From: Escherichia phage SR02
Reading direction: 5' to 3' (one strand)
Length of the DNA: 64,000 nt
Sequence record: OQ870566.1
Below the pieces are notes generated by a model. The model did not search any database, was not told the DNA's origin, and saw only the letters and a program-made list of their open reading frames with translations. This document shows, piece after piece, positions 1 to 64,000 of the stretch. The translations under genes and the position numbers were made by a program. The number at the start of each line of letters is the position of its first letter. Positions within the stretch are counted from its first letter, which is position 1.

Positions 1-548
1 CTCCCCGTTATTCTTTCCCCGTGTATACCATCCTATTCATTAGCTACCCGTTTATTTAGTTCCCCTTTAGAGAGTAAGAGAAAGGCTAGTCACTGATAAT
101 GATTAGATTAAGGCACTATGAATAAGCTAATAATACCCCTAGTTACTACCCCATTCCCCCATAGTTTGAGTGTAAATAGTTTCAATAGTAATGATTATGA
201 GTGCAATAATGATGTATGTATTAATTAAGTGGATAATAGTAATTAACAGTTATTATATTCTTTTTACTCTTTTCTTTTTTTCAGCGTTCTGTTGGTCTTT
301 TTCTTTTATGAGTTAACTAATTATTTAAGTGGTATATTATTACCGCACTATCTTGCTATGTTTCCCCGTGGTCTATCCTGCGGTTGTATACTCCCCGTGT
401 CCTGGTCTGTTGGTCTGTTACCCGTGGTGTTATCGTTAATGTTATAAAGTAACAATAGCTAGTAAGTTGATGCTCTGAGTATGGAAAGTTTAGTAAATTA
501 AATTCCTTTAGTATTCAGTGAGTTATGAAAAAGTTAGAAAATAAATGG
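1..548. repeat. ORF-poor leading region with short direct repeats (CCCCGTG, GTCTGTTGGTCT); possibly genome-end proximal
   Basis: Repeated short motifs at 1-30 and 280-440; no RBS-supported ORF before 621. Confidence 0.3.
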
Positions 549-576
549 TTGACAGGCTTTTCCTTTAATATATAGT
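549..576 (+). promoter_or_regulatory. sigma70-like promoter (TTGACA-16 nt-TATAGT)
   Basis: TTGACA 549-554, TATAGT 571-576, ~45 nt upstream of first gene. Confidence 0.5.
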
Positions 577-620
577 TGCAATCGTATTTTGTAGTTTTCA
601 TCAACCAAAAGGAATATCAA

Positions 621-1493
621 ATGTCTAAAGTAGCAATTAACCACTTGAACAAAGCAAACGAAAGCCTTTCCTCTTTGGGCTTGTCTGTTGGTAGTCCTGA
701 TGCGTGGATGGAAAACGAAAGTGCACGTAAAGGATTCAAAAACTCTGTAATGCTGGCTTGCTTGATCATTAATTCTACTGCGAACGCCTTACAGTGTGAA
801 GATGAAAGCACGTTCAAAGAGAATGGCTTTACCGATATGCAGGACGCTATCAACTGTTACATTCAGGCAAATTTGGATAGCTGGAATCAGAAAGATTGGC
901 CTGAGTCATGCCGTGATGTGAAAGCTGAATTATCCCGCTTGTCTGTCATGGTTGAAGCATGGAATAAGAAAAACAAGAAGCAACCTATCAAGCCTACTGT
1001 TGCAAGTAAGATTATGAAGTCTGTTAATCTGGCAAGTTATGCACTGGTTGCAGCGATCGGTGTTAGTGCACTGGTCACATCTCTTTCTGATAAGGCTGTT
1101 GCTAGTCCTACTCCTGCAACTGATGCGGCTAGTGTCTTCTCTAGTTCCATCAATAAGGGTTGGATGATTTGCAACGGTGCGGATAGTGACGGCAATAATA
1201 CCGTGCTAAAGATGAAATTTAGCAACGTTACTAATGATGGCGTTCTCTTTCAATCTAAAACGTTAGATAATCAGCCTAACAGTGATCTAGTTCTCAAGCG
1301 TACCGATAACGATGCGGATATGGTTACATTTGGCACTGTACAACGTTACGAAGACGTTAAAGCTGTCACCAACCTAGTGAGTTATGGTCCGGTTAATGAG
1401 TCGATGATCGCCACTACTGTTTACAATAATGCCGATAACGCTGTTTATACCGTTCACGTTAATTTAGCCAACTGCATTAAGGCTAGTAAGTAA
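621..1493 (+). CDS. hypothetical early protein with one predicted TM segment
   Basis: ATG 621 with AAGGAA RBS; long ORF; hydrophobic stretch VNLASYALVAAIGVSALVTSL. Confidence 0.6.
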   Translation: MSKVAINHLNKANESLSSLGLSVGSPDAWMENESARKGFKNSVMLACLIINSTANALQCEDESTFKENGFTDMQDAINCYIQANLDSWNQKDWPESCRDVKAELSRLSVMVEAWNKKNKKQPIKPTVASKIMKSVNLASYALVAAIGVSALVTSLSDKAVASPTPATDAASVFSSSINKGWMICNGADSDGNNTVLKMKFSNVTNDGVLFQSKTLDNQPNSDLVLKRTDNDADMVTFGTVQRYEDVKAVTNLVSYGPVNESMIATTVYNNADNAVYTVHVNLANCIKASK

Positions 1494-1519
1494 ATAACCT
1501 ATTTTTGGGAGTGTAAATA

Positions 1520-1786
1520 ATGGCTATTAAAGAAGTTAAATTATCTAACGGTTTTTCTTGTTTTGTTGGTGGAAGCTCTATCCTGTTTAATACACTTGAT
1601 GGTCAGATAACGTTACCTGTTATCACTTTTTGCAGGATGGAATTTCAACCTCTTAAGGATTGGTTAGCCTTTGCTAATTTTGAAATTACCCGTGAAGACT
1701 TCAAATCAATCTATATTGACGGTGATTTGTCACTGGCTAACCTGCTCAACCATGGGCTGAATGGGGATGATATTAATGGGGAATGA
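1520..1786 (+). CDS. hypothetical protein
   Basis: ATG with GGGAG RBS. Confidence 0.5.
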   Translation: MAIKEVKLSNGFSCFVGGSSILFNTLDGQITLPVITFCRMEFQPLKDWLAFANFEITREDFKSIYIDGDLSLANLLNHGLNGDDINGE

Positions 1787-2024
1787 AACTATCGCGTTAA
1801 TTGATACGCATAATTACGGTGGCGTTACGCTATCCTTTGATGAATCAACCGACGTTGGATATTTATCTTTTCTTTCTAAAGGTGAGATACAAACTATCCG
1901 CTTTCCTATTGTTTGTTTGGTGCAAGATTATCTAACTGTTGGGAAGTATTTAGCCCAACGTGGGATTCTTCTGTCGCTGGAAGAAGTGGAACAGGTTAGC
2001 GTAGCATTTTTTTGGCGAGGATAG
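1776..2024 (+). CDS. hypothetical protein
   Basis: Overlaps upstream stop; start choice among three ATGs uncertain. Confidence 0.4.
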   Translation: MGNETIALIDTHNYGGVTLSFDESTDVGYLSFLSKGEIQTIRFPIVCLVQDYLTVGKYLAQRGILLSLEEVEQVSVAFFWRG

Positions 2025-2134
2025 CAACTAGTGATTCATGATTATTTTTGGCGTTGCTTGTTCGTTGTTACAGTGGCGTTATTCGTCGCTGATGTGCTTT
2101 ATTCTTACGTTCTTTAATTAAGAGGTTTATTGCT

Positions 2135-2500
2135 ATGTGGTTTATTAAATTCATCGTTAAAACGGTTGTAGGCTTCTTTCTGGTCGTTCTTCTGTTGGGT
2201 GTCCTGCTATCGGCTATGGGTAGCGTTAAAGCTGCAACGTTTTCCCCTGCTACGGTGGAAGGTTTACAGTGCACCTATTTGATAGAAAACTATTCGACTG
2301 GTAAAAAGTCACCTAAGGTTATTATTTTACATGTAAATGATTTCGATCATGTACAATCATATGATAAAACTATTCAACTGGTAAATGAATCCACTGGTAA
2401 ACAAATCACGGTCGATCACTTGATGCGCTCATCGTTAACGCTCTTTGATGAGTCCATGAATGAAATGGCATCCGGTTTAGGTCAATGTGTAAATCCATAG
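2135..2500 (+). CDS. small membrane protein (N-terminal TM)
   Basis: AAGAGG RBS; N-terminal hydrophobic segment FFLVVLLLGVLL. Confidence 0.55.
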   Translation: MWFIKFIVKTVVGFFLVVLLLGVLLSAMGSVKAATFSPATVEGLQCTYLIENYSTGKKSPKVIILHVNDFDHVQSYDKTIQLVNESTGKQITVDHLMRSSLTLFDESMNEMASGLGQCVNP

Positions 2501-2576
2501 GCTTAATCTTTCTCCTTTATTGTGCCGTAGTCATGCCTATGGTCATAATTTATCTGATTCTCTAAATCCTTCCTGT

Positions 2577-2602
2577 AAGCCTCCTAGTGAGGCTTTTCTC
2601 TT
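2577..2602 (+). terminator. rho-independent terminator
   Basis: AAGCCTC/GAGGCTT hairpin followed by TTTTCTCTTTT. Confidence 0.55.
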
Positions 2603-2804
2603 TTATAGGGTGATTGTATTCCTTACTCCCTTTTAGCTCGTTGTGATGCGTTACAGGCCGTTAAATGGTGCTTTACAAGCCTTTTCCTACGATGTATCAC
2701 GCGCGCCCGTTCCTTTACCTCCTGATTTCTTCCGGTGTCCTATCAACAATAAAATAAATTCCTTTATAAAACAGTGAGATATAAAATAATTTGAAAAAAG
2801 GGTA

Positions 2805-2832
2805 TTGACAGGGTTTTCCTGTATAGTAATAT
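2805..2832 (+). promoter_or_regulatory. sigma70-like promoter (TTGACA-16-TAATAT) with A-rich upstream
   Basis: Consensus -35 at 2805-2810, -10 at 2827-2832; no ORF downstream. Confidence 0.5.
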
Positions 2833-3010
2833 GAATCCCGTAGTAAGCAGTAAGTAACAACAAGTAGTAAAAACTCCTCGATAGGTGATTAGCATCACGG
2901 TAAAAGGCTTCAACGGGGAGCGGTAGGAATACCGACAGTAAGACGCACAATGAAAGTGCTACGCTCTTTAAAAATCAGGCTAGAAAGTGAAAATATTCTT
3001 AAAAAGAGTA

Positions 3011-3039
3011 TTGACACCGAAAACAGCCTGATTCATAAT
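3011..3039 (+). promoter_or_regulatory. sigma70-like promoter (TTGACA-17-CATAAT)
   Basis: Near-identical ~50 nt unit to the promoter at 3462. Confidence 0.55.
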
Positions 3040-3461
3040 AAGCACTCAGTCAGCGATGACTTAAAACATCCCCGCTCTTTAAAAACTTATCATCTTGCCC
3101 TTTCGCAAAGATACACGCGAGATAAGGGAAAAGAATAAAAGAAGATGATAAAAAAGAGATTGCAAACGTGGTTAAGATAGTCCATACTAACCACAAGTTA
3201 ACAAAACAACGTTAACTAGTTCCCAAATCAACGTATCGCGGGAAAGGTGGCACATAGTGCGGCGAGTAGTTCAGGGTTAGGCGTCCTGTTAATGAATCAG
3301 TAAGCCTTCAATGCCATAGTGATTAGCAGACACTTTAAAAGGCTAACGCTCTTTAACAATATGAATCATAAGTTAAGCCTCACCGCTTAATCTTCAACCC
3401 AATAAAGCGGGTTGATATATCCTCCCAATAGCGGGAACGACGAAAAAAGATTAAAAAGTGG

Positions 3462-3490
3462 TTGACAGCGAAAACAACATGATTCATACT
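3462..3490 (+). promoter_or_regulatory. sigma70-like promoter (TTGACA-17-CATACT)
   Basis: Paralogous to the 3011 unit (AAAAAG.G.TTGACA.CGAAAACA.C.TGATTCATA). Confidence 0.55.
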
Positions 3491-4414
3491 GAGCACTCAC
3501 TAAGCAAATCACCGCTTCAGTGAAAAGCGTAACAACGGCTAACAGTTGCATAGTGTGAGAAAGCACACTGATAGATTTACCGCTCTTTAATAATTTAAAC
3601 ATTCTCCTATATCGGTTGATTATGTTAGATGATAATAACCATCGGATAACATACCAGATAAAACGGTGTAAGATTCTCTAAACTATCAGAGAAAACAATC
3701 TTACAATCCCTTACCGGAAACGTCACCACTGATAAACGGATTCATTGAGTACACGCAACGACTGAAGCTAATCGCCCACGGTTAAGGGTAGCGGCGGTCA
3801 TCGCTAACAAGGTGCTACAGTGAAAGAAGTTAATCAGGGTAGACAAGCCCGACGAATTAACGCTCAATTGAGAGCGGCGGTGAATGGTTAAAAAGTGGCA
3901 AATTGCTATTTAACAATAAGGTTTAGTGTGAACGTTTACGATGTGAACGGCTTGAGATTCATCACAAGATGAAAGTACATAGTCGGTTTATGTAGTAAAC
4001 TTGCCGAAAGATATAAAACGTCAGAACATTAGACGGTCAATGACTCTTTCACAATAGCATCCCGTTGTGGGCGATGGCTAGTGATTGAGAGTTGATACAA
4101 AAGGATAGGCGAGAGCGAAAGCAAAGTAGACGATATTGCCGACGGTTACAATAAACGTAACTAATTAGAGTCGGACGCACTGCCTTATTGTGATGATTGA
4201 TCATCGCTATCAGGTCGGCTTCGTTTATAGCGACTAATTAAAGATACCAGATGAAACATCACGGATAAGGGGGCGGCAAGGTTAACTCCTGATAAGACCG
4301 CCCCGCTTACCTATAACTACTTAACAACGAGTGGTTATAGTTAAGTTAATAGTGACTTAAACAAGCTCATAGAGAGCGGGGCAATAGCGCCCTTACAATT
4401 GAAAGGTGAATATC

Positions 4415-5314
4415 ATGGCTAAAATCTTTACTCTGGTTAACGAATCCGGTTTTAATGCTCTGGCTAACAACATTCGCAGTAATAACGCGGCGATCAAACA
4501 AGATGTTTCTAACTTCCTGTTAGGGCACTTACAGCACTTCCGCAGTAATGGTAAGAAGTTAGATGTATTGCAGGCGGCGGTTGACTTCCTGTTAACCGAA
4601 CGTTTCCGTGATATGGATGTTATTGCTACCTCAATTACTTTCTTAACTCCTATCAAGTTTAACACCGATGCGGCAAATGGTCGTAAAAAGTGGATTAATC
4701 TGGAAGGTGAGGCGAAAGCTAAAGAAGACGCGAAAGAAGCGCAAATTAAAACCAAAATGGAACAAAACCGCGCTCGATGGTCAAATGCTTTCGAAAACTT
4801 TGCTTTAGGCCGTGAAATTGAAGTTGATAACCCTAACTTCTACAAGGGTTGCAATGACAACGTGGCGGCACACCTGCAAATCCCGGCGAAAAACAAGGAA
4901 GATTTTAACCAAGATATTTACTCTTTAGTTGAACGCTTGAATGCAATCCGTATCGAAGCCAAATTGCTGGCTGATGAGCGAAACGGCGCAACTAGTGATA
5001 ACACTATCGCCCTGAGTGAAGAAGTTGGCAAGGTTAAAAAGTCCTTTGATTCACTCATCAAGAAAGTAACGGCCTCGACGGTAGCGATCTCAGACGATTA
5101 TCTGATGAACGCATCAAGCAAGGAGCTGGAATCACTCGATTCATACGCTGATGAAATGGAAAAAGCTGTTACAGCTATGCAGGAGAAGTTAGAGAGTCTG
5201 CGCGGTCGTATCTCTTCAACGGTTGCTACCCGTACCGAACAAGCGGCTAAAGAAGAAGAGGAAGAAGTATTGCGCAAGGCAGCTGAAATTATGGCGGCAC
5301 GTCAGGCAGCATAA
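4415..5314 (+). CDS. hypothetical protein, charged coiled-coil-like C-terminus
   Basis: ATG 4415 with GAAAGGTG RBS; 299 aa. Confidence 0.6.
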   Translation: MAKIFTLVNESGFNALANNIRSNNAAIKQDVSNFLLGHLQHFRSNGKKLDVLQAAVDFLLTERFRDMDVIATSITFLTPIKFNTDAANGRKKWINLEGEAKAKEDAKEAQIKTKMEQNRARWSNAFENFALGREIEVDNPNFYKGCNDNVAAHLQIPAKNKEDFNQDIYSLVERLNAIRIEAKLLADERNGATSDNTIALSEEVGKVKKSFDSLIKKVTASTVAISDDYLMNASSKELESLDSYADEMEKAVTAMQEKLESLRGRISSTVATRTEQAAKEEEEEVLRKAAEIMAARQAA

Positions 5315-5337
5315 GTAAGATAATTCAAATAAGCATA

Positions 5338-5372
5338 AGGCGCTATCTTAACGGGTAGCGCCTTTTCTTTTA
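5338..5372 (+). terminator. rho-independent terminator
   Basis: GGCGCTA..TAGCGCC hairpin + TTTTCTTTT. Confidence 0.6.
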
Positions 5373-5425
5373 TCAGTGCATTGATTCAGTGCATTAATCA
5401 AAGAATCCAATCAAAGGTGACGATC

Positions 5426-5644
5426 ATGTTAATTACACATACCACGATTTATCGGAATCTTGTCAACGGTCAACATTACCGACTATCTAAAAAGTATGGC
5501 GTTGAATGTAAATGTGTTATTACCGGTGAATGGTATCCGTCGCCAATGAAGATTGAAACGTTGGAACGTGAAGCGATCAGCTATATTATCACGCAAGAAA
5601 CAACGCTAGGCCGTGTCTTAAGAAAGTTGGGATTAAGAAAATGA
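5426..5644 (+). CDS. hypothetical small protein
   Basis: ATG with AAGGTGA RBS. Confidence 0.4.
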   Translation: MLITHTTIYRNLVNGQHYRLSKKYGVECKCVITGEWYPSPMKIETLEREAISYIITQETTLGRVLRKLGLRK

Positions 5645-5865
5645 TATTCAGTAATAATTTTGGCAAGTGTCCTATTTGTGAGAAACATCGCAGCACGGGA
5701 AACCATCGCAAATGTAGTAAGATATTACAGCGCCAACGTGATAACAATCATTGGGATACTGTACACACTAACCAGCGTAAAGAAGAAGTTAGGAAAATGG
5801 CTGTTAAAGCGTCATTTGCTCAATCCACCCGTATTGAACACATTCAAAGGTATCAAGCATCATGA
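5641..5865 (+). CDS. hypothetical Cys/His-containing small protein
   Basis: ATGA overlap coupling; CPICEKH motif. Confidence 0.4.
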   Translation: MIFSNNFGKCPICEKHRSTGNHRKCSKILQRQRDNNHWDTVHTNQRKEEVRKMAVKASFAQSTRIEHIQRYQAS

Positions 5866-6071
5866 TCACTAATATTTCAGAGTTTAAGAAAGCTCCCTCT
5901 CGTCTGTTAGGCCGTCGTGTAGTGTATCTTTATAGCAATAAAGGTAAATGTACAACCGGACGAATCACAACAGTAAGCAGTATCAACAAAAAACTATTGC
6001 AATTAAGCGTAGTTATGGACGATGGTACAATCCTGCTACGTAGTTGGAAATCGTTCGGTTTACTTGATTAA
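5862..6071 (+). CDS. hypothetical small protein
   Basis: ATGA overlap with upstream ORF. Confidence 0.4.
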   Translation: MITNISEFKKAPSRLLGRRVVYLYSNKGKCTTGRITTVSSINKKLLQLSVVMDDGTILLRSWKSFGLLD

Positions 6072-6140
6072 GTTATTTGTTCAAGCCTGTCGCCTTGATG
6101 GGCTTGCCCGATATAATTTATCACTGAAAGGAATAAGATT

Positions 6141-6584
6141 GTGGCTAAATCTAAAATCAGCATGAAGGGCGGGCGTTGTTTTGCTATCTCTGAACTAGAG
6201 AAAGAGAAACCGAAGGCAACTAATCACGTCAGTAAGCGTAGTTTAAAACGTCGTGCTGCAAAAGCTGAGGCTGAATCCCATGTCCCTTCCAGTGTGGCAA
6301 AACGTGTAGGTCATCGTGTCCATCGTGCTGATGCGTTGTTGTTAGCTGATCATAAACGTTCTTTGTTACAGAGCGGGGGCGCTAAAACAGAAGAAGAGAA
6401 GAAGTTAGAAATCTTCTGTAATGGTCGCACCCGTGGTAAACAGAAGTTTAAAGGTAGCACGAAAGACCCGCAAGCATTCCCTAAGACAAGTCAGTGTGCA
6501 CCTGATGTTTTCTACGCAGATAGTAAACACAAGTGGGGCGTTGAAAAATACATTGACCCCATCAAGGAGGCAAGGGTTAAGTAG
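6141..6584 (+). CDS. basic hypothetical protein
   Basis: GTG start with AAAGGA RBS; Lys/Arg-rich. Confidence 0.45.
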   Translation: MAKSKISMKGGRCFAISELEKEKPKATNHVSKRSLKRRAAKAEAESHVPSSVAKRVGHRVHRADALLLADHKRSLLQSGGAKTEEEKKLEIFCNGRTRGKQKFKGSTKDPQAFPKTSQCAPDVFYADSKHKWGVEKYIDPIKEARVK

Positions 6585-6664
6585 TAGGAATATAGCCCCC
6601 TCTTTTAGTACTATGACGCTCTTTCTGTAGCGTCGTGCCCTCTCCCCATTTGAAGCTTCCGCAT

Positions 6665-6687
6665 AGCCGCCTTTGAGCGGCTTTTTG
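6665..6687 (+). terminator. rho-independent terminator
   Basis: AGCCGC/GCGGCT hairpin + TTTTT. Confidence 0.55.
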
Positions 6688-6748
6688 CGTTGCTGTAAGT
6701 GCATTTGCGAGTGTATTTATAGCAACGGTCATGTGTTGCTTTCAGGTT

Positions 6749-6777
6749 TGCCCCGGCTACGGCTGGGGCTTTTTTTG
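6749..6777 (+). terminator. rho-independent terminator or leader attenuator
   Basis: GCCCCGGC..GCTGGGGC hairpin + TTTTTTT, 25 nt upstream of the HTH gene. Confidence 0.55.
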
Positions 6778-6801
6778 TATCTATTGTATAGGGAATTTTC
6801 T

Positions 6802-7101
6802 ATGAAAAACCCATTCGAGTTGATAAGTACAGACCCTGTAGAAATCAACATGCTTTCATTGAAGTCCAAGCTGATCATTATTCTTACGGAGTTGATCCGT
6901 GAGCAGGGGTGGTCACAACGTGTCGCAGCAGAGAAGCTAGGTGTTAGCCAGCCAAGGATTAGTAACCTTATGAATGGACAGCTTTCAAAGTTCTCCGTCG
7001 ATATGTTGTTGGAAATGGTTTTCAAGATGGGGTATAAGCTGGACATGAACTTCACTCCACTAAACACCAAGTCGCCACTGGCAATATTTGTAAAAAAGTG
7101 A
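6802..7101 (+). CDS. XRE-family helix-turn-helix DNA-binding protein (HigA/antitoxin-like fold)
   Basis: Motif QRVAAEKLGVSQPRISNLMNG typical of XRE HTH; ATG with RBS. Confidence 0.7.
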   Translation: MKNPFELISTDPVEINMLSLKSKLIIILTELIREQGWSQRVAAEKLGVSQPRISNLMNGQLSKFSVDMLLEMVFKMGYKLDMNFTPLNTKSPLAIFVKK

Positions 7102-7232
7102 TTGTGTAAGTTACAAATAGTAAGATAACACCTATTCCGAAAGAGTAGGTGTTTCTATAAACATCTTTTCGAGGGTGTTTATGGAAACAACAAAACAGGA
7201 GGTAGCAAGTTCTGATAACAACGGCCCAGCTA

Positions 7233-7622
7233 ATGTTGACATTGACTATTTATTATGAGGCAGGGAATCAGCCAACCGCATGTAAAGCTATGGTTGCGGA
7301 TACCGTGATAAATAGAATGGCCCAACGAAAACTGACCGCTGAACAGGTGATAAGACAAAAGAACCAGTTTGAGTGGATTCCGGTACTATTAAAACAGGAG
7401 AAACCTTATAAACGTTATGTAAAGCTGATTCGTGATAAAAATCCGATGACTAAGCAGGCCATTGGAGAAAGCGAGCGACTTGCTAAACGTGCCCTTAAAA
7501 AGAATTATGTTCCGCTGTACAGTGGGACTTACTTTCAGAGTAAGAGCGAAGGGGTGCCAAAATGGTATGCCAATCCTATGTATTGTGGTGATTTAGTGTT
7601 CGATAATAGCTCTAGGGAATAA
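7233..7622 (+). CDS. cell wall hydrolase, SleB/CwlJ-like
   Basis: IYYEAGNQ...AVADTVINRM...QFEWIP pattern matches SleB-type hydrolase core; weak RBS. Confidence 0.55.
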   Translation: MLTLTIYYEAGNQPTACKAMVADTVINRMAQRKLTAEQVIRQKNQFEWIPVLLKQEKPYKRYVKLIRDKNPMTKQAIGESERLAKRALKKNYVPLYSGTYFQSKSEGVPKWYANPMYCGDLVFDNSSRE

Positions 7623-7821
7623 TCACTAGTGCCAGATTTGACAAACTAAATTCCTTTATAAACCAACCACTTAGTAAATTTATTGAAAAAGATGGTAGTA
7701 TTCTGGGACTATGGGTAATGCTCTGTATATAGACCCTTTGAAAATTTCTTAGAAAATAAGTTTACTAAATATAACTTACTTAAATAATATTACTTTTAAT
7801 CTCTGATAAAGGGTAAATAAT

Positions 7822-8118
7822 ATGACTTTAGAGGTATATAAATTCCTTTTTGTACTCTGTTTAACTGTCAGCGTTCTAGGATTTATTGTTCTAAGAAACA
7901 AAGCAGCAAGCTGGGAGAGAATGTATAAATCTCTAGTCCGAGTGGATGAGATGTATAATGAGAAAGTTAAAGCAACTCTTAACGATCTTATTATGCAAGT
8001 TGAAGACAGAAACAAACGTCTTCAGAATCTCAACCACGAAGTGTTACGCCTTGCTCGTGCTAACGAAGACTTGCGAGTGGCGATTGCTAAGCAGCAGGAG
8101 ATTAACAGTGAAAGTTAA
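7822..8118 (+). CDS. membrane-anchored coiled-coil protein
   Basis: N-terminal TM (FLFVLCLTVSVLGFIVL) then heptad-like region. Confidence 0.5.
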   Translation: MTLEVYKFLFVLCLTVSVLGFIVLRNKAASWERMYKSLVRVDEMYNEKVKATLNDLIMQVEDRNKRLQNLNHEVLRLARANEDLRVAIAKQQEINSES

Positions 8119-8155
8119 TATCATATCTGACCGATCTATTATACGTTTGAATAAC

Positions 8156-8341
8156 ATGAAGCCTGGGCTTTTATTCTCTTTAAAAGATACGCTTTATATT
8201 CGAACCAATTCAACTACTGAAAACTATGTGAAGTGTGTCAATGTTATTAGTGGAACCTTACAACCTTTAGATAAGGATGCAATTTGCTGGGTAAGGGATG
8301 ACCTTCACATAACCAATATAGAGGCTAAAGATGAAGATTGA
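8156..8341 (+). CDS. small protein, member of multi-copy paralog family
   Basis: Shares G-D-x-F ... V-x-L-S/T-G pattern with 8331, 8590, 12308, 12559, 12804, 13520. Confidence 0.4.
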   Translation: MKPGLLFSLKDTLYIRTNSTTENYVKCVNVISGTLQPLDKDAICWVRDDLHITNIEAKDED

Positions 8342-8585
8342 TCTTAAGGTAAATGAACCCTCTCTGTGTGTTGGTGATCTTAAACTTGGAGATGTATTCC
8401 AAATAAGGGAAACACGAGCAGATTTCTACATGGTTGTTCAACTGTTTAGGTCACAGGTTGAGGAGACTAAACCTTCTGATGGTGGTTGTGTCGTCCTCAG
8501 TCTAACAAACAAGCAAGTCCTTAAGCTCAGCCCAAAAAGTAAGGTTGTTCTTCTTCATAACGTTGTAATTACCAATAAAGGGTAA
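8331..8585 (+). CDS. small protein, paralog family member
   Basis: LKLGDVFQI ... VVLSLTNK; RBS present. Confidence 0.5.
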   Translation: MKIDLKVNEPSLCVGDLKLGDVFQIRETRADFYMVVQLFRSQVEETKPSDGGCVVLSLTNKQVLKLSPKSKVVLLHNVVITNKG

Positions 8586-8589
8586 GTAG

Positions 8590-8805
8590 ATGGAAATTAA
8601 AGTATCTGAACACAAGTATGCAAACATAGAAGATATTAAGAGTGGTGATGTCTTCTCTTACGATAAACGTTTCTGGCTGATGCTAGATGATGATCTCTCT
8701 AATGGACTACGTAGGGCTGCTGATCTAAGCACCGGTCATGTTGGTAACTTCAACCCATCATCCACTGTTATGCCTCGTCCTGATTTGCATTTGACTCAAA
8801 AGTAA
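8590..8805 (+). CDS. small protein, paralog family member
   Basis: IKSGDVFSY ... ADLSTGHV; RBS present. Confidence 0.5.
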   Translation: MEIKVSEHKYANIEDIKSGDVFSYDKRFWLMLDDDLSNGLRRAADLSTGHVGNFNPSSTVMPRPDLHLTQK

Positions 8806-9163
8806 CACCGACTTATAGCCCTTGTGTCTATCAGAGGGCTATGTGAGGGTGTTCCTCATTAACTTATTAATTCAGGCATATGCCACACCGCTAGGGAGAG
8901 CTTGCTCAAACATCCGGTGCTAGACTAAAACCTGTTAATTTTCGAAAGACTTTCTGATATGTAGGGGTACATATTAGTTTGGGATTCAGGAGACTTCCTA
9001 GGGGTAGGGAGTCTTCACCAGTTGGAATAAGAGATAGCTCTAGAACCTGAACTCTTAGGCAGAGAAGGTCGGCAATGAGTACGCGGTCAGGATTAGTCTA
9101 CTGACTAGGGCTATCCCTTATATCAACTGGCAATAATGCCTCCACTAACAAAGAGAGATAGGT

Positions 9164-9304
9164 ATGAAAGTATCAACCAAACGTATGAACCGCCCTGAAC
9201 GTATGGATGCAGTAGCTAACGGTGCTCTGAAACTGGAAGGCTTCTGGATTCATGCAATGTCAGCCATCCGTAGTAAGCAAGGTAATTGGACATATAACAG
9301 TTAA
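9164..9304 (+). CDS. hypothetical 46-aa protein
   Basis: ATG with GAGATAGGT RBS; below ORF-track size cut-off. Confidence 0.35.
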   Translation: MKVSTKRMNRPERMDAVANGALKLEGFWIHAMSAIRSKQGNWTYNS

Positions 9305-9311
9305 TAATTAA

Positions 9312-9345
9312 AAGGCTGCCCAATCGGGTGGCCTTTGTTGTTTTA
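9312..9345 (+). terminator. rho-independent terminator (same family as 35472)
   Basis: AAGGCTGCCC-AATC-GGGTGGCCTT + TGTTGTTTT. Confidence 0.55.
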
Positions 9346-9443
9346 GGTAAATCACCTTTAATTGCTTTTCCCATCTGCATTCCACATGAATGAGTGCAGC
9401 AGTGATTGGGGTGGTTTACCTAAACTAACAAGAGGAAGCTAAA

Positions 9444-9620
9444 ATGTCTAAGCAAACAATCAAACATACGCAAGCTGGTTACTCTTATGTTAACTCTCCT
9501 TGCTGTGGTGCTCGTGTTAATCTGGTTAAAGAAGAGGTTCGTATCGTTCAGCGTGGCGCTACTGTTGTTCGTTCATGTTGCGTCTGTGGTAATGATATTT
9601 TTATTAAAGGTAAAGTATGA
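9444..9620 (+). CDS. 58-aa Cys-rich (zinc-ribbon-like) protein
   Basis: Strong AGAGGAAG RBS; CC..CCVC motifs. Confidence 0.5.
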   Translation: MSKQTIKHTQAGYSYVNSPCCGARVNLVKEEVRIVQRGATVVRSCCVCGNDIFIKGKV

Positions 9621-9868
9621 AAAACTTTCAAGCTGCACCAATCACTAAAGTGATCGAAGTTGACGGTGTAATGATGACTGTTCCTCTGAACACTCGTTAC
9701 ATTGCAATTGACAAGATGGGCTATGTATGGGCTTGGAAGATCAAGCCTAGTTATAACGCACTGTTTGATGAGTTTGTTTGTACTGGTACTTACAGTCCTA
9801 CATTCTTGGGTTTATTTGGAGAGTTTGATGGTAAGCATAAAATCATCACTCTCCCTGCTTGTGCTTGA
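9617..9868 (+). CDS. hypothetical protein
   Basis: ATGA overlap with upstream ORF. Confidence 0.5.
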   Translation: MKNFQAAPITKVIEVDGVMMTVPLNTRYIAIDKMGYVWAWKIKPSYNALFDEFVCTGTYSPTFLGLFGEFDGKHKIITLPACA

Positions 9869-9875
9869 GGTTATT

Positions 9876-10040
9876 ATGTTCAAGTGGTTTAAACGTTTCT
9901 TCCATCTCCATGATTGGGAGACAATAAAAGAAATTCGTTTACACATACATAATGAGATTGGTCAAATAGAAGACACAGGTACTCGTTATATACTTCGATG
10001 TAAAACATGTGGTCATATCACCAAGCGAGATATGATCTAA
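9876..10040 (+). CDS. hypothetical small protein with CxxC
   Basis: TGAGGTTATTATG initiation context shared with 11007. Confidence 0.4.
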   Translation: MFKWFKRFFHLHDWETIKEIRLHIHNEIGQIEDTGTRYILRCKTCGHITKRDMI

Positions 10041-10048
10041 ATAATTCT

Positions 10049-10124
10049 GCGCTCTTAGCTCAATGGATAGAGCAGTAGCCTTCTAAGCTATTGGTTACAG
10101 GTTCGAGTCCTGTAGGGCGCACCA
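10049..10124 (+). tRNA. tRNA-Arg(TCT): tRNA-Arg (anticodon TCT)
   Basis: Hand-folded cloverleaf: acceptor GCGCTCT/AGGGCGC, D-arm GCTC/GAGC, anticodon loop CTTCTAA, T-arm ACAGG-TTCGAGT-CCTGT, encoded CCA. Confidence 0.85.
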
Positions 10125-10129
10125 CATTT

Positions 10130-10245
10130 AGGGCTAGTATGGGTGCGGCACCAGAGTTAGTGTATCCCTGTTGAGGCGAGTGCTTTTATAACAGTGGGAA
10201 TTACTTTCTTAGTGAGCTTCTGGTTCGATTCCAGATAGTCCACCA
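10130..10245 (+). other. tRNA-like fragment (canonical T-arm plus 3' acceptor half) without a foldable 5' half
   Basis: TCTGG-TTCGATT-CCAGA followed by TAGTCCA-C; no matching 5' acceptor strand within tRNA distance. Confidence 0.2.
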
Positions 10246-10263
10246 AATTAAGTGAGAGGTATC

Positions 10264-10440
10264 ATGGGTAATAAACTTTTAGTTATCTCCATAACTGAAG
10301 TCAATCAAAAACTACAATCAAAAGTTAGAACCCTAGTCTTCTTAGATGAGGAAGAAGGTAGGGATTTTATTGAGAATTCCGGCAAAACAATAATCTCTGT
10401 TGAACTGGCCGAGGTTATGTGCTCTTACAAAGCTTTCTAG
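10264..10440 (+). CDS. hypothetical small protein
   Basis: ATG with GAGAGGT RBS. Confidence 0.4.
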   Translation: MGNKLLVISITEVNQKLQSKVRTLVFLDEEEGRDFIENSGKTIISVELAEVMCSYKAF

Positions 10441-10449
10441 GAGGTAATT

Positions 10450-10749
10450 ATGAGTTGGGGTGGTGTAATATCCTTAATCTGTATCTTCCTTGTCTGTATA
10501 GCCCTTACAGGCTGCGTACAGAGTCGTCCTGATGGATGGTGTGCAGTAGCAGTGGAAGGTGTTTGTGTTTCTCGCTGGCATAAAGGTAAGAAGGTTCCTT
10601 CTGGTGAAATTGATATGCGCTGGAACGGAGCAACCTGCTCTAATGCTAACCCTTCTATCAACGAAGAGAAATCTACACCGGATAATGTTGTGATTGATAC
10701 AGCGTTGTGGTGTGGTGGCTCTGTAACAACAACCGGTAAGGAGTGGTAA
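10450..10749 (+). CDS. lipoprotein (candidate superinfection-exclusion type)
   Basis: AGGAGG RBS; signal peptide with lipobox ALTG-C. Confidence 0.6.
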   Translation: MSWGGVISLICIFLVCIALTGCVQSRPDGWCAVAVEGVCVSRWHKGKKVPSGEIDMRWNGATCSNANPSINEEKSTPDNVVIDTALWCGGSVTTTGKEW

Positions 10750-10750
10750 T

Positions 10751-10999
10751 ATGACAGCTCATTATTGGAATACAAAGAAGCTTCTTGAAGAGATGGCTGG
10801 GGGTAGTAGAGTACAGCTAATCTCTATGCTTCGAATGGATGCTCGCTCTTTACGTTTTCAAGTAAAGATTGGTAACTTTAGTGATGGTCTTTATTACACA
10901 CTGAAGGAAAGAATTAAGAAGACTCACTTTATTATGTACGGAATCAAACCGAGAACGTATGTTAACTACATGTATTGGGATACATGCTACGATAATTGA
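10751..10999 (+). CDS. hypothetical protein
   Basis: AAGGAG RBS. Confidence 0.5.
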   Translation: MTAHYWNTKKLLEEMAGGSRVQLISMLRMDARSLRFQVKIGNFSDGLYYTLKERIKKTHFIMYGIKPRTYVNYMYWDTCYDN

Positions 11000-11006
11000 G
11001 GTTATT

Positions 11007-11228
11007 ATGTTATTTGAAGCTAAGCAAACATTACCAGTAGTTCCTTTGTCTACACTTCTTAGTGGGAGTGCTTTTAGACATGATAATGGTTTTTGGATTA
11101 AGGGCGACCAAGAGGTTGGAGGATATATTACCTGCATCAACATCTGCAACGGCGTTGTTGACGGATTTCGTCCAGCCGCTGAAGTCACTCCTCAATCCAA
11201 CGCAAAGGTTGTAGGTTTGGTATATTAA
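11007..11228 (+). CDS. hypothetical protein
   Basis: GAGGTTATTATG initiation context. Confidence 0.45.
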   Translation: MLFEAKQTLPVVPLSTLLSGSAFRHDNGFWIKGDQEVGGYITCINICNGVVDGFRPAAEVTPQSNAKVVGLVY

Positions 11229-11237
11229 GGAGTTCAT

Positions 11238-11411
11238 ATGAGCTGTTTTGGTGGCGGTGAAGTAGATGACGATGATGACATGGAATCCAACGGTACATGT
11301 CCTGATTGTGGGTGTGAGACATGGGATGGGGTGTCTGTCTATCCTGTCTGTAGTTACTCACCAGTGATTTGTAAAACATGTGGAGATCAACCTTGTGATC
11401 AGTCCTGTTAG
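11238..11411 (+). CDS. 57-aa acidic Cys-rich protein
   Basis: AAGGAG RBS; CPDCGC, CKTCGDQPC motifs. Confidence 0.45.
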   Translation: MSCFGGGEVDDDDDMESNGTCPDCGCETWDGVSVYPVCSYSPVICKTCGDQPCDQSC

Positions 11412-11412
11412 T

Positions 11413-11628
11413 ATGTTAATTGTTTACCTGATAGGTGTGGTGTTATCAGGTGTGTTTGTTAAGGTTGTTGATATTAAAGATGATCAAGTCTTCAGACATT
11501 GGAGCGGATATCCAAACCTCAGCAAAATAGCAATTGTCCTTTTCTTGTGGCCTATCATTGTTGCGTTGCTTATAATTATAGGACTTTGGACTTTGCTATG
11601 GGAGTTAATTCTTCCTGTCAAAAAGTAA
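11413..11628 (+). CDS. small two-TM membrane protein
   Basis: Hydrophobic segments; start overlaps upstream stop. Confidence 0.4.
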   Translation: MLIVYLIGVVLSGVFVKVVDIKDDQVFRHWSGYPNLSKIAIVLFLWPIIVALLIIIGLWTLLWELILPVKK

Positions 11629-11987
11629 GAGCTTATCGTGAAGGATTCTTACGAGAGTCCTTTGAGATAGGACTTCAGATCTCCTATCAAACTAACATTC
11701 ATGTAACTAGCCCATAAGGGCGTTACCCTTTAATAACCCAGCCCACTAAGGGGGCGGGAGTTTAGTGCTGGATTGGCTTTACGCTTATTCCTACAAAGGC
11801 AACCGATTGTTAGATCTTACATGCAACATTAATTAATAGGATAAGGGAGGATTCGTCCCCTCCCCCTATTCATAAACTATTAGGAGAGTACATTAGCTGA
11901 TTAGCTGTAGAAGGTAGGCCGATATCTACAGCGTGGCCCAGAGCTAGTGTGCTCCCCTGATAGTTTTAACATTTAATTGGAGGATGT

Positions 11988-12299
11988 ATGAAAGCACGAA
12001 GAACTATATGGACTCCGATGCAGATTGAAAATCTTCGGAGACTAATCAAAGAGTACTCGGTTCAAGAAGTTGCTCAGATTATGAATGTAACGGAGAATGC
12101 AGTTAATACAGCTTGCACTAAGTTCGGAATATCAAGAGCTGTAATCCGAGTTAAGTGGTCTAAAGAAGAGGACCAGTTCCTTATCCGTAATGCTGGGTTC
12201 ATGTCTATTCAGAGAATGGCTGACATGCTCGGTAGAAGTTATGCTGCTGTACAGAACAGGGCATGTATGCACCTTAACATTAGCCTCAAACTTAAATAG
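11988..12299 (+). CDS. DNA-binding protein with two tandem HTH (Myb/SANT-like) repeats
   Basis: Repeated W-x-x-E-x-x-L ... A-V-x-x-A motif twice; GGAGG RBS. Confidence 0.5.
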   Translation: MKARRTIWTPMQIENLRRLIKEYSVQEVAQIMNVTENAVNTACTKFGISRAVIRVKWSKEEDQFLIRNAGFMSIQRMADMLGRSYAAVQNRACMHLNISLKLK

Positions 12300-12307
12300 G
12301 AATCAAT

Positions 12308-12562
12308 ATGAAAGTTAACGAATTGAACAAAACTACCAAGACAGTGAAACTGCACACTCTGAAAAAGGGTGATACATTCCGTTTAGAGGAGAATGGACCA
12401 ATCCACATGGTCTGCACTGCTGAATCTACTAATTGGGTGGAAGTTGCACGAGATCGAGTAGTGTGTGTCAGGCTGGAAGATGGTAATCTGAGTGGTCCGG
12501 TCGAGGGTATTCCTGTTATCCCTGTTAAAGTTGAAGCTAACGTTATTAAGGGTTCTAAATGA
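12308..12562 (+). CDS. small protein, paralog family member
   Basis: LKKGDTFRL ... pattern; tandem with the next two. Confidence 0.5.
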   Translation: MKVNELNKTTKTVKLHTLKKGDTFRLEENGPIHMVCTAESTNWVEVARDRVVCVRLEDGNLSGPVEGIPVIPVKVEANVIKGSK

Positions 12563-12804
12563 AAATCATCCCTAAGAAAAAGGATAATACAGTAAAATTG
12601 GAAACAATTATTCCTGGAAATCCTTTCGTGGTTCAGAACGGAAGCGCCTCTCCTCAGTATTACATGAGGGTTGAAAATGCTTCTTGTAACATCCGTATAG
12701 CCAGTGGTTGGGTTCCTGTGGTAAACCTTTCCACAGGTGTACTATCTGTTAAAGGTCTTGACGATCAGGTAGAAATGATTCGTATGTCAGTGGTTCAGGA
12801 GTAG
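12559..12804 (+). CDS. small protein, paralog family member
   Basis: IIPGNPFVV ... VNLSTGVL. Confidence 0.5.
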   Translation: MKIIPKKKDNTVKLETIIPGNPFVVQNGSASPQYYMRVENASCNIRIASGWVPVVNLSTGVLSVKGLDDQVEMIRMSVVQE

Positions 12805-13058
12805 TGCATATGAGCATTATTAACATTAAAGTTAAAGACAAAGAGGAAAAAATCCTCCGTGTCAGAGATCTAAATATGTCAGATGTGTTTACTCTCCAAG
12901 AGTGCCAGAATCAAAAGGTTTATATGATGACAGCTAAAAGCAGGGGTTGTCAACCTGCTGGAGCTGTTAACTTAGGCACTGGAGAACTGCGTGTCATCTC
13001 TGGTGATATGGTTGTTGGTGAGAAGTTTATTAAGGCTGAAATCATCTTAACTTCGTAG
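12804..13058 (+). CDS. small protein, paralog family member
   Basis: LNMSDVFTL ... VNLGTGEL. Confidence 0.5.
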   Translation: MHMSIINIKVKDKEEKILRVRDLNMSDVFTLQECQNQKVYMMTAKSRGCQPAGAVNLGTGELRVISGDMVVGEKFIKAEIILTS

Positions 13059-13066
13059 GAAAACAA

Positions 13067-13183
13067 ATGAGACGTAAAGCATATTCTTATGACGATATGA
13101 TTAACCAGAAAGGCTTCGGTCAACGACAGCCTGACGGTTCAATTATCTGGTTCGTAAACGGACAGAAAAAGGTAGCTAAATAA
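13067..13183 (+). CDS. hypothetical 38-aa peptide
   Basis: AGGA RBS; very small. Confidence 0.3.
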   Translation: MRRKAYSYDDMINQKGFGQRQPDGSIIWFVNGQKKVAK

Positions 13184-13289
13184 GCCCTCTTCTCTCCTCC
13201 TTTTAGTACTATGACGCCTCTCTGTGGGCGGCCCAATTTGCGTAGGGAATTCCCTCTACGCAGCCATGACTTTTTAAGGAATTTCCCAT

Positions 13290-13523
13290 ATGTCTAAAGT
13301 AAGCGCAATCAATGCAATCCGTCAACCGTTCCAGTTCCAATCCAAATCAACCCAAACCTTCAGTGAGCCTAAGCAGATTCGCTTGGGTGGCACGGAGAAA
13401 ACTGTGTTCGATCTGGCTAAAAACAAGAGCGTTACTGTAGTTGATGGTGGCACTCTGGTTAACGTTTCACATCGTATCCGTACTGGCAAAACTGCCAAAG
13501 ATCGTGCCAAGAAAGGTGAATGA
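13290..13523 (+). CDS. small protein, possible paralog family member
   Basis: AAGGAA RBS; VVDGGTLVNVS. Confidence 0.5.
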   Translation: MSKVSAINAIRQPFQFQSKSTQTFSEPKQIRLGGTEKTVFDLAKNKSVTVVDGGTLVNVSHRIRTGKTAKDRAKKGE

Positions 13524-13789
13524 TGAAAGTAAAAAGAGCAAATGCTCCAATACCAAAAAAGGTCAGGATTGATCAAACGAAACCAGGTGAAGTTGTTCGA
13601 TTTATTGATAGTGAAAAACTCTACCTTGTGAGTAAACTGACCAATTTAGCATCTATCAGTGTTAACGATCCACTGATGCCACAACTCGTATACATAACCA
13701 ATCTTGATACTGGTAATGTTATTGACCTACGACCAGATACTCAGGTTGTTAGAGTTAAAGCTGAATGTGAATACATTGAGGATGTATGA
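13520..13789 (+). CDS. small protein, paralog family member
   Basis: TKPGEVVRF ... TNLDTGNV. Confidence 0.5.
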   Translation: MMKVKRANAPIPKKVRIDQTKPGEVVRFIDSEKLYLVSKLTNLASISVNDPLMPQLVYITNLDTGNVIDLRPDTQVVRVKAECEYIEDV

Positions 13790-14253
13790 TGATCAAGATT
13801 AACAAGAACGGATGGTTGCATAAGTTCAACAAAACCATGTCAGGTTTACCCAACTCTCATTGGGATAATATGACTAACTTTTGCGAATACTTCTGGCGTA
13901 CAGTGATGCACTTCATTGCACTGACGCTGCTGTTAGGGGTTGTATACGCTGCACTGTCCATGATTGGTGGCTCTTTCCTTGGACATGAGAATTTTTTGTC
14001 ATTCAATTGGTGGACATGGTTCACTGCTCCTGCTCTTGGTGCCTTATCTTTGGCTGCTTTGGCTGGTGTAGTGTTTGGTGGTGGTTGGGCATTTTATGAA
14101 CTTCGTGGAATATACCGTGACCACCGAACTAGCACATATGAAACTCGTGCTGAAAAGAAACGACGTAAGAAAGAGCGTCGTGATTCAAACTGGATTGTTG
14201 TGATGTATCGTAGCAAGAAAGAGAAATACTGTCCTTCAGTTAGGGTAGAGTAA
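13786..14253 (+). CDS. membrane protein (multiple TM) with basic C-terminus
   Basis: Hydrophobic segments; KKRRKKERR tail. Confidence 0.55.
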   Translation: MMIKINKNGWLHKFNKTMSGLPNSHWDNMTNFCEYFWRTVMHFIALTLLLGVVYAALSMIGGSFLGHENFLSFNWWTWFTAPALGALSLAALAGVVFGGGWAFYELRGIYRDHRTSTYETRAEKKRRKKERRDSNWIVVMYRSKKEKYCPSVRVE

Positions 14254-14468
14254 TGATAACACTTGTGTCGATCGTTTATAGAATACACTATCGTCTAGAC
14301 AAAGGTAAAACCTATAAGTGCAAGAGTAAGACAGGCAATAGATGCTCTGTAGAAAACAACTCTGGTCAATGGGTGGATGTACCTTGTTGTTGGTTCAGGA
14401 AAGATTTGACTAACAAAGAAATTGACGAAATCCTTAGTGATGATTTTGTAAAATCAGGTGATTTTTAG
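14253..14468 (+). CDS. hypothetical small protein
   Basis: Overlap coupling. Confidence 0.45.
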   Translation: MITLVSIVYRIHYRLDKGKTYKCKSKTGNRCSVENNSGQWVDVPCCWFRKDLTNKEIDEILSDDFVKSGDF

Positions 14469-14659
14469 TTGTAGTAACGCCTATAGCCTTCTTCGGAGGG
14501 CTATGTGAGTTATTCTGACTCAACTAACCTAATCTTAATATATTTCCCGTATGGGGCCGATGCTAGGGCGAGGAATACTCCTCAAACATCCGTCGGATAG
14601 ATATTTTAAGAGCAGGTTATCCACAGATATTGGGTAATATCTTTTTGGATTTAAAGCTT

Positions 14660-14684
14660 GACTCTTTTCGGAGAGTCCTTTTTT
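14660..14684 (+). terminator. rho-independent terminator
   Basis: GACTCT-TTTCGG-AGAGTC + CTTTTTT. Confidence 0.5.
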
Positions 14685-14703
14685 AAATTCAATGAGAGGA
14701 AAT

Positions 14704-14856
14704 ATGTCTAAATTAGATTTAAAACTGCTAGCAGCAGCGGTAGTGATTTGTGCACTAGCACTGGTAACGCAGAGAACATCTGGATTTATTCAGTGTTTCT
14801 TTTCTGGGCAATCCACTTATCAGTGGGTTATTGACGAGTGTAAACAACAGGAGTAA
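14704..14856 (+). CDS. 50-aa secreted/membrane peptide
   Basis: GAGAGGAA RBS; N-terminal hydrophobic LLAAAVVICALALV. Confidence 0.4.
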   Translation: MSKLDLKLLAAAVVICALALVTQRTSGFIQCFFSGQSTYQWVIDECKQQE

Positions 14857-14858
14857 GT

Positions 14859-15221
14859 ATGAATACACGTCCCATCAAGGGCAACGTTAATATTGAAACT
14901 CTGAACAAGGTTGCATCAAACCTCGGTGGAATGTCCAACGATGAGCTTGAGCAAGAACTTGCTTGGATTGCAAATGGTATCAAAGTTGCTAAAGGTAAGA
15001 TTACTCGTGAGCAAAGCAACATGAAAGCTCACAAGTATATCATCCGTCGTGCAAATGTGTTACCAGAGCGGGTTGTACATCTTGCCCGTAAAAACTATGC
15101 AGAAGCAAAGAAAGCTCTGGAAGAAGCTACTTTCCAGAAGCATCAATTTATGAACAACTATAGAAACTTCCGAGATATTCTTTATATCCGTAAGTCGATT
15201 GAGTTGATTAAAAACCAATAG
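14859..15221 (+). CDS. hypothetical protein
   Basis: CAGGAG RBS. Confidence 0.5.
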   Translation: MNTRPIKGNVNIETLNKVASNLGGMSNDELEQELAWIANGIKVAKGKITREQSNMKAHKYIIRRANVLPERVVHLARKNYAEAKKALEEATFQKHQFMNNYRNFRDILYIRKSIELIKNQ

Positions 15222-15232
15222 AGGTTGGTATA

Positions 15233-16432
15233 ATGTTTCCAGTAACATTAGAAGATACTGAAGGTAATGTTTTAACGGTCAACCCTCCTTGTTATGGGTT
15301 CCTTCAGCTTCGCAACTATAACGGTGGCGTTGATGAAGACGATGACGAATATGATGACTACTTCGACCCTAACATGTATGAGGCAACTCATGGGTGGAAT
15401 ATGCACGTTCGAGTGTGGCATGAAGAAGCTAACGTTCGTAGTGCTGATGGGGAAGAGTTCCTGTTAAGCCGAGAGATGGATATGTGTAAAATCAAGCATA
15501 TCTGGAACTCTGGAACTCATATGAAGATGTTAGGTTTTAGACGTTGGCGTGATGAAAAGCATGTAGCTGAAGCTTTAAGTTGGTGTTCGTATGAAGATGA
15601 AGACACACCTCCCAAGAATAACATTGAACGTTGGAACGACAAAAACCCTGAACATCGAACCACACCTCGTGCTGTACTGGAAGCTATGGAAGCATTTGTG
15701 GACAAAGGTCGTCCCTCCTGTTTACGCTGGCACGATAAAGGTTTTATGGGGGTAGCAACTGAGAACATTCCTGCTGATCGTTGTCTGTTCTATTTAATGT
15801 TAGACCGAACCTTCTATTGTGAAGATGAAGAGAGTCAAGTTGAAACCTTCCTTCATAAATGGTTGGTTGAGGGCTGGACAATCCTTCAGGCTTATGTTTA
15901 CTCACGAATGGTTAGCACTTACACTAACCTCTTAGGGGAAACGAAAGCAACTCTGGTTGGTAATGATTGGGATGCTTGTATTTTCCCAGCGTCACTGTTT
16001 ACAGTCGGCATGGCTGATAAATACGCTGAAGCATTTCAAGTTCCTTGGCGTCAACAGTCATATAGAGATGGGTGTGGTCATTTCCGTGATGAAGATTTTA
16101 AGTGGATTCATTATGAGAATGATGAAACAGCAGAGTTACGAGTGAACAACTCAATGTTCTTGCCGGTTATGCACCCTGATCTAGTAAAAGATGAGTCAGA
16201 AATACTCAAAGGTGACAACCTTCTGGTTACCTTTGCTCGTCGGGTATCTAAAGATGAAAGAACAGCTGACAGATTAGTCTACGCTTATCGCGCTGAGACT
16301 AAAGATATGTTCAACATCTACAACATTATTCAGCGATTTAGTAGTGGAACTCTGGACCAAAGTTCGGAGTATTCAGTGATTCCATCCTCTGAGTGGGATG
16401 GTATTATGAGCGGATTATTTTTAGGAAAATAA
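15233..16432 (+). CDS. hypothetical protein (first gene of amidoligase cluster)
   Basis: AGAGG RBS; 399 aa; no motif recognised. Confidence 0.6.
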   Translation: MFPVTLEDTEGNVLTVNPPCYGFLQLRNYNGGVDEDDDEYDDYFDPNMYEATHGWNMHVRVWHEEANVRSADGEEFLLSREMDMCKIKHIWNSGTHMKMLGFRRWRDEKHVAEALSWCSYEDEDTPPKNNIERWNDKNPEHRTTPRAVLEAMEAFVDKGRPSCLRWHDKGFMGVATENIPADRCLFYLMLDRTFYCEDEESQVETFLHKWLVEGWTILQAYVYSRMVSTYTNLLGETKATLVGNDWDACIFPASLFTVGMADKYAEAFQVPWRQQSYRDGCGHFRDEDFKWIHYENDETAELRVNNSMFLPVMHPDLVKDESEILKGDNLLVTFARRVSKDERTADRLVYAYRAETKDMFNIYNIIQRFSSGTLDQSSEYSVIPSSEWDGIMSGLFLGK

Positions 16433-16442
16433 AAGGTTAGTT

Positions 16443-17414
16443 ATGTCAATCTCCACAACGATCGTACCTCTGAATCTTCAACAAGATTTAGGGGAACAGA
16501 AGTTCTTAGGTCGTGGGTGCTTCGGTATCCACAACTACATGCAAGGCCAGTGTGTAAATGATATTAATGGTGAAGTTATAACTGAAGAGGGGCGTTATAG
16601 ACGCTTCAACCGTGATATCAACTTGCAATTGGAGATGTTGAATTACTGGACTCACTCTTTTCACGGTCATATTGCATCTGATATTGAAAAGAACTTGGTT
16701 GAAACAGCAGACATTATGAACTCTATGTCTTGCTATCGTGATGTATTTACGATCACTTCAGCGAATAGTGTTGCTGTCAACCTTCGTGAGCATCCAGCAG
16801 ATCAGATCTTCACAGGACTTATGCTCTTCCGTAGTATTCTGGAAGGGCAATATCGTGGAATGGATTTCCTAGCAGAAGGAATTGAAGACAGGGAAGAGTG
16901 GCTGAAGCGTAAACGCATCGGCATCGCTCTAGTGTTAGCTGGGTTGGGTCGTGACTTCTTCGGTGGATGGTCTCAACGAGGAAGAGCCAATGGGAGTAGT
17001 GAGAGCACCTCTATTGTTATTAACAACAATATGTCAGCAGCAGCATTCCTTCCTTTGGTTGTAGACTCTGATGAATACACGAAGCAAGTGTGGGTTCAAA
17101 ACCCCTTCGGTGTTGGCGACAACGAGAATGGTTATGTTCGTAACCATAACCAAGATGCCTTACGAAGATTTGCTCGTGCTAAAGATCAAGACCCGGACGA
17201 GTATGAAACAATGTCAGAGTGGTTAAGACTCTGGTCCAACTGTTATGGTCACAAACGTGAAGCAATAGACGACAAGTTGGGAAACATTACAGTACAAAAC
17301 TTTACAGCCCGACTAATTCAGCGTACTGGTCCAAGCTCTGGCCTTACTACTGAAGAAGTTGGTAACACAATCTCATCTCTCTTTTCTGAACTAGTGGAGT
17401 ATTACAATGACTAA
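16443..17414 (+). CDS. hypothetical protein
   Basis: 323 aa; tightly packed with neighbours. Confidence 0.6.
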   Translation: MSISTTIVPLNLQQDLGEQKFLGRGCFGIHNYMQGQCVNDINGEVITEEGRYRRFNRDINLQLEMLNYWTHSFHGHIASDIEKNLVETADIMNSMSCYRDVFTITSANSVAVNLREHPADQIFTGLMLFRSILEGQYRGMDFLAEGIEDREEWLKRKRIGIALVLAGLGRDFFGGWSQRGRANGSSESTSIVINNNMSAAAFLPLVVDSDEYTKQVWVQNPFGVGDNENGYVRNHNQDALRRFARAKDQDPDEYETMSEWLRLWSNCYGHKREAIDDKLGNITVQNFTARLIQRTGPSSGLTTEEVGNTISSLFSELVEYYND

Positions 17415-18213
17415 GCGCAAATTCCTTATCGGCTCTGACCCTGAAATGTTTGTTCGTACCAGCAATGGTATTATCACCTCTGTGGCTGGTCTGTTAGGCT
17501 GTTCTAAGGACGATAAGATCACTCTGGCTAAGGATGTTCGTCTTCAAGAGGACAACGTACTGGCTGAGTTTGATATTGACCCACAGAGCGGCTTTGAGGC
17601 GTTTAACGATAACATGCAACGTGGTATCGATCTCACCAACAATGTCCTGAACAAACTGGACATGGAAACAGCTCCGGGTGTTAGCTCTCACATCTTCACT
17701 GAAGAAGAGATGAAGACTTTCAACGAATCAGCGTTCATCTTCGGGTGTACTCCTGATTTCAACGCTTTCACTGGTCAGAAGAATCCATCCCCGACTTCTC
17801 AGAATAAAGGGCTTCGTACTGCCGGTGGTCACGTACATCTCGGCGTAGTTGGTGCTTTGGATATTACTTTGCAAACTCAGATGATGCTGGGTGTGCTGTG
17901 TGACTACTTCCTGTCCCTCCCAGCAGTTATTATGGATAAAGATACTCGCCGTAAAGAACTGTACGGCAAAGCTTCTGCAATCCGTTATAAAGACTATGGT
18001 ATTGAATACCGTTCACTGTCTAACTTCTGGATTAGTGATCGTGAAAACCGTAAGTTTGTTTACGATCAGGTTGACAAGGTTGTTCAGCAGTGTGATATGT
18101 CCACTCTGATGGCATTGCACTCTCGCCTTCCGATTGAGAAGCTTCATGAAATCATTAACGGCAACAACGTTAAAGAAGCGGACCAGCAGATCAAACTCCT
18201 TCAGGTAGCATAA
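17407..18213 (+). CDS. amidoligase-like protein (divergent GS-like COOH-NH2 ligase paralog)
   Basis: GSDPEMF and GGHVHLG motifs resemble the amidoligase core; divergent. Confidence 0.45.
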   Translation: MTKRKFLIGSDPEMFVRTSNGIITSVAGLLGCSKDDKITLAKDVRLQEDNVLAEFDIDPQSGFEAFNDNMQRGIDLTNNVLNKLDMETAPGVSSHIFTEEEMKTFNESAFIFGCTPDFNAFTGQKNPSPTSQNKGLRTAGGHVHLGVVGALDITLQTQMMLGVLCDYFLSLPAVIMDKDTRRKELYGKASAIRYKDYGIEYRSLSNFWISDRENRKFVYDQVDKVVQQCDMSTLMALHSRLPIEKLHEIINGNNVKEADQQIKLLQVA

Positions 18214-18222
18214 GAGGTTATC

Positions 18223-18840
18223 GTGAGCTTAGTAGCTGATTTTTCTCATTACTATAATGGTACATGGATTGCTAAACGAGCAGGTAATATCAACCTTCCA
18301 TGTTTTGTGATTGGTGTTGAGCAGAGCGGTAACTTCCGCAGCGATGACTTCTCTCACGAAGCAGAGCAGGCTCTGTATTTTGTTGTAGAGCAGTGGTACA
18401 AGAATGAGCAAGGGAATCTTCGAAACACTACGATGAATATTCCAGTGTTCGACCCAACCTTGATTCTTGAATCACCTGATGTTGGTTATCTGTTCCATAA
18501 CGGTAACACTGTAAGCTGGACTCATATTAACCCTGTTCGTCAGAGAGCAAAGGGTTTGATGGGTAATAAGATTCGAAATGCTCCGGGTGTTGGTCGTGCC
18601 ATCTCCGGGGAGATGGTTTACAGCCTGTTCAATCCTGAATTCGAGGGATTGGTTACTCGTTATATTTACATCAACCCTACTGATGGTAAGGTGCATTATA
18701 AAGGTGCACTGGTAGGACAAGTAGATCTGGAAGCACCTCGTGACTCTTACGGTCAGCAATCAATGCGACTTCTGGAACACTTTCATCACATTTCTGAAAA
18801 CCTTAGCAATTACAATATTACGTTGGTGGATTCGTTATGA
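18223..18840 (+). CDS. hypothetical protein
   Basis: GTG start with AAGAGG RBS. Confidence 0.5.
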   Translation: MSLVADFSHYYNGTWIAKRAGNINLPCFVIGVEQSGNFRSDDFSHEAEQALYFVVEQWYKNEQGNLRNTTMNIPVFDPTLILESPDVGYLFHNGNTVSWTHINPVRQRAKGLMGNKIRNAPGVGRAISGEMVYSLFNPEFEGLVTRYIYINPTDGKVHYKGALVGQVDLEAPRDSYGQQSMRLLEHFHHISENLSNYNITLVDSL

Positions 18841-19940
18841 CAACTGTAGCGCAAACTTTTGGATATCGAGAAGGTCGTTTAACTGAGGCGCATAGTTCAA
18901 TTGCACTTCAGTGCGGTGTCGGTATTGAACTTGAACTCGAAGGTTCCGATCATATCGAAGCAGATATGTGGGATTGTACAGAGGATGGTTCCCTGCGTAA
19001 TGGTTGTGAAATGGTATGTTCACGACCTTACAACGGACAGGAGTTGTTAGACGCTATCAACAACCTGAGTGAAGCAGTAGCTGAATCGCACGCCGAGGGG
19101 ACTTGGCGTTGCTCTACTCACGTTCATATGGATATGAGGGATGCTGATAGTAATATCCTCAAGAAAACCATTCTCGCTTGGACCTTCTATGAAAAGATGT
19201 TGTTCAAGTGTTCAGGCTATCATCGTTACCGTAGCAACTTCTGCCCTGCGTTTGCAGTGGTACAAGCACAGGTAATGAATGCCTCTGACGCATTTAACTA
19301 CGACGATGAAGAGTTCTTCAACCGTCTGGTTCGTTCATGGGATAAGTATACATCCCTGAACCTTCTGCCACTTGCCCAATACGGTTCGATTGAATTCCGT
19401 ATCAGTGAGCCTAAGTGGAAACGTGGTCAACTTCTCAATCTGGTTAACCGCTTCTTGATGTTGAAGAAGCTGGCTTTAGATAACGCAGAGATGAGCAATG
19501 ATCAGTTTATTGAGCATTTAAATACTGTACGATTTGCCCCAATGCTTCCTTACCTTCCTCTGGATTACAATCTGGACGAATCGGATTTGCATTCAGGGTA
19601 TTGTATGGCCCGTGATGTTTTGTATTGCCGTTCTCATGGAGTAGAGCAGTCTGGTCGTATTCGTTTACGTCGAACCAACTCCAACGGAGAAGTTCTTGTT
19701 GACTTACGTCTTATCTCAGACTTCTACGGATTCCTTGGATATGTACGAGGGAACGCTAACAACTTGTACCAAGAGATTCTGGTTATGCTTCGTACAACTG
19801 ACCTATCTACTGTACGATCTGCACCAGAGCAACGTATCCGTGCTATTTTTGACTTACTGCGTGAGTCAGGTCACAGTGATAGCAATATCACAGGGTACAT
19901 TCCAGATCATCTGGAAAATCAGTTAGAGCAAGCGCTGTAA
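18837..19940 (+). CDS. putative amidoligase (glutamine-synthetase-like COOH-NH2 ligase)
   Basis: GVGIELELEG and CSTHVHMDM motifs. Confidence 0.55.
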   Translation: MTTVAQTFGYREGRLTEAHSSIALQCGVGIELELEGSDHIEADMWDCTEDGSLRNGCEMVCSRPYNGQELLDAINNLSEAVAESHAEGTWRCSTHVHMDMRDADSNILKKTILAWTFYEKMLFKCSGYHRYRSNFCPAFAVVQAQVMNASDAFNYDDEEFFNRLVRSWDKYTSLNLLPLAQYGSIEFRISEPKWKRGQLLNLVNRFLMLKKLALDNAEMSNDQFIEHLNTVRFAPMLPYLPLDYNLDESDLHSGYCMARDVLYCRSHGVEQSGRIRLRRTNSNGEVLVDLRLISDFYGFLGYVRGNANNLYQEILVMLRTTDLSTVRSAPEQRIRAIFDLLRESGHSDSNITGYIPDHLENQLEQAL

Positions 19941-20019
19941 TCAATGGGTGCCTCTGATAAAGGGGCACAATTTAAAGGTTAATTAGATGAAAGGGTTTAC
20001 CCTTCAGGTGGATTAGAAA

Positions 20020-22050
20020 ATTTGTGGCATCGTATTAGCTGGCGGTAATCTGTCAAGCACTGATTTAGATGTATTCAACCAACTCTTTTATGCTGGAGTG
20101 TTCCGAGGACAACATTCCTCTGGTATCTTTGGTCAGCGTAAGAGCACTAAGGAAGTCTTCACCTATAAAGAAGCCCTTCCTTCTTTCGCATTCATCCTTC
20201 AAGATGAGTACAAGAAGCACACCACTGGTGAAACAGCTTACACTGTAGCACCTTCATGGATTGTTGGTCATAGCCGTCATGCAACGAAAGGTGCAGTTAA
20301 CGCCAAGAACGCCCATCCTTTCCAACATGGTAACATCACTCTGGTTCATAACGGAACCTTGATGGACCAAGATCTGTTACCTGACAGCAAAAACTTCGAG
20401 GTAGACAGTGAGAACATCTGCCACTCTATTAACACTATTGGTGCAGCAGAGACTATTCAAAAGCTGGATGGTGCTTTCACCTTAATCTGGCATGATGCTT
20501 CTGACAACCGTCTTCATATCATCCGTAACGAAGAGCGTCCATTCCATCTCGCACGTTGTAACAGAGATTGGTTTGGTGCTTCTGAAGAAGACATGTTGAT
20601 GTGGATTCTGAAGCGTTCTAAGTCTCACAAGAACCGTATTGATGAGCACTTTGAATGTAAAGTTGGTACAGAGTATATCTTTGACATGTCAAACAACAGT
20701 ATGACTCTAGTTGAAGAGGTCGCCCACGAGCTTCCGGTTTTTACGGTAATCAATCGTTGGGGCAATTACTACTCGAACAACTACAGCCAAAGCAATTATC
20801 AAAGTTCCTCAAAAAGCAGTACAAGCAATCCTTACGACACGAAGCCGGGAGTGACAGCGGCAGACGTTCGTCGAAGAAACGCAGTGGTAAGTCAAAACAA
20901 AATCGCAAGCGATCGAAACATTGATATTCGCCGCGATATGACTGTGGAAATCACACCACATGAGTTTATTCCTTATGCAACTGCTGGTGCTGTTCCTTCT
21001 CGTGGTAAGATGATCGGTTATATCTACGATGAGAAGTCTCAAGAGTATATCGAAGGTGATGTTCATAACGTAGACATTAAGGCTTATCAGGATGCCCTGA
21101 AAGACCCTAAAATTGTTTACCGTGGGACAGTATCCTGTATCTCCGAAGTTAATGCTATGGTTCGTTTAGTGATCACAGCAGGTCGTTTTGTTGACCCATC
21201 TCTGGAGAAAAAGGAGCCTGAGTCTACTACTGCTGACTTTGATGATGATATCCCTTTTGATATGAATGATAGTTTCGTCAATAAGAATGGCGTTACTATC
21301 ACTCGTAAATTCTGGGAAGCACACTCTCATGGCGATTGCGGTGGTTGTGACAAACACATTGATTGGAAGGATGCACCTAAAGCAGTCTTCGCATATCAGT
21401 GCTATTGGCACCCTGAATGTCTGGAAGGTTTGACTAAACCTAAAGATGAAGAAGAGGAGGAAACTCCTATTGGTGTTTGTGAAATCTGCGGTGAAGTTAA
21501 AACAGAGAACGAGTTCGATGATGAACTTAGTCGTCTTCGTGGTGAAGATATCTGTAAAGTCTGCGCTGTAGATGTAAAGAAGAAAGTATCTAATGCTACA
21601 ATCAAAGATGGTTATGTCTGGATTAAAGCAACAGATACAACAAACGCCCGTCGTCCTGAATTTGCTTTACGTGTAACTGAAGATATGATTGGTCGTATGA
21701 CTGTATTACCTTCCTCAGCGAAACAGACAGGCATCACTCTGGAGGATGTTGTTGACGCTTATGTTGAGAAACGTAGCAACAGTATTTTTGCAATCTCAAC
21801 TAAGCCAAAAAAGGAGGAACCTGCTGAGAAAGCAGGTGTGTTTCCTGAATCACGAACAGCTCTCCGCAAAACTGTTGTCAGCTTCGACGGAAACCGAAGC
21901 ACTGACTTCACCAAAGCCATGTGGTCAACCCTCGGCTACTGCTCAGAGTGTTTTAAGCAGATTCCGTGGCGCGATGCTGAAAGTTGTACGCTTGGTTCTA
22001 TGAATCAAGTTTATTGTAATTCTCCTAAATGTTCATTGAATAGAGGTTAA
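20020..22050 (+). CDS. class-II (Ntn) glutamine amidotransferase with C-terminal Cys-rich metal-binding region
   Basis: CGIVLAGG...RGQHSSGIFG...GHSRHATKG...NAHPF...VHNGT; catalytic Cys codon at 20023 lies upstream of the first canonical start (GTG 20098); start drawn at ATT 20020 with AGGTGG RBS. Confidence 0.65.
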   Translation: MCGIVLAGGNLSSTDLDVFNQLFYAGVFRGQHSSGIFGQRKSTKEVFTYKEALPSFAFILQDEYKKHTTGETAYTVAPSWIVGHSRHATKGAVNAKNAHPFQHGNITLVHNGTLMDQDLLPDSKNFEVDSENICHSINTIGAAETIQKLDGAFTLIWHDASDNRLHIIRNEERPFHLARCNRDWFGASEEDMLMWILKRSKSHKNRIDEHFECKVGTEYIFDMSNNSMTLVEEVAHELPVFTVINRWGNYYSNNYSQSNYQSSSKSSTSNPYDTKPGVTAADVRRRNAVVSQNKIASDRNIDIRRDMTVEITPHEFIPYATAGAVPSRGKMIGYIYDEKSQEYIEGDVHNVDIKAYQDALKDPKIVYRGTVSCISEVNAMVRLVITAGRFVDPSLEKKEPESTTADFDDDIPFDMNDSFVNKNGVTITRKFWEAHSHGDCGGCDKHIDWKDAPKAVFAYQCYWHPECLEGLTKPKDEEEEETPIGVCEICGEVKTENEFDDELSRLRGEDICKVCAVDVKKKVSNATIKDGYVWIKATDTTNARRPEFALRVTEDMIGRMTVLPSSAKQTGITLEDVVDAYVEKRSNSIFAISTKPKKEEPAEKAGVFPESRTALRKTVVSFDGNRSTDFTKAMWSTLGYCSECFKQIPWRDAESCTLGSMNQVYCNSPKCSLNRG

Positions 22051-22052
22051 GT

Positions 22053-22286
22053 ATGGAAATTCGTAAGATGATGCTGGATAACGTTGTAACTACTCGACGT
22101 ATCCCGATGACGAGCACAGGATGTGATAACCTTCGTGCAATCCAGAAGTGGATGCAAGCTGGTATTGGTCAAGTACTTGAGACACAGGTTGAGGTTCCTT
22201 TCCCAACGGTGATCAATAACGTACTTGCTGATTATGTAAAAATCAAAGGCATTAAGGTAGAACCTCATGTCAAATCTGGTTCCTAA
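22053..22286 (+). CDS. hypothetical small protein
   Basis: ATG 3 nt after the amidotransferase stop. Confidence 0.4.
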   Translation: MEIRKMMLDNVVTTRRIPMTSTGCDNLRAIQKWMQAGIGQVLETQVEVPFPTVINNVLADYVKIKGIKVEPHVKSGS

Positions 22287-22491
22287 GAAACCGAAGATCA
22301 CTCTCCTACAATATTACATAGGAGTTCATATCGAATTAGTAACGGAGCAGCGAAAGCTGTATCCGTTCGCTTTCGGTCTGATTGATGCACCATCCGATGA
22401 AGTAGAGAACGACGCGTTCAACGACTACTTCGAAATTGAAGCTCAGATTCAAAAAACTCGTAACGAAATTCTTAAACTTAAAGGTATCTAA
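22267..22491 (+). CDS. hypothetical small acidic protein
   Basis: Overlapping start. Confidence 0.4.
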   Translation: MSNLVPKKPKITLLQYYIGVHIELVTEQRKLYPFAFGLIDAPSDEVENDAFNDYFEIEAQIQKTRNEILKLKGI

Positions 22492-22493
22492 CA

Positions 22494-23690
22494 ATGACTA
22501 CTCGTATCCGTGTTCTTCCTTATGGCCCTTCTGATTCAGTTCGTGAACTTACTTCTGCAATTAACACTAAGATTCAGGAACTTCGACTAAATGCTAACGT
22601 AATGTCTCTGGTATCAGAAGGCTCTCGTTATCGTTCTCGTGTTGGTGATATTGTTGTCAACTACGGAAACCGTCGATACAACGACTCTTTCTTTGGTGGC
22701 GCAACTGTGTTGAACTCTGTGGTTGCCTTGAACCGAGCGGCTAACAAAGTTGCAGCATTTAACGCACTGCGTTTAGCTGAAGTCAAAACTGTTGAATACA
22801 CCGTCGATCGTGAAGTAGCTCAGAACTGGAACCGGAATGAAATTGTTTATGAACGTGGAACCTTAACTGGTCACTCTGGAGAAGGTATTACTGTTCGTCT
22901 TACGCGAGAAGGTGTTGCGGATGCTCCTCTATACACCAAAGGCATCCAAGGCCCACGTCGTGAATGGCGTGTTCATGTGTTCGAAGGTGTTATCACTTAC
23001 GTTCAGAAGAAGATTCGTCGTAATGGTTATCGTGAACTGGAAAGTTATCGTGAAGATATTCGTAACCATCACACTGGTTGGGTTTATTCTAACTCCTTCA
23101 CTGAAGCGCCTCCTGATCAAGTTCTTATTCAAGCTCACAAAGCTGTATCTGCTCTGGGTTTGAACTTCGGTGCTGTTGACCTGATTAGCAAAGGTACTAA
23201 CGCATGGGTTCTGGAAGTTAATACAGCTCCGGGCCTGACTGGCACAACTCTGGAAACCTACACTCACAACATCGTTGAGTTTGTTAAGAGTTTCTCTGGT
23301 GTTGATCCTGACTACCGCGTTGCTTACGAACTGCCTGTTGAAGAAGTGGAAGAAGAATTTGCTGAATCGGCAGATGACGAAAACTTTGCATTGGCAGCTG
23401 AGCCAGTTGCTGAAGAGTCTTCGGAGCCTGTTCCTGAAACAATGCAAGTTGAAGAACAAGGGTTAGAGATCAACCCGGTAACCCGTCGTAATCTGCGTCG
23501 TGGTTATTATATCGCTAACATCAAGCATCCTGAAAACGGTTCGACTGTAGCAAGTAACGTGATCTTGTTCTTCTGTGGTCGTAACTTCTACCGCTCTGGA
23601 TGGAACGCACCAATTAGTGATCGTCAGCTTGGTCGTGTGTTGCAGATTAATAGCCTTACCCTGAATGATGGCACTGTTGTAAACTACTAA
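22494..23690 (+). CDS. ATP-grasp family ligase (RimK-like) with acidic C-terminal extension
   Basis: ATP-grasp core including WVLEVNTAPGL. Confidence 0.7.
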   Translation: MTTRIRVLPYGPSDSVRELTSAINTKIQELRLNANVMSLVSEGSRYRSRVGDIVVNYGNRRYNDSFFGGATVLNSVVALNRAANKVAAFNALRLAEVKTVEYTVDREVAQNWNRNEIVYERGTLTGHSGEGITVRLTREGVADAPLYTKGIQGPRREWRVHVFEGVITYVQKKIRRNGYRELESYREDIRNHHTGWVYSNSFTEAPPDQVLIQAHKAVSALGLNFGAVDLISKGTNAWVLEVNTAPGLTGTTLETYTHNIVEFVKSFSGVDPDYRVAYELPVEEVEEEFAESADDENFALAAEPVAEESSEPVPETMQVEEQGLEINPVTRRNLRRGYYIANIKHPENGSTVASNVILFFCGRNFYRSGWNAPISDRQLGRVLQINSLTLNDGTVVNY

Positions 23691-23696
23691 GGATAT

Positions 23697-23945
23697 ATGG
23701 ATATGTTTTCATTGGAAGATCTAGTACAAAATGGAATGATGGAACAAAAAGAGCCTCTGATTGTAGGCTCTCGTAAAGAGTTGCGTAAATTGTGTGAGGA
23801 GTGGGGTATTACTAATCAGCGAATGATTGGTAATCAATTCTCTGCAATTGTAACTTTCCTAAAACGTGGTGATAAGTATTCTATGGAATGTGTAGAACGT
23901 ATCATCGCTGAAGCACAACAAGATAAAGGAGTAACATATCTGTGA
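23697..23945 (+). CDS. hypothetical small protein
   Basis: AAGGA RBS. Confidence 0.4.
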   Translation: MDMFSLEDLVQNGMMEQKEPLIVGSRKELRKLCEEWGITNQRMIGNQFSAIVTFLKRGDKYSMECVERIIAEAQQDKGVTYL

Positions 23946-24148
23946 ATAAGTATAAAGTCCTGTTTAAAGATACCAATGCAGCTGGCGAAATGCGAGCAAT
24001 GGATATTGACGCTGAATACTTCCGAAGTGAGCTTGATCAGATAGTATTCTATGAGCGCGGTAGTCGACCTGCTAATGAATCAGAAGTTATTGCTTCATTC
24101 GGTAAAGAAGCAATCTGCGGTGTAATCAAAATCTTTATTACAGAGTAA
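23942..24148 (+). CDS. hypothetical small protein (GTG start)
   Basis: ORF-track only. Confidence 0.3.
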   Translation: MNKYKVLFKDTNAAGEMRAMDIDAEYFRSELDQIVFYERGSRPANESEVIASFGKEAICGVIKIFITE

Positions 24149-24217
24149 TCTGCTCTAGTCTCTTCGAAAGAGGAGGCTAGTTCGGATAAACTAAACAAAC
24201 CAACAAAGGTATAGATA

Positions 24218-24637
24218 ATGTCAGAAGTAATTTACGTAGCAACTTATGGTTCTCTTCGTCGTGGTCAAGCTAACTATCTAGTTAATGACCGAGCTGGTGC
24301 TAAGTCAATTGGTGAAGGTTGGACTGAAGACAACTTTGATCTGTTCCGCTATGGTGGTTCCTACTTCCCAAGCATCTCTCTCGCACACAGCAATAACAAT
24401 AAGCCTGTTCGTGTAGAAGTGTTTGCTACTGACAAAGCAGGTCTGGAAGGTCCATACGATCGTCTGGAAGGTTACAATAAACGTAGCCCTGAAGATAGCT
24501 TCTATCAACGAACTCAGATTGCCGTTAAGCTGGACTCAGGTGAAACTGTTATCGCTTGGATTTATCACATTGACGAAGAACAAGATGTTCTGGTTGAATC
24601 TGGCGACTGGTCAGAGTATCTGAAAAGTGAATCTTGA
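24218..24637 (+). CDS. AIG2/gamma-glutamyl cyclotransferase-like protein
   Basis: ATYGSLRRG and LDRLEGY motifs. Confidence 0.55.
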   Translation: MSEVIYVATYGSLRRGQANYLVNDRAGAKSIGEGWTEDNFDLFRYGGSYFPSISLAHSNNNKPVRVEVFATDKAGLEGPYDRLEGYNKRSPEDSFYQRTQIAVKLDSGETVIAWIYHIDEEQDVLVESGDWSEYLKSES

Positions 24638-24830
24638 GAAAAGACAGGCTCTTCGGAGACTTGAAGCCAAATACTTAATGCTACGGTGCAAAATCAACCG
24701 ACATGAACGTTTCGTTGAAGCTGCACAATCTAAAAACTTTGAATCATCAGTGGAGATGTTCAAGACCCAACTTTCTTTTTATAGGAAAGAACAGGAACAA
24801 GTGTGGGATGAAATTCGTTCGTTCTACTAA
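24627..24830 (+). CDS. hypothetical small protein
   Basis: ORF-track only; GTG start. Confidence 0.3.
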   Translation: MNLEKRQALRRLEAKYLMLRCKINRHERFVEAAQSKNFESSVEMFKTQLSFYRKEQEQVWDEIRSFY

Positions 24831-24856
24831 GCTCAAGGATTCCAAGGAGGAAGAGC

Positions 24857-26647
24857 ATGTCAAAGATCATTTTGGGAGACACAGGTTGTAAGGAATGTAT
24901 CTCTCATGGTCGTGATAAAACCCACAACCACATGATTCTCTTCCGTAACGAAGAGACAGGTGAGGAGTGGGGAAGTTGTAACCGTTGTGGGAATTACGAA
25001 GTGTTCGAAAAGGGCACTACACCTACTCCAAACGAGAAGAAAGAGTTGTCCCCTGAAGAGTTAAGAGAAGTCTTAGATGATTGCTTAGAGCTTCCTCAGG
25101 GTGAACTCACTCGACGTTTAATCCCTAAAGCCGTATCAGAGCGTTTTGAGTGTCGCATTGGTCTAAGTCAGACTGATGGTCAGACTCCAGACAGCTACTT
25201 CTTTCCTCGTGAACGTGATGGAAACATTGTCGGTTATGAGGTTAAGCTGCTTGACAGTAAGAAGTTCTATTACGTTGGCAGTGTGAAAGAAGCAGATTTA
25301 TTTGGTATGGCACAGGCTCAGCGTGGTGATGTGTACAACAAGAAGCTCTTCATTTTTGAAGACCCGCTATCTTGTATGTCTGGTTTCCATGTCCTTACAG
25401 CTTTTACAAATGCAACAAACATTAAACCAGCATGTGTTTCTTTACCGTTCGGTGCAGGTTCAATCTCTTCTGTGTTGTCTCGTAATCGAGACTTCGTAAA
25501 TGGTTTTGAGGAGGTTGTGCTCTGCATGGACAACGATGATGCAGGTGAGATAGCTTTAACAAAAGGTCGTTCTTTATTCCCTCATGTTAAATTTGCTCGT
25601 ATCCCTAAAGGAACTTTCCCATACAACGGTGTGGAGAAAGAGATTAAGGATGCGAATGACATGCTTCTGTCTGGTCGTGGTCAAGAGTTATTCAACATTC
25701 TCAAGTACTCAGCAAAGCGGGAATCTCCTGCTGGAGCTGTAACAATCTTTGATTGCCTTGATGATGCTCTGAAGAAAGCGGAGTGGGGTATCCCATATCC
25801 GTGGAAGACTCTGAATGAGATGACCTTCGGTATTCGATGGGGAGAGGTGGTAGCAATCGGTGGTGGTGTAGGTAGTGGTAAAACATTAATTGCTCACGAA
25901 CTTGTTGCTCATCTGTGCTTAGAGCATGGTTTTAATGGAGGTGGCTTCTTCTTGGAAGAGAAGGTAGGCATGTCTGTTAAGAATATCGCTGGTAAGTCAG
26001 CATCAATCCCTTTCCACCGACCTGATGTTGAATATGACGAGGAGGATTTGCGTAATGAAGCACTTCGTTATGCAGACAAATTCTTCTTGTATGACAACTT
26101 CGGGCAGAATGAATGGGAAGACATTAAACAGTGTATCCGTTTCTGGGTAGTTGAAAACCAGTGTAAGTTCATCATCCTTGATAACATTACCGCTCTGGTA
26201 TCTCATTTAACACCTTCAGAAATTAACACCGAAATTAGTAAGATTGCTTCCGAGCTTGCTGGTATGTGTAAAGAGTTAGACTTTACCGCTTTCGTACTAT
26301 CTCACCTTAATGCTCCGGCAGGTGGTGCTCCTCACGAAGAAGGTGGACAGGTACGTGAAGTCCAGTTCACTGGCTCTCGTTCTCTTATGCGTTGGTGTCA
26401 GTGTATCATTGGCTTTGAGCGTGACAAGCAAGCTGATGGCTTAGCTAAGAACCTCTCAGTCATTCGATTACTGAAAGAACGTAATTACGGTCAGACGGGT
26501 GTCTGCTATACTAAGTATATCAGTGAAACCGGTAGACTTGTAGAAAGGGAAGACTTTGAAGTTGATGAAGATAATCCATTCGTTTTAACTAACGGAGAGG
26601 ATGCAGCTTCTCTCGTCAACCAAGCAGATGGAGCTTCACCGTGGTAA
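24857..26647 (+). CDS. DNA primase/helicase (T7 gp4-like)
   Basis: N-terminal Zn finger CKEC...CNRC, TOPRIM-like region, Walker [10 protein letters not shown]. Confidence 0.85.
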
Positions 26648-27195
26648 AGAAAAAGAAAGTGTTTGCATTCGATATCGAGAGTAATGCACTGTACGATGAC
26701 ATAACTAAAGTGTGGTGTATTTACATCTTCGATGTTGAAACTGGTGAAAGGTGGGGCTATCGGCCTCACCAAATTGAAGATGGGATTCGTAAACTTACAG
26801 AAGCTGATGTGCTCGTAGGTCATAATATTATTGACTTCGACCTTTGTGCTCTGAAGAAGATGTATCCCAATCTGATCGACTATCGTTTTAACGTCTTTGA
26901 CACTTTATGTCTTAGTCGATATCTTAAACCTGACCGTATTGGTGACAGTCCTGAGTATCCGAAAGGCGACCCTAGACATGGCCCAAGAGGTCATGGCTTG
27001 AAGCAATGGGGTGAGTTCTTAGAGGAACTTAAAGGTGACTACGGTGAGCAAGAGGAAGCATGGGATGCTTTCACTGAGGATATGTTTACTTATTGTGAAC
27101 AGGACGTTAACTTAACTGTTAAGGTTTATCTTTTCTTGTGTGAACTCACGGGATTTGACCCTTACGACCCACCTTCATTATATTGGAAAATGTAA
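26641..27195 (+). CDS. DNA polymerase 3'-5' exonuclease domain protein (split family A polymerase, N-terminal part)
   Basis: FDIESN, HNIIDFD, YCEQDV exo motifs aligned by eye to T7 polymerase residues 1-190. Confidence 0.8.
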
Positions 27196-27196
27196 A

Positions 27197-28495
27197 ATGA
27201 TTGTTATCCCGATTAACCGAATTGAAGATAAGGTTGCTCAACAACCTGATATCACTGTTGGTCGTCACTTTATTGAACAGTTGATTAACAACAACTTGAT
27301 TCCAGATTGTATTTGTCCCATCATCACTGGTGGGGCTGTTCGTGATGCTGTTCTTAATAATAGAGCACCTCATGACATTGATATCTTTATTGTCAGAGGA
27401 CAGGCACCAAGAACCCAAAATACTTTTATCCATCATGACCAGTGGCAAGATCTCGGACGAGAGGTTGAAAGTAATGTGAAAGAGTGGCTCGAGTCTCAAG
27501 ATATTGAGTACTCTTCCCTTCTTGCTGAATCTACAGATGAGCCGTATACTGGGACTTCTCAACTAACATTCACTGATATTATTGAGTTTCAGTGGAATGG
27601 GGTTCGTATCCAATTCATGTTTAACTATCCTACTTCTATTGAAGAGGTATTGGATAATTTTCCTATGATGTGTCGTGGTGCGATGACTCTTGACAAGCTG
27701 TTCATGACCCCCCATGGATATTTGTCTATGACCTCTCCTTGTCCAGTAGTTGTCTCTGGTCGTGAAATCAAGTATGTTCACAAGAAGTGGCCTAATTCAC
27801 AGGTATTAAGATTCTCCTCTCCATCTGTTGCATACCAATATATGGCACAATCTCGATATCTTCCTACACCTCAACCAGTTAATCATCTGGTCAACGAACG
27901 AGGTCAGGTTGCTCTTATTGAGGATACAACAAGTGCTCAGTATTGTGTTGACCGTGACATGAGTCGATTCTTTGGAATCCCTTATGAAGAGATTCAGTTA
28001 ATGTCAAGCACACATGGCTCTAGCCAGATTCATGCGTATTGGTCTGAAGGGTTGACAAATTTAACAACTAACACGGGTGGTGATCTACTTGGTCGAGAAG
28101 AGGAACCTAACCGACACAATGCAATTGAAGGGGTGTTTGTAGCCCCTGCAATGCGTAGAGCACAAGAGTCACGAAGAGTAAGCCCTACTCGTAGAACATC
28201 TTTTGAAGAAGCTCTTGGTATTACAAGAGATTCTATGGAGAGATGGATGGCTAGCACCTCTCGTGGTCGACCAAATGGTTTGACTGTCAGCCGTCATCAG
28301 TTCTCTGGTCAGGGCTTTGCTGTTGGCGATCTTGATATTCCTTCTCATGGTGAGCTGGCTGAGACTGTCAGTCGCAGTCTCGCTGATCGCTTTGTTGCTA
28401 ACAACCCTGAAGTATTAGAACCTCAAACCCGTACAGTTCGGTTTGCTGATGAAGCGGGTCGTGGAATCTCTTTTGACGTAGAAACAAATAACTAA
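27197..28495 (+). CDS. nucleotidyltransferase (pol-beta superfamily, CCA-adding/poly(A)-polymerase-type head) with unknown C-terminal extension
   Basis: GGAVRDAVL...HDIDIF motif. Confidence 0.55.
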   Translation: MIVIPINRIEDKVAQQPDITVGRHFIEQLINNNLIPDCICPIITGGAVRDAVLNNRAPHDIDIFIVRGQAPRTQNTFIHHDQWQDLGREVESNVKEWLESQDIEYSSLLAESTDEPYTGTSQLTFTDIIEFQWNGVRIQFMFNYPTSIEEVLDNFPMMCRGAMTLDKLFMTPHGYLSMTSPCPVVVSGREIKYVHKKWPNSQVLRFSSPSVAYQYMAQSRYLPTPQPVNHLVNERGQVALIEDTTSAQYCVDRDMSRFFGIPYEEIQLMSSTHGSSQIHAYWSEGLTNLTTNTGGDLLGREEEPNRHNAIEGVFVAPAMRRAQESRRVSPTRRTSFEEALGITRDSMERWMASTSRGRPNGLTVSRHQFSGQGFAVGDLDIPSHGELAETVSRSLADRFVANNPEVLEPQTRTVRFADEAGRGISFDVETNN

Positions 28496-28504
28496 GGAAT
28501 AAGA

Positions 28505-29059
28505 ATGAGTTTACTAGGAAGCCCAGAGTTACATAAACTAATTGATGATGGTGTTATTGATGCACCACACTCAGCTGTTAACTCCTCCAGCATTGACGTC
28601 CGTATTGGAGATCGTGTTCTGATGGAAGGTGCAGCTAATGGGGTTGTTGATATCTCTGCTAAAGAATCTCCTAACTTCAACGAGGTTATGATTCCAGAGG
28701 AAGGGTTGGTGATCAAACCGGGTGAGTGTTTCTTGGCTCATACAGTGGAGACATTCAATCTTCCAGACAACATTAGCTGTGACTTCATGCTACGATCTAC
28801 TGTCGGTCGTTGCTTCTTAGAGCACATGCACGCTGGTCATGCAGATGGCGGTTGGCATGGCAGTCAGTTAACTATGGAATTCAAGAATGTCCTACAACAT
28901 CACTCTCTTCTGATCAAGCCGGGGATGCGTATTGGTCAAATGGAGTTCTTTAAACACTCCTCATCCGAAGAGGACAGTTACGCAACGAAAGGTTCATATA
29001 ATAACCAACAAGGGCCGACAAAAGCTTTTGGTGGAACAAACCATGCTGATATGCTATGA
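28505..29059 (+). CDS. dCTP deaminase/dUTPase-family protein
   Basis: SSIDVRIG, RSTVGR, ADGGWHGSQLTMEF motifs. Confidence 0.65.
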   Translation: MSLLGSPELHKLIDDGVIDAPHSAVNSSSIDVRIGDRVLMEGAANGVVDISAKESPNFNEVMIPEEGLVIKPGECFLAHTVETFNLPDNISCDFMLRSTVGRCFLEHMHAGHADGGWHGSQLTMEFKNVLQHHSLLIKPGMRIGQMEFFKHSSSEEDSYATKGSYNNQQGPTKAFGGTNHADML

Positions 29060-29552
29060 TGAAGTAGTTGACCTCTTTAATATAGACATGTCAGCACCTT
29101 CAGGGCTTTCTTGGAAAAGGAAGCCTAGTAAGTTTGCTAATGATATAGTAGGTAAACCTGCTGGTAAGCTCACAAAAGATGGATATTATCAAATTCCCTT
29201 AGGAGGAGTTCGTGTCCATAATCATAGGATTCTTTTTGTTCTTTATACTGGTGAGGATTTATCGGATGAATATCAAATAGATCATGCTGACGGTAATAGA
29301 GAAAACCTAGAAGAAACTAACCTGAGAAAATGCTCTCACTCTGAGAATAGTCAGAATGCTAAGACAAGGGTTGATAACAAACTAGGAATCAAGAATGTCT
29401 ACCGAGAGAAAGGTGGAACGTTCTGTGTATCTGTTCAAAAAGACGGTAAACGTGAGTCTGTATATGGGGTGAAAACTCTTGAAGAGGCTAAGATTTTGGC
29501 TAAGTCTATGAGAAGTAGACTTCATCTCTCCTTTAATGTGGATGAAAGATAA
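29043..29552 (+). CDS. HNH homing endonuclease with C-terminal AP2-like DNA-binding domain
   Basis: YQIDHADGNRENLEE...HSEN HNH motif; AP2-like VYREKGGTFCVSV. Confidence 0.7.
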   Translation: MLICYDEVVDLFNIDMSAPSGLSWKRKPSKFANDIVGKPAGKLTKDGYYQIPLGGVRVHNHRILFVLYTGEDLSDEYQIDHADGNRENLEETNLRKCSHSENSQNAKTRVDNKLGIKNVYREKGGTFCVSVQKDGKRESVYGVKTLEEAKILAKSMRSRLHLSFNVDER

Positions 29553-29747
29553 ATGAAAAAGTTTTGGTTAGTGAAGATTAAGTGGTCATCTGGTTGTACG
29601 ACTATGACCGCACTACCTACTCGTCAACAGGCTCGAGATTTTAAAAAGTCTATGTTCCATGGAGATTTAACTAAGAGCGTTAGTATCCATAAGGCCAAGG
29701 AGTATTCTTCTGGTCGTGTTTATATCAGCGGAAAGGTACATTACTAA
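29553..29747 (+). CDS. small protein (MKK..W...Y-terminal paralog group)
   Basis: Similar N/C termini to 29747 and 31165. Confidence 0.4.
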   Translation: MKKFWLVKIKWSSGCTTMTALPTRQQARDFKKSMFHGDLTKSVSIHKAKEYSSGRVYISGKVHY

Positions 29748-29956
29748 TGAAAAAGATGTGGGCTATTCATGTTGTTTGGGATCTTGAGCAACACATGAGA
29801 AAAGATAACATCAAATTGTTTGACACTCGCAAAGAGGCTCGTATTGCTAAGAAACAGTTGAAGACTCTGGGCACAATAGTAAAAAGCGCTGACATACATC
29901 GCTGGTATGAAGACCCTAACACTGGTTCTTTTATGTCTAAAGTAATTTACTACTGA
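29747..29956 (+). CDS. small protein (paralog group)
   Basis: MKKMW...VIYY. Confidence 0.4.
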   Translation: MKKMWAIHVVWDLEQHMRKDNIKLFDTRKEARIAKKQLKTLGTIVKSADIHRWYEDPNTGSFMSKVIYY

Positions 29957-29980
29957 TTGGTAGTAGATATGATAACTCTC

Positions 29981-29989
29981 AAATGTATA
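29981..29989 (+). promoter_or_regulatory. AAATGTATA motif (variant of TAATGTATA) upstream of 30029
   Basis: Motif ~40 nt upstream of start. Confidence 0.35.
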
Positions 29990-30028
29990 TAGAGTACAAT
30001 AAGAATTTGTATTTTACAGGAGAGAGTT

Positions 30029-30358
30029 ATGTTAGATTTGAGTAAAGTGGCCCCGCCCACTGAAGAGATTACAAAATCCAAGGTGATGCAACAGTTTTAT
30101 CATCGTGATATGCTTGGTCGCTTTATCAAGAATCGTGATGTTGTTGCTTGGTCTATCGGTAATCAGGGATATCTGTTGAAGGTTCTTCAGGTCACAGGTT
30201 CAACTGCTAAGCGAGTTAAGGTGTATGACCCTGAAATGGGGCGTTCTAAGTCAGTAGACCCACAGAACTGCATCGTAATTACCCAGCAGGTAATGGATAA
30301 CATTGCACGTAACGTTGCTAACTCAGTTGAACTTGATGGAGAAAACCCAAATGCATAA
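30029..30358 (+). CDS. hypothetical protein
   Basis: GGAGAG RBS; preceded by AAATGTATA motif. Confidence 0.5.
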   Translation: MLDLSKVAPPTEEITKSKVMQQFYHRDMLGRFIKNRDVVAWSIGNQGYLLKVLQVTGSTAKRVKVYDPEMGRSKSVDPQNCIVITQQVMDNIARNVANSVELDGENPNA

Positions 30359-30914
30359 GAATGTCTTTGATTTACCTGAGATTGGTCGTGTCGACTACAA
30401 TATGTTAGACCGGTCTGAGCTTTCAATCTCTCGCCTTGAAACAATGCAAGGCATGATTAGTGGAAACAGCCTAGAACACATCCTGAGCTGCTTACAAGCT
30501 AACATGGAACTCTTGCATATCAAAGCTAAAAACTACCACTGGAACGTCTCTGGTGCAGGATTTCAGGGTGTTCATGGTATGTTTGATGAGCTTGAAGATT
30601 ACGCACGACAAGTAGGAGATCGTATTGCTGAACGTATGCGTTACCACTGTGTTAAAGTGGATGCTACAGCAGCCAATTATCTTTCTCATGCTTGGTTCTC
30701 AGAGGGTAATGCTGACCTAGACATGGACGGTATGCTCTCTGATATGTGCATGACCTTGATGTGTATTATTGAGAAGATGGATGAGTTTGATGGTGATTTA
30801 GCCACTTATCCAGTTGATCAGAGTATGCTTCAAGAAATTAATGAAGGTCTTGGCAAGTATTGCTACTTCGTCAAGAGCAACATGTCCCACTCAAGTGGTG
30901 ATGTGTCTTATTAA
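30351..30914 (+). CDS. Dps/ferritin-like protein
   Basis: KNYHWNVSGAGFQGVHGMFDELEDYARQVGDRIAERM matches Dps ferroxidase-site region. Confidence 0.6.
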   Translation: MHKNVFDLPEIGRVDYNMLDRSELSISRLETMQGMISGNSLEHILSCLQANMELLHIKAKNYHWNVSGAGFQGVHGMFDELEDYARQVGDRIAERMRYHCVKVDATAANYLSHAWFSEGNADLDMDGMLSDMCMTLMCIIEKMDEFDGDLATYPVDQSMLQEINEGLGKYCYFVKSNMSHSSGDVSY

Positions 30915-30975
30915 AAACCTCCGCCCTGTCTCCTAATCCGAGGTGGGGCGAACTCATTTATAAGGATATAAATAT

Positions 30976-31155
30976 ATGTTATCAGCAATCGTATGGGGTA
31001 TTTGGGCTATCTTTATTGGTGGTGGTATCTATTGGGCTTCTGGCAAGCTTATTGAAGAAACTCCTGACAAGAAAGGTGAGATTCAAACAGCATCAACCAT
31101 CATGGTTATCGTAGCTGTTGTTATCCCATTCCTGCTTCACCTCCTGACTGCATAA
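30976..31155 (+). CDS. 59-aa two-TM membrane protein
   Basis: AAGGA RBS; two hydrophobic segments. Confidence 0.4.
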   Translation: MLSAIVWGIWAIFIGGGIYWASGKLIEETPDKKGEIQTASTIMVIVAVVIPFLLHLLTA

Positions 31156-31164
31156 GGTTCTTAA

Positions 31165-31365
31165 ATGAAAAAATGGTCCGTAGTTTGTGTTGACCCTTCA
31201 GGTGCTATTCTATGGGACTTGACTGGTGATACAAGGAAAGAGATGCGTATTCTTAAAAAGATGCTCAAAGAAGATAACCCTCAAGGGGATGTTTTTCATT
31301 TAGTAAAAACAGAAATGTCCAAAAGTGGGAAGGTCCAACCTGACTTGAGTAAAATTTACTATTAA
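31165..31365 (+). CDS. small protein (paralog group)
   Basis: MKKWSVV...KIYY. Confidence 0.4.
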   Translation: MKKWSVVCVDPSGAILWDLTGDTRKEMRILKKMLKEDNPQGDVFHLVKTEMSKSGKVQPDLSKIYY

Positions 31366-31373
31366 GGAACCGA

Positions 31374-31649
31374 ATGTCTAAAGTAATTAAGTTTTATAGT
31401 GATCAGTGCGCTCCATGTAAAGCAATGGCTCCTACCTTTGAGAAGGTTGTTAAGGAGTTCGATGTAGAAGTGGAAGAGATTAACATCCTTGAAGGTGATG
31501 GTCGTGAACAAGCTGTTAAGTATGGTGTACGAAGCATCCCTGCTTTTGTTGTACCTGACCGTAACAGTGGTGCACACTACAGCCTCTCCGGTATGCAGAC
31601 TGAAGCAAACCTGAAAGCATTTTTGGACACAGCCCTGAGAAATAAGTAA
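31374..31649 (+). CDS. thioredoxin-family protein
   Basis: CAPC active-site motif followed by KAMAP. Confidence 0.7.
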   Translation: MSKVIKFYSDQCAPCKAMAPTFEKVVKEFDVEVEEINILEGDGREQAVKYGVRSIPAFVVPDRNSGAHYSLSGMQTEANLKAFLDTALRNK

Positions 31650-31664
31650 TAAGGATATTCACGG

Positions 31665-32321
31665 ATGAATGAACAACTACAAGCAACATTAATCGAAGCT
31701 ATGGGAAGTGATCGTAGCGTAGTAAACGCAGCTCGAGTTTCCTTTGGCGTAACCCGTGAAGGTGATTTAAATGAACGTGATGAACGTCTCATCAACTTCC
31801 TCGCAAGAGAGAAGCATGTCACGCCTTTCAGGCACCCGCAAGTCAGTTTCCGATGCAAAGCACCTATCGCAATTGCGAGACAGTTGGGCAAGCATCAGGT
31901 TGGATTCTCGTGGAACGAAATGTCCCGGCGGTATAAAGATGGAGCAGTTGAAGTCTTCATCCCTAAAGAGATTTTTGCGAGACCTTCGGACCTCCATGCA
32001 GGTTCAGGGATTCAACTCATCGACGGAGAGCGAGCTGAAGCATTAATGCTGATTAACGATGCATATGAAGCTTCTCTAGCAGCATATGACAAGTTGATTG
32101 AATTTATTGCACCAGAGCAAGCTCGATTTGTTCTTCCTCAGGGGATGATCACTGAGTGGGTATGGACTGGTTCTTTATATGGCTGGTTTGAGTTATGTCG
32201 TCAGCGACTCTCCTCTCACGCTCAATATGAAGTTCGAGTGTTTGCTAAATCTCTGGATGAAGAGATGGCTAAACTTTACCCAATCTCATGGGCAGCTCTG
32301 AAGAAAACTTTGGAGAATTAA
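31665..32321 (+). CDS. thyX: ThyX-like flavin-dependent thymidylate synthase with divergent signature
   Basis: AARVSFG...HVTPFRHPQVSF...SWNEMSRRY; canonical RHR replaced by KHQ. Confidence 0.65.
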   Translation: MNEQLQATLIEAMGSDRSVVNAARVSFGVTREGDLNERDERLINFLAREKHVTPFRHPQVSFRCKAPIAIARQLGKHQVGFSWNEMSRRYKDGAVEVFIPKEIFARPSDLHAGSGIQLIDGERAEALMLINDAYEASLAAYDKLIEFIAPEQARFVLPQGMITEWVWTGSLYGWFELCRQRLSSHAQYEVRVFAKSLDEEMAKLYPISWAALKKTLEN

Positions 32322-32455
32322 TGTTGGAAGAAGATGACGATGTGTTCTGCACCAAGTGTGGGATGACAGTTGATGATGCATATGACCCAAGTGTAGAAAT
32401 TTGCCCTTGTTGTGGAGTATGTGAATATTGCTGTTCCCATAACTCAGAGGATTAG
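32321..32455 (+). CDS. 44-aa Cys-rich peptide
   Basis: TAATG coupling; CTKCG, CPCCGVCEYCC. Confidence 0.35.
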   Translation: MLEEDDDVFCTKCGMTVDDAYDPSVEICPCCGVCEYCCSHNSED

Positions 32456-32509
32456 CAGGAATTTCTGATGAAAATAAAACATATTACAGATATTCAGGAA
32501 GCATTCTAA

Positions 32510-32701
32510 ATGCCTCCTCGAAGAGAGAAGGATAAGATTAAAAAGCTTATTCAAGTTTATGGTCATACATCTAAAGATGATATAGACTATATGCCTTCTA
32601 CTTTCGTAGAATGTGGGATTGCTAGCGGTTTCACATTCGACCATAAAGTGTTTCAGCAATTCGTTGACCACTGGAGAAAAGATGGAAAAGAAGATCTGTA
32701 G
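32510..32701 (+). CDS. hypothetical small protein
   Basis: ORF-track. Confidence 0.4.
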   Translation: MPPRREKDKIKKLIQVYGHTSKDDIDYMPSTFVECGIASGFTFDHKVFQQFVDHWRKDGKEDL

Positions 32702-32867
32702 CTTCTGTAAGAAAGAGAAGCCTATCGCCAACTTTAAGCCCAATCCTGTGACTGGTCTGAATCATGTGATGTGTCACTCTTGTAGGATATATCTTGAAAC
32801 AAAGCACACCATTAACAGGTTGCACTATTATCACCCAACAACATTCAAATTTAAGGTTGTGAAATGA
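32682..32867 (+). CDS. small zinc-finger-like protein
   Basis: CSFCKK...CHSC. Confidence 0.4.
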   Translation: MEKKICSFCKKEKPIANFKPNPVTGLNHVMCHSCRIYLETKHTINRLHYYHPTTFKFKVVK

Positions 32868-33187
32868 TTGACAGTAATACATTTAGGACTTCAAATGGAA
32901 GTGAAATAAGTCCTGCTGAAGTAATTAATCGGCATAGAAGGCAATTGATCATCCATTCCTATTTGTATTACTGGTTGGATGACCCTATCTGGTCTGATGA
33001 TAAATGGCAACAAGTTGCTAATGATTTGGTTGAGTTGCAAGCCTTATATCCAGAGCCTACCGGAGTCTTTGACAATGAGTTCAAAGATTGGGATGGTTCT
33101 ACAGGAATGCACCTCCCACATAACGAAGCTGTTGCTTGTATGGCGACAGCTGTTTACAGACTTCATAAAGGGGTTAACTTCGCATGA
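32864..33187 (+). CDS. hypothetical protein
   Basis: Overlap coupling. Confidence 0.45.
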   Translation: MIDSNTFRTSNGSEISPAEVINRHRRQLIIHSYLYYWLDDPIWSDDKWQQVANDLVELQALYPEPTGVFDNEFKDWDGSTGMHLPHNEAVACMATAVYRLHKGVNFA

Positions 33188-33384
33188 GCGTAGTTTATGT
33201 TCTAGAAAGATATGCTGAAGATCACAACAGTATTGTTGCCATATTTAAATATGCCCCGGATGTTGAGGATATTTTGAATGTGACTCACTTAACTGATGTT
33301 GATAAAATCAAAGACCTCATCAGGAATGACAATGCCCACATAGGTGACTCCCTGTGGTCTCTTACTGAATGGACATTGTGGTGA
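33184..33384 (+). CDS. hypothetical small protein
   Basis: Overlap coupling. Confidence 0.4.
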   Translation: MSVVYVLERYAEDHNSIVAIFKYAPDVEDILNVTHLTDVDKIKDLIRNDNAHIGDSLWSLTEWTLW

Positions 33385-33566
33385 AGTGCTCTAAATGTGA
33401 AGGAACAAACCTTCATTTAAGTAACAAGGTTATCAGAGAGCTTGCCAAAGGCTCTCCAACCAAAGGGAAGAACAAACGATTTACTAATGTCAGGGTTTAT
33501 ACAGCAATCTGTAAAGACTGCTTAACTACTGAGTGTCATTACGAAGAAATTGGAGAGCGTAAATGA
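33369..33566 (+). CDS. small zinc-ribbon protein
   Basis: CSKCEG...CKDC. Confidence 0.4.
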   Translation: MDIVVKCSKCEGTNLHLSNKVIRELAKGSPTKGKNKRFTNVRVYTAICKDCLTTECHYEEIGERK

Positions 33567-34300
33567 GTCGTCGTCAATCACGGAAAGAATCACGGAAAGA
33601 TCTTCGTCGGGAAGCACTTGTTACTCGTAAGGGTAAGCGAGAGTATGAAGAGGTGGTTTTAGCAAAGCCTGTAGTCCCTCAGAACCAGTTTCAGTCTGAG
33701 CTACTCAATGCTATTAAGACTAAACAAGTTGTGTTCACAGACGCTCCTGCGGGCTGTGGTAAGACCTTTGTAATCACTTCCACAGTTATTGATGCACTGA
33801 AGAGTGGTAAGATTCAGAAGATCATTCTGAGTCGCCCTTCGGTAGGCATGGGTAATTCTCTTGGGTTACTTCCGGGAGGAATGCGTGAGAAGTTTGAACC
33901 ATACCTGATGCCTATCATTGATGTTATTACTCAGCGATACGGTAAGGGATTCTATGAATGCCAAATCGGAAATGGTAACATTGAGTTTGTACCTCTGGAA
34001 TATCTCCGTGGTCGTTCTTTCAATGATGCTATTGTTATTGTTGATGAGTTCCAGAACACAACTAAAGATGAAGCCTTCTCCATCATGACTCGATTGGGAG
34101 AAACCTCTCAGCTGTTCTGTATGGGTGATACAAACCAGCATGATATGCGTGGTCGTGAGAGTGGTCTTACTTGGGCTACTAACTTTATTGATGAACACGA
34201 TCTGTATGAGTTCGCTGAGATTGTAGATGGTGAATCAGATGATATTGTTCGTTCTGGTTTCTGTAAGGCGATTGTTAAAGCAATGGAAAAGAAAGCTTAA
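33563..34300 (+). CDS. phoH: PhoH-like ATPase
   Basis: Walker A APAGCGKTF and IVDEFQNTT. Confidence 0.8.
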   Translation: MSRRQSRKESRKDLRREALVTRKGKREYEEVVLAKPVVPQNQFQSELLNAIKTKQVVFTDAPAGCGKTFVITSTVIDALKSGKIQKIILSRPSVGMGNSLGLLPGGMREKFEPYLMPIIDVITQRYGKGFYECQIGNGNIEFVPLEYLRGRSFNDAIVIVDEFQNTTKDEAFSIMTRLGETSQLFCMGDTNQHDMRGRESGLTWATNFIDEHDLYEFAEIVDGESDDIVRSGFCKAIVKAMEKKA

Positions 34301-34311
34301 ACAGTAACTTA

Positions 34312-34320
34312 TAATGTATA
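34312..34320 (+). promoter_or_regulatory. TAATGTATA motif 36 nt upstream of 34357
   Basis: Exact TATAATGTATA. Confidence 0.45.
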
Positions 34321-34356
34321 CTCCTTAGTGTACACTGATATATTAAGGAGTTTTAA

Positions 34357-34674
34357 ATGGCAGACCATGTAGGAAAGAGAGATTATGCACAAGAAAGACG
34401 TACCGCAATTGCCCGTGGTGAAACAGGCGTTGGGAGCAAGAGCGGAGATGCTCAGCGCCACCGTGCACGTCGCATCGTTGAAAAGCGCGATGGAAAAGCT
34501 GCTGTCAGAGGTAAAGATGTTGGACACAAACGAGCTGTCAAGTCTGGAGGCTCTAATGCGTCAAGCAACTTACGTGTTGAATCAGTCAGCTCAAACCGTT
34601 CAAACGGCGGCAAAAGTGGTGATCGAGCTGGAAAAGCAAACGGAGCTAGGAAGGGGGCGTTGAGTGGTTCTTGA
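34357..34674 (+). CDS. basic Gly/Ser/Arg-rich hypothetical protein (frame ambiguous; overlapping +1 frame ORF 34385-34663)
   Basis: Strong AAGGAG RBS 36 nt after TAATGTATA motif; the alternative frame encodes a more helical protein. Confidence 0.35.
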   Translation: MADHVGKRDYAQERRTAIARGETGVGSKSGDAQRHRARRIVEKRDGKAAVRGKDVGHKRAVKSGGSNASSNLRVESVSSNRSNGGKSGDRAGKANGARKGALSGS

Positions 34675-35014
34675 TGACACCCTATCTTATGATGCGGTCA
34701 CAGGTAACCTATACTACACAAAATCTCCAAGCAAAGGAGTGATGTGGAACAAAAGCCATCCCGGAAAGATAGCTGGATGTAGGATATCGAAAGGCTATAT
34801 CGGTGTGTATTTCCAAGGAAGACAATGGAGAGCGCACCGGCTTATAGCTACACACTTTATACCAAACCCTAACAATTATCCAGAAGTCAACCACATAAAT
34901 GGGGTAAAAGACGATAATCGACTGGAGAATCTTGAATGGGTATCCGCTTCTGAAAACATACAACACTCCTTTGATACAGGGTTGAATAAAGGACATATTC
35001 GTGACAATAACTGA
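34664..35014 (+). CDS. HNH homing endonuclease (GTG start), separated by an in-frame TGA from a downstream HTH ORF
   Basis: HRLIATHF...VNHINGVKDDNRLENLEWVSASEN; by eye, collinear with the HNH at 29043. Confidence 0.6.
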   Translation: MVLDDTLSYDAVTGNLYYTKSPSKGVMWNKSHPGKIAGCRISKGYIGVYFQGRQWRAHRLIATHFIPNPNNYPEVNHINGVKDDNRLENLEWVSASENIQHSFDTGLNKGHIRDNN

Positions 35015-35155
35015 ATGACCAAGCTATCTTCTGAGGATGTTGTAAAGATTAAACAGATGTATGTGAAGGGTTCTAGGGATTTTGGCTCTAGAGGTCTTGG
35101 TAAGTTGTTTGGCGTGAGTCATACAGCAATACTTCATGCTTTAAAGGAGCTTTAA
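35015..35155 (+). CDS. 46-aa HTH peptide, probable detached C-terminal DNA-binding module of the HNH endonuclease
   Basis: ATG directly after the in-frame TGA; GLGKLFGVSHTAILHAL HTH. Confidence 0.4.
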   Translation: MTKLSSEDVVKIKQMYVKGSRDFGSRGLGKLFGVSHTAILHALKEL

Positions 35156-35173
35156 GCTCATAAAGAGGTTATA

Positions 35174-35467
35174 GTGTCAGCAGAAACAAAAAGATGTACA
35201 ATTCATACTTATTGTAAATTCTGTAAAGCAGAGGGTGTAAAAAGAGTTGCAACTTTAATGACCAAGTATTCTCCAAGTAGAGGATACAGGGACCACTATA
35301 AGCACTACTCTTGTAGTGATCACTCCCATCTATTAGAAGATACAGACCCGAATAGAACAAGGAGAGAGCATAACATTGACCTGAGAGCTACTCTCAAGGA
35401 AATGAAAAACAACTCTCGAAACAACCATTACACTGAAGCTGACTATCAAACTTGGCTTCGTCTCTAG
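35174..35467 (+). CDS. Cys/His-rich hypothetical protein (GTG start)
   Basis: AAGAGG RBS. Confidence 0.45.
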   Translation: MSAETKRCTIHTYCKFCKAEGVKRVATLMTKYSPSRGYRDHYKHYSCSDHSHLLEDTDPNRTRREHNIDLRATLKEMKNNSRNNHYTEADYQTWLRL

Positions 35468-35471
35468 AACA

Positions 35472-35503
35472 AAGGCTGCCTAATCAGGTGGCCTTTTCTT
35501 TTA
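35472..35503 (+). terminator. rho-independent terminator
   Basis: AAGGCTGCC-TAATCA-GGTGGCCTT + TTTCTTTT; same hairpin family as 9312. Confidence 0.6.
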
Positions 35504-35536
35504 TATAAACCAAATTAAACTTCTTAGGTAATAAAT

Positions 35537-35791
35537 ATGTCTATTGTAAAAATCGTAAATATCATTGATGTAACTCGTACCGGTAAAACTATCAGTTGGA
35601 AATTCACCAATAAGCATAGAGGTTCAGAGAACATCATTCGTTATATGATTCAACAAAACCCAAATACAGCTCGCACTAACGTACTCCTTCGCGGAGCTGA
35701 TGGAAAATTTATCTCTTATAAGAATAAGAACGTAGAAAAATCTTTCCGTGTTGCAGTAGAAAACCTCATCCCATTCCCTAAAGGAGTTTAA
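35537..35791 (+). CDS. small protein, paralog of 35793
   Basis: Shared FISYKNK/FISYRDA and LIPFPKG/LMPFPKG. Confidence 0.5.
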   Translation: MSIVKIVNIIDVTRTGKTISWKFTNKHRGSENIIRYMIQQNPNTARTNVLLRGADGKFISYKNKNVEKSFRVAVENLIPFPKGV

Positions 35792-35792
35792 T

Positions 35793-36077
35793 ATGAATAA
35801 GTTAGCTATGGTTCAGATTCGAGACACATACCCCAATCGCCCAGAGCAGAAACCACGTACTTGGTCTTATCTATTGGCTGAGAGTAAGACTATTGATAGT
35901 TTCTCTGTAGAGATTGACACTATCCCAAAAAGCATCACGCTGCTTCCACATAAAACAGCAAGAACTCATGTGATGTTACGAGATAGCAAAGGTAAATTTA
36001 TCTCTTATCGAGATGCTCGAATCAACAGTGAAATTAAAGCTGCTATGGAATCTTTAATGCCATTCCCAAAAGGTTAA
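35793..36077 (+). CDS. small protein, paralog of 35537
   Basis: Tandem duplicate. Confidence 0.5.
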   Translation: MNKLAMVQIRDTYPNRPEQKPRTWSYLLAESKTIDSFSVEIDTIPKSITLLPHKTARTHVMLRDSKGKFISYRDARINSEIKAAMESLMPFPKG

Positions 36078-36080
36078 ACA

Positions 36081-36239
36081 ATGAAAGAGTATATTTACGT
36101 TGGTCAGCGCTGGTATGGTGATGAATGGGAAGGTGGATACTGCGTTGTGAAAGCTTTTAAGTCTGAAGAAGATGCCAAGGCATGGGTCTTAAAAGATGAC
36201 GTTGGCGAGAGAACTTACATTGAAGTGGAGGTGGAATAG
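36081..36239 (+). CDS. 52-aa hypothetical protein
   Basis: AAAGGTTA RBS. Confidence 0.4.
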   Translation: MKEYIYVGQRWYGDEWEGGYCVVKAFKSEEDAKAWVLKDDVGERTYIEVEVE

Positions 36240-36240
36240 G

Positions 36241-36645
36241 ATGCCATTACCAGCTAGACACCAAAACCGTTTCCTAGTTCTCAAGTGGGATGATATTGAA
36301 ATGAATCTCACTGAACATGAACTGGACTTGTTCCATGAACTTTTATCAGAAATTCGATCTGGTATCCCTGAACGTCAGTATGTAGTTATCAGTGATAAAC
36401 ACCCTCAAGAGTTTGAAGAAGCTTGGGGCATGAAGCTGGCCTACATTCAGAGAGCTATTAGAGAAAGAGAGGAAGTTGCCCATCAGAGGGTCATGGCCCA
36501 TCTGATCAGAGAGCAGCCTCTTGAAGTTAGGTCTTCACCCACACCAACTCCGTGGAGAGTTGAAGGTAACACTATCCGAGTATCTCCTAGTGACCTAGAT
36601 GCAATAACTGACAACCAAGCATTCACAGATTTACTTTACCAATAA
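36241..36645 (+). CDS. hypothetical protein
   Basis: GGAGG RBS. Confidence 0.5.
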   Translation: MPLPARHQNRFLVLKWDDIEMNLTEHELDLFHELLSEIRSGIPERQYVVISDKHPQEFEEAWGMKLAYIQRAIREREEVAHQRVMAHLIREQPLEVRSSPTPTPWRVEGNTIRVSPSDLDAITDNQAFTDLLYQ

Positions 36646-36661
36646 TTTAAAGGAGTATAAA

Positions 36662-38506
36662 GTGAGCAACCCGGACGCTCTCCCATTTTTGACAGAGATG
36701 ACTGTCGCTGATATAATCTCTAAGCAAGCAAAGCACGGAGTGAGTTTCAACCGAAGAAATGCTCGGTGGTATGTTCACCTCCTTAAAGAGATTATTGTTA
36801 ATATTGACAGAGAGTTGATTCCTCTCTTACCTAAGATGAGATTAGATGGCTCTACTTATATGAAGCCATTTAAGAAGTCTGGAGCTTTACAGAAGTGGCC
36901 CCAAGCCTATTGCGATAGGGTTGGCCTTAAGAGAGAAGACATTGGTGGAGCATTCACCTGTGTCGAATACGTAGACTTTGACCCATCGAAAGATGCACGA
37001 GTTAAAGAAGCCCTTATGGACGAGGGTTTTCTTCCTCCAGAGTTTAATGTATCAAAGAAACCTTGGAATACTTTTGAAATCAAGAAAGATATGAAAAAGT
37101 ATGGAACATACCAAGCGTGGTATTCAGCTTGGATGCGAGGTAATGCTAAGCAGAAGCAGACAGCCGAGATGGTTGACGCTGATATTAGGAAGTTCTTAGA
37201 AAAGCATTTTAGGTTTAAAACTAAGAACTACATGAAGGCTTATGTATTTGGTTTAGGTTTAAACCCTAACCGACGTAGACCTATCACTTTTGATGAGATT
37301 AAGATAGCACTAGCTACCTCAAACAAGTGGCCTACAGCTCCTACAAACCTCGAAGAGACTCTTGAAGAAGGGTTAGGGGGTGAGCTAGGGAGTGTCGGAA
37401 GTTTGCTTAAGAGACGCGTTGTAGCGGCTCACAGGTTAGGTCTTATTAGTGGACTCATAGCAAAGGAGCGCGAAGATGGTAAACTTTCGGCAGAAGCTAA
37501 CAGCTGTGCTACGCCGACTTTTCGATTCAAACATCGTATCGTGGTTAATATTCCCTCCCGTGGTTTGTTTGGTCACGAGTGTCGCAGTTTGTTTGAATCT
37601 GACTATAACTCAGATGATGATCACTCTCGTCCTTTCGTTATTACTAACGTTGTTCCTGATGGTTGTTATATACGAAAAGGTACTAACGTAATTTATGAGA
37701 AAGGTAAGCCGGGGAAGAAAGACAAACCTGTAGGTGCTTACAAATATTACATACCCGCTGGTAAAGAAGTATTCTTAGGGTATGATGGTTCTGGATTAGA
37801 ATTGCGTATGCTCGCACACTACCTCATTAAAGAGTGTAGGGACATGCTTGCTGAAGCAATAGAAGAGAATAACCCAGCTAAGAAAGCTCTGGCAGAACGT
37901 GGTTTAGCTTCTGCTATTATGTATCGTGATATTCTCCTTGAAGGTGATATCCACTCCCACAACCAGAAACTTGCTGGTCTTCCTACTCGCGACAACGCTA
38001 AGACGTTTATCTACGCATTCAACTATGGTGCTGGTGATGCTAAGCTTGGTTCAATTGTAGGTGGTGGGGCTGACGAAGGTTCAGTGATGCGAGCACGTTT
38101 CTTGGCAGAGAACCCATGTATTGCAATCCTCATTGATCGTATGACAGAGAAAGCTGCTCAAGGATACTTGATTGGTGTTGATGGTCGTAAGATTACAATG
38201 AGACGGGATGCCACTGGTAAGGTTATGGTTCATAAAGCACTTAACACTCTCCTGCAATGTGCTGGTGCTGTTGTTATGAAATATGCTATGATGTTCCTTA
38301 ACAAGTGGATTGAGAAAGATAAGGTTCGTTGTGCTAAGGTAATTGATATGCATGATGAAGGTCAATTCTCAGTGAACCGTAATGATGTACAGAAGCTAAA
38401 AGAGCACACCGAGCTTTGTGTTAAGAAGGCTGGTGAGTACTTGAAGATGGAATGCCCTCTGGCTTCTGATTGTCAGATTGGACTTAACTGGATGCACACA
38501 CACTAA
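36662..38506 (+). CDS. DNA polymerase, family A polymerase domain (C-terminal part of split T7-like polymerase)
   Basis: DGSGLELRMLAH, RDNAKTFIYAFNYGAGDAKLG, KALNTLLQCAG, DMHDEGQF motifs. Confidence 0.9.
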   Translation: MSNPDALPFLTEMTVADIISKQAKHGVSFNRRNARWYVHLLKEIIVNIDRELIPLLPKMRLDGSTYMKPFKKSGALQKWPQAYCDRVGLKREDIGGAFTCVEYVDFDPSKDARVKEALMDEGFLPPEFNVSKKPWNTFEIKKDMKKYGTYQAWYSAWMRGNAKQKQTAEMVDADIRKFLEKHFRFKTKNYMKAYVFGLGLNPNRRRPITFDEIKIALATSNKWPTAPTNLEETLEEGLGGELGSVGSLLKRRVVAAHRLGLISGLIAKEREDGKLSAEANSCATPTFRFKHRIVVNIPSRGLFGHECRSLFESDYNSDDDHSRPFVITNVVPDGCYIRKGTNVIYEKGKPGKKDKPVGAYKYYIPAGKEVFLGYDGSGLELRMLAHYLIKECRDMLAEAIEENNPAKKALAERGLASAIMYRDILLEGDIHSHNQKLAGLPTRDNAKTFIYAFNYGAGDAKLGSIVGGGADEGSVMRARFLAENPCIAILIDRMTEKAAQGYLIGVDGRKITMRRDATGKVMVHKALNTLLQCAGAVVMKYAMMFLNKWIEKDKVRCAKVIDMHDEGQFSVNRNDVQKLKEHTELCVKKAGEYLKMECPLASDCQIGLNWMHTH

Positions 38507-38514
38507 GGTGAGTG

Positions 38515-38880
38515 ATGAAAGAAACTAATATAATCTATAGAACACTTAGGTGTTTATTCAAGGAGAGAGGGATGGAAGATTTCCTCCTCCAGTATTATCA
38601 TATAACTCAAACAGAAGAGTGTCCTCCTTGGCTTAACGAAGATCACGGACTATGCTTCAACTTCCGCTGTTATAAGAAGTATTATTATTTCACAAAACAT
38701 CTAGACGTGGATGACATGAAGAATATGTTTAACCAAGATAAATTCTCGGACCATACATACCCTTTTGGCTGTGACCAATATTTCAGAGATAGGGATAACA
38801 GATCACACCACAAGAACCAAAAACGAATTACTTGGATTAAAGATACACTGAAAACTTTATATAATATTGAGGTTGAGTGA
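38515..38880 (+). CDS. hypothetical Cys-containing protein
   Basis: AAGGTGA RBS. Confidence 0.5.
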   Translation: MKETNIIYRTLRCLFKERGMEDFLLQYYHITQTEECPPWLNEDHGLCFNFRCYKKYYYFTKHLDVDDMKNMFNQDKFSDHTYPFGCDQYFRDRDNRSHHKNQKRITWIKDTLKTLYNIEVE

Positions 38881-39071
38881 TGAGTGTTTGTGGTTATTAT
38901 GAATCTTGGGCCGTCTTCAGCGGTGGCTCTACTCTCGTATCATTAAATGGTCAACTGTGTATCTTTGAGACAGAGAACTTAGCAATAACCAAAGCAGCAG
39001 AGCTAGTTCGAAAGTTTCCAAACAAGACATTCACAGTTAAAAGGATAGAAGTACCTGCATTGGTAGAGTGA
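38877..39071 (+). CDS. hypothetical small protein
   Basis: Overlap coupling. Confidence 0.45.
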   Translation: MMSVCGYYESWAVFSGGSTLVSLNGQLCIFETENLAITKAAELVRKFPNKTFTVKRIEVPALVE

Positions 39072-39254
39072 ATAAATAAGACGAATGAACTATTCTTATT
39101 GATTGGTTCGTAACAAGGAGATAGAAGTGGAAGAGATGCCATCGGATTGGTGTTATCGTCAAAGCGCCATCTGTAATGAACAAGGACGTCCTGATGAAGC
39201 TGAGTTTTATTTAGAACTTGCTGAACTATGGAAAGAGCGAGAGGAGAAAGAGTG

Positions 39255-39422
39255 ATGGAAGGTATTTACCGTAAGCCACCTCCAAAGTACAACATCCTTT
39301 ATACTGATGCAACAGGTGAGTTTAGAAGTGTGTTAGTTTACACGGATGAAGAACGAAACCAAATGGTTGCTGCTATTGAAGCCAGTGGCGGTACAATCAT
39401 GCGAATTTATAACATAACATAA
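39255..39422 (+). CDS. hypothetical small protein
   Basis: GAGAGGAGAAAGAG RBS. Confidence 0.4.
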   Translation: MEGIYRKPPPKYNILYTDATGEFRSVLVYTDEERNQMVAAIEASGGTIMRIYNIT

Positions 39423-39431
39423 GGAATACTA

Positions 39432-39608
39432 ATGACTGCTTCTGAATTAAAAGAAACCCTGTCCACTGAAGAAGGTAAAGCTTTCTTCTTATCTCAAGTA
39501 CACTCTATGGGTAAAGATGCCCTTCGCCAAGCAGTCGTTGAGCTTACTGGCGTAGTGATTGACTTGAGTATCGAAAATGAAGCACTTGAAGCTAAAGTGA
39601 ATAGTTAA
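39432..39608 (+). CDS. 58-aa hypothetical protein
   Basis: AAGGAA RBS; followed by terminator. Confidence 0.45.
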   Translation: MTASELKETLSTEEGKAFFLSQVHSMGKDALRQAVVELTGVVIDLSIENEALEAKVNS

Positions 39609-39613
39609 ATAAG

Positions 39614-39637
39614 AAGCTGCCTTAGGGCGGCTTTTCT
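39614..39637 (+). terminator. rho-independent terminator
   Basis: AAGCTGCC-TTAG-GGCGGCTT + TTCTTGT. Confidence 0.55.
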
Positions 39638-39654
39638 TGTCTAAAGGACTTGAC

Positions 39655-40047
39655 ATGAATATTGGTTTAGATTATGATGACACTTACACAGCAGATAGAC
39701 GTCTGTGGAGAGATGTGATAGGCTTGATGAAAGAATATGGACATGATGTAAGATTCGTGACTTTCCGTTTCTCAGAGCCTAATGGTTATGATAACGTAGA
39801 TATCCTCTACGACGCAGAGACCCTGCAAATCCCTGTCATCTTTTGCAATGGTGTGCAGAAGGATGAGGTCTGTCGACAGTTAGGTTTCTTTGTAGATATC
39901 TGGATTGACGACTTCCCTGTTGGAATCCCCAAAAAGGACCACCTAGATGGGATGCTGAAGGGCGTAAGACTTAATGACCTTAGGGCAGCACCTCCTGTAG
40001 AAATAGCCGCTCCTGTGTACTCTGAAGAGCCTTTGGTGATTCGATGA
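39655..40047 (+). CDS. HAD-superfamily phosphatase (possible nucleotidase)
   Basis: Motif I GLDYDDT and motif IV DIWIDDF. Confidence 0.5.
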   Translation: MNIGLDYDDTYTADRRLWRDVIGLMKEYGHDVRFVTFRFSEPNGYDNVDILYDAETLQIPVIFCNGVQKDEVCRQLGFFVDIWIDDFPVGIPKKDHLDGMLKGVRLNDLRAAPPVEIAAPVYSEEPLVIR

Positions 40048-40220
40048 AGAAGATAATTCTTTGGGCTTTAGGTATAGCTCTATTCCTGTATCTGATTGAT
40101 ATCGGAGGAGATGCCAGTAGAGAAGACTGTGAAGTGAGATTGTCTCAGGAATTTAAGTCAGAGACAAAGTGGGTTAACGGTCGATGCTATGTAAAAGATT
40201 GGGGAAGAACTTCTCGATGA
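40044..40220 (+). CDS. 58-aa secreted/membrane peptide
   Basis: ATGA coupling; N-terminal hydrophobic segment. Confidence 0.4.
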   Translation: MKKIILWALGIALFLYLIDIGGDASREDCEVRLSQEFKSETKWVNGRCYVKDWGRTSR

Positions 40221-40384
40221 AAAAGTATAGTGTATGGTTTAACGAAGTAGAAGAAGGTTTTGATGAAGTTGGAGGATGGGTAAATATCCTAAACACTGAC
40301 GACATAGAAGAGGCCGAGAAGTGCGCCCTAAACTACAACTCTGGGTATTATGAAAGAAATTGGGAATATGAGGAAGAAGTATGA
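40217..40384 (+). CDS. acidic hypothetical small protein
   Basis: ATGA coupling. Confidence 0.4.
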   Translation: MKKYSVWFNEVEEGFDEVGGWVNILNTDDIEEAEKCALNYNSGYYERNWEYEEEV

Positions 40385-40539
40385 TTTGGATTCACACTTA
40401 TAAGATTGGAAAGAAAGAGATCACCGTTGTACATCACTCTGAGGAAAGTGCAAATGCTTCTCAGGAAGTCTTGAAAGGTGAAGTTAAAACATACGTCGAA
40501 GTGAAAGTTAAATCTTGGTCATAATTAATAGGAGTAAAA

Positions 40540-40755
40540 ATGGAATACATTGATAAATATTCAAGTGAAGATTCAACAGACGCTGAAGTTTTATTTATAC
40601 TAAAAACAGACTGTCTTGAACATGGTCAGCTTATCAATTTTATGGAATTGGCAAAACTTAAAGAAGAGATTGATCAACTGTACAGCGATGAGCAATCCAG
40701 ATTACTTTCCCTGTCCCTGCTAGGTGACTTAACCTGTGATGGGTGTACAATTTAA
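40540..40755 (+). CDS. hypothetical small protein
   Basis: TAGGAG RBS. Confidence 0.45.
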   Translation: MEYIDKYSSEDSTDAEVLFILKTDCLEHGQLINFMELAKLKEEIDQLYSDEQSRLLSLSLLGDLTCDGCTI

Positions 40756-40764
40756 GAGGTCTTT

Positions 40765-41268
40765 ATGGCTGAAGTTTATTTTGCAGGAGATGGTCACTTA
40801 GGCCATCGCAACATCTGTAGTTTTCGTAAGCAATTTAAAAACATAGAAGAACATGACAAAGCAATTCTAGCTGCTTTTGACCATGTAACCAAACGTGATA
40901 AAATCTTCTTTACTGGTGATTGGGTGTTTGAAAAGTATGCCCTTGATATTATCGCTGAAGTAAAAGGAGAGAAGCATCTGGTCTTAGGAAACCATGACAG
41001 GTTAGAGCTTCTCCCTGATATGATGAAAGTCTTTCGTAGAATCTCTGGTGATTTTAAATATAAAGAGTTTTGGGTAACTCATATTCCTATTCACACTGAT
41101 GAGATGAGAGGGAAGTTTAATATTTATGCTCATACTCATAACCATGTAATTGATGATTGGAGATATTTCTGTACATCAATGGAGCAAATTAATTATAAAG
41201 CTGTTTCTCTGCAAGAGATTAGGAAGGTTTTCGATGAAAGAAGAAAAGAACAAGATCTCATTATTTAA
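40765..41268 (+). CDS. metallophosphoesterase (calcineurin-like)
   Basis: GDGHLGH, TGDWV, GNHD motifs. Confidence 0.7.
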   Translation: MAEVYFAGDGHLGHRNICSFRKQFKNIEEHDKAILAAFDHVTKRDKIFFTGDWVFEKYALDIIAEVKGEKHLVLGNHDRLELLPDMMKVFRRISGDFKYKEFWVTHIPIHTDEMRGKFNIYAHTHNHVIDDWRYFCTSMEQINYKAVSLQEIRKVFDERRKEQDLII

Positions 41269-41398
41269 AGAACCTGTAGTTTATAAAGACTCTATCAGAG
41301 ATCAATATAATGAGATGTTAAAGAAACAAGCTGATTCTAATCTTCGTTATCAGAGGATAGTAGAACAATCTAACTTTAAGGGTTTACTTGAATGGTAA
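41234..41398 (+). CDS. hypothetical small protein overlapping the phosphoesterase 3' end
   Basis: AGGAAGG RBS; low support. Confidence 0.3.
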   Translation: MKEEKNKISLFKEPVVYKDSIRDQYNEMLKKQADSNLRYQRIVEQSNFKGLLEW

Positions 41399-41676
41399 CT
41401 TATATTCTTTACTTTTTGGCTTTCTTAGGAATAATCTTTTTATCTATTATTCTTGAATTTGGTTTAAGTAAGTTAGTTAATTATTTAGGTAGTAAGTAAT
41501 TAATATTCTTTTAAATAGAGAATCAAAGTCCCTAGGAGTCCCTACAACCTAAATCAAGGATTCCTTAATTCTCTATTTTTATCTCGCAGGTGGCTCCTGC
41601 CCTTCGGTACTTGCAAGGGATTCTGTGAATTGCCCAATGTACAAGCCTGCAAGAGTTATTCTCTAACTCTACCTTA

Positions 41677-41685
41677 TATACATTA
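41677..41685 (-). promoter_or_regulatory. TAATGTATA motif on minus strand, divergent from the 41737 copy
   Basis: Reverse complement TATACATTA on plus strand; no minus-strand ORF downstream. Confidence 0.3.
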
Positions 41686-41736
41686 CCATTAGTGAGTATC
41701 TACTACCAATAAAATGATACTTATCTTACAAAAGTT

Positions 41737-41745
41737 ATAATGTAT
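41737..41745 (+). promoter_or_regulatory. TAATGTATA motif, candidate promoter element for the phage sigma factor
   Basis: Recurs upstream of genes on both strands (29981, 34312, 41737, 51921 minus). Confidence 0.45.
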
Positions 41746-41805
41746 ATTATACATAACCGCTCAAAGAGAGCAACAATCTATCAAATTAAATAAGGAAATT
41801 AAAAT

Positions 41806-42552
41806 ATGTCTATGATTCCAACTATCGCAACTTCTTCCCGTAAATCCAACTACGACATTATCCCTGATGGTGAGTACGAAGCACGTATTGTTCGTGTAGT
41901 AGGTTTAGGTGTTCACAATCGTGACCCTTGGGTTGACCCGAAGACCAAAGCAGTAACTCCTAAGAATCCAGCTTTCCGTATGGATTTGGCTTTCGAGCTG
42001 ATTGGTGTTGATGCTACTGGTAAAGATTCCGATGGTAAGGCATTAGAACCGCGTCCAGCTTGCCAGTTCAAGAGCTATGATGTAAACCCACGAGCTAAGA
42101 ACTCTGGTATTCTTGATCTTTGCAAGATGATTGACCCAAGTATTCAAGCACTGAAAGGTGATCTGTCTTGGTTCAAGGATGTTCTGTTAGGCCAGCCTGT
42201 TAACATTCTGGTTAACTCTTACACTAACAAAGCTGGTGAAGTTAAAAACTCCATCAAGACCATTTCTCCAATCCCAACCAAATATCGTGCAGCAGTTGGT
42301 GAAGCTCGTAGTCCTCTGGTATTCTTCGAACCGTATGCTGAAACCGATGAGAACGTAGCATCCTATCAACTGATGTTCCCGTTCCAGCGCAACCTGCTTA
42401 CCCAAGCTAATGACGCTAAGAACATGCCTCTGGCTGGTCGTGAAATTACTCGTGCTTCTGAAACAGAACAGAAAGAAGCTACTCCTTCAATCCCTACGAT
42501 TGATAGAGAGCCTACTTCTACTTACGAAGACGACAACGATAGCCCATTCTAA
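41806..42552 (+). CDS. ssDNA-binding protein candidate (gp2.5-like)
   Basis: Acidic C-terminal tail ending YEDDNDSPF; position in replication module. Confidence 0.45.
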   Translation: MSMIPTIATSSRKSNYDIIPDGEYEARIVRVVGLGVHNRDPWVDPKTKAVTPKNPAFRMDLAFELIGVDATGKDSDGKALEPRPACQFKSYDVNPRAKNSGILDLCKMIDPSIQALKGDLSWFKDVLLGQPVNILVNSYTNKAGEVKNSIKTISPIPTKYRAAVGEARSPLVFFEPYAETDENVASYQLMFPFQRNLLTQANDAKNMPLAGREITRASETEQKEATPSIPTIDREPTSTYEDDNDSPF

Positions 42553-42573
42553 TAACTCTCCTTGTTATAGCTT

Positions 42574-42597
42574 AGCCACCTTCGGGTGGCTTTTTTC
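42574..42597 (+). terminator. rho-independent terminator
   Basis: AGCCACC-TTCG-GGTGGCT + TTTTTT. Confidence 0.65.
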
Positions 42598-42609
42598 GTT
42601 GGAGATAAC

Positions 42610-42960
42610 ATGCAAAACACGTTAAGTGATAACTTAGGGTTTATCATTTTCTCAGCTCTTGTGTTCTTTGGTGGTATGAAGTTTAACGAATATCAAACAG
42701 ACAGCAGTAATCTGGACAAAGAGAAGCACCAGCAAGAGTTAGAGATTGAAAGAAGTAGGGCAGCTGATGAAGTTGCTCAGAGGGTTCTTACCGGTATATC
42801 TAACTGGAAGAAGAACACGGAAACCGTTTATAAAGAGATGCATTATGAGAAAACTAAACCAGTTTTTTATAATGTCTGCGCTAGTGATGAGTATGTCAGC
42901 TTGTTCAACGAGCGACAACAGCAGGCAATCAATGCCCTTACCAACAAACCTAAAAGCTGA
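42610..42960 (+). CDS. i-spanin-like protein (N-terminal TM + coiled coil)
   Basis: TM LGFIIFSALVFFGG then charged helical region; overlapped by a lipoprotein ORF. Confidence 0.45.
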   Translation: MQNTLSDNLGFIIFSALVFFGGMKFNEYQTDSSNLDKEKHQQELEIERSRAADEVAQRVLTGISNWKKNTETVYKEMHYEKTKPVFYNVCASDEYVSLFNERQQQAINALTNKPKS

Positions 42961-43104
42961 GTGTAGGGTTGATCTACCTTTTTTAGGGAGTGCTCAAGGA
43001 AAGGCACTAGCCACTACGTTGGAGTGGTATCAGGACCAGTACACAGAATGTGCTGCTAATCACAATGGATTGTTAGAAGCCCTTAAAGAGCGTGGAATAG
43101 AGTG

Positions 43105-43105
<1 letters not shown>
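42845..43105 (+). CDS. o-spanin-like lipoprotein (overlapped gene in +1 frame)
   Basis: Signal peptide with lipobox MSA-C. Confidence 0.4.
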
Positions 43106-44597
<1,492 letters not shown>

Positions 44598-44601
<4 letters not shown>

Positions 44602-45491
44602 ATGAAGAGGTAAAAGCTTTAAAGAAAGCTCTTGCAATTAAAATCAAACATTTAAATTTCGTCAGAGATGAGTTGGAGGAGCTATCCAACTTATCAGGAT
44701 ATGAGTTACAGAATGAGCTTGTAGAGTTTCAAATCAATATTGATGGCGGTAAATACGTAGAAACAACTAGAGCGATTTTACCTAAAGTTACTGGTAACAA
44801 AACTCCTCCAATAGACTACTCACATGACCACATGGAGCAATTAGAAATGGAATCTCAAGGCAATCCAGCACTGACCAATATGGTGGGAGGTTCTCACTAT
44901 AAGCCTTTAGTAGTAATTCTTAATGGGCCTCCGGGTTGTGGTAAAGATACGATAGCCAATGCTTGGGTCAATGCACATTCATACCATCACAATCATTTAA
45001 CCAAATCCTTCAAGGAGCCGATGTATAGAGTGGCTGCTGCTGCACTAGGAATGCCTCTAGAAAACTTCCTAGCACGCTATGAAGATCGTGAATGGAAAGA
45101 AAAATCTAGACCAGAGTGGGGAGGGAAGTCTGTAAGAGATTTGATGATTTCTACAAGTGAAGACTTCTTAAAACCTATGTTTGGCAACAATCATATGGGG
45201 AATCTCGCTGTAAAGAGCATCAAACAAGAGGAGTTAGGTCAGGATGACATTATTGTTTTTACTGACGGAGGTTTTGATGCAGAGGTACGAGAACTAGAAA
45301 AGAATTTCAATGTCCAAGTTGTCCAAGTGCTTAGGGATGGTTGTTCTTTCGATGGAGACTCTCGCTCGTACATTGAAGGGGAGCAGAGAAAAACATATCT
45401 GCTGTTTAATGACTCAACTATTGAATCAGCAGTGTCAGATTTAGATTGGATTATATCTCAAGCTCAGGATGATATTTATGGAAGACGTTAA
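44598..45491 (+). CDS. P-loop kinase (dNMP kinase-like) with N-terminal coiled-coil extension
   Basis: Walker A NGPPGCGKDT. Confidence 0.55.
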
Positions 45492-46296
45492 GCTCCCTGA
45501 AGTAGCTATAGTGGATGCTGACGTTCTTCGATATGAAGTGGGTGCTCTTACTCAGGAGCATCCCTTTCTTGACACAGGACGTGTTCCCGTTGATTACAAT
45601 TTCATGATTGAACGACTTCAGTACAAGATAGATACTATCATTGCTCGCTCAGGTTGCAGTAAGGTTGTGTTCTACTTCAGCGAAGGTGGTAACTTCCGTT
45701 TTGATGTTGCTAAGCAGCAAGACTACAAAGCAAATAGACCTCCCGGAGAAAGACCTTTTCACTGGCAAAACGTTGGTGATTATATTAAAGGTAAATATGA
45801 ATACATAGATGTATTTGGTAGAGAAGCTGATGATGCACTAGCTGAAAGGCAACGTAGAGATAAGAACACTATCATCTGTACTAGAGACAAAGATTTGTTG
45901 ATAACTCCCGGATGGCATTACCGTTGGGCTTGTGGAGAAAGACAAAAAGAGGTTCCTCCTCACTATGTATCTGATTTAGTTTCATGGCAAAACTTCTTCT
46001 ATCAAATGTTGATTGGAGATGGTACGGATAATATCCCCGGATGTGGGGAACGTGAAGAAGTCATGTGGGGTGGTAAGCTTCAGCTTCGACGTCAAGGAGT
46101 AGGGAAGAAGGCAGCAGCTAAATTACTAGCTGGTGTTACAGATAAGTGGACCATGTATCATATAGTACGAATGGAATATTATAAGAAGTTCGATACTGAA
46201 GATGAAGAGAAGATGCTTGAGAATGCTCGGCTGCTCTTTGTTGGTCAGACTCCGGAAGACCTGTTCGACTGGACATGGTTAGATAAATCTTGGTAA
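45478..46296 (+). CDS. 5'-3' exonuclease (T7 gp6-like)
   Basis: YKANRP, CTRDKDLL, GDGTDNIPG motifs. Confidence 0.75.
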   Translation: MEDVKLPEVAIVDADVLRYEVGALTQEHPFLDTGRVPVDYNFMIERLQYKIDTIIARSGCSKVVFYFSEGGNFRFDVAKQQDYKANRPPGERPFHWQNVGDYIKGKYEYIDVFGREADDALAERQRRDKNTIICTRDKDLLITPGWHYRWACGERQKEVPPHYVSDLVSWQNFFYQMLIGDGTDNIPGCGEREEVMWGGKLQLRRQGVGKKAAAKLLAGVTDKWTMYHIVRMEYYKKFDTEDEEKMLENARLLFVGQTPEDLFDWTWLDKSW

Positions 46297-46309
46297 TAAG
46301 GATATTATA

Positions 46310-46489
46310 ATGGGTAAATTTGATTATCGTTCATATGATGAAAACTCCTCCAATCGTGAATCTCGTAAAGATCAAAAGATTAAACATCAACTGTTTGATC
46401 AGCGAACTGGTCGTATTCCTCGTGAGGGCAAAGTGAGCCATCGTGTAAACAAACGAGTTTGGGAAGAAGCTGATTATGGCGAAGTCTGA
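46310..46489 (+). CDS. 59-aa hypothetical protein
   Basis: AAGGA RBS. Confidence 0.35.
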   Translation: MGKFDYRSYDENSSNRESRKDQKIKHQLFDQRTGRIPREGKVSHRVNKRVWEEADYGEV

Positions 46490-46877
46490 GAAGACTCGCT
46501 GTAGTGGAATGTGGACTGAAGCTCGTTATAACTCTTTCATCAAGTCAGGGATTCGTTCTCTGACTAGAAAGTGGAAGCCCATGTTCGATGCACTAGCAGA
46601 CGCCAAGACAGAGCAGAAGATTAATCCAAAGACAGGAAGACTGGCAATGCACTTTAAGTGTGCCATGTGTGGTAATGACCACCCTGTAAAGGATATGGCT
46701 ATTGACCACATAGAGCCTATAGTTCCCTTAGATCATGAAGCAACTTGGGATGAAATCATCTCTCGTGCTCTGTGTGAGAAAGAGGGGTTTCAAGTTCTGT
46801 GTAAAGACCCTTGTCATAAGATTAAAACAAAAGAAGAGAATGATGCAAGAAAACAATTCAAAAAAGGAAATGAGTGA
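46476..46877 (+). CDS. HNH endonuclease
   Basis: CAMCG...DHIEP...CKDPCHKIK. Confidence 0.65.
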   Translation: MAKSEKTRCSGMWTEARYNSFIKSGIRSLTRKWKPMFDALADAKTEQKINPKTGRLAMHFKCAMCGNDHPVKDMAIDHIEPIVPLDHEATWDEIISRALCEKEGFQVLCKDPCHKIKTKEENDARKQFKKGNE

Positions 46878-47097
46878 TGATCAAAAATCTACGCAACAAG
46901 TGCTTCGCTTTCGCTATCGCAATTGGAGAGGCGAGGTTGCTGACCGGTCCGTTATTCCACTCCGAACCTCCATTGCTAGCTCCCGTTTTCATAACGGTGG
47001 CAAACCTTGTTGGATTATGACAGCGATAGATGTAGAGAAAGATGAGATTCGAGAGTTCAAACTCTCTGACATTATTCAGTATTACGATTTAATCTAG
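46870..47097 (+). CDS. hypothetical protein
   Basis: Start uncertain (46840 or 46870). Confidence 0.4.
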   Translation: MSDDQKSTQQVLRFRYRNWRGEVADRSVIPLRTSIASSRFHNGGKPCWIMTAIDVEKDEIREFKLSDIIQYYDLI

Positions 47098-47105
47098 GAA
47101 CTGAC

Positions 47106-47267
47106 ATGATCACACAAGCAGATAAAAATAAACTCTTCGACTTAATCCACGATCTATTAGAAGCTCAGAGCTTTATTAATAATGCCAATACTTGGGAGAT
47201 GGAAGCAGCTGGAAAAGCTTTTGATGAAAGTGAAGAGAAACTTACTAATTTTATAAACGCAATCTAG
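47106..47267 (+). CDS. 53-aa hypothetical protein
   Basis: AGGAA RBS. Confidence 0.4.
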   Translation: MITQADKNKLFDLIHDLLEAQSFINNANTWEMEAAGKAFDESEEKLTNFINAI

Positions 47268-47421
47268 GAGGGTGTATGAATGAAGAAGTTGTTATTCTTG
47301 GCAGTAAATCGGATTGGTTCTACGGAGGCATCTCAGGATGCTTTGAAGATGAACATCCAGACTTCTGAAGAGAATTGGGATGTATGACGAATTTGATGGT
47401 TTTTAAAACTTAGAAACAAAT

Positions 47422-47459
47422 AAAGCCCTCTTGGATTTCTCCTTGAGGGCTTTTCTTTT
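47422..47459. terminator. bidirectional terminator at the convergence of plus and minus transcription
   Basis: AAAGCCCTC...GAGGGCTTT hairpin with U-tracts on both sides; minus-strand gene stops at 47461. Confidence 0.55.
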
Positions 47460-47460
47460 A

Positions 47461-50400
47461 TCACTCCTTAGGTCGAACTCTTACACGGAGTCTCGATTGA
47501 CGCTTACTGCGTTCAAGCTTCTCTGACAATGAGCCACGTTTAATCTTCGGCTTCCCTTCGTCATTAAACTTCTCCAAGAACTGCAAATACTCAGTACGAT
47601 TAGTTGTCTTGTAAGAAGGAATCTTAATATCAGGGTTCTCTTCAATCACACGTCTCATCTTCGCTACATCATCCCTACCAAGCAACTTACTCTTAGCCTG
47701 TTCAGCTGTAGAACCAAAGATCTTCTCCAGTGCTCTAGATTTGTTACCACCTGCGGAAGAAGCACCAAGTTTAGCAATAGCAGAGTAATCATCAGCACTA
47801 AACCAAGCTACTGGATTATCACCATACTTCTTCTTGTTTTCAGCAGCAGTCTGCAATGCACGTACAAAGCGACGGTTGTTACCAGCCTTATCTGCACCAT
47901 GAACCCTGTCTAAAACTTCAGCCACACTAGCCAACTCATCCAAGCTCTTCCCACTCAAGAAAGCTTTCTCTACTTTATCAGCAAAGACCTCTTCCTGTTG
48001 TTTAATGCTCTCCAAGATATCAGAATTTGCTTGAGATCTTTCATCATCAGGCAGAGCAGAACGAATCTTCTCCATCTCCAACTCTTCCTCTTGCAGTTTC
48101 TTAATATCGGAGTCAACCTTCTGAGCCTCCTCAATAGCCTTCCTAGTATCCGCATCCAAGTTATCAAGCTTACCTTCAGTATCTCCAGTAACCTTAACAA
48201 TCTCTTTCTCGATAGGAGTCATTGATTCGTACTTCTTAGCAAACTTCTCAACATCAGCTTCGATACGAGAACGAGCATTCTGATGTTCAGTGGGAGTCAT
48301 AGGCTTCTCAAGAAGTGCATAACGGTTGTCCATATAGGAACCAGCAAATGCTTCAGCATCCTCTCTAGATATGCCCTTATCTTCCATAGTACGCATCAGG
48401 CGGCGATGAATGTCATCACGTTGACGTTGTACTGCCATAAGATCATTCTCACGCTCTTGGGCCGCTTTAAGCTCTTCACTGCGCTTAACTCTCTTGTCCA
48501 CATCAAACTTACGGTTCATCTCTTCCGCTTGCTCATACATCTTGTTCCACTTGGCCTGACGAGCATCTTCCTCTGCATCAGTTAAACGACGCTGACGATC
48601 AAGGTAATCTGACTCGGCGTTGTGGATACGTTCAATGTAACTACGGAACTTCTCTGGAGGAACTGGAGAGTTCTTGTCATGGTGAGCAGCCAACTGTTTC
48701 AATGTACGAGATTCCTGAGCCTCACGAACAGGTTTAGGTAAACCTTCCATCATCTTCTCAATCTCACTCTTCTGAGCTGCAATAGCCTCTAGAGTTTTAC
48801 GTTCATTCTCAACAGCAGCCTTAGCATCTGAACGAGCCTGGGCTTTGTTTTTCAGAGTGGCAAGACGTTCTTCACGAGCCTGTAAATGCTTAGCAGCAGC
48901 TTCATACTGAGAGTTCTTGTTAGCTTTGTTGAAGGCATTCACTTCTCTGTTATAGGTGTTAATAAACCCATCCCAAATATCCTTCATCTGACCAACTTCT
49001 AAAGCCTCTTCCCTACCAGCCTTCTCTGAAGATTTAAACTTCCCATCTACATAATCATTCATCAGCCTACGCATAGCATCTTTCTGAGCAGGACGTAAAG
49101 GTTCTGAATCAATCAAAGTATCAATCTCAGACTGAAGCTCTTTCTTCTGGTCAACCAGCTTAGGAGCATCCTTCTTATCAAAAGCTTTGTTCTCTTCTAG
49201 AGCTTGTTGATACAGTCTATCAAACTCATCCTCACGCTGCTTCTGATACAACCTTTCAGCACGACGTTTCAGACCATCCAAGTTAGTTACGTTCCCACCT
49301 AAACCTTTCTCTTCAGCACGTAATGCCTTAGTAGCAATGTCTTCTGGCAGACCACGTTCCTTAACCCATTCAGCAAAATTAGTTCGTACAGTGTTGTTCT
49401 TAGCAGTAGCAATACCTTGCTGAGAAGCTAGCTGATTACGAGCCATCTCTTCATGACGTTCAGTGTTGATAGCATTATCTTCCTGACGAATACGACGCAT
49501 CAACTCCTTAGGATCACCCTTGTAAGCCAAGAAGTTTTCAGCAGTAGCTTTAGCCTTAGCAGCCTTAGAGTACAGAGAGCGAGCAAAACGTTCTGCACGA
49601 TCTTTAGTAGCCTGACGAGCAGCACTAGACATAGCAGCTAAACGTTCTACACCACTTGCCGGTTTAACATCCTGTACAGCTTCCTTAGGAGCTTTAGGAG
49701 CACGGGCAGGTAATGGCTCAGCTTTGACTGTTGGTTCCTCTACGGTTGGTTCTGGAGCCTGTGCGGCCTCTTCTTGAGCACGTTGTTGTTCCATTGCACG
49801 ACGTTCCTCTAAAGGATTACGAGCAGGGAGTGGTTCAGCCTGTGGAGTCTGTTCAACCGGAGCTTCTTGAGCAGCAGCTGCCTCTTCTTCAGCACGACGC
49901 TGTTCAGCCTGACGGATAGCACGTCTTTGCGCAACTAAATCGCGAGCTGTAAGAGGAGATTCTTGAGGAGCAGAAGAAGGAAGATTTTCTTCCGTCACAG
50001 TACTAGAAGAAGGCTCCCGAACCGGTTCGGTTTCTACATCGTTTTGCGTCTTAAATTTAATGTCATCAACAACTGGTTCTTCTTCCATTTTAGCACGAGC
50101 TTCATCAGCAGTAGACTTAGCACGAGCAACTTCCAAATCACCACGAGCCAGAGAGCGGATAGCTTCACTGTTAGCTTCTTGTTGCTTAACACGTTGAGAG
50201 CGAGCACGCTGAGAAGAGAAGCGGTTTATAGCATACTTAGCAGCACCAAGTGTATTCATAACCAGACTAGGAGAAGAAGCCTCACGGAAGCCATCATCAG
50301 TCAGAGAAGTCCAACCACGGTCTTGGTTGCTCATGAACTTAGCTGTATTGTTCAGAGTATAAGCATCTTGAATAGGATTAAAACCTTCAGGCATACCCTT

Positions 50401-51882
50401 CAGTTTCTTCAACCCACCAATAGCTTGTTTCATCTCTGGAGAAACATTGTCAGCCATCTTCTGTAGTTCAGTAGCTTTCTCTACAAAGTTATTAAAGTCT
50501 TCACCATCACGAGCTTTGAATCGGTTTGCTTCATTGTAGAAAGTCTTGTAAGCATCAATGAAATCACGGTCAGCTTGTGTGCGATTCTTAATATCAATCG
50601 GACTACCAGTAAAATCACCAGAAGCTCGGAGAGAGGTTAATTCACGATCTAGATTATCTAGAACATCTGTAAGGGCTTTAGTGTTATCCTTGGTGTAGTC
50701 AGCCATTGCATCTTTCATAGCGACAGCTTGCTTCTGGTTGTGCTCATTATCAGCGAAAGCTTTACCACGAACTTTAGAAGGAGCAGCCAAAGGATTAAGA
50801 CCCGGAATATTAGAATGTTCTTTCTGAACAGAAGCAGCTTTCTCAGCACGAGCTTGGTCAGTGTTAAGGATACGCTGAGCAGAAGGAGAATCTACAGCAA
50901 CAGCATCGGTAATACGGAATCCATTCTCATCCAGAAGATTCAGAGCAGAAGCAGCGTTAGCAGTTTCAGCTTTAGAGTAAGCTTCTTTCAGTTCATCAAT
51001 GTTCTTAGCACTACGAATTAGTTCATCATCAGCAGCAATATCAGTCTTCGCATACTCTGGAGTATTCTTGAAGACAGCAGAATCCGGACGGCTAATCAAA
51101 CCATGAACCCCACCAACTGCACCACCGAATGCAGCACCCATAGCACCTTCTTCGATAGCACCTTCTAATACATTAGCAAAGGTTGTGTCATCTCCGTGCT
51201 TATTCTGAGCTTCAGCAGCACCCACAAGAGCACCACCTTTAGCACCAGCCACTGCGTTACTAGCAACGTTCTGACCAATACGTCCAAGTGTGGATTCAGC
51301 TGTACCGACAGCACCCGGAAGGATTCTCTGAGCCGCATAGTTAGCACCACCAACAAGAGCTGCATCCAGAACCGATTTGTCTTCTCCCTCTTCAGGGGTT
51401 TGGTCTGCATATGCACGACCTGTCTCACGACCTGCGATGATAGCAGCGGCAGCTAATGGGTTAGCAACTGTCAAACCAATATCACCAACAACGCCAGCAT
51501 ACTGCCCAGCAGTTTTACCAATCCCATCCTCAATCTTATCCATACGTTCTTTCAGAAGGTTCTGAGAGTTTTCTTGGATACGCTTACCGTAACTAGTTTG
51601 TGCTCCAGCTAGATTCTCACCAATCTCAACTAAACCACCAATACCTTTAGCAGCACTAGCTGCAATGTTTGCACCACCAGATTGAAGAGCATTTGACACA
51701 CCTTGAGCAAACTCACCTATAGCACCACGTTCTTCTTGTTGTGGTTGTGCTACTGGTTGTTCCTCAGGAATAGAGCCACCTGCTGCCTTATATTGTTCTC
51801 TCATTTGAGCTTGTTGCTCCGGAGAGGCATTCAGATACGCAGGAGCTTTGGAAGCTTCTTCCCACGGTTTAATGTTAGCCAT
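47461..51882 (-). CDS. large internal virion/ejection protein (1473 aa)
   Basis: AAGGAG RBS; Gly/Ala-rich N-terminus and long coiled-coil regions. Confidence 0.8.
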   Translation of the reverse strand: MANIKPWEEASKAPAYLNASPEQQAQMREQYKAAGGSIPEEQPVAQPQQEERGAIGEFAQGVSNALQSGGANIAASAAKGIGGLVEIGENLAGAQTSYGKRIQENSQNLLKERMDKIEDGIGKTAGQYAGVVGDIGLTVANPLAAAAIIAGRETGRAYADQTPEEGEDKSVLDAALVGGANYAAQRILPGAVGTAESTLGRIGQNVASNAVAGAKGGALVGAAEAQNKHGDDTTFANVLEGAIEEGAMGAAFGGAVGGVHGLISRPDSAVFKNTPEYAKTDIAADDELIRSAKNIDELKEAYSKAETANAASALNLLDENGFRITDAVAVDSPSAQRILNTDQARAEKAASVQKEHSNIPGLNPLAAPSKVRGKAFADNEHNQKQAVAMKDAMADYTKDNTKALTDVLDNLDRELTSLRASGDFTGSPIDIKNRTQADRDFIDAYKTFYNEANRFKARDGEDFNNFVEKATELQKMADNVSPEMKQAIGGLKKLKGMPEGFNPIQDAYTLNNTAKFMSNQDRGWTSLTDDGFREASSPSLVMNTLGAAKYAINRFSSQRARSQRVKQQEANSEAIRSLARGDLEVARAKSTADEARAKMEEEPVVDDIKFKTQNDVETEPVREPSSSTVTEENLPSSAPQESPLTARDLVAQRRAIRQAEQRRAEEEAAAAQEAPVEQTPQAEPLPARNPLEERRAMEQQRAQEEAAQAPEPTVEEPTVKAEPLPARAPKAPKEAVQDVKPASGVERLAAMSSAARQATKDRAERFARSLYSKAAKAKATAENFLAYKGDPKELMRRIRQEDNAINTERHEEMARNQLASQQGIATAKNNTVRTNFAEWVKERGLPEDIATKALRAEEKGLGGNVTNLDGLKRRAERLYQKQREDEFDRLYQQALEENKAFDKKDAPKLVDQKKELQSEIDTLIDSEPLRPAQKDAMRRLMNDYVDGKFKSSEKAGREEALEVGQMKDIWDGFINTYNREVNAFNKANKNSQYEAAAKHLQAREERLATLKNKAQARSDAKAAVENERKTLEAIAAQKSEIEKMMEGLPKPVREAQESRTLKQLAAHHDKNSPVPPEKFRSYIERIHNAESDYLDRQRRLTDAEEDARQAKWNKMYEQAEEMNRKFDVDKRVKRSEELKAAQERENDLMAVQRQRDDIHRRLMRTMEDKGISREDAEAFAGSYMDNRYALLEKPMTPTEHQNARSRIEADVEKFAKKYESMTPIEKEIVKVTGDTEGKLDNLDADTRKAIEEAQKVDSDIKKLQEEELEMEKIRSALPDDERSQANSDILESIKQQEEVFADKVEKAFLSGKSLDELASVAEVLDRVHGADKAGNNRRFVRALQTAAENKKKYGDNPVAWFSADDYSAIAKLGASSAGGNKSRALEKIFGSTAEQAKSKLLGRDDVAKMRRVIEENPDIKIPSYKTTNRTEYLQFLEKFNDEGKPKIKRGSLSEKLERSKRQSRLRVRVRPKE

Positions 51883-51920
51883 AACGTCTCCTTTTATAAA
51901 TAAAAATGTCCTACCCCCTA

Positions 51921-51929
51921 TATACATTA
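51921..51929 (-). promoter_or_regulatory. TAATGTATA motif (minus strand) ~36 nt upstream of the 1473-aa gene
   Basis: Same motif and spacing as the plus-strand copy at 34312. Confidence 0.45.
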
Positions 51930-51949
51930 TAGAAGGCAGGACTTAGGTC

Positions 51950-53629
51950 TTACTTAGTGAACCAGCTAGTATCTGAAGAACCAGATAAAGCACCACCCTT
52001 CAATTTAGAAGGCTTGTCATCAGGGAATGTTTTATCGTGAACTTTACTATGTCCACGAGACCACTCTTTAAACTCTTCAGTAGTGAGTCGAACAGAGCCA
52101 GGAGCAAAAATAGAGTTAGCAGCTCTAATAGCATTTTCAGGAGCTAAACCACTATCAAGCATCAAAGATTCTACTAGAGGGGCTACTTGGTATTTAGTTG
52201 CCTCTTTATCAATTTCTTGAATCTCTGTACCGAGAGCTTTAAGCCACTTGATATTTGCTTCGGTCGGACCTTGACCTGCCATCATCTGAATCTTATTCAA
52301 CTTGTTGTTAACCCAATCTGGATCGCCTGTAAGCTCATTCATAACTTCGCCATTAATGGAAGCTAAACCACCTTGAATAAGTTTAGTCAAGTTCTCAATA
52401 GCAGCACGTTGCTGAGCTGCATTCTCTTGTGAGCTTGCACCAGTTCCTAGTTTAGCAATAGCAGCTTCTGTAGGAGCCATCCACTTGTTTCGAGAAGATA
52501 GGACATTAATAACAGGACGATAAGATTGCTGTAATTTATCTCGCAAGTTAGGAGTAATACCACCAAGCTCCTCTGATTTCTCCCACTTAGGAGACGTTTT
52601 ACGAACACTGTGTTCATTCTTGAACACTTGGTTTTCACGAGTAATCTCACCACGCGCTTCAGCCAGAGCTAGTTGGTTTTCCAAAGTAGCCTTACGATTT
52701 CTCTCAGCAGATTCTTCGTTGATAGCTTGACGTCTATCCCATTCAGCATTCTGACGTCTTTCACGCTCAGCGTATAAAGCTTCCTGTTGAAGAGGATTTT
52801 TAGCTCTCATCTTCAGAAGAGAAGGGTCTCCGCTTGCGATAGCAGCAGCAATAGAGTCTTGAGAGAAACCTTGTTCAACCAATGCATCACGGTTAGCTTC
52901 TAGTTGTTTCTTAGTCTCATCTTGGTTAGCCATACCCTGACCAATTTGGAAAGCTTCAATTGGAGACTTACCTGACATGATTGAAAGACCTACACCCATT
53001 AAGCCTGCGTAGAAACTAGAGTTCTGATAGAACGGCTCTTTCTGTAACTTATTCCAAGCCTCTGAAGGGTCTTTAGCTTTAGCAACTTGCATGATATCGT
53101 TGTTAACACGTTCCTGATCTTTAGCACGAGTAGCAGCAGCCATACCATCACCAGTGTCCTGACCTTGAGCAAGAGTGTTAACAACACCTTGTGCTTGTTC
53201 TACTTGAGAAGGAGTAAACTCCATAGGACCAGATTCTAGCGGTTTAGTAGGAGGTGTTACCGGAAGAGGGTCACTAGGCATAAGTCCAGCATCCTGCAAA
53301 CCTTGATCAGTGGATAGATTAGGGTTAGCTACTACAGGGGCTGGTGCTCCAATATCAATACCCTGAAGACTTGTTGGGGCTCCTTGATTCTGTTGTTCCA
53401 TAAGACGTTGCTGGAATCCCGGATTCACCATAGCATTCTGATCTTCTTCTGCCTGAGAGACAAGACCTGCGAGAGATGAAGGTACAGCAGGACGTTGATA
53501 CATAGAAACATCCGCTGTCTGAGTAGGTCTAGCCATATAAGGAGAGGCCGAAGCCGCTCCCGGATTAACACCATAGAAAGTATTTCTCGGATCACGACTT
53601 CTGACCTGAGCATAAGTTGTCTGTTGCAT
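51950..53629 (-). CDS. internal virion protein (559 aa)
   Basis: AGGAGA RBS; Pro/Gln/Ala-rich. Confidence 0.7.
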   Translation of the reverse strand: MQQTTYAQVRSRDPRNTFYGVNPGAASASPYMARPTQTADVSMYQRPAVPSSLAGLVSQAEEDQNAMVNPGFQQRLMEQQNQGAPTSLQGIDIGAPAPVVANPNLSTDQGLQDAGLMPSDPLPVTPPTKPLESGPMEFTPSQVEQAQGVVNTLAQGQDTGDGMAAATRAKDQERVNNDIMQVAKAKDPSEAWNKLQKEPFYQNSSFYAGLMGVGLSIMSGKSPIEAFQIGQGMANQDETKKQLEANRDALVEQGFSQDSIAAAIASGDPSLLKMRAKNPLQQEALYAERERRQNAEWDRRQAINEESAERNRKATLENQLALAEARGEITRENQVFKNEHSVRKTSPKWEKSEELGGITPNLRDKLQQSYRPVINVLSSRNKWMAPTEAAIAKLGTGASSQENAAQQRAAIENLTKLIQGGLASINGEVMNELTGDPDWVNNKLNKIQMMAGQGPTEANIKWLKALGTEIQEIDKEATKYQVAPLVESLMLDSGLAPENAIRAANSIFAPGSVRLTTEEFKEWSRGHSKVHDKTFPDDKPSKLKGGALSGSSDTSWFTK

Positions 53630-53642
53630 ATTTATCTCCTAA

Positions 53643-54611
53643 TTAAGAACTCGCCAACCCACCGATTACACCCCCAGCCAATGCACCCCAAGGCCCAAAG
53701 GAAGAGCCAGCTGCTGCACCACTCATAGCTCCACCAAGGAAACCACCTTTGCCACCAGATGTTTTAGTAGTTGTAGTTTGTCCGAGAGCACCGTTAAGTA
53801 CACCTGCTGCACCGAGTTGGTTATTGATATCTTGCCATCCCCAATTAGCTGCGTTCTGAGCATTCTGGTAGGCATTATCATATTCATTCTGTTGTTGCTG
53901 TTGTTGCTGCAACCCAGCCTTCCATTGGTTTAGTATTTGCTGTTGAGATAGATCAGCACCTTGTTGACCTAAATTGGAAAGGTTAGAACCAATAGTAGAA
54001 AGACCTGAGAGAGCAGCTGCCTGATTCTGTCTATTACCAGAGAGAATGCTTTCAGCTTGGTTGATAGCCGAGTTATAAGCACTATTGGTAATATCTGTTG
54101 CTTGACTTTGCATCTGATTCAGAGCATCACCCTGAGCAAAAGATTTAGCCATACGAGCACCTGAACCCTGCTGACCAGCATACTGTTGAGCCAATTGAGG
54201 AAGAGCATTACGTGCTAGGTTCTGTTGAATTTGTTCGTTATTAGCTGTAATAGCTGCCTGAACAGCATCGTCGTCATACAATTGACCAGCAAGAGCACCA
54301 ACCTGTTCTCCAGTAATCCCACCTTGTCCAGAGAGGCTCTGATAGCCTTTATAGGCATTATCTAGATAACCCAACCCTTGGCCTGCTGCATCCATGTATT
54401 GTTGTGAGAGAGTCCCTAGAGCACCAGATTGTGCCAAGTTGTTAAGAGCTTCTGTCTGGTTGTTATTAAACCCTACATTGTCACGATAAACATAATCCCC
54501 TGAACTAGTATTACCAATCTGTTGATTAAGCTGGTCAATATACTGTTGAATGTATTCAGGGCGAATCATTTGAGAAGTAGTCTTACTACCCCCGCCTCCG
54601 AAAAGTCCCAT
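53643..54611 (-). CDS. Gln/Gly/Ala-rich virion protein, paralog of 54624
   Basis: AAGGAGA RBS; N-terminus MGLFGGGGSKTT parallels MSLFGKSASSKTT. Confidence 0.65.
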   Translation of the reverse strand: MGLFGGGGSKTTSQMIRPEYIQQYIDQLNQQIGNTSSGDYVYRDNVGFNNNQTEALNNLAQSGALGTLSQQYMDAAGQGLGYLDNAYKGYQSLSGQGGITGEQVGALAGQLYDDDAVQAAITANNEQIQQNLARNALPQLAQQYAGQQGSGARMAKSFAQGDALNQMQSQATDITNSAYNSAINQAESILSGNRQNQAAALSGLSTIGSNLSNLGQQGADLSQQQILNQWKAGLQQQQQQQNEYDNAYQNAQNAANWGWQDINNQLGAAGVLNGALGQTTTTKTSGGKGGFLGGAMSGAAAGSSFGPWGALAGGVIGGLASS

Positions 54612-54623
54612 ATTAAATCTCCT

Positions 54624-55676
54624 TTAGTTTGCTCCGAATGCCCCTAAGACCCCACCTAAGATATTATTACCCGTTGTGGATAACCAGTTAGACTGACCTT
54701 TCTGTTGAGAAAGATTAGAACCTCCAATCATAGGACCAGCCATTCCAGATTGCCCACCTGAGTTGTTATAGGAACTCCAAGCATTCTGGGTCTGTTGGTT
54801 AGGAGAGAAAGCTCCCATACGACCTGCAATACCCAAACCAGTGATACCAGCACCTAGGAGCTGTTGTCCAGTATTAATCCCCGGAGCAGCATTCTTAATC
54901 GTGTATCCAGCCATCGGACTTACACTATTTAGTACATTAAGCTGATTGTTAAGCTGATTCCATCCATACTGCTGAGAGCCAATAGCATTCTGCCAATTAA
55001 TATCAGCCTGAGCTTGGGCTTGTTGCTGTTGCAGATTGCCAGCCATGAGTTGATTCTGAATGGCCTGTTGAGTTGCCTGAACACCTTGTGCACCGAGATT
55101 GAGGTTCTGTCCAGCTAAACCAGATTGAGCACCAAGTAACCCTCTCTGGAAGTTCTGATCTTGTTGCAGAGCACTTACACCCATATTCTTTCCACTGATA
55201 GTACGAGACAGGTTTGTATTAGCACCATTCAAAGCAGCCCCTTGAGCCGCAGCCCTACGGAGAGAACCAGAATCAGAGCCATTGCCAAGAGAGACATTAG
55301 AAGCTGCTTTGCTAGTAGCTTGTGCAAGAGCTGAGTTATTCAAACCTTTACTAAAGTTATTAACCCCTTCAGCCGTAACCCCACCACCATTAACAATATT
55401 CTGATACTGTTGAGCAAGGGAGTTAAGTTGGTCTAAACCTTGCTGTGTACGAGGTGTGTACATATCAGCTAATTGTTTTTGAGTTGTAGAAGCTGCTAAG
55501 TTATTCAGAGCACCTTGTTGGTTGCCATTGAACCCAGCCAGTTGTTGGGAAATAAATCCCTGATCGTTGTTCTGCATATTCTGAGCATTAGCAACAATCT
55601 GCTTCAGCAGGGCATCAACCTGAGAGGAAGGAGCCACTGTGGTTTTGCTAGAAGCTGATTTTCCAAATAAAGACAT
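54624..55676 (-). CDS. Gln/Gly/Asn-rich virion protein, paralog of 53643
   Basis: AAGGAGG RBS; low-complexity Q/N/G. Confidence 0.65.
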   Translation of the reverse strand: MSLFGKSASSKTTVAPSSQVDALLKQIVANAQNMQNNDQGFISQQLAGFNGNQQGALNNLAASTTQKQLADMYTPRTQQGLDQLNSLAQQYQNIVNGGGVTAEGVNNFSKGLNNSALAQATSKAASNVSLGNGSDSGSLRRAAAQGAALNGANTNLSRTISGKNMGVSALQQDQNFQRGLLGAQSGLAGQNLNLGAQGVQATQQAIQNQLMAGNLQQQQAQAQADINWQNAIGSQQYGWNQLNNQLNVLNSVSPMAGYTIKNAAPGINTGQQLLGAGITGLGIAGRMGAFSPNQQTQNAWSSYNNSGGQSGMAGPMIGGSNLSQQKGQSNWLSTTGNNILGGVLGAFGAN

Positions 55677-55695
55677 AAGTCCTCCTTAAAGATTA

Positions 55696-56478
55696 TTACT
55701 TTACACCAATGCTAGCCAAACGTCTGAGCACTGCTTGTGTTTGTGGACTGTACTGAGAACCTGCTGCATGTGGTGCACTTGCCCTCTGAACTGTTTGAGA
55801 AGTCGGAGGTTTACCAGCAAGCATAGCAGCTACGCCTAATACTGCATTACCAAAGTTCTGTTGAGGCTTCTGATCTTCCCCTTCTTGTGCTTCATCAGAG
55901 TAAAACTCTACTGGATTTCCGCCTAAAGCACCTGTCTTAGAAGCAGTAATGTCTGCCTGAGTGGGAGCTTGTGCAGCCTTCTCTCTGTCTAACAAGTCAG
56001 GATTAAACTGATTGACTGGTTGAACAGCTTGCAAAGCTCCAACAGGGTTAGCAATCTGAGAAGCTGCATCACCATAGAAAGGAAGAAAGTGTTTGTTGTT
56101 CATTGAGTCAAGGGCTTGAGGTGTAAATCCCTTTTTACCAGCGAACATTTGCTTAGCACCACCGATACCTTCTGAGTAACCAACCATTGCTTTCTTAACA
56201 TCACCATTAAAAGCCTTTAAGTTATCTCTAATATAACGAGCACCCATATCAATATTCTTTGCTGGGTCAAGTCTGTCTTCTAGTTTGTAACCGTAATCTT
56301 TAGCCAACCCTTTACTAATCTGCATTAAACCTACAGGACCAGTTCCAGAAGCCACTGTAGGACGACCACTAGACTCTCTTTGGATTACAGCATGAATCAA
56401 AGCAGCAGGAATCCCATACTTCTTTGAAGCCTGTTGAACCATTGGGTCTAGTTCTTCAATACCCATTCTAATTGACAT
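55696..56478 (-). CDS. lytic transglycosylase (SLT domain) virion protein
   Basis: QRESSGR...GLMQIS SLT active-site motif. Confidence 0.75.
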   Translation of the reverse strand: MSIRMGIEELDPMVQQASKKYGIPAALIHAVIQRESSGRPTVASGTGPVGLMQISKGLAKDYGYKLEDRLDPAKNIDMGARYIRDNLKAFNGDVKKAMVGYSEGIGGAKQMFAGKKGFTPQALDSMNNKHFLPFYGDAASQIANPVGALQAVQPVNQFNPDLLDREKAAQAPTQADITASKTGALGGNPVEFYSDEAQEGEDQKPQQNFGNAVLGVAAMLAGKPPTSQTVQRASAPHAAGSQYSPQTQAVLRRLASIGVK

Positions 56479-56487
56479 AATAACTCC

Positions 56488-57522
56488 TTATTGTATACTC
56501 CTGAATATTTTCCTAGCATCTAATATCGGAATGTTTAATCCGAGAGCACCACCCCCTCCTAAATCGTATTGGTCACTCCAAGAGTAAATCATCCTACCGA
56601 AACCTGTGCTGAAAGAAGAGCCATTCATCATGTGAGATCTTGTGTGTTGAAAATACCAACCACTAGTCCTGCCTCTTATTGCTCCGGCTCCGTAAGATAG
56701 TGGTATCATTGGATAGGACAGAGATGTGTTACCACCACTCATAGGCATAAATCCCTCAACACTAAAAGGGGTTCTGTATGTAGAAAATACACACTGAGAC
56801 CCATTTGGAGAAAAGATATTTAAACCTCCATTGTGAGTTGGTACTCCAGAACCATCACAGAAGACAGCAATTCTAACACCGCCAATGGATCCTGTTTGGT
56901 TTGTGTTACCATTATCATGAGACCTGTTCTGGTACACATAAACAACCCTATTGGATGGATTGTATAGAAGCCCTGCTCCTCCGTTACTCCAATTTGCGTA
57001 GACAGTTGCTCGGCTCATATCAAAACCACCAATATCTGGTATTTGAAGAGAACCATTTATGTCACCTTCCCAAGCCCAAATACATTGACCAACAACCCCA
57101 GAATCAGAGATTGAGAAATAGTCAGCAGAGTTGGAGAATGTGATTCCATAGTTCCTATTAGCTCTAGGCCATATTTGATATACATTAAAAGCCATATCAA
57201 ATATCCAACCGTTTACGTTATAGTCCATAGTAACTCTGAAGGTTGAGTTATTAATAACAGATATGTCAGTTATCCAATATACATCAGATGTTAAATTGGG
57301 AGGTATGTATCTCTCCCAAACAACAGACCCTGTTGGAACTATAACTATCTGACCACTACCATCCCAACCACTTATAGGCAAGTCACAGGTATTTCCACTA
57401 AAAGAGAAATTCCCACTGACCCTATTTCTGAGTTGAGGGAATGTGCTACCACTATCAATATAAATATCAGCAGGGGCCGCTGGACCCGGACCAACCGGGC
57501 GTGTCCATATTCCATATGCCAT
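56488..57522 (-). CDS. tail/receptor-binding protein candidate
   Basis: GGAG RBS; Gly/Ser/Asn-rich beta-type composition. Confidence 0.6.
   Translation of the reverse strand: MAYGIWTRPVGPGPAAPADIYIDSGSTFPQLRNRVSGNFSFSGNTCDLPISGWDGSGQIVIVPTGSVVWERYIPPNLTSDVYWITDISVINNSTFRVTMDYNVNGWIFDMAFNVYQIWPRANRNYGITFSNSADYFSISDSGVVGQCIWAWEGDINGSLQIPDIGGFDMSRATVYANWSNGGAGLLYNPSNRVVYVYQNRSHDNGNTNQTGSIGGVRIAVFCDGSGVPTHNGGLNIFSPNGSQCVFSTYRTPFSVEGFMPMSGGNTSLSYPMIPLSYGAGAIRGRTSGWYFQHTRSHMMNGSSFSTGFGRMIYSWSDQYDLGGGGALGLNIPILDARKIFRSIQ
57181..57189 (-). promoter_or_regulatory. TAATGTATA motif inside a late gene (possible internal promoter)
   Basis: Motif only. Confidence 0.2.
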
Positions 57523-57523
57523 G

Positions 57524-58492
57524 TTACCAACTCCCTATTCTTATGCGAAGAGTTCCACTCCCATCATAAAAATCTATTCTATTACCATTCATCCACAACT
57601 GAGAACCACCTGTACCACCCATAACAAAATCACCACCAACAGTAAGTCTCCAGTTAGAACCCCACATAGAACCAGCAGTGATTTTATCCGCTGATAAGTT
57701 CTGAATCTGAGCATTGGAGATAGATACGTTATCAATCTGTGCCCATTGGATCCTAGCGTTGGCAATCTGAGCAGTTGTGATGTTGACGTTCTTTATGTCA
57801 GCGAACTCCATTCTAGCCCTACCACCCTCAAACACAAAAGGTGTGTTACCAGAGCTGCCATCACCAACAATAAACTTGTTAGCTGTTACTTGGAATTGAC
57901 TGTTTGTTCCGTTGTTAGTTAACTTGACCCCAGCATATCTTCCGTTTACTGTAGAGTTAATACCCCACGTAGCTTCATACTCAGAGAGCTTCATATACTG
58001 AGATAGGCTTCCATTAATATTTTGAATCTCTGTCTGAACTAAAGCAATCTCTTGACCTTGGTCATTGACAATACCTTCTACCGTTTGAATCTTAGTTGTG
58101 TTACCCTCAATACTTGTTTTAAAGCCAGATACAGTGCTTTCTAATTTTACAGGAGGTTGAACAGAATTATCCCAAATATCTTCAGTGGAGAGATTCCCCA
58201 TCTGTGTTTGGATATCGGCAATAGCTGTCTCTATCTCTGTAGTAATTCTATTCTCAAGCTCATCAAATTGTAAGTTCATCGCATGGAGAGCTTTGATACG
58301 AACATCAATCTCATCGTGAATCTCATCAATAGCTTGGAACATTTGGTTAGTAGCTGTACTAACTTTTTGTAGCTCATCATACACGGCTACGTTGTATGTT
58401 TCTGTGTCCTGTACATTATTGAGAAACCCAACGTTGTACGGGAGTGTGGTGTTGTTGCGACCAGTGTTCTTACGAAAACCACCTGCACCCAT
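57524..58492 (-). CDS. tail fiber-like protein (coiled coil + C-terminal beta region)
   Basis: Start moved to ATG 58492 with GGAGGA RBS. Confidence 0.6.
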   Translation of the reverse strand: MGAGGFRKNTGRNNTTLPYNVGFLNNVQDTETYNVAVYDELQKVSTATNQMFQAIDEIHDEIDVRIKALHAMNLQFDELENRITTEIETAIADIQTQMGNLSTEDIWDNSVQPPVKLESTVSGFKTSIEGNTTKIQTVEGIVNDQGQEIALVQTEIQNINGSLSQYMKLSEYEATWGINSTVNGRYAGVKLTNNGTNSQFQVTANKFIVGDGSSGNTPFVFEGGRARMEFADIKNVNITTAQIANARIQWAQIDNVSISNAQIQNLSADKITAGSMWGSNWRLTVGGDFVMGGTGGSQLWMNGNRIDFYDGSGTLRIRIGSW

Positions 58493-58510
58493 AAGTTCCT
58501 CCAAAACAAT

Positions 58511-58530
58511 AAAAGGGGCACGAAGCCCCT
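58511..58530 (-). terminator. hairpin/terminator-like element between tail genes
   Basis: GGGGC-ACGAA-GCCCC with T-run on minus strand. Confidence 0.4.
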
Positions 58531-58535
58531 TGTTG

Positions 58536-61500
58536 TTATCTCCGCCCGCCAACAGCAAACTCTATCGTTAAACCATTGATAGCAGCATTACTGTTAACAT
58601 CATTATCTATAACATTATAGAAAAGGTATGGATGGTTCAGTCTCACAGAGACATGCCTGTCAACACCGATCGTGTATGTCTTAGATGTGTGTGGGTGTCC
58701 ATATTCATTTGAGAATTGACTACCACCAGCTTCAAATATGTAAGTACCTGAGCCAGTTGTCTGAGGACGGAATCTATTAATATGCTTCTGATTCCACTCA
58801 TTTGTCACATTATCAAAATCTATACCAGTTCTCTCCAACCTCATCTCCAGAGGCTTCTCTATAACAACATCATTTAACCTGTCATAGAAATAATCAAGAG
58901 CACCTACATCCACTTGATAGAATCCCCTCAAGAACGAACCTACTATCGTAACCCTCTGTCTAAAGTTTGTTGCATCCTTTCTCCAAACGAGTTCTTTAAT
59001 AGATGGGTCATCCCAAGTGATTTCTTGGAAGTCAGACCAGATTGGACCTCTTTCTAAAACAGGAGGATCAACAAGACCAATACACTGAGCATATGGAATA
59101 GTACGGAAAGACCAAGTATCAAACTCATAATTCCATACAGCAGCCTTGGTACAAGCGAAGCTTTCTTTTGGTTCTCCCGGACCTACGTACAGAACCCAAA
59201 CTTCTTTCTTATCCTGATGCAAGTGTACTCGAGTTGCTAGAGGATTGACCAGACACACCTCATTAATCAGCATGTTCTTAACACGGTTAGATGCAATTGA
59301 CTTCTTGGTTGCACCATTATGTAAGATTACATCGTTCTGAGTGACTACGAAGTGACTACCTTCTACTTCAACCACACACTCAGGAGCAAGGATACCAGAG
59401 TCGTTAAAGAGCTTCTTGAACATTAGAGGTTGGTACGTGTTATTAGTCGGAGAACCAATATACGTTTCAAACTCTGTGTAAACGAACAAGTAATCTTTAA
59501 GAGGCAGAATATCAATCAAGCTACCATTAGAGTCAGCTAAGTCAATGTAACCAGCATACCCATTCTCTAGAGCCTGAGTCTGCCCTACGATGTTAGAAGC
59601 TAAGTCCGAAGACACAACTCGATCATAGGCAAAGTCATCCCACAGTGTAGGAGCCTTGTTCTCATTGGCAAAGTTAGACCAACGAAGACGAAGCGGATAG
59701 TTAGTGGTAACACCAGAAGCATTAGCCTCTCTCATATTCAGAGCAAAAAGGCGGTTGTTAAAAGATCTTACTCTTTCACATTTCCAGTTAAACTTCTTGA
59801 CTGAAGGGTTTCCATCATTATCAACAACTGTTTGCTCACCCCATCCCGGAAGATCTACAAAGTATTCCGATTCGAATTCTTTTACCTGAGGAGTTTCATA
59901 GTGAGTTGTAGCAACTGCACAGTTAGAGATAACAGCGTGATACCAAGGATAGTCATCAAAAGCATCGTAATCTTTCTGAGTCATCTGACTGACAGTACAT
60001 GTTACGTTAATCTCCCCTTTACGAAGAGCAACCAGTTTGATAGATTTACCAGTAACTGAGGTTGTAGAAACATAACCAGTTTTATCAACAGACCACTGAT
60101 AAGAGTACTCACCTTCTGGAGAAGCTGTGGCTGTAATGACAATCTCTTCACCAACATCAAGAGAAGCGCTGACAATATCTAAGGTTACAGATGACAGAGG
60201 GGTTGCCAGTAAAGAAGCTCTTGCAAAACCTTCAATGTCATTCACGTTAGAGTAGTCATAGAAGTTGTTACCTTCATACATCCCTGACGTATCAATACCG
60301 GATGTAGGCTCAGCAAAATAAACCGTCTCTTCACTTTCAGGAGGAGTTACTACTTCTTCCTCTTGAGTTTCTACTGACTCTGACATAGGAGCAGCAAATG
60401 CCATAGCACTTGTTCTCATTGTCCTTCCAGCTAAATCTACACGTACAGTACAGACAGCAACTCTATTACCTTCTTCAGTGGTAGCTGTAATCTCAGTAAA
60501 ACCAGCAAGTAGAGCATTTACTGTCCCTTGTGTGCTAGTCCCTGATACTGTTGCAATATTTGGATTAGAAGAGGTCCAAGTAATATTTTGATTAGGAGCA
60601 TTAGCAGGAGAAAGGGTAGCAGTTAAGATATACTGAGAACCTCTACTCACAATAACATCTGACTGGCTTAAAGAGATACTATCAATCTGAGGAATGGAAA
60701 CAATCTCACAAGAAGCAGTCTTAGTTCCGTTATCAGCAGTGATTGTTACATTACCTTCTCCATTCGCTGTAATGACAGCAGTTAAAGAGTTGGCGTTAGG
60801 AGTTACAGATACAATAGAAGCGTTATTGCTGGACCAAGTTACAGGAGTCTTGCCAGTAACAGCCGTGAGAGTAGTAGTCCCTCCTTTACGAATTGTAACA
60901 GTGTCTTGACTCAAGAAGATGCCTGAATCACCATCGACGATATTAACAGCAATCTGAGCCACTACGGATTCATTGGCAGTAGAGATAGTTACTACAAGAT
61001 TACCCTCTTTCTCAAAAGATGTTAGAGTAGCAAGTTTAGAGTCACTAGGGTTTACCGTAACACTTCCATAGGCCGAGTTACTAACCTCCCAAATAAGATC
61101 GGTATTGTTAGCATCAGCAGGGAGAAGAGAAACCTCTAGATTCTTGGTCTGATTGAAGTTCATTGAGATAGTTGATTCTTTAGGAACGATCTGAGAAACA
61201 ACCGGATAAATCTTAATTGAGGCAGAAGCCTTCTTAGTGACTGTAGCAACCTTACGGCTAATGTCAGTCAAGCTTTCATCTGTCAGTTTATATAACTTCT
61301 TATCCGTACCTACAACAAGAAAGCTATTACCTGCGCTATAATAATCGAAAGGCATAGATATGAAAGACAGAGGGGTTAAATCCTTATCTTCATCTACATA
61401 AGAAAGAGGGGCATTGCCCCCCGTCTTAAAGACTCTCTGCTCAACAAATCGAGCATTTATAGCATTAGTGAAAGCATTAGGAGCTAAGTCTGTCGGAGCC

Positions 61501-61553
61501 TGATCAGCGATAACGCCTATAGCACCTAACGACTTTATTGGATACAGCGCCAT
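58536..61553 (-). CDS. large tail protein with three Big_2-like Ig domains (1005 aa)
   Basis: AAGGAGG RBS; three ~80-aa Thr/Ser/Asn-rich repeats (e.g. ITWTSSNPNIATVSG). Confidence 0.75.
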   Translation of the reverse strand: MALYPIKSLGAIGVIADQAPTDLAPNAFTNAINARFVEQRVFKTGGNAPLSYVDEDKDLTPLSFISMPFDYYSAGNSFLVVGTDKKLYKLTDESLTDISRKVATVTKKASASIKIYPVVSQIVPKESTISMNFNQTKNLEVSLLPADANNTDLIWEVSNSAYGSVTVNPSDSKLATLTSFEKEGNLVVTISTANESVVAQIAVNIVDGDSGIFLSQDTVTIRKGGTTTLTAVTGKTPVTWSSNNASIVSVTPNANSLTAVITANGEGNVTITADNGTKTASCEIVSIPQIDSISLSQSDVIVSRGSQYILTATLSPANAPNQNITWTSSNPNIATVSGTSTQGTVNALLAGFTEITATTEEGNRVAVCTVRVDLAGRTMRTSAMAFAAPMSESVETQEEEVVTPPESEETVYFAEPTSGIDTSGMYEGNNFYDYSNVNDIEGFARASLLATPLSSVTLDIVSASLDVGEEIVITATASPEGEYSYQWSVDKTGYVSTTSVTGKSIKLVALRKGEINVTCTVSQMTQKDYDAFDDYPWYHAVISNCAVATTHYETPQVKEFESEYFVDLPGWGEQTVVDNDGNPSVKKFNWKCERVRSFNNRLFALNMREANASGVTTNYPLRLRWSNFANENKAPTLWDDFAYDRVVSSDLASNIVGQTQALENGYAGYIDLADSNGSLIDILPLKDYLFVYTEFETYIGSPTNNTYQPLMFKKLFNDSGILAPECVVEVEGSHFVVTQNDVILHNGATKKSIASNRVKNMLINEVCLVNPLATRVHLHQDKKEVWVLYVGPGEPKESFACTKAAVWNYEFDTWSFRTIPYAQCIGLVDPPVLERGPIWSDFQEITWDDPSIKELVWRKDATNFRQRVTIVGSFLRGFYQVDVGALDYFYDRLNDVVIEKPLEMRLERTGIDFDNVTNEWNQKHINRFRPQTTGSGTYIFEAGGSQFSNEYGHPHTSKTYTIGVDRHVSVRLNHPYLFYNVIDNDVNSNAAINGLTIEFAVGGRR

Positions 61554-61562
61554 AATTCCTCC

Positions 61563-62366
61563 TTAGCTAATACGTCTCCAAATGTGAGCCGCTCTGAATG
61601 GTGGCAAAGTGTTAATAGGTTGACGAGAGATATCATCACGACCAAGACTCACACTACCAGAGATTGTATGAGAGTGTGTATCATTCTCTGTTCTCTGACT
61701 GTAACCCCCACCTGGACTATACCAGTTAGGTGAGCTGTTATGACCACTAGCATCCCCACGACCAAATACCATGTTGTGACTATGGGTGTTGCTGGATAAG
61801 GAGAAGCTGGAGCCATTGACTGTCATCAAAGGCACGTTCTCTGTACGAATGGTATTGAAGACACGACCACCTGTACCACCTGCTTGGAACTCAACTCTCT
61901 GAGCATTAGGAACAGAGCCATCAGGGTTTACAACACCAGTACCCATGATAACACCAGTCACTTTAGCCCAAGAGCCAAACCCTAAGGAGATTGAATCACC
62001 GGGGTTAATGTCTTCTTCAGTGATGTAGTAAGAACCAATTCGATAGAGCTTATTCTCCATCCAGTTCTTCATGAACGCTTCCATCTGACCTTTAGTAACA
62101 ACATCCTTGTCACCAGTTCCCGGAGTAACGTTCTTGATCATAAGACCACCAACATCCATTGCATCACCAGTAAACTTGAGCTTCTCTGACATAATCTTAA
62201 AGGTGTCAGAATCTATATCAACCGGTTCTGTAACATTGGGGAATGTGTTCTGTAACGTTTGCTTAATGAGGCGGATTTGAGCCGCCCCTTCGTAGATGTA
62301 ATCCCTGTCTCTAGGATAGAGTGGGTTTAAGTCGGTAATAACTACCGCATTAGTTTCGATAGCCAA
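61563..62366 (-). CDS. tail fiber/adaptor protein (TTG start)
   Basis: GGAGGTG RBS before TTG. Confidence 0.55.
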   Translation of the reverse strand: MAIETNAVVITDLNPLYPRDRDYIYEGAAQIRLIKQTLQNTFPNVTEPVDIDSDTFKIMSEKLKFTGDAMDVGGLMIKNVTPGTGDKDVVTKGQMEAFMKNWMENKLYRIGSYYITEEDINPGDSISLGFGSWAKVTGVIMGTGVVNPDGSVPNAQRVEFQAGGTGGRVFNTIRTENVPLMTVNGSSFSLSSNTHSHNMVFGRGDASGHNSSPNWYSPGGGYSQRTENDTHSHTISGSVSLGRDDISRQPINTLPPFRAAHIWRRIS

Positions 62367-62378
62367 AAGGCACCTCCA

Positions 62379-62870
62379 TTAATATTTACCTTCGGTGTAA
62401 AGATCAGCTTCTGCAACCCTTCTATTATGAAGACCCTGACTTCTCTGCTTCTCTCCCTTGACCGTTATTTTATCCCAACGAAGAAATTCGGAATATACAT
62501 CCCCTTTCACCTCTCCATTGATAACCTTCCTTAACTTAGATGTGCTCAAAGCCCCACTGCCAACATTGAAGTTGAAAGAAGTGAGTGCATCAAACTCATG
62601 AACTAGTAAAGGAACCTTTATGTTCTTCTGAGTAGCACGAACAGAGTCTTGTGTGTCTCTATCTAGCAGAGCTAGACAATCCTCTATAGAATACGTTAAT
62701 CCTTGTCTAACCGGATAACCATTCATATCGCGCGTAGCCCCTACACATATCGTCCAGATACCTGCGGAATCTTTATAAGCCTTTGTTCTCATACCTTCAT
62801 GCTTCATGATGAATTCCATTCCAGCTGGGCTTAAGTTTAGTTGTACAGGTGGCAATGCGACGTTATCCAT
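62379..62870 (-). CDS. lysozyme (GH24, T4 e-like)
   Basis: HEGMRTKAYKDSAGIWTICVG matches the E/D/T catalytic triad region. Confidence 0.8.
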   Translation of the reverse strand: MDNVALPPVQLNLSPAGMEFIMKHEGMRTKAYKDSAGIWTICVGATRDMNGYPVRQGLTYSIEDCLALLDRDTQDSVRATQKNIKVPLLVHEFDALTSFNFNVGSGALSTSKLRKVINGEVKGDVYSEFLRWDKITVKGEKQRSQGLHNRRVAEADLYTEGKY

Positions 62871-62899
62871 TTCTAACCTCCTTTTGTAGTCCCTTTAAA

Positions 62900-63118
62900 T
62901 TAAGGTAGTATCTTTCTCAGAGCGTTAGATTCAGCATCAGGGCAAATAACAACTAAGTTATTTTGAATTGTTCTCTGCTTACATTGAGAGCTGATCTTCT
63001 CTACTGGAGCAGGGACAGTTACTAATGGATGAACTGCGCCTACAGGAACTGCGGTGGATACCACAACACCTGCGCCTAAACATATTAAACCATATGCAGC
63101 TTGTTTCATCATTTTCAT
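62900..63118 (-). CDS. small membrane/secreted protein next to lysozyme (holin/spanin-like candidate)
   Basis: AGGAGA RBS; N-terminal hydrophobic segment, Pro-rich stretch. Confidence 0.45.
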   Translation of the reverse strand: MKMMKQAAYGLICLGAGVVVSTAVPVGAVHPLVTVPAPVEKISSQCKQRTIQNNLVVICPDAESNALRKILP

Positions 63119-63189
63119 TTGAGTGTCTCCTATATATTAACCTCTTGGGATATATTAGTTTCATTACTTACTAAGGGTACTTACTACTA

Positions 63190-63207
63190 AAGCCCCCGAA
63201 GGGGCTT
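63190..63207 (-). terminator. hairpin after tail fiber gene stop
   Basis: AAGCCCC-CGAA-GGGGCTT; weak U-tract. Confidence 0.4.
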
Positions 63208-63210
63208 ATC

Positions 63211-63999
63211 TTACTTCTCTGCTAACTTCGATTCCAGAACTTCAATACGCTTCAGAAGGTCTTGAACCACTTGCATAGTGTCAAGAAGCATTGGAGTAGT
63301 GTCTAGCTCTTTCTGCTCGATCTCTGGATCACCTTCCTTCATTCCTGGGTATTTGCGAGTTTTAACATAAAGAGGTTCCACTTTCTCTGCCTGTTGAGCA
63401 ATAACCCCACGGCGAACTCTTTCTTGTTCATCATTAGTGTATATAAAAGATTTGAAATTTAAACCCTTAATAACACTAATGGCTTTCTCTGGAGAGATAT
63501 CTCTAATCTCACGTTTTATTCTCTCATCTGATGCTCCATTTTTCGTATAACTAAATTGACCATCTTTAGTTGTGCCACTAATCTGCCCAAAGTGGTCGAA
63601 TAAATAGCGAGAAAAGAATCCCCCATCCCCATTGACATAAATTAAACCTTTGGCAAAATCGTCTGAACCAGGAGAGTATGCCCCAAAACCAGTCTTGGTA
63701 GGGTATCCAGTATCTATTGAGGAGAAGATATTAATACCAGTTGTGACCTTATCTCGAACCTGATTATCACTTATGACGTTAATCCCACCCCCTGTAGTCT
63801 CTCTTGAGTATCCAGAATCTAGTTGTATATCGTTCCAGCCCCGATTAACCCCTTTCAGTGAAATTGAAGTGCCAGCAGTATCAGGACCACTGTTGGTTAT
63901 TTGCAGCCTCCCTTTTTCATTAAAAGAGTAGTGACCAAGACTGCCTTCGGAAGTTTTAACATCGATATCACCAAATGCTTCAGATTTTCCATCACTCAT
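63211..63999 (-). CDS. tail fiber C-terminal fragment with intramolecular chaperone (peptidase S74-like) domain; 5' end beyond window
   Basis: DERIKREI...GVIAQQAEKVEP chaperone-like motifs. Confidence 0.65.
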   Translation of the reverse strand: MSDGKSEAFGDIDVKTSEGSLGHYSFNEKGRLQITNSGPDTAGTSISLKGVNRGWNDIQLDSGYSRETTGGGINVISDNQVRDKVTTGINIFSSIDTGYPTKTGFGAYSPGSDDFAKGLIYVNGDGGFFSRYLFDHFGQISGTTKDGQFSYTKNGASDERIKREIRDISPEKAISVIKGLNFKSFIYTNDEQERVRRGVIAQQAEKVEPLYVKTRKYPGMKEGDPEIEQKELDTTPMLLDTMQVVQDLLKRIEVLESKLAEK

Positions 64000-64000
64000 C

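What the first reader, a model, noticed from the sequence alone, without database searches (positions are those of the whole stretch)
2500..4414. ~1.9 kb ORF-free early leader with three tandem strong sigma70-like promoters and a recurring CGCTCTTTAAnAA box
Between the terminator at 2577 and the gene at 4415 there is no RBS-supported ORF on either strand, yet the region carries three near-consensus promoters (-35 TTGACA at 2805, 3011, 3462) with A-rich upstream tracts; the 3011 and 3462 units are ~50-nt paralogs. The box CGCTCTTTAA[A/C/T]AA recurs four times (2962, 3073, 3347, 3581) at similar distances downstream of promoters, and the final 900 nt holds GC-rich inverted repeats (e.g. GGGGCGG...CCGCCCC around 4270-4310). 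This looks like a dedicated non-coding early transcription unit; what it does is open: small regulatory RNAs, processing sites, RNA polymerase or protein titration, or a replication/packaging element are all possible.
Basis: seen in the sequence. Interest (0 to 1): 0.6.

Follow-up and report, generated by a model that had tools for sequence, protein, structure and literature searches.

The report
Phage leader: boxA sites, big RNA
The 1.9-kb gene-free stretch at the start of this phiEco32/SU10-type coliphage's early region is built like a ribosomal-RNA operon leader: tandem strong host promoters, each followed by the host's boxA antitermination signal, drive a previously undescribed, highly folded RNA of about 830-920 nt that is conserved across the whole phage subfamily.

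Summary
Window 2596-4414 is the spacer between phiEco32 genes 125 and 124 (Kuravirus, Gordonclarkvirinae), and it is non-coding.

I add three points.

1. The "CGCTCTTTAAnAA box" is boxA, the NusB/NusE (S10) site of E. coli rrn leaders and lambda nut sites. Four exact consensus copies (GYTCTTTAANA) lie on the transcribed strand, each downstream of a sigma70 promoter. There is a fourth, weaker promoter at 3161. The copies persist in every relative, including phages whose gene-124 protein is only 48% identical.

2. The 3' part (about 3497-4414) is a large structured RNA.
- It is more conserved than the adjacent gene and shows no codon periodicity.
- Its length is fixed at 922-930 nt.
- The consensus has 239 base pairs in 40 helices; 69 pairs show compensatory changes and 99.4% of cells are paired.
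- G·U asymmetry assigns it to the + strand, and the folding z-score is -6.8.
- It has no Rfam family and no match in E. coli genomes.

3. T7 carries the same boxA after its A1-A3 promoters, so the promoter-boxA cassette is not unique. The RNA is the new element.

Inferred mechanism: Nus-modified, Rho-resistant RNA polymerase makes and helps fold this abundant early RNA, then reads on into the early genes. What the RNA acts on is unknown.

The parts
2577..2595 (+). Intrinsic-terminator-like hairpin that ends the upstream small early operon (genes 128-125)
   Evidence: 7-bp stem followed by a T run. SU10 annotates a terminator at the homologous place.
2784..2832 (+). Promoter unit A: A-rich UP-like tract, -35 TTGACA at 2805-2810, 16-nt spacer, -10 TAATAT at 2827-2832
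   Evidence: 10/12 match. The upstream tract is paralogous to that of unit B (D5).
2963..2974 (+). boxA copy 1 (GCTCTTTAAAAA), about 122 nt from the predicted start of promoter A
   Evidence: Conserved in many Kuravirus relatives.
2990..3039 (+). Promoter unit B: UP-like tract, -35 TTGACA at 3011-3016, 17-nt spacer, -10 CATAAT at 3034-3039
   Evidence: 11/12 match. The SU10 homologue is listed as an early promoter.
3048..3061 (+). Small hairpin AGTCA-GCGA-TGACT between promoter B and boxA 2, in a boxB-like position
   Evidence: Read from the sequence. Not tested by covariation.
3074..3085 (+). boxA copy 2 (GCTCTTTAAAAA), about 28 nt from the predicted start of promoter B. In rrnB, boxA begins about 31 nt after the estimated P2 start.
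3140..3189 (+).
   Evidence: The same unit occurs in ECBP2, KBNP1711, 4E8, WFI101126 and IMEP8. Other relatives carry a different promoter module upstream of the same boxA.
3348..3359 (+). boxA copy 3 (GCTCTTTAACAA, identical to the E. coli rrnB boxA core). The colinear, highly conserved block begins here.
   Evidence: Fixed at about -1065 from the ATG in all relatives. Conservation profile.
3360..3440 (+). Three short conserved hairpins between boxA 3 and promoter D
   Evidence: Compensatory changes are visible, for example CAACCC/GGGTTG against CAATCA/TGATTG, and SU7-type phages have hairpins of different sequence.
3441..3490 (+). Promoter unit D: UP-like tract, -35 TTGACA at 3462-3467, 17-nt spacer, -10 CATACT at 3485-3490
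   Evidence: 10/12 match. The hexamers are conserved while the spacer varies. The SU10 homologue is listed as an early promoter.
3551..3570 (+). boxB-like hairpin with an A-rich loop (AGUGUG-AGAAAG-CACACU), 11 nt upstream of boxA 4
   Evidence: Helix 3: 3 of 7 pairs have double compensatory changes. A hairpin at the same place occurs in distant relatives.
3582..3593 (+). boxA copy 4 (GCTCTTTAATAA), inside the longest invariant stretch of the leader (AGATTTACCGCTCTTTAA)
   Evidence: Distant relatives have an exact GCTCTTTAACAA at -901 to -921 from the ATG.
3497..4414 (+). The whole leader RNA, from the predicted start of promoter D to the start codon of gene 124. Transcripts from upstream promoters are longer.
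   Evidence: - Length fixed at 922-930 nt, measured from 3490, in 24 distinct sequences.
- 239 pairs in 40 helices, 69 with compensatory changes.
- MFE z-score -6.8, against -1.2 for the adjacent CDS.
- + strand assignment from G·U asymmetry.
3594..3892 (+). RNA domain 1, closed by a helix pairing 3594-3604 with 3882-3892. Contains the invariant GGGTAGCGGCGG.
   Evidence: Helices 5-19. Only weakly recognisable in the distant clade.
3893..3916 (+). Hairpin plus a boxA-like variant GCTATTTAACAA (3905-3916), within the invariant AATTGCTATTTAACAATAAGGT. It departs from the boxA consensus at critical position 4 and is largely base-paired.
   Evidence: helices 20, 21. Position 4 is one of the two positions (C4T/T6C) changed together in the double mutant that abolishes function in PMC5725501. 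Not present as such in distant relatives.
3913..4191 (+). RNA domain 2, closed by ACAAUAAGGU/GCCUUAUUGU. Its core (about 3931-4134) is the most widely conserved part.
   Evidence: Helices 21-31. Covariance model R1 finds it at the syntenic place in distant relatives: L281 155 bits, L283 64 bits, L287 26 bits, L285 17 bits.
4192..4393 (+).
   Evidence: Helix 35 has 5 of 7 pairs with double changes and helix 37 has 5 of 10.
4401..5314 (+). Shine-Dalgarno region (GAAAGGTGAA) and gene 124 homologue (299 aa, function unknown). It always lies directly downstream of the RNA.
   Evidence: It stays linked to the leader in the rearranged genomes IMEP8 and Bas92. PHROG family of unknown function.

Best explanation
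The spacer is a non-coding early transcription unit organised like an rRNA operon leader, and it makes a large structured RNA.

**Proposed sequence of events**
1. Host sigma70 RNA polymerase starts at three or four tandem strong promoters with A-rich UP-like tracts.
2. Within 28-152 nt each transcript acquires a boxA. For the last unit this is a boxB-like hairpin followed by boxA.
3. boxA recruits NusB-S10 together with NusA, NusG and SuhB, converting the polymerase into the fast, Rho-resistant, RNA-chaperoning form that normally makes rRNA.
4. That polymerase transcribes, and helps fold, an untranslated multi-domain RNA of about 830 nt between the last boxA and the Shine-Dalgarno sequence of gene 124. 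The RNA is about 920 nt counted from the last promoter.
5. The polymerase then continues into gene 124 and the early genes.

**Role of the RNA.** The folded RNA is itself a selected product and a new RNA family. My favoured reading is that it is an abundant early RNA acting during host takeover, possibly after processing from the mRNA and possibly together with gp124. A purely cis role cannot be excluded.

**Shown here**
- The region is non-coding.
- The promoter hexamers are conserved.
- The box matches boxA exactly, with correct strand, position and deep conservation.
- The RNA secondary structure is supported by covariation.

**Inferred**
- Nus-factor loading.
- Rho resistance and assisted folding.
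- Abundance of the RNA, and whether it acts in cis or in trans.

**Unknown**
- The RNA's molecular target.
For: **boxA**
- The four boxes match the gamma-proteobacterial boxA consensus GYTCTTTAANA (PMC5725501). There are 5 hits in 64 kb against 0.58 expected, and 4 of them lie in the leader on the + strand.
- The copy at 3348 equals the rrnB boxA core. Relatives with the C variant of the last copy share the 16-mer GCTCTTTAACAATTTA with rrnB.
- Every relative has 3-6 copies clustered there on the transcribed strand.
- The longest invariant stretches of the leader are the last boxA and the boxA-like element.
- Relatives with only 48-69% gp124 identity keep 2-3 boxA copies, most preceded by a recognisable sigma70 promoter, and then about 900-920 nt of untranslated sequence, although most of the rest has diverged.

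**The structured RNA**
- The 3' 1.05 kb is more conserved than the adjacent CDS (89.8% against 75.4% nt identity to SU7) and shows no codon periodicity.
- Consensus structure: 239 pairs, 99.4% of cells paired, 69 pairs with double changes against 4-10 in slid controls, 0/500 shuffles reach this.
- 596 G·U cells against 17 A·C cells.
- Folding z-scores: -6.8 here, -10.3 and -5.1 in distant relatives.
- The domain 2 covariance model hits the distant relatives at the syntenic place.
- The RNA is present at full length in all 97 Gordonclarkvirinae records.

**Precedents**
- Long untranslated RNAs need protection from Rho, and boxA provides it for CRISPR arrays (PMC7665894).
- Nus factors loop boxA to the polymerase and promote rRNA folding (PMC5725501; PMC4807359 abstract).
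- T7 has the same boxA after its three early promoters.
Against: - No transcript, binding or genetic data could be consulted. The two phiEco32 transcription papers are not in the library.
- rrn-type complexes are not known to suppress intrinsic terminators well, yet a strong terminator-like hairpin follows gene 124 at 5337-5364. Read-through into the rest of the early genes is therefore uncertain.
- No boxC-like GU-rich element follows the boxA copies.
- Domain 1 is barely recognisable in the distant clade, so not all of the RNA is equally constrained.
- The predicted long-range pairing between the boxA flank and the Shine-Dalgarno region is invariant in kuraviruses but not kept in distant relatives. 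It cannot be used as evidence.
- Nothing points to a specific target for the RNA.
  - gp124 has no recognisable fold or family.
Confidence: 0.6

Rival explanations
1. The folded region is only a long cis-acting 5' untranslated leader of gene 124 and the early operon. It would act as a platform for RNase III/E processing, as a barrier that stabilises the downstream mRNA, or as a translational control element, with no function in trans.
For: - It is always immediately upstream of gene 124, even in rearranged genomes.
- No terminator separates it from the gene.
- Several stacked helices exceed 20 bp and could be RNase III substrates.
- The lambda nutL-N leader is a precedent: a structured leader with Nus-dependent translational control (PMC5725501).
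- T7 has an RNase III site in the equivalent place (own knowledge).
Against: - About 830 nt, 40 helices and near-complete positional conservation, higher than in the neighbouring protein gene, is far more than known leaders need.
- The only predicted pairing with the Shine-Dalgarno region is not conserved in distant relatives.
Confidence: 0.25
2. The region is a transcription-activated replication origin. Strong promoters would produce a structured pre-primer RNA, as with ColE1 RNA II or the promoter-dependent primary origin of T7.
For: - Tandem promoters followed by a long non-coding structured transcript lie near one genome end.
- T7-like replication has been suggested for these phages (PMC4281155).
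- There is a G-rich run at 4269-4276.
Against: - No origin features were found or tested.
- GC skew simply follows the direction of transcription.
- boxA-modified polymerase and the continuous read into gene 124 are not features of known primer RNAs.
- The conserved structure spans the whole 830 nt rather than a hybrid-forming segment.
Confidence: 0.07
3. The region works mainly as a sink. Multiple very strong promoters and multiple boxA RNAs would draw host RNA polymerase and Nus factors away from host genes and rRNA operons, and the downstream sequence would be incidental.
For: - There are three to six promoter/boxA units per genome, and the copy number varies.
- Transcripts from upstream promoters carry up to four boxA copies.
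Against: - This does not explain the conservation, fixed length and covariation of the downstream RNA.
- By my own knowledge, phiEco32 already encodes a dedicated sigma70-holoenzyme inhibitor, gp79. It is referred to in PMC8948821.
Confidence: 0.05
4. The region encodes small proteins that annotation pipelines miss.
For: - Some records annotate short ORFs here.
- A 23-codon Arg-rich ORF with an SD lies at 3820-3891 and is intact in 21 of 23 close relatives.
Against: - There is no 3-nt periodicity.
- ORF lengths are not conserved.
- No comparable peptide exists in distant relatives.
- The annotated ORFs differ between records in place and strand.
Confidence: 0.02

Closest known systems
E. coli rrn operon leader (P1/P2 promoters with UP elements, boxB-boxA-boxC, Nus-factor/SuhB antitermination complex)
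   Same: - Tandem strong sigma70 promoters with A-rich upstream tracts.
- An identical boxA core (GCTCTTTAACAA) on the transcript about 30 nt or more after the start.
- A hairpin just upstream of boxA.
- A long, untranslated, highly structured RNA with long-range domain-closing helices as the product.
   Different: - No sequence or model similarity to rRNA.
- No boxC.
- boxA is repeated after each promoter.
- The RNA is followed by protein-coding early genes on the same transcript.
- It is carried by a virulent phage.
Phage T7 early region (promoters A1, A2, A3, boxA at nt 813-823, RNase III site, gene 0.3)
   Same: A cluster of three strong host promoters near the early genome end, followed by an exact consensus boxA before the first early gene. 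A T7-like metagenomic contig has three promoter-proximal boxA copies.
   Different: T7 has a single boxA and only about 100 nt between it and gene 0.3. Here each promoter has its own boxA, and about 830 nt of conserved structured RNA is interposed.
Lambda-type nut sites (boxA + boxB, N protein)
   Same: A boxA motif on an early phage transcript that is expected to recruit NusB/NusE.
   Different: - The phage motif is the full rrn-type boxA, not the shorter lambda version (CGCTCTTA, own knowledge).
- The hairpin lies upstream rather than downstream of boxA.
- No N-like protein was identified.
boxA leaders of CRISPR arrays and other long non-coding transcripts (Stringer et al. 2020, PMC7665894)
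   Same: A boxA placed at the start of an unusually long untranslated RNA, where it counters Rho.
   Different: Here the RNA is a single complex fold rather than a repeat array. The setting is the first minutes of a lytic infection, with several promoter-boxA units in tandem.
Large structured non-coding RNAs of phages and bacteria (GOLLD, ROOL, OLE, HEARO, raiA)
   Same: Size class above 500 nt, a many-helix architecture supported by covariation, phage association (GOLLD and ROOL) and unknown biochemical function (own knowledge).
   Different: - No match to any Rfam model.
- Restricted to E. coli/Shigella Gordonclarkvirinae and a few metagenomic relatives.
- Not next to tRNA genes.
- Placed in an early leader behind boxA.

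Membership tests
rrn-type (Nus-factor) boxA antitermination site | Match to the boxA consensus (GYTCTTTAANA for gamma-proteobacteria; rrn core GCTCTTTAACAA) | tested here: met
   Four exact matches in the leader; 5 in 64 kb against 0.58 expected. The copy at 3348 is identical to rrnB.
rrn-type (Nus-factor) boxA antitermination site | Located on the transcribed strand shortly downstream of a promoter | tested here: met
   All copies are on the + strand, 28-152 nt after the predicted starts of sigma70-type promoters. The starts themselves are predicted, not mapped.
rrn-type (Nus-factor) boxA antitermination site | Selective conservation of the motif while the flanks diverge | tested here: met
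   It forms the longest invariant stretches of the leader. It is retained as an exact motif in relatives with 48-69% gp124 identity, where most of the leader is no longer alignable by BLAST.
rrn-type (Nus-factor) boxA antitermination site | Accompanying boxB hairpin upstream and boxC (GU-rich) downstream | tested here: inconclusive
   A covarying hairpin with an A-rich loop lies 11 nt upstream of the last boxA and recurs in distant relatives. No GU-rich boxC-like element is seen downstream. Neither element is required for rrn antitermination (own knowledge).
rrn-type (Nus-factor) boxA antitermination site | Binding of NusB-NusE/SuhB and read-through of Rho-dependent termination | not testable with these tools
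   Needs ChIP/RIP, boxA mutants, nus mutant hosts and bicyclomycin.
Lambda-type nut site | A boxB hairpin a few nucleotides downstream of boxA and a cognate arginine-rich N protein | tested here: not met
   The hairpin is upstream of boxA. The only Arg-rich mini-ORF (3820-3891) is not conserved in distant relatives. Neighbouring proteins have no informative family.
Any described RNA family (Rfam 15, including rRNA, RNase P, group I/II introns, GOLLD, ROOL, OLE, HEARO, raiA, 6S) | Covariance-model match at or near the gathering score | tested here: not met
   No hit at E<=1 in 1-8000. Only noise of 21 bits or less, far below gathering scores, at E<=10 in 2780-4430.
Structured functional RNA (generic) | Compensatory base-pair changes above controls, strand asymmetry, thermodynamic stability above shuffles, and absence of a coding signal | tested here: met
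   Extended to distant relatives by model R1 and by fold z-scores.
Transcription-primed replication origin (ColE1 RNA II / T7 primary origin type) | A mapped initiation site, a persistent RNA-DNA hybrid, and an AT-rich unwinding region downstream of the promoters | not testable with these tools
   Only composition was examined, and the skew follows transcription.

The most novel reading that the evidence does not exclude
The leader encodes a new class of large phage RNA, about 0.85 kb. Its synthesis co-opts the host's rRNA-making machinery: UP-element promoters and the Nus/boxA antitermination-chaperone complex. The RNA then acts in trans in the first minutes of infection. It could be a decoy or scaffold that neutralises a host defence or captures part of the translation or RNA-decay apparatus, perhaps as a ribonucleoprotein with gp124 or as a self-assembling particle like ROOL and GOLLD. 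In T7 the equivalent first-expressed position holds the anti-restriction protein Ocr. Gordonclarkvirinae are reported to be unusually resistant to restriction without a known mechanism (PMC11990801).
Probability: 0.3. Interest if true: 0.9.

Novelty: new variant of a known kind. Interest (0 to 1): 0.75.

Why it matters
Very few bacterial or phage RNAs longer than 500 nt with complex conserved folds are known, and most lack a known function or a tractable host.

- This one sits in a common family of E. coli phages. Members of that family infect K-12 derivatives (BASEL collection), so deletion, trans-complementation, probing and cryo-EM are all straightforward.
- It would be, to my knowledge, a rare documented case of a phage using rrn-type boxA antitermination to make a large folded RNA that is not rRNA. 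That links the chaperone role of the Nus complex to a viral product.
- It gives a concrete candidate for the antitermination mechanism of phiEco32-like early transcription.
- It draws attention to the unannotated boxA in T7-type early regions.
- Practically, these phages are being developed for therapy, and their genome annotations either leave this 1.9 kb blank or fill it with spurious ORFs.

Tried and rejected
- **phiEco32 papers.** The two phiEco32 genome/transcription papers (PMID 18294652, 22261232; PMC2587145, PMC3275717) are not held. I cannot exclude that they comment on the spacer. Full-text searches for phiEco32/Kuravirus with boxA, antitermination, intergenic or non-coding found nothing relevant.
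- **Rfam.** No family matched at either threshold.
- **E. coli genomes.** No similarity, so the RNA is not derived from a host rrn leader or a prophage.
- **Wider homologue search.**
  - IMG/VR holds only 5 kuravirus contigs.
  - The metagenome scan with the boxA-like 17-mer gave mostly chance hits plus 7 kuravirus contigs.
It returned only chance hits in high-GC genomes, so it was a poor choice.
- **Long-range pairing of the boxA flank with the Shine-Dalgarno region (helix 4).** It is invariant in kuraviruses but not conserved in distant relatives. Duplex search with the 5' coding region was no better than shuffles. Dropped.
- **boxA-like elements.** The element at 3905 fails consensus position 4 and is mostly paired. 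The element at 4043 lies inside a helix. Neither is counted as boxA.
- **Small ORFs.** Rejected.
- **gp124 as a clue.** No Pfam domain and a PHROG of unknown function. The AlphaFold model has pLDDT 69, and no PDB match has E<1.
- **Phage 7-11 (another C3-morphotype phage).** It has a 1-kb ORF-free leader but no boxA and no hit to model R1. Its first gene is not clearly homologous to gene 124.
- **Domain 1 model R2.** It detects only a weak partial match in one distant relative.
- **GC skew.** It gives no origin signal.
Full report
**Identity of the region**

The window is the early-gene end of a Kuravirus, the phiEco32/SU10-like prolate podophages of E. coli in the subfamily Gordonclarkvirinae. 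The flagged 1.9 kb matches 95 phage records at 80-96% identity. It corresponds to the spacer between SU10 CDS121 and CDS120, which are phiEco32 genes 125 and 124. Most records annotate nothing there. A few carry short ORFs that disagree with each other in position and strand. The SU10 paper states that, as in phiEco32, three sigma70 promoters lie in this spacer. It lists two that are homologous to window positions 3011 and 3462. It says nothing further about the spacer.

**Check of the observation**

- The terminator-like hairpin at 2577-2595 and the near-consensus promoters at 2805, 3011 and 3462 are present.
- The 3011 and 3462 units are 44-nt paralogues, 84% identical.
- The consensus scan as a whole is not enriched over shuffles. 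The case for real promoters therefore rests on conserved hexamers with variable spacers in relatives and on the literature.
- A fourth unit was missed: A-rich tract, TTGCAA, 17 nt, CATACT at 3161-3189.
- The box occurs exactly four times (2963, 3074, 3348, 3582), always on the + strand. A one-mismatch copy lies at 3905 and a degenerate one at 4043.
- The distances from the predicted starts are about 122, 28, 152 and 85 nt, so they are not similar.
- No ORF is credible.
  - The 62-aa ORF that spans a promoter is truncated or absent in relatives.
  - Substitutions in 3360-4414 show no codon periodicity: 148/138/140, against 84/54/237 in the next gene.
  - No peptide is conserved in distant relatives.

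**The box is boxA**

- The published gamma-proteobacterial boxA consensus is GYTCTTTAANA (Baniulyte et al. 2017, PMC5725501). All four copies match it. The window has 5 matches against 0.58 expected, and four are in the leader.
- The real E. coli rrnB leader reads P2, boxB hairpin, then GCTCTTTAACAATTTATCA. The copy at 3348 has the same 12-mer. Relatives with the C variant of the last copy share the 16-mer GCTCTTTAACAATTTA.
- Every relative examined has 3-6 copies clustered on the transcribed strand.
  - Two copies sit at fixed positions, -1065 and -832 from the start codon of gene 124.
  - The other copies sit in an indel-rich array of promoter-plus-boxA modules upstream. The modules differ between phages, but the array consistently pairs promoters with downstream boxA copies.
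- The longest invariant stretches of the whole leader are the last boxA with its 5' flank and the boxA-like element at 3905.
- A hairpin with an A-rich loop lies 11 nt upstream of the last boxA and covaries (helix 3). This resembles the boxB-boxA order of rrn leaders.
- The element at 3905 (GCTATTTAACAA) breaks consensus position 4, one of the two positions changed together (C4T/T6C) in the double mutant that abolishes function. It is mostly base-paired in the RNA model, so I do not count it as boxA.

**The 3' half is a large structured RNA**

- From about 3360 to the start codon the sequence is colinear in all relatives and almost free of indels. It is more conserved than the flanking protein genes: 89.8% against 75.4% nucleotide identity to SU7, and a similar pattern for the other divergent genomes.
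- The distance from the last promoter's -10 element to the ATG is 922-930 nt in 24 distinct sequences.
- RNAalifold on these 24 sequences predicts 239 pairs, 69 of them with compensatory double changes.
- Counting on the named structure gives the following.

| Measure | Structure | Slid controls |
|---|---|---|
| Cells paired | 99.4% | 35-46% |
| Pairs with double changes | 69 | 4-10 |
| Covariation score | 0.202 | 0.03-0.06 |

  None of 500 shuffles reaches any of the observed measures.
- There are 596 G·U cells against 17 A·C cells. The selected pairing is therefore in RNA of the + strand, the strand that the promoters transcribe.
- The single-sequence fold has z = -6.8. An equal length of the adjacent gene has z = -1.2.
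- The architecture is as follows.
  - Hairpin plus boxA.
  - Domain 1 (3594-3892).
  - A hairpin.
  - Domain 2 (3913-4191), closed by a 10-bp helix.
- No Rfam family matches, and nothing similar exists in 5,426 E. coli genomes.
- All 97 Gordonclarkvirinae records carry the RNA at full length.

**Deeper relatives**

A protein search with gene 124 found metagenomic homologues at 67-69% and 48-49% identity. Their contigs show about 3 kb without called genes upstream of the homologue.

- Within that gap are two or three exact rrn-type boxA copies, most preceded by a recognisable sigma70 promoter. The last copy lies 901-921 nt from the start codon. Most of the remaining sequence is no longer alignable by BLAST.
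- A covariance model of the domain 2 core finds all four contigs at the syntenic position, with visible compensatory changes: 155, 64, 26 and 17 bits (E from 6e-38 to 0.0085). It finds nothing in phage 7-11.
- These leaders also fold far better than shuffles, with z = -10.3 and -5.1.
- A model of domain 1 detects only a weak partial match. The domain 2 core is therefore the widely conserved heart, and domain 1 is clade-specific or too diverged to detect.
- The predicted pairing between the boxA flank and the Shine-Dalgarno region is not kept in these relatives, so I discard it.

**How it most likely works**

- Rho terminates untranslated transcripts, and boxA-bound Nus factors prevent this on rRNA reporters and CRISPR arrays (PMC7665894).
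- The Nus complex also loops boxA to the polymerase, and its primary role is considered to be promoting rRNA folding and ribosome assembly (PMC5725501; PMC4807359 and PMC10250234 abstracts).
- A phage that needs to make a 0.9-kb untranslated, intricately folded RNA from host promoters faces the same problems as an rRNA operon. Here it carries the same solution, installed after every promoter.

I therefore read the spacer as an rrn-style cassette. UP-element promoters give very high early output. boxA loads NusB-S10, NusA, NusG and SuhB. The modified polymerase is fast and Rho-resistant, and it assists folding of the leader RNA. Transcription then continues into gene 124.

The sequence features and the RNA structure are shown. 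Factor loading and its consequences are inferred from the established behaviour of boxA. The function of the RNA is not known. Its size, its conservation at paired and unpaired positions alike, and its invariable linkage to gene 124, even in rearranged genomes, suggest a product with its own activity. A purely cis-acting leader is the main rival.

**Comparison with known systems**

- T7 has an exact consensus boxA at nt 813-823, between promoter A3 and gene 0.3. It is not annotated in RefSeq.
- A T7-like metagenomic contig picked up by chance has three promoter-proximal boxA copies.
- Tandem early host promoters followed by boxA are therefore a recurring design in virulent coliphages. This supports a real role and lowers the novelty of that part.
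- Three things have no counterpart that I could find.
  - The interposed RNA of about 830 nt.
  - The repetition of boxA after each promoter.
  - The association of rrn-type antitermination with a large non-ribosomal structured RNA.
- The RNA is not a member of any described family. In size and complexity it belongs with GOLLD, ROOL and OLE.

**Verdict**

- The promoters were already known.
- The boxA identity and the structured RNA appear undescribed in the literature I could search.
- Confidence that the boxes are genuine boxA elements and that a conserved structured RNA exists is about 0.9.
- Confidence in the full mechanism as stated is about 0.6.
- Interest is 0.75.

Noticed in passing
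window 1-540: The first 540 nt are ORF-free and carry five or more copies of a (C/T)TCCCCGT(G)-like motif (for example at 1-9, 16-24 and 362-370) upstream of the first early promoter at 549. This is probably the genome terminus or terminal-repeat region.
   Followed up: no
window 2596-2760: - A conserved pyrimidine-rich, C>G segment lies just after the terminator and before the first leader promoter. It includes ACCTCCT, which resembles the 16S anti-Shine-Dalgarno sequence.
- It could be a Rho-loading backup terminator that insulates the two early units.
- Some records annotate a minus-strand ORF here (Paul CPT_Paul_130, E20-1 ORF114).
   Followed up: no
window 2135-2500: The 121-aa protein upstream of the leader is labelled 'terminase' in many records through phrog_13168. 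It is a small protein with a hydrophobic N-terminus and only a weak YobH-like hit, so the label looks like a propagated misannotation.
   Followed up: partly
L289 (T7, NC_001604) 813-823: T7 carries an exact consensus boxA (GCTCTTTAACA) between early promoter A3 (750) and gene 0.3 (925). It is not annotated in the RefSeq record.
   Followed up: partly
L135 about 9540-10400, minus strand: A T7-like metagenomic contig, picked up by chance, has three rrn-type boxA copies near the genome end. At least two of them closely follow a TTGACA-type promoter, and small early genes lie between the units.
   Followed up: no
L143 (Salmonella phage 7-11) 6865-7917, minus strand: Phage 7-11 also has an ORF-free leader of about 1 kb upstream of its first early gene (gp151). 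The leader folds moderately better than shuffles (z = -2.7). It has no boxA and no match to the kuravirus RNA model.
   Followed up: partly
L016 (IMEP8) and L017 (Bas92): In these genomes the small first early operon (homologues of window 576-2500) is relocated downstream of the gene-124 block. The leader RNA stays directly upstream of gene 124.
   Followed up: no
window 5337-5364: A strong terminator-like hairpin (12-bp stem plus a T run) directly follows gene 124. Unless it is read through, the promoter array, leader RNA and gene 124 would form a separate unit of about 2-2.5 kb.
   Followed up: no
window 3820-3891: A 23-codon GTG ORF with an AAGGTG SD encodes an arginine-rich peptide (VKEVNQGRQARRINAQLRAAVNG) that superficially resembles N-protein RNA-binding motifs. 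It lies inside covarying helices and is not kept in distant relatives.
   Followed up: yes
window 3990-3999: AUGUAGUAAA is a conserved, predicted single-stranded segment of domain 2. It is one of the few stretches still detectable by BLAST in the most distant relatives, so it is a candidate interaction site.
   Followed up: no
window 58991-59001: The only consensus boxA match outside the leader (GTTCTTTAATA) is on the + strand, in a region whose genes are on the - strand. It is most likely a chance match.
   Followed up: no

Follow-up and report, generated by a model that had tools for sequence, protein, structure and literature searches.

Do the short genes crowded into the early region of Escherichia phage SR02 belong to one family and, if so, what do their products do? 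The majority of early genes in phages are ORFans that lack an explanation. A preliminary description of the DNA analysed here, a stretch of 64,000 nucleotides of record OQ870566.1 (the window), had proposed that seven, and probably eight, ORFs between positions 8,156 and 13,789 are paralogs in two tandem arrays, and that such a family is typical of host-takeover or anti-defence effectors with different targets. The window is part of a Kuravirus (phiEco32/SU10-like) genome and the region in question lies within the early gene cluster. By synteny, the orthologs of the family genes are gp96-98, gp102 and gp111-114 in SU10 and gp95-98, gp104 and gp113-115 in phiEco32. Since the genes are syntenic with CDS 94-114 of SU10, whose early block comprises CDS 69-125 (PMC4281155), and with the early cluster of phiEco32, which was defined by macroarray (PMC8948821), we infer that they belong to the sigma70-transcribed early cluster, in line with the early placement first proposed.

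Eight ORFs, all on the + strand, make up the family in SR02. Array A opens with member 1 (8108..8341, 77 aa, GTG start), followed by member 2 (8331..8585, 84 aa), which shares 11 nt with it, and by member 3 (8590..8805, 71 aa) as the last gene. Member 4 (11007..11228, 73 aa) is a stand-alone copy whose nearest paralog is member 3. Array B begins with member 5 (12308..12562, 84 aa), 8 nt after a double-HTH gene, continues with member 6 (12559..12804, 81 aa), which has an ATGA overlap with member 5, and ends with member 7 (12810..13058, 82 aa). Member 8 (13520..13789, 89 aa, or 88 aa from ATG 13523) is situated between ORF 13290-13523 and a membrane-protein gene. The genes are clustered as had been described, but the layout is 3 + 1 + 3 + 1 rather than two clean arrays. 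Similarly, the seven ORFs originally listed are all true members, but the start at 8156 was wrong, member 4 had been missed and ORF 13290-13523, considered a probable copy, is unrelated: it matches phrog_6662 only, gave 0.2% in hhalign and obtained no score with the family HMM. The real start of member 1 is GTG 8108, with GGAG 8 nt upstream, and ATG 8156 is an internal ATG; database proteins begin MKVNI, and the GTG start with its SD motif is kept in five of six kuraviruses (SU10, phiEco32, rybdy8, Ptacy1532 and KM01). For member 7 a GTG at 12804 is possible too, but the start is more likely to be ATG 12810; its database orthologs start MSIINIK. An SD-like motif lies upstream of each member start. 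The overlapping starts and stops noted earlier were also seen: neighbouring genes share 11 nt at 8108 and 8331 and an ATGA at 12559, 13520 and 13786, and gaps of 4-8 nt separate them at the other junctions. The spacer at 8806-9163 is conserved, and a hairpin lies at 9311-9336.

Could the likeness between these ORFs be no more than chance among short beta-rich sequences? Identity is weak, 14-24% in the pairwise comparison and 14-26% across the eight paralogs, and single-sequence phmmer comparisons between them gave E-values mostly of 0.01-1, i.e. mostly non-significant. A crude regular expression made from the two motifs of the preliminary description caught one member and two unrelated ORFs, and we rejected it as a test. 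These observations speak for chance. However, the best non-self phmmer matches of each candidate among the 639 ORFs of the window were other candidates, and since single-sequence comparison was mostly non-significant, profiles were needed. In a PHROGs profile search the members cross-matched one another's groups at 1e-3 to 1e-9. Member 1 matched phrog_16423 at 1e-32 and cross-matched phrog_6570, 7832 and 7431, while member 2 matched phrog_9955 at 1e-34 and cross-matched phrog_7832 and 8365. Members 3 and 4 both matched phrog_6570 (3e-23, with cross-matches, and 2e-24), and a phmmer comparison of these two gave 1e-5. Member 6 matched phrog_7431 at 7e-31 and member 7 phrog_12612 at 6e-42, each with cross-matches, and member 8 had cross-matches only, to phrog_7832 at 4e-6, phrog_8365 and 29867. 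When HMMs were built with one orthogroup left out at a time, the left-out member took first place in a set of 1,278 ORFs to which reversed decoys had been added, with E-values from 4e-8 to 4e-5 (5.5e-6, 3.1e-6, 4.3e-8, 2.5e-5, 1.4e-6, 3.1e-7 and 3.6e-5 for members 1, 2, 3, 4, 6, 7 and 8), and the next-best sequence had an E-value of at least 0.2. Finally, hhalign against a family alignment of 132 sequences gave 98-99% for the eight ORFs (98.5, 98.3 and 98.9% for members 1, 2 and 4) and less than 9% for 128 other small + strand ORFs. The leave-one-out profiles, PHROG cross-matches and hhalign separate the eight ORFs from all others by 4-7 orders of magnitude, metagenomic intermediates bridge the paralogs, and two members share one predicted structure. 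Chance similarity, to which we give almost no credence, is already refuted by these sequence comparisons. Two further weak pairwise candidates, ORFs 34373-34663 and 14253-14468, failed every profile test.

These results show that the eight ORFs are true paralogs which diverged long ago and encode versions of a single small all-beta protein of 71-89 aa, and the three kinds of profile comparison agree on the strongly diversified multi-copy family that had been proposed. The motif strings quoted in the preliminary description were all found in the translations. In the alignments they extend to L-x-x-L-x-x-G-[DN]-x-F, Y-M-x-T, C-V-N-L-x-T-G and V-x-P-V; the family proteins bearing these motifs have 66-92 aa and start M-K-[IV]. 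The multiple alignment suggested as a check revealed positions (G19, F22, G49 and V60) conserved in at least 90% of the 132 sequences. Structure prediction, likewise suggested, led to the same barrel for two members: the AlphaFold models, with pLDDT of 83 and 87 (86.5 for member 3), are SH3-like/Tudor/KOW-like small beta-barrels, and structure comparison placed members in the SH3-like small beta-barrel fold class. The predicted fold has five strands. The conserved residues, namely the L-x-x-L-x-x-G-D-x-F turn and the other three motifs, form the barrel scaffold, and the loop between strands 3 and 4 is variable in length and sequence.

What do such barrels suggest about function? The predicted fold is that of a typical binding module, and in searches of Pfam, NCBIfam, PADLOC and PDB the family appears to carry no catalytic or known-family signature. 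Pfam and NCBIfam gave single stray matches among the family and no meaningful assignment, and a PDB sequence search found no match. None of the 132 family sequences matched the PADLOC defence profiles, and there was no profile match to Pfam-listed anti-defence domains such as DUF2829/Tad2. The resemblance to the C-terminal domain of ribosomal L2, domain I (KOW) of EF-P/eIF5A, Tudor/PWWP, the C-terminal domain of DtxR/IdeR, FeoA, VapX and UvrD-CTD/CarD is one of fold class only, at 5-20% identity. An antitoxin of the VapX type failed our test, as neither an adjacent VapD-like toxin gene nor a VapX sequence match was found, and no FeoB-like or other cognate partner gene is located near the members. 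It may be that the proteins bind nucleic acid, ribosomes or RNA polymerase in the manner of KOW or Tudor domains and tune phage or host transcription or translation, for example by docking to the RNAP beta lobe like CarD and UvrD-CTD or to the ribosome like the domains of L2 and EF-P. The closest structures found are SH3 barrels of the translation type and Tudor domains that bind the RNAP lobe, a double-HTH gene directly precedes array B, and phiEco32 reprograms the host RNAP early (PMC8948821). Nevertheless, we consider this reading unlikely. No KOW, CarD_TRCF, Tudor or SH3 match was obtained from Pfam for nine window ORFs at E<=1 or for the 132 family members at E<=0.01. The net charge of the members is near neutral (pI 5.6-9.0), and with a median pI of 5.2 the family at large is acidic; such charges are more in keeping with binding to protein than to nucleic acid. 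It is also hard to see why one phage would need eight divergent proteins that all bind one conserved machine, and a homolog in phage LUZ24, gp7, was not toxic to its host (PMC4635203).

Variation among close relatives provides another view of the family. The suggested comparison of copy number showed that seven kuraviruses carry 8-11 copies, extra paralogs included, and that both the number and the allele content vary in close relatives. dN/dS values were 0.03-0.4 and the members are under purifying selection. Identity to six relatives is bimodal for each slot, either 93-100% or 30-68%, against 99% in all six for a neighbouring gene outside the family; single slots swap between divergent versions. 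Member 8 is a rare accessory copy: it is absent from the six compared kuraviruses, and among cultured phages just two were found to have it, at 47-48% identity.

How far does the family extend beyond SR02? PHROGs divides it into at least eight groups, all of 'unknown function' (6570, 7832, 7431, 8365, 16423, 9955, 12612 and 29867), and these eight profiles are matched by the SR02 members and the 132 family sequences. The groups are treated there as separate families, but they cross-match and therefore form one superfamily. An exhaustive profile search at E<=1e-3 yielded representatives of 1,819 clusters; among the best 150 of these, 139 are proteins of 66-184 aa, including 14 two-domain fusions. 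The family HMM matched gp21 of N4 (E 4e-18), gp7 of LUZ24 (E 2e-14) and ORF65 (ORF.65) of PaP3 (E 6e-11), and N4 gp21 and PaP3 ORF.65 were also matched by Foldseek (BFVD). These three small proteins of other lytic podophages have the size and motifs of the SR02 members, and LUZ24 gp7 and PaP3 ORF.65 lie in early regions like them, whereas N4 gp21 is early-to-middle. A seven-gene tandem array was found in an unrelated metagenomic phage (L003, 6815-8387). Searches from the periphery found less: tblastn with the distant member P0131 gave no match in cultured phages and a word-indexed search with distant members only returned just 12 proteins. We rejected the giant proteins P0141, P0148, P0203, P0205, P0207, P0211, P0253 and P0263, whose scores are sums of many weak partial repeats, P0148 being an NHL-repeat protein with high bias. 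The SprT-like protein P0142 of a Tenacibaculum MAG has five C-terminal repeats that cover profile positions 3-67 with a joint score of 90 bits; this is a cellular multi-domain protein, each repeat by itself scores only 15-22 bits, and it is their sum that supports the link. Such an arrangement suggests a targeting or binding role for the domain and proves nothing for the phage proteins. In L004/L005 a SprT-like gene is followed, three genes downstream, by a phage member of the family. The literature searched contained no earlier description or function of the family, the PHROG groups, N4 gp21, the kuravirus paralogs and genome-wide phage essentiality screens included. The family is real and common among lytic phages, and any role assigned to it is conjectural.

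Is it possible that the copies are subunits that act jointly, as homo- or hetero-oligomers like R67 DHFR or Sm/Hfq-like barrels, for instance as a small-molecule sponge or a scaffold? The two-domain fusions are common, and tandem, translationally coupled genes favour co-assembly. On the other hand, N4, PaP3 and LUZ24 have one clear copy each, unlike the kuraviruses with their 8-11, and individual members come and go, or are replaced, independently of one another. We regard joint action as rather improbable.

Early location and small size would suit classical effectors that shut off the host by inhibiting essential proteins, and early genes of the phiEco32 type are thought to serve host takeover (PMC8948821). 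However, LUZ24 gp7, which the profile assigns to the family, was one of 13 early proteins assayed in P. aeruginosa and did not belong to the four that inhibited growth; it was also negative for biofilm effects (PMC4635203). This argues against the toxic half of the original proposal, with the caveat that gp7 is a Pseudomonas phage homolog with roughly 20-25% identity. Turnover and slot replacement are also high, and thus variable targets fit better than essential, conserved ones. Toxic shut-off is in our opinion doubtful at best.

Kuraviruses resist most tested defences and have no known inhibitor. Because of this resistance and the non-toxicity of the tested homolog, counter-defence or some other conditionally useful modulation of the host seems more likely than general shut-off. 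We hypothesize, as a best guess that we hold tentatively, that the proteins are non-toxic binding modules with different partners. Each copy would be a soluble, non-enzymatic module which, early in infection, binds stoichiometrically to a partner protein of its own. Tandem duplication would enlarge the arrays, and recombination between co-infecting relatives would reshuffle them, perhaps allowing the phage to track variable host factors. Against this best guess it must be said that RNA, DNA, ribosomes and small molecules are likewise bound by SH3-like barrels, and that variable copy number is equally expected of dispensable genes with any function. The link between the family and defence resistance is circumstantial, and the BASEL authors propose DNA modification instead. 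A bolder version, in which the roughly 1,800 clusters at 50% identity, N4 gp21 and LUZ24 gp7 included, would form a widespread unrecognised superfamily of SH3-like counter-defence proteins, and the 8-11 copies would explain the resistance of kuraviruses to restriction-modification and nearly all tested defences, appears quite unlikely.

At least eight PHROG families that had been kept apart as 'unknown' collapse into one fold and one superfamily, and eight genes of a therapy-relevant group of E. coli phages are now tied to the model phages N4, LUZ24 and PaP3. In each genome this identifies 8-11 related genes that lend themselves to joint deletion or expression. Should the copies prove to bind different host or defence proteins, they would provide natural inhibitors in compact form and a candidate answer to the insensitivity of Gordonclarkvirinae to bacterial immunity; if not, they still illustrate clearly how a small binding domain expands in tandem and is replaced in the manner of a cassette. 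The known anti-defence clusters, the anti-CRISPR and anti-restriction loci, consist of small early proteins that are rapidly gained, lost and replaced and have no enzymatic signature, and they usually mix unrelated families. No SR02 member matched any described anti-defence family in Pfam, NCBIfam or PADLOC. The SR02 family resembles these loci in its small early proteins, its turnover among close relatives and its lack of an enzymatic signature, but where they mix families, it is one fold expanded to 8-11 copies.

The early region of phage SR02 encodes eight diverged copies of one small scaffold, SH3-like by structure prediction, which carry the mark of purifying selection, vary in number among relatives and are replaced like cassettes. 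The copies lie on the + strand at 8108-8341, 8331-8585 and 8590-8805 (array A), at 11007-11228, at 12308-12562, 12559-12804 and 12810-13058 (array B), and at 13520-13789. The preliminary description had proposed two tandem arrays; the arrays are there, but the layout is 3 + 1 + 3 + 1 and not two clean arrays. It had also missed the eighth member, 11007-11228, the closest paralog of 8590-8805 (phmmer 1e-5; shared PHROG), and had placed the first start at 8156. The true start is the GTG at 8108, with GGAG 8 nt upstream; database proteins begin MKVNI, and five of six relatives have this GTG annotated identically. The remark that the genes are translationally coupled is reasonable, since they are closely packed: neighbours overlap by 11 nt or at an ATGA, or lie 4-8 nt apart, and an SD-like motif occurs at each junction. 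Could the likeness of the motifs be due to chance? The ORFs and motif strings originally quoted are all found in the translations, pairwise identity among the candidates being only 14-24% and single-sequence phmmer E-values mostly 0.01-1. Among the 639 window ORFs, the top non-self phmmer matches of nearly every candidate were other candidates. Against PHROGs, each gave a strong match to its own family and further matches, at 1e-3 to 1e-9, to those of the other candidates (families 6570, 7832, 7431, 8365, 16423, 9955, 12612 and 29867). When 120 database orthologs were sorted into orthogroups and one whole orthogroup was withheld per HMM, the withheld window protein came out on top of 1,278 ORFs and reversed decoys every time (E 4e-8 to 4e-5; runner-up E >= 0.2). 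Comparison of 136 small + strand window ORFs with a 132-sequence family alignment by hhalign gave 98.3-99.2% probability for eight ORFs and less than 9% for all the rest. Conservation reaches 90% or more at four positions, G19, F22, G49 and V60 in the numbering of 8590. The eight ORFs are paralogs, as had been claimed for seven of them, and chance similarity is refuted.

AlphaFold2 was run on two members, 12308 (25-sequence alignment; pLDDT 82.8, pTM 0.73) and 8590 (132-sequence alignment; pLDDT 86.5, pTM 0.72), and both models are all-beta. Their structural neighbours are the C-terminal SH3-like domain of ribosomal protein L2, domain I of EF-P/eIF5A, Tudor and PWWP domains, the SH3-like domain of DtxR/IdeR, FeoA and VapX, and the RNAP-lobe-binding Tudor domains of UvrD/PcrA and CarD. 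The predicted fold class is the SH3-like small beta-barrel, the structure scores giving the class and not homology. Within the family consensus, MKI-x10-L-x2-L-x2-GD-x-F-x6-YM-x-T-x10-CVNL-x2-G-x10-V-x-PV, the models place the four conserved residues at barrel turn and core positions; the segment from YM-x-T to CVNL ranges from about 8 to 25 residues across the window members. Pfam, NCBIfam and PADLOC returned nothing for 132 family members, a profile search of all PDB sequences gave no match below E = 1, and the eight members bear no enzymatic or known-family signature. Might the proteins bind nucleic acid, ribosomes or RNAP and serve as regulators? The structural neighbours favour this, but the charge does not, as the window members are close to neutral (pI 5.6-9.0) and, across the wider family, the median pI is an acidic 5.2. 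KOW and CarD signatures are also missing, and we regard a regulatory role as rather unlikely.

Copy number among related phages, a comparison suggested in the preliminary description, does vary. Across seven kuraviruses the matching 12-kb early region holds 8 members in the window and Bas91, 9 in SU10 and phiEco32, 10 in Ptacy1532 and KM01, and 11 in ev_rybdy8. SU10 gp107 (3500-3724 of its locus), equivalent to phiEco32 gp109 (2693-2917), is a divergent extra member (hhalign 90.7%); this type of copy is deleted in the window, where ORF 9444-9620 runs straight into ORF 9617-9868. A second 11007-like copy lies beside the first in rybdy8 and KM01. With dN/dS of 0.03-0.4 against their best matches, the members are genuine genes maintained by purifying selection. 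Slot by slot, identity has a bimodal distribution: some relatives show 93-100%, others 30-68%, and dS is often saturated. The last member, 13520-13789, has no counterpart among the six relatives; a version at 47-48% identity occurs in two cultured phages only, and in ev_rybdy8 the slot is filled by a different family member. This is the pattern of an old paralog set which is continually reshuffled through gain, loss and replacement. Unlike these slots, the neighbouring ORF 13290-13523 (+), located between hypervariable members, is 99% identical across all six compared kuraviruses (dN/dS 0.02). It had been listed as a probable member, but is unrelated to the family: phrog_6662 is its sole match, its hhalign probability is 0.2%, and its product is a very basic 77-aa protein (pI 10.6). 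It is a core early gene outside the small-barrel family.

The window belongs to a phiEco32/SU10-like podophage (Gordonclarkvirinae, Kuravirus), since megablast with 8000-14000 matched 142 GenBank phage records, nearly all kuraviruses of E. coli, Shigella or Salmonella; the best matches (SU10, ev_rybdy8, PGN6866, phiEco32 and others) have 88-95% identity over 66-83% of the query. Genes occupy the + strand over the first 47 kb or so and the - strand beyond. The family had been assigned to the early region, and by synteny the SU10 orthologs do fall within CDS 69-125, an early block with sigma70 promoters in front (PMC4281155). The phiEco32 early cluster was delimited by macroarray, and its genes were reported to be largely unknown, with a likely part in host takeover (PMC8948821). 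Annotation of the matching stretch in SU10 and phiEco32 is all 'hypothetical' bar a few doubtful automatic names. Several other features of this region deserve mention, all on the + strand. An HTH_37/XRE-type protein (6802-7098, E 1e-18) is preceded by two strong terminator-like hairpins (6665-6682 and 6750-6769), and a SleB-type cell-wall hydrolase domain (7233-7622; Pfam Hydrolase_2, E 7e-8) occurs in an early gene, distant from the lysis module. The 98-aa ORF 7822-8118 is named 'DNA helicase' in several relatives, a label that is likely wrong: Pfam shows no helicase domain in it, and a hydrophobic N-terminal segment is followed by coiled-coil-like sequence. Two small Cys-rich ORFs, 9444-9620 and 11238-11411, resemble zinc-ribbon or zinc-finger mini-proteins in their motifs, one having CC-x-n-CC-x-C pairs and the other an acidic D-rich N-terminus, then CPDCGC...CKTCGD...C. 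A tRNA-Arg (anticodon TCT, 10049-10124) is present as in relatives, in some of which a homing or HNH endonuclease gene adjoins it. Directly upstream of array B, ORF 11988-12299 has two HTH-like repeats (Sigma70_r4_2, E 3e-7); its orthologs are annotated 'D5-like transcriptional regulator' or 'endonuclease'.

Directly after array A lies a 358-nt ORF-free spacer (8806-9163, +), present in 124 phage records. In seven kuraviruses its length is constant, with 98% mean column identity and not one indel, which makes it much more conserved than the genes on either side, at only 54-67% protein identity. Its folding stability exceeds that of shuffles (z = -2.9), and RNAalifold predicts 86 consensus pairs from nine sequences, 83%-identical relatives included. 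Fourteen of these pairs show double compensatory substitutions, and the many G-U pairs that never vary point to RNA from the + strand. Rfam gave no match even at E <= 5, and the spacer looks like a candidate for an undescribed structured RNA or cis element of the early operon. In kuraviruses, 67 nt of the spacer (9041-9107, +) form an optional insert at the tip of a helix, absent from Bas86, Bas88 and O18-011. This insert shares about 80% identity with the leader of P22-like phages, among them Salmonella phage BTP1 (1501-1567 of its locus), with a 23/23 identical core, TCGGCAATGAGTACGCGGTCAGG, and the leader lies 40-105 nt upstream of an N-like antiterminator gene. Perhaps the insert is an antitermination or RNA-processing module common to unrelated phages. 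Just downstream of the spacer and the small ORF 9164-9304, inside the early operon, is a terminator-like hairpin with an 11-bp stem (9311-9336, +).

How far does the family extend? HMMER, run exhaustively over 1.84 billion cluster representatives, yielded 1,819 proteins at E <= 1e-3. Among the best 150, there were 125 stand-alone proteins of 66-103 aa beyond sequences already collected, 14 two-domain tandem fusions (116-184 aa) and 9 large proteins. We discounted the large proteins, whose scores are sums of many weak partial repeats, one being an NHL-repeat artefact. A more credible large match by its sequence is a Tenacibaculum MAG protein (L014 5001-6434), in which a SprT-like metalloprotease domain with HExxH is followed by five family-like repeats, jointly 90 bits. 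In another metagenomic phage (L004 8932-9453; L005 3613-4134) a SprT-like gene is followed, three genes further downstream, by a family member. A functional link to SprT-type proteases is possible. All 112 distant small proteins examined have a single-sequence match to a window paralog (E < 0.01), so that the paralogs are connected through metagenomic intermediates. A Foldseek search of predicted viral structures found same-sized ORFans in many lytic phages of Gammaproteobacteria, and the family HMM confirmed N4 gp21 (E 4e-18), LUZ24 gp7 (E 2e-14) and PaP3 ORF.65 (E 6e-11) as members by sequence. In LUZ24, an unannotated ORF at 5100-5333 (E 1e-4) and gp8 (3058-3333), which adjoins gp7 and has an L-E-P-G-C-L-Y-I-F motif and a weak score (E about 1), are possible further members by sequence. 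Seven members stand head-to-tail on an unrelated 17.5-kb metagenomic phage contig (ENA ERZ27271064 k141_128833, 6815-8387), so tandem expansion of this domain took place more than once, independently. It may be asked whether the members are subunits of a homo- or hetero-oligomer, a reading that the two-domain fusions favour; it is disfavoured by the single-copy phages and by the independent turnover of members, and we think it very unlikely.

The literature consulted makes no mention of a paralogous family, and within it the LUZ24 ORFan screen is the sole experiment touching the family. That screen expressed 13 early proteins in P. aeruginosa, gp7 (77 aa) among them, and growth was inhibited by gp4, gp6, gp9 and gp11 only (PMC4635203). 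This result argues against toxic host shut-off effectors, to which we assign a very slight probability. We tentatively prefer, as a reading about as plausible as not but slightly short of it, that each copy is a soluble module which, early in infection, binds a partner protein of its own. The arrays would expand via tandem duplication, a step that draws support from the two-domain fusions and from the seven-gene row that arose independently, and would be exchanged through recombination among relatives. Because the LUZ24 homolog is non-toxic and turnover is high, the targets would be variable, non-essential factors of the host, defence systems foremost among the candidates. The BASEL kuraviruses are sensitive to Fun/Z only, and the authors suggested DNA modification for them (PMC11990801). 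That the family is a widespread counter-defence superfamily which explains the immunity evasion of kuraviruses seems quite improbable. The SH3-like fold class is already known, early regions of phages are well known to hold multi-copy ORFan families, and PHROGs clusters the members, split over at least 8 families labelled as unknown in function. The new point is that they form one SH3-like-barrel superfamily of about 1,800 clusters that takes in the N4, LUZ24 and PaP3 proteins. These three phages have one clear copy each, whereas in kuraviruses it is present as 8-11 diversified copies.

Follow-up and report, generated by a model that had tools for sequence, protein, structure and literature searches.

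What does an intergenic element that occurs twice in the early operon of Escherichia phage SR02 do, and does it act as DNA or as RNA? In the 64,000-nt stretch of this phage analyzed here (record OQ870566.1; below, the window), a sequence-only reading had described two such copies, A and B, each as a hairpin followed by GTGAG and a box and about 120 nt long, and had proposed selection on RNA or DNA structure at a processing site, a protein-binding site, or a noncanonical promoter.

Two copies on the sense strand of a long early operon

Both copies of the composite element are present in the sequence. Copy A reads UAUAGCCCU-loop-AGGGCUAU and GUGAG at 8814 to 8847, with GCUAGGGAGAGCUUGCUCAAACAUCCG at 8890 to 8916, and copy B reads UAUAGCCUUC-UUCG-GAGGGCUAU and GUGAG at 14482 to 14509, with GCUAGGGCGAGGAAUACUCCUCAAACAUCCG at 14562 to 14592. 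A pattern search over both strands of the 64 kb found the 11-mer GGCTATGTGAG and the 12-mer CTCAAACATCCG exactly twice each, on the same strand and in the same order in both copies (68 and 82 nt apart), and the gapped pattern CTAGGG-N(8-30)-AACATC matched twice in the window versus 0.22 matches expected. A covariance model of the box region found just two places in the window, namely, A (8875 to 8925, 55.6 bits) and B (14546 to 14601, 75.2 bits), with E values of ~1e-11 and 1e-16. The repetition is far beyond chance. The repeat is real, as the earlier reading held, and an alignment of A and B from many phages extends their homology from ~120 nt to ~215 nt. A small ORF followed by a terminator had been placed behind each copy; this order holds for A (ORF 9164-9304 and then a terminator), whereas in B the terminator comes first and lies within the element, whose last hairpin (14660 to 14684) precedes the small ORF 14692-14856.

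The 7.5 kb around the copies is 90 to 96% identical to phiEco32-like coliphages (Kuravirus, Gordonclarkvirinae). The genes here run along the + strand of the window and correspond to the minus-strand early region of phiEco32, and both copies lie on the sense strand of a long early operon, each directly behind the stop codon of the upstream ORF (Table 1). The operon resembles an rrn operon in its strong promoters, boxA sites, embedded tRNA-Arg gene, and long untranslated structured stretches. The ORF upstream of copy A belongs to a family of ~75-aa early proteins (motifs GDVF...AVSLSTG; phrog_6570 and relatives) that has several paralogues and no known function. Its product is homologous to the protein upstream of B in SU7 and the 7-11-like phages, and the duplicated unit therefore probably comprised both protein and RNA.

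Two other features of the operon were noted. In the tail of the copy A gap, before ORF 9164, a 66-nt segment (GAACCTGAACTCTTAGGCAGAG...CTACTGAC, ~9027 to 9092) is shared by the window, phiEco32, and several relatives and is cleanly missing from others, with both flanks conserved. A third long untranslated gap, at 11718 to 11987, folds strongly (-89.9 kcal/mol, z = -3.2), includes a long hairpin at ~11873 to 11965, and may be another structured RNA; the covariance model found no copy of the A/B element in it.

Table 1. Features of copies A and B and of the early operon (window positions unless preceded by an L number, our label for another sequence)
Feature	Position	Strand	Details
boxA sites, early leaders	2962-2971, 3073-3082, 3347-3360, 3581-3590		
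boxA in leaders of relatives	L063:334, L064:591, L055:350, L062:1281		
12-mer AATGCTATCATC	L064:2740-2760, L064:705, 1145; L063:~750; L069, L072, L077		
~75-aa early protein family	8590-8805, 8331-8585, 11380-11628; L002:8771-8998; L004:7757-8005		
tRNA-Arg	10049-10124		Embedded in early operon
Copy A gap	Between ORF 8590-8805 (phi32_113 homologue) and ORF 9164-9304 (phi32_112 homologue)	+	358 nt
Copy A, whole predicted RNA domain	8802-9016	+	H1ext/H1/H2, linker, P0, P1-loop-P2, P3, P4; RNAalifold, 10 A-type sequences
A H1	8814-8843	+	ATAGCCCT...AGGGCTAT; RNAalifold alignment
A H1ext	8804-8809 with 8848-8853	+	AACACC with GGUGUU; pair at columns 7/48 varies CG/UG/UA
A H2	8843-8859	+	GUGAGG/CCUCAU; mutually exclusive with H1ext
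A P0	8875-8884	+	GGC-AUAU-GCC; covaries GGC/GCC, GCC/GGC, CCC/GGG
A P1, internal loop, P2	8885-8920	+	ACACCG/CGGUGC; CUAGGGA/AAACAUC; GAG-CUUG-CUC; the box of the earlier reading
A P3	8954-8977	+	10-bp stem presenting UA-GGGG-UA; 2 compensatory pairs, loop invariant
A P4	8989-9016	+	12-bp stem presenting UA-GGGG-UA; 4 compensatory pairs; no U tract after
Intrinsic terminator behind 46-aa ORF (9164-9304)	9311-9346	+	11-bp stem, then GTTGTTTT
Copy B gap	Between ORF 14253-14468 (phi32_91) and ORF 14692-14856 (phi32_90)	+	223 nt
Copy B, whole predicted RNA domain	14474-14685	+	Intrinsic terminator at end; RNAalifold, 12 B-type sequences including 7-11-like phages
B H1ext	14474-14478 with 14509-14513	+	GUAAC with GUUAU
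B H1	14482-14505	+	C(UUCG)G loop; RNAalifold alignment
B H2	14506-14522	+	UGAGU/ACUCA; compensatory GAGC/GCUC in SU7 copy B
B long-range helix, 5' strand	14525-14538	+	UAACCU, UCUUAA; pairs with 14606-14619 (UUAAGA, AGGUUA)
B P0	14546-14555	+	CCC-GUAU-GGG
B P1, internal loop, P2	14557-14596	+	CCGAUG/CGUCGG; CUAGGGC/AAACAUC; GAGGA-AUAC-UCCUC
B long-range helix, 3' strand	14606-14626	+	Then invariant single-stranded UCCACAG
B P3	14626-14641	+	GAUAUU-GGGU-AAUAUC; missing in 7-11
B P4, intrinsic terminator	14651-14685	+	A/U lower stem; stem 14660-14677, U6 14679-14684 (CUUUUUU after stem)

Predicted fold and the case for selected RNA structure

As judged from comparative sequence analysis, A and B are paralogous copies of a multihelix RNA domain of ~215 nt, a predicted new structured RNA family. 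Its parts run in the order H1 (with H1ext or H2), a G-free linker with UAAC, P0, P1-loop-P2, NAGA, P3, and P4. The hairpin and the box first described are both real parts of this domain but account for only two of at least seven helices, and GUGAG, taken then for a free box, is the 5' strand of hairpin H2 in both copies. H2 abuts H1 and is mutually exclusive with the outer extension H1ext; the two may alternate. P0 is a 3-bp hairpin with the loop RUAU, and P1 is a 6-bp helix enclosing hairpin P2 and an invariant symmetric internal loop of 7 by 7 nt (5' CUAGGGN/3' RAACAUC). In B, a long-range helix closes the junction that holds P0 and P1/P2 (helix 3 is invariant, and helix 4 has 3 compensatory pairs), and GGTTATCCACA is invariant from Kuravirus through 7-11. 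The loop sequence TAGGGGTA is found on the + strand at 8962 and 8999 only. P4 of copy B is a G+C-rich hairpin directly followed by a U tract, as expected of an intrinsic terminator; it lies 7 nt upstream of ORF 14692-14856, is kept in all B-type sequences with compensatory changes (helices 9 and 10), and is annotated as a terminator in 7-11 and SU7. H1 was rejected as an intrinsic terminator: GUGAG rather than U follows it, and the terminator scan did not pick it up.

When partners in each alignment were moved to slid registers as a control, pairing fell from 98.7% of cells to 32 to 49% in the core (22 distinct sequences; 8 of 14 pairs compensatory), from 98.5% to 36 to 51% in full-length B (11 of 64 pairs), and from 98.4% to 33 to 50% in full-length A (9 of 58 pairs). 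P1 differs by lineage (ACACCG/CGGUGC, CCGAUG/CGUCGG, UCGGUG/CGCCGA, and AUAGCG/CGCUAU; 4 of 6 pairs compensatory), and H2 is formed in every lineage by a different sequence (GAGG/CCUC, GAGU/ACUC, GAGC/GCUC, GAGUUA/UAACUC, GUAUACA/UGUAUAU, and GGGA/UCCC). This covariation comes from roughly five independent lineages, and in the sequences fetched by pattern the search itself fixes the GAG/CUC pairs and the loop; those of the 7-11-like phages came from BLAST. G.U pairs are conserved and make up 7 to 13% of the paired cells, and since each would be a C.A mismatch on the other strand, the fold fits sense RNA only. Copy B folds to -71.7 kcal/mol in the sense direction (z = -5.0) versus -59.9 kcal/mol in antisense. 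The selection on structure first suspected from the differing loops is therefore upheld and can be assigned to the sense-strand RNA, given the covarying stems, the differing loops and stem sequences, the G.U pairs, and the stronger sense fold. The two columns flanking P2 read C..A in 9 sequences, A..G in 11, and A..A in 2 and never C..G (Fisher p = 2e-4), a pattern typical of sheared pairs; such non-Watson-Crick covariation argues that the loop is a folded three-dimensional motif rather than a spacer.

The same data bear on whether the element could instead encode a short protein or work at the DNA level, as a promoter, operator, origin, or nick site; we consider either highly unlikely. The sole sigma70-like match is CTGACT-18-TATATT in the copy B linker (9 of 12 positions), some GenBank records annotate a hypothetical protein over the region, and ORFs can be called mechanically at 8822 to 8923, 14505 to 14600, and 14551 to 14637, but the compensatory changes, like the G.U pairs, indicate an RNA. 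A sigma70 promoter, whether sought in the linker or before H1, lacks conserved hexamers: those of B are altered in SU7, 7-11, and pSal01, A has none, and with no -35/-10 arrangement kept among relatives, the noncanonical promoter proposed earlier is not supported. The spacing of the H1 half-sites, which ranges from 10 to 16 nt, argues against a DNA operator; the H1 loop has 10 nt in A, is UUCG in B, and has other sequences in 7-11 and Klebsiella phage Klyazma. Since the P2 loop, H1 loop, and linker vary in length by 2 nt or other nonmultiples of 3, every reading frame is broken. Compared by eye, the phiEco32 gp36 promoter (AATGTA) and the 7-11 late promoter (GTAAtg-16-aCTA) have only near-matches in the element, and the resemblance of H1 to a T7-like promoter or a CRISPR-repeat mimic amounts to coincidences of 5 to 8 nt.

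Distribution among enterobacterial phages

The intergenic regions of related phages, proposed earlier as a comparison, do conserve the element, B down to ~70% identity in Salmonella phage 7-11 (70.6% over 235 nt). Phage records with copy A number 98 and come exclusively from Escherichia or Shigella; those with copy B number 103, and six of these are 7-11-group Salmonella phages, which belong to a different family (Grimontviridae). Across three families of virulent enterobacterial phages, the element is present in two copies in Kuravirus and Suseptimavirus, in one copy in 7-11-like Salmonella phages, and in one divergent copy in Citrovirus-like phages; no second copy was found in phage 7-11 within 61.6 to 89.9 kb. 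Only five nucleotide-level matches link 30 kb of the window to the syntenic 18 kb of 7-11; four are conserved enzymes or a membrane protein, and the fifth, the sole noncoding one, is the B element.

The 48.7-kb contig JBOFGJ010000684.1 (L055) carries a complete core whose P1 sequence differs again, along with an H1 and an H2 of its own and, on the 3' side, a terminator-like hairpin. The contig was deposited as part of a Flavobacterium MAG; the matches of its proteins are to Citrovirus phages of Citrobacter, Klebsiella, and Erwinia, so that it is Citrovirus-like by gene content and probably an enterobacterial phage that was mis-binned. Klyazma (H1, CUAUAGCUCA...UGGGCUAUGUGGGAG), related contigs, and Citrobacter phage CVT22 have H1, H2, the linker, and a divergent core and then GUAACAGAG. 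As a separate observation, the early leaders of Klebsiella and Erwinia Citroviruses have recurrent copies of the 12-mer AATGCTATCATC (extended -10-like TGCTATCAT), and the Klebsiella phages carry it within the P2 region of their element as well. In 7-11, the gap after gp135 (L065:3134-3846, minus strand; 711 nt) contains tRNA-like 3' halves (GGTTCGAATCC...CCACC and GGTTCGACTCC...GCTCCA) that received no ARAGORN call and may be degenerate tRNA genes; the adjoining gp136 is annotated as "anti-termination protein Q-like."

Searches beyond these groups were negative. There was no match in Erwinia phage Pecta, and the element was absent from the chromosomes and prophages of E. coli complete genomes. 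Pattern matches in soil, marine, and other metagenomes (L006, L007, L015, L016, L018, L020, L022, and others) lacked P1 and H1 and were dismissed as chance. An Rfam 15 scan of the window at gathering thresholds returned tRNA only, and a permissive scan (E <=10; 8780 to 9180 and 14450 to 14710) returned two chance-level matches of 13 to 14 bits versus gathering thresholds of 40 to 43, both located 3' of the core and neither in B. The literature searched (Savalia 2008 and Pavlova 2012 lie outside it) held no description of the element or of boxA in phiEco32-like phages.

A scarcity of copies also bears on a role in mRNA punctuation, in which RNase III or RNase E would cleave in the linker and the hairpins would protect the 3' ends of upstream and the 5' ends of downstream messages. 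T7 RNase III processing sites offer a precedent, as they are repeated intercistronic hairpins in an early operon with covarying stems and conserved nucleotides in their internal loops. The intercistronic position immediately behind a stop codon and the G-free, A/U-rich single-stranded linker between stable hairpins fit such a role, and a 7-11 study reported a processing or RT-stop signal at another UUCG-type hairpin (PMC8948821). T7, however, has about ten sites, each a single hairpin of ~20 bp, whereas the element is a multidomain fold with just one or two sites per 77- to 90-kb genome, P1, loop, and P2 make less than 20 bp of continuous helix, and the 14 invariant loop nucleotides, P0, long-range helix, P3, and P4 far exceed the needs of a cleavage site. 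We regard punctuation as rather improbable.

The element is an early-region feature in all three phage groups and in each precedes the same glutamine amidotransferase/COOH-NH2 ligase/amidoligase cluster. Pseudomonas phage LUZ24, which has the same enzyme cluster, has no detectable copy, and the 399-aa protein downstream of B showed no homology to the 446-aa protein of L055. The shared synteny in Kuravirus, 7-11, and Citrovirus would suit a riboswitch-like attenuator, in which binding of a small molecule by the core would decide whether the B terminator forms and hence whether the genes behind it are expressed (endolysin in 7-11, the enzyme cluster in all three groups). The aptamer-like invariant internal loop, covarying helices, and three-way junction, with a terminator 60 to 70 nt on, would suit it as well. 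Nevertheless, no conserved alternative pairing was found between the element, including its core and long-range helix, and its terminator; copy A has no expression platform; the Citrovirus element is ~4 kb and ~14 genes away from the cluster; and there is no similarity to any Rfam riboswitch. Such an attenuator is, in our judgment, improbable. An antiterminator pairing of AAGAG with CUCUU in B was examined and rejected, as it is not kept in 7-11-like phages.

Control of termination as a candidate function

The early leaders of the window have three consensus -35 sigma70 promoters (TTGACA at 2806, 3011, and 3462), each followed by CGCTCTTTAA, one instance of which, CGCTCTTTAACAAT, is the rrn boxA sequence. 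The same boxA is found in the early leaders of Pecta, Klyazma, L055, and CVT22, though not in that of 7-11, and the boxA carried by L055 is of the E. coli rrn type. With canonical boxA in early leaders, Nus factors are probably already recruited and the elongation complex manipulated by these phages, and the leader boxA suggests Nus-factor antitermination of the early operon. On the + strand, the pattern [CT]GCTCTT[TA]A occurs at 2962, 3073, 3347, 3581, and 10844 and not in A or B. On the antisense strand of copy B, 14605 to 14613 reads CCUGCUCUUAAAAUAU, which is boxA-like; it is not kept in 7-11 and is therefore probably a coincidence of the UUUUAAGAGCAGG segment.

Strong + strand terminators are located upstream of A at 5337, 6665, and 6750, with no element copy before them, and those at 9311 and 14660 are the last strong ones on this strand up to at least 35 kb, with none after B in that range. 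In 7-11, where the element copy is ~19 kb downstream of the early promoters, its terminator stands directly before the endolysin gene, and only one other well-formed intergenic terminator-like site occurs in sense orientation in the 18-kb locus. No promoter is predicted before gene 111 of 7-11, and validated early promoters are confined to the region before gene 151 (PMC4331800 Table 2; PMC8948821); early transcription runs from two promoters at the genome end into a long polycistronic RNA, and the authors state that the antitermination strategy "remains to be defined" (PMC8948821).

Our leading hypothesis, a tentative one that falls somewhat short of probable, is that the element controls terminator read-through in cis, like HK022 put or lambda nut. 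The domain would fold in the nascent early transcript right after the stop codon of the upstream ORF and would act in cis on the transcribing host polymerase, either directly, as put RNA does, or through a protein on the invariant internal loop and G-rich loops, as at nut. The polymerase would then pass the next intrinsic terminator, which for B is its own last hairpin and for A is the hairpin behind the 46-aa gene (9311 to 9336), and unmodified polymerases would stop there, which would set the level of the downstream early block and release the element as a terminated RNA. This hypothesis is favored by the conservation of the terminator in every B-type sequence; by the sense-strand position directly behind a stop codon with no conserved promoter; by the terminator before the endolysin gene of 7-11, with its polycistronic early RNA and far-off promoters; by the absence of strong + strand terminators after B up to 35 kb; by boxA in the early leaders; and by a put-like core, in which a small stem-loop lies 0 to 1 nt from a larger one with noncanonical pairs. 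Against it stand the three terminators upstream of A that no copy precedes, the distance of the single 7-11 copy from its early promoters, a length three times that of put with no similarity to Rfam antiterminator RNAs, and the lack of a conserved alternative pairing with the terminator.

The put RNA of HK022 binds the zinc-binding domain of the RNA polymerase beta' subunit and suppresses termination without protein factors. Its two paralogous elements per genome, putL and putR, each consist of two adjacent stem-loops with noncanonical pairs, in a phage that, like those studied here, has no dedicated polymerase (PMC9378689). As in HK022, the two copies of the element are paralogous cis RNAs encoded in sense orientation in an early operon that host polymerase transcribes, with terminators downstream, and the core (P0 plus P1/P2, 51 to 56 nt) consists of two adjacent stem-loops, put being compared here by description. 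Unlike put, which is ~70 nt long and promoter proximal, the element is ~215 nt long, has at least seven helices, and lies kilobases from promoters, and copy B contains its own terminator. With lambda nut and rrn leaders, it shares a hairpin plus a conserved single-stranded sequence, twice along an operon, in a phage with canonical boxA (CGCUCUUUAACAAU) in its early leaders. A canonical nut site was nonetheless rejected: neither boxA consensus (CGCUCUUA or GCUCUUUAACAA) is found beside the hairpin in A or B, the linker sequence CCUCAUUAAC matches at 8 of 12 positions in A only and poorly in B, the H1 loops vary across lineages in contrast to boxB, and a nonexhaustive search identified no N-like protein among the neighbors. 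The lambda pR'-tR' 6S RNA and StxS (PMC7547250) resemble the element in being RNAs of ~200 nt whose intrinsic terminator immediately precedes lysis genes (for the element, endolysin in 7-11), with read-through needed for downstream expression. The lambda RNA differs in having its own promoter and in being controlled by the DNA-binding protein Q, whereas the element has no evident promoter and conserves an RNA structure.

It also counts against this hypothesis that copy A keeps all helices under selection without a U tract after P4 and that CVT22 lacks one as well, so the conserved function must be independent of the element's own terminator. A close rival, possible if doubtful, is that the element is a stable noncoding RNA that would form a ribonucleoprotein and act in trans, its invariant internal loop and repeated G-rich loops serving to bind or sequester a protein of the host or the phage. 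In B the RNA would be released when transcription terminates at P4; in A, nucleases would trim the transcript back to the flanking hairpins. Two hairpins of copy A display UA-GGGG-UA and its core adds CUAGGGA, copy B carries CUAGGGC together with a GGGU loop, stable RNAs typically have hairpins at the 5' end and a terminator hairpin at the 3' end, the operon is rrn-like with an embedded tRNA-Arg gene, and retention of the A helices without a terminator fits a function of the folded RNA itself. In B, AAG-AGC-AGG followed by the U-tailed terminator resembles an Hfq-type module, which we count in the same direction. The absence of a terminator in A, the upstream terminators, and the absence of antiterminator pairing fit a stable RNA as well as or better than they fit control in cis. 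Against a stable RNA, the element has no promoter of its own, no partner protein was found (the neighboring small proteins have no known function), and P3 with its G-rich loop is missing in 7-11. CsrB/RsmZ-type sRNAs share several hairpins with the same short G-rich motif and a 3' terminator but differ in that the motif of the element is UAGGG(G)UA rather than A(N)GGA, only two or three copies are present, the G-rich loops are not kept in 7-11, and the element has no promoter of its own.

phiEco32 and 7-11 serve as models of how phages control host RNA polymerase (through phage sigma factors and gp79), and the element, as the most conserved noncoding sequence of the operon, ends in or just precedes terminators and is therefore a concrete, mutable antitermination candidate. 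It might even represent a second class of polymerase-modifying antiterminator RNA after HK022 put, structurally unrelated to it and acting with rrn-type boxA leaders; we consider this unlikely, although if true it would explain how the 30- to 40-kb early operons of phiEco32-like and 7-11-like phages are transcribed through intrinsic terminators. The findings also matter for annotation, as several records place hypothetical proteins on the element, and for phage engineering, in which intergenic regions are favored insertion sites. Whatever its function, the element is a well-supported new structured RNA family with an unusual invariant 7-by-7-nt loop, carried by ~100 sequenced coliphages of the therapeutic type.
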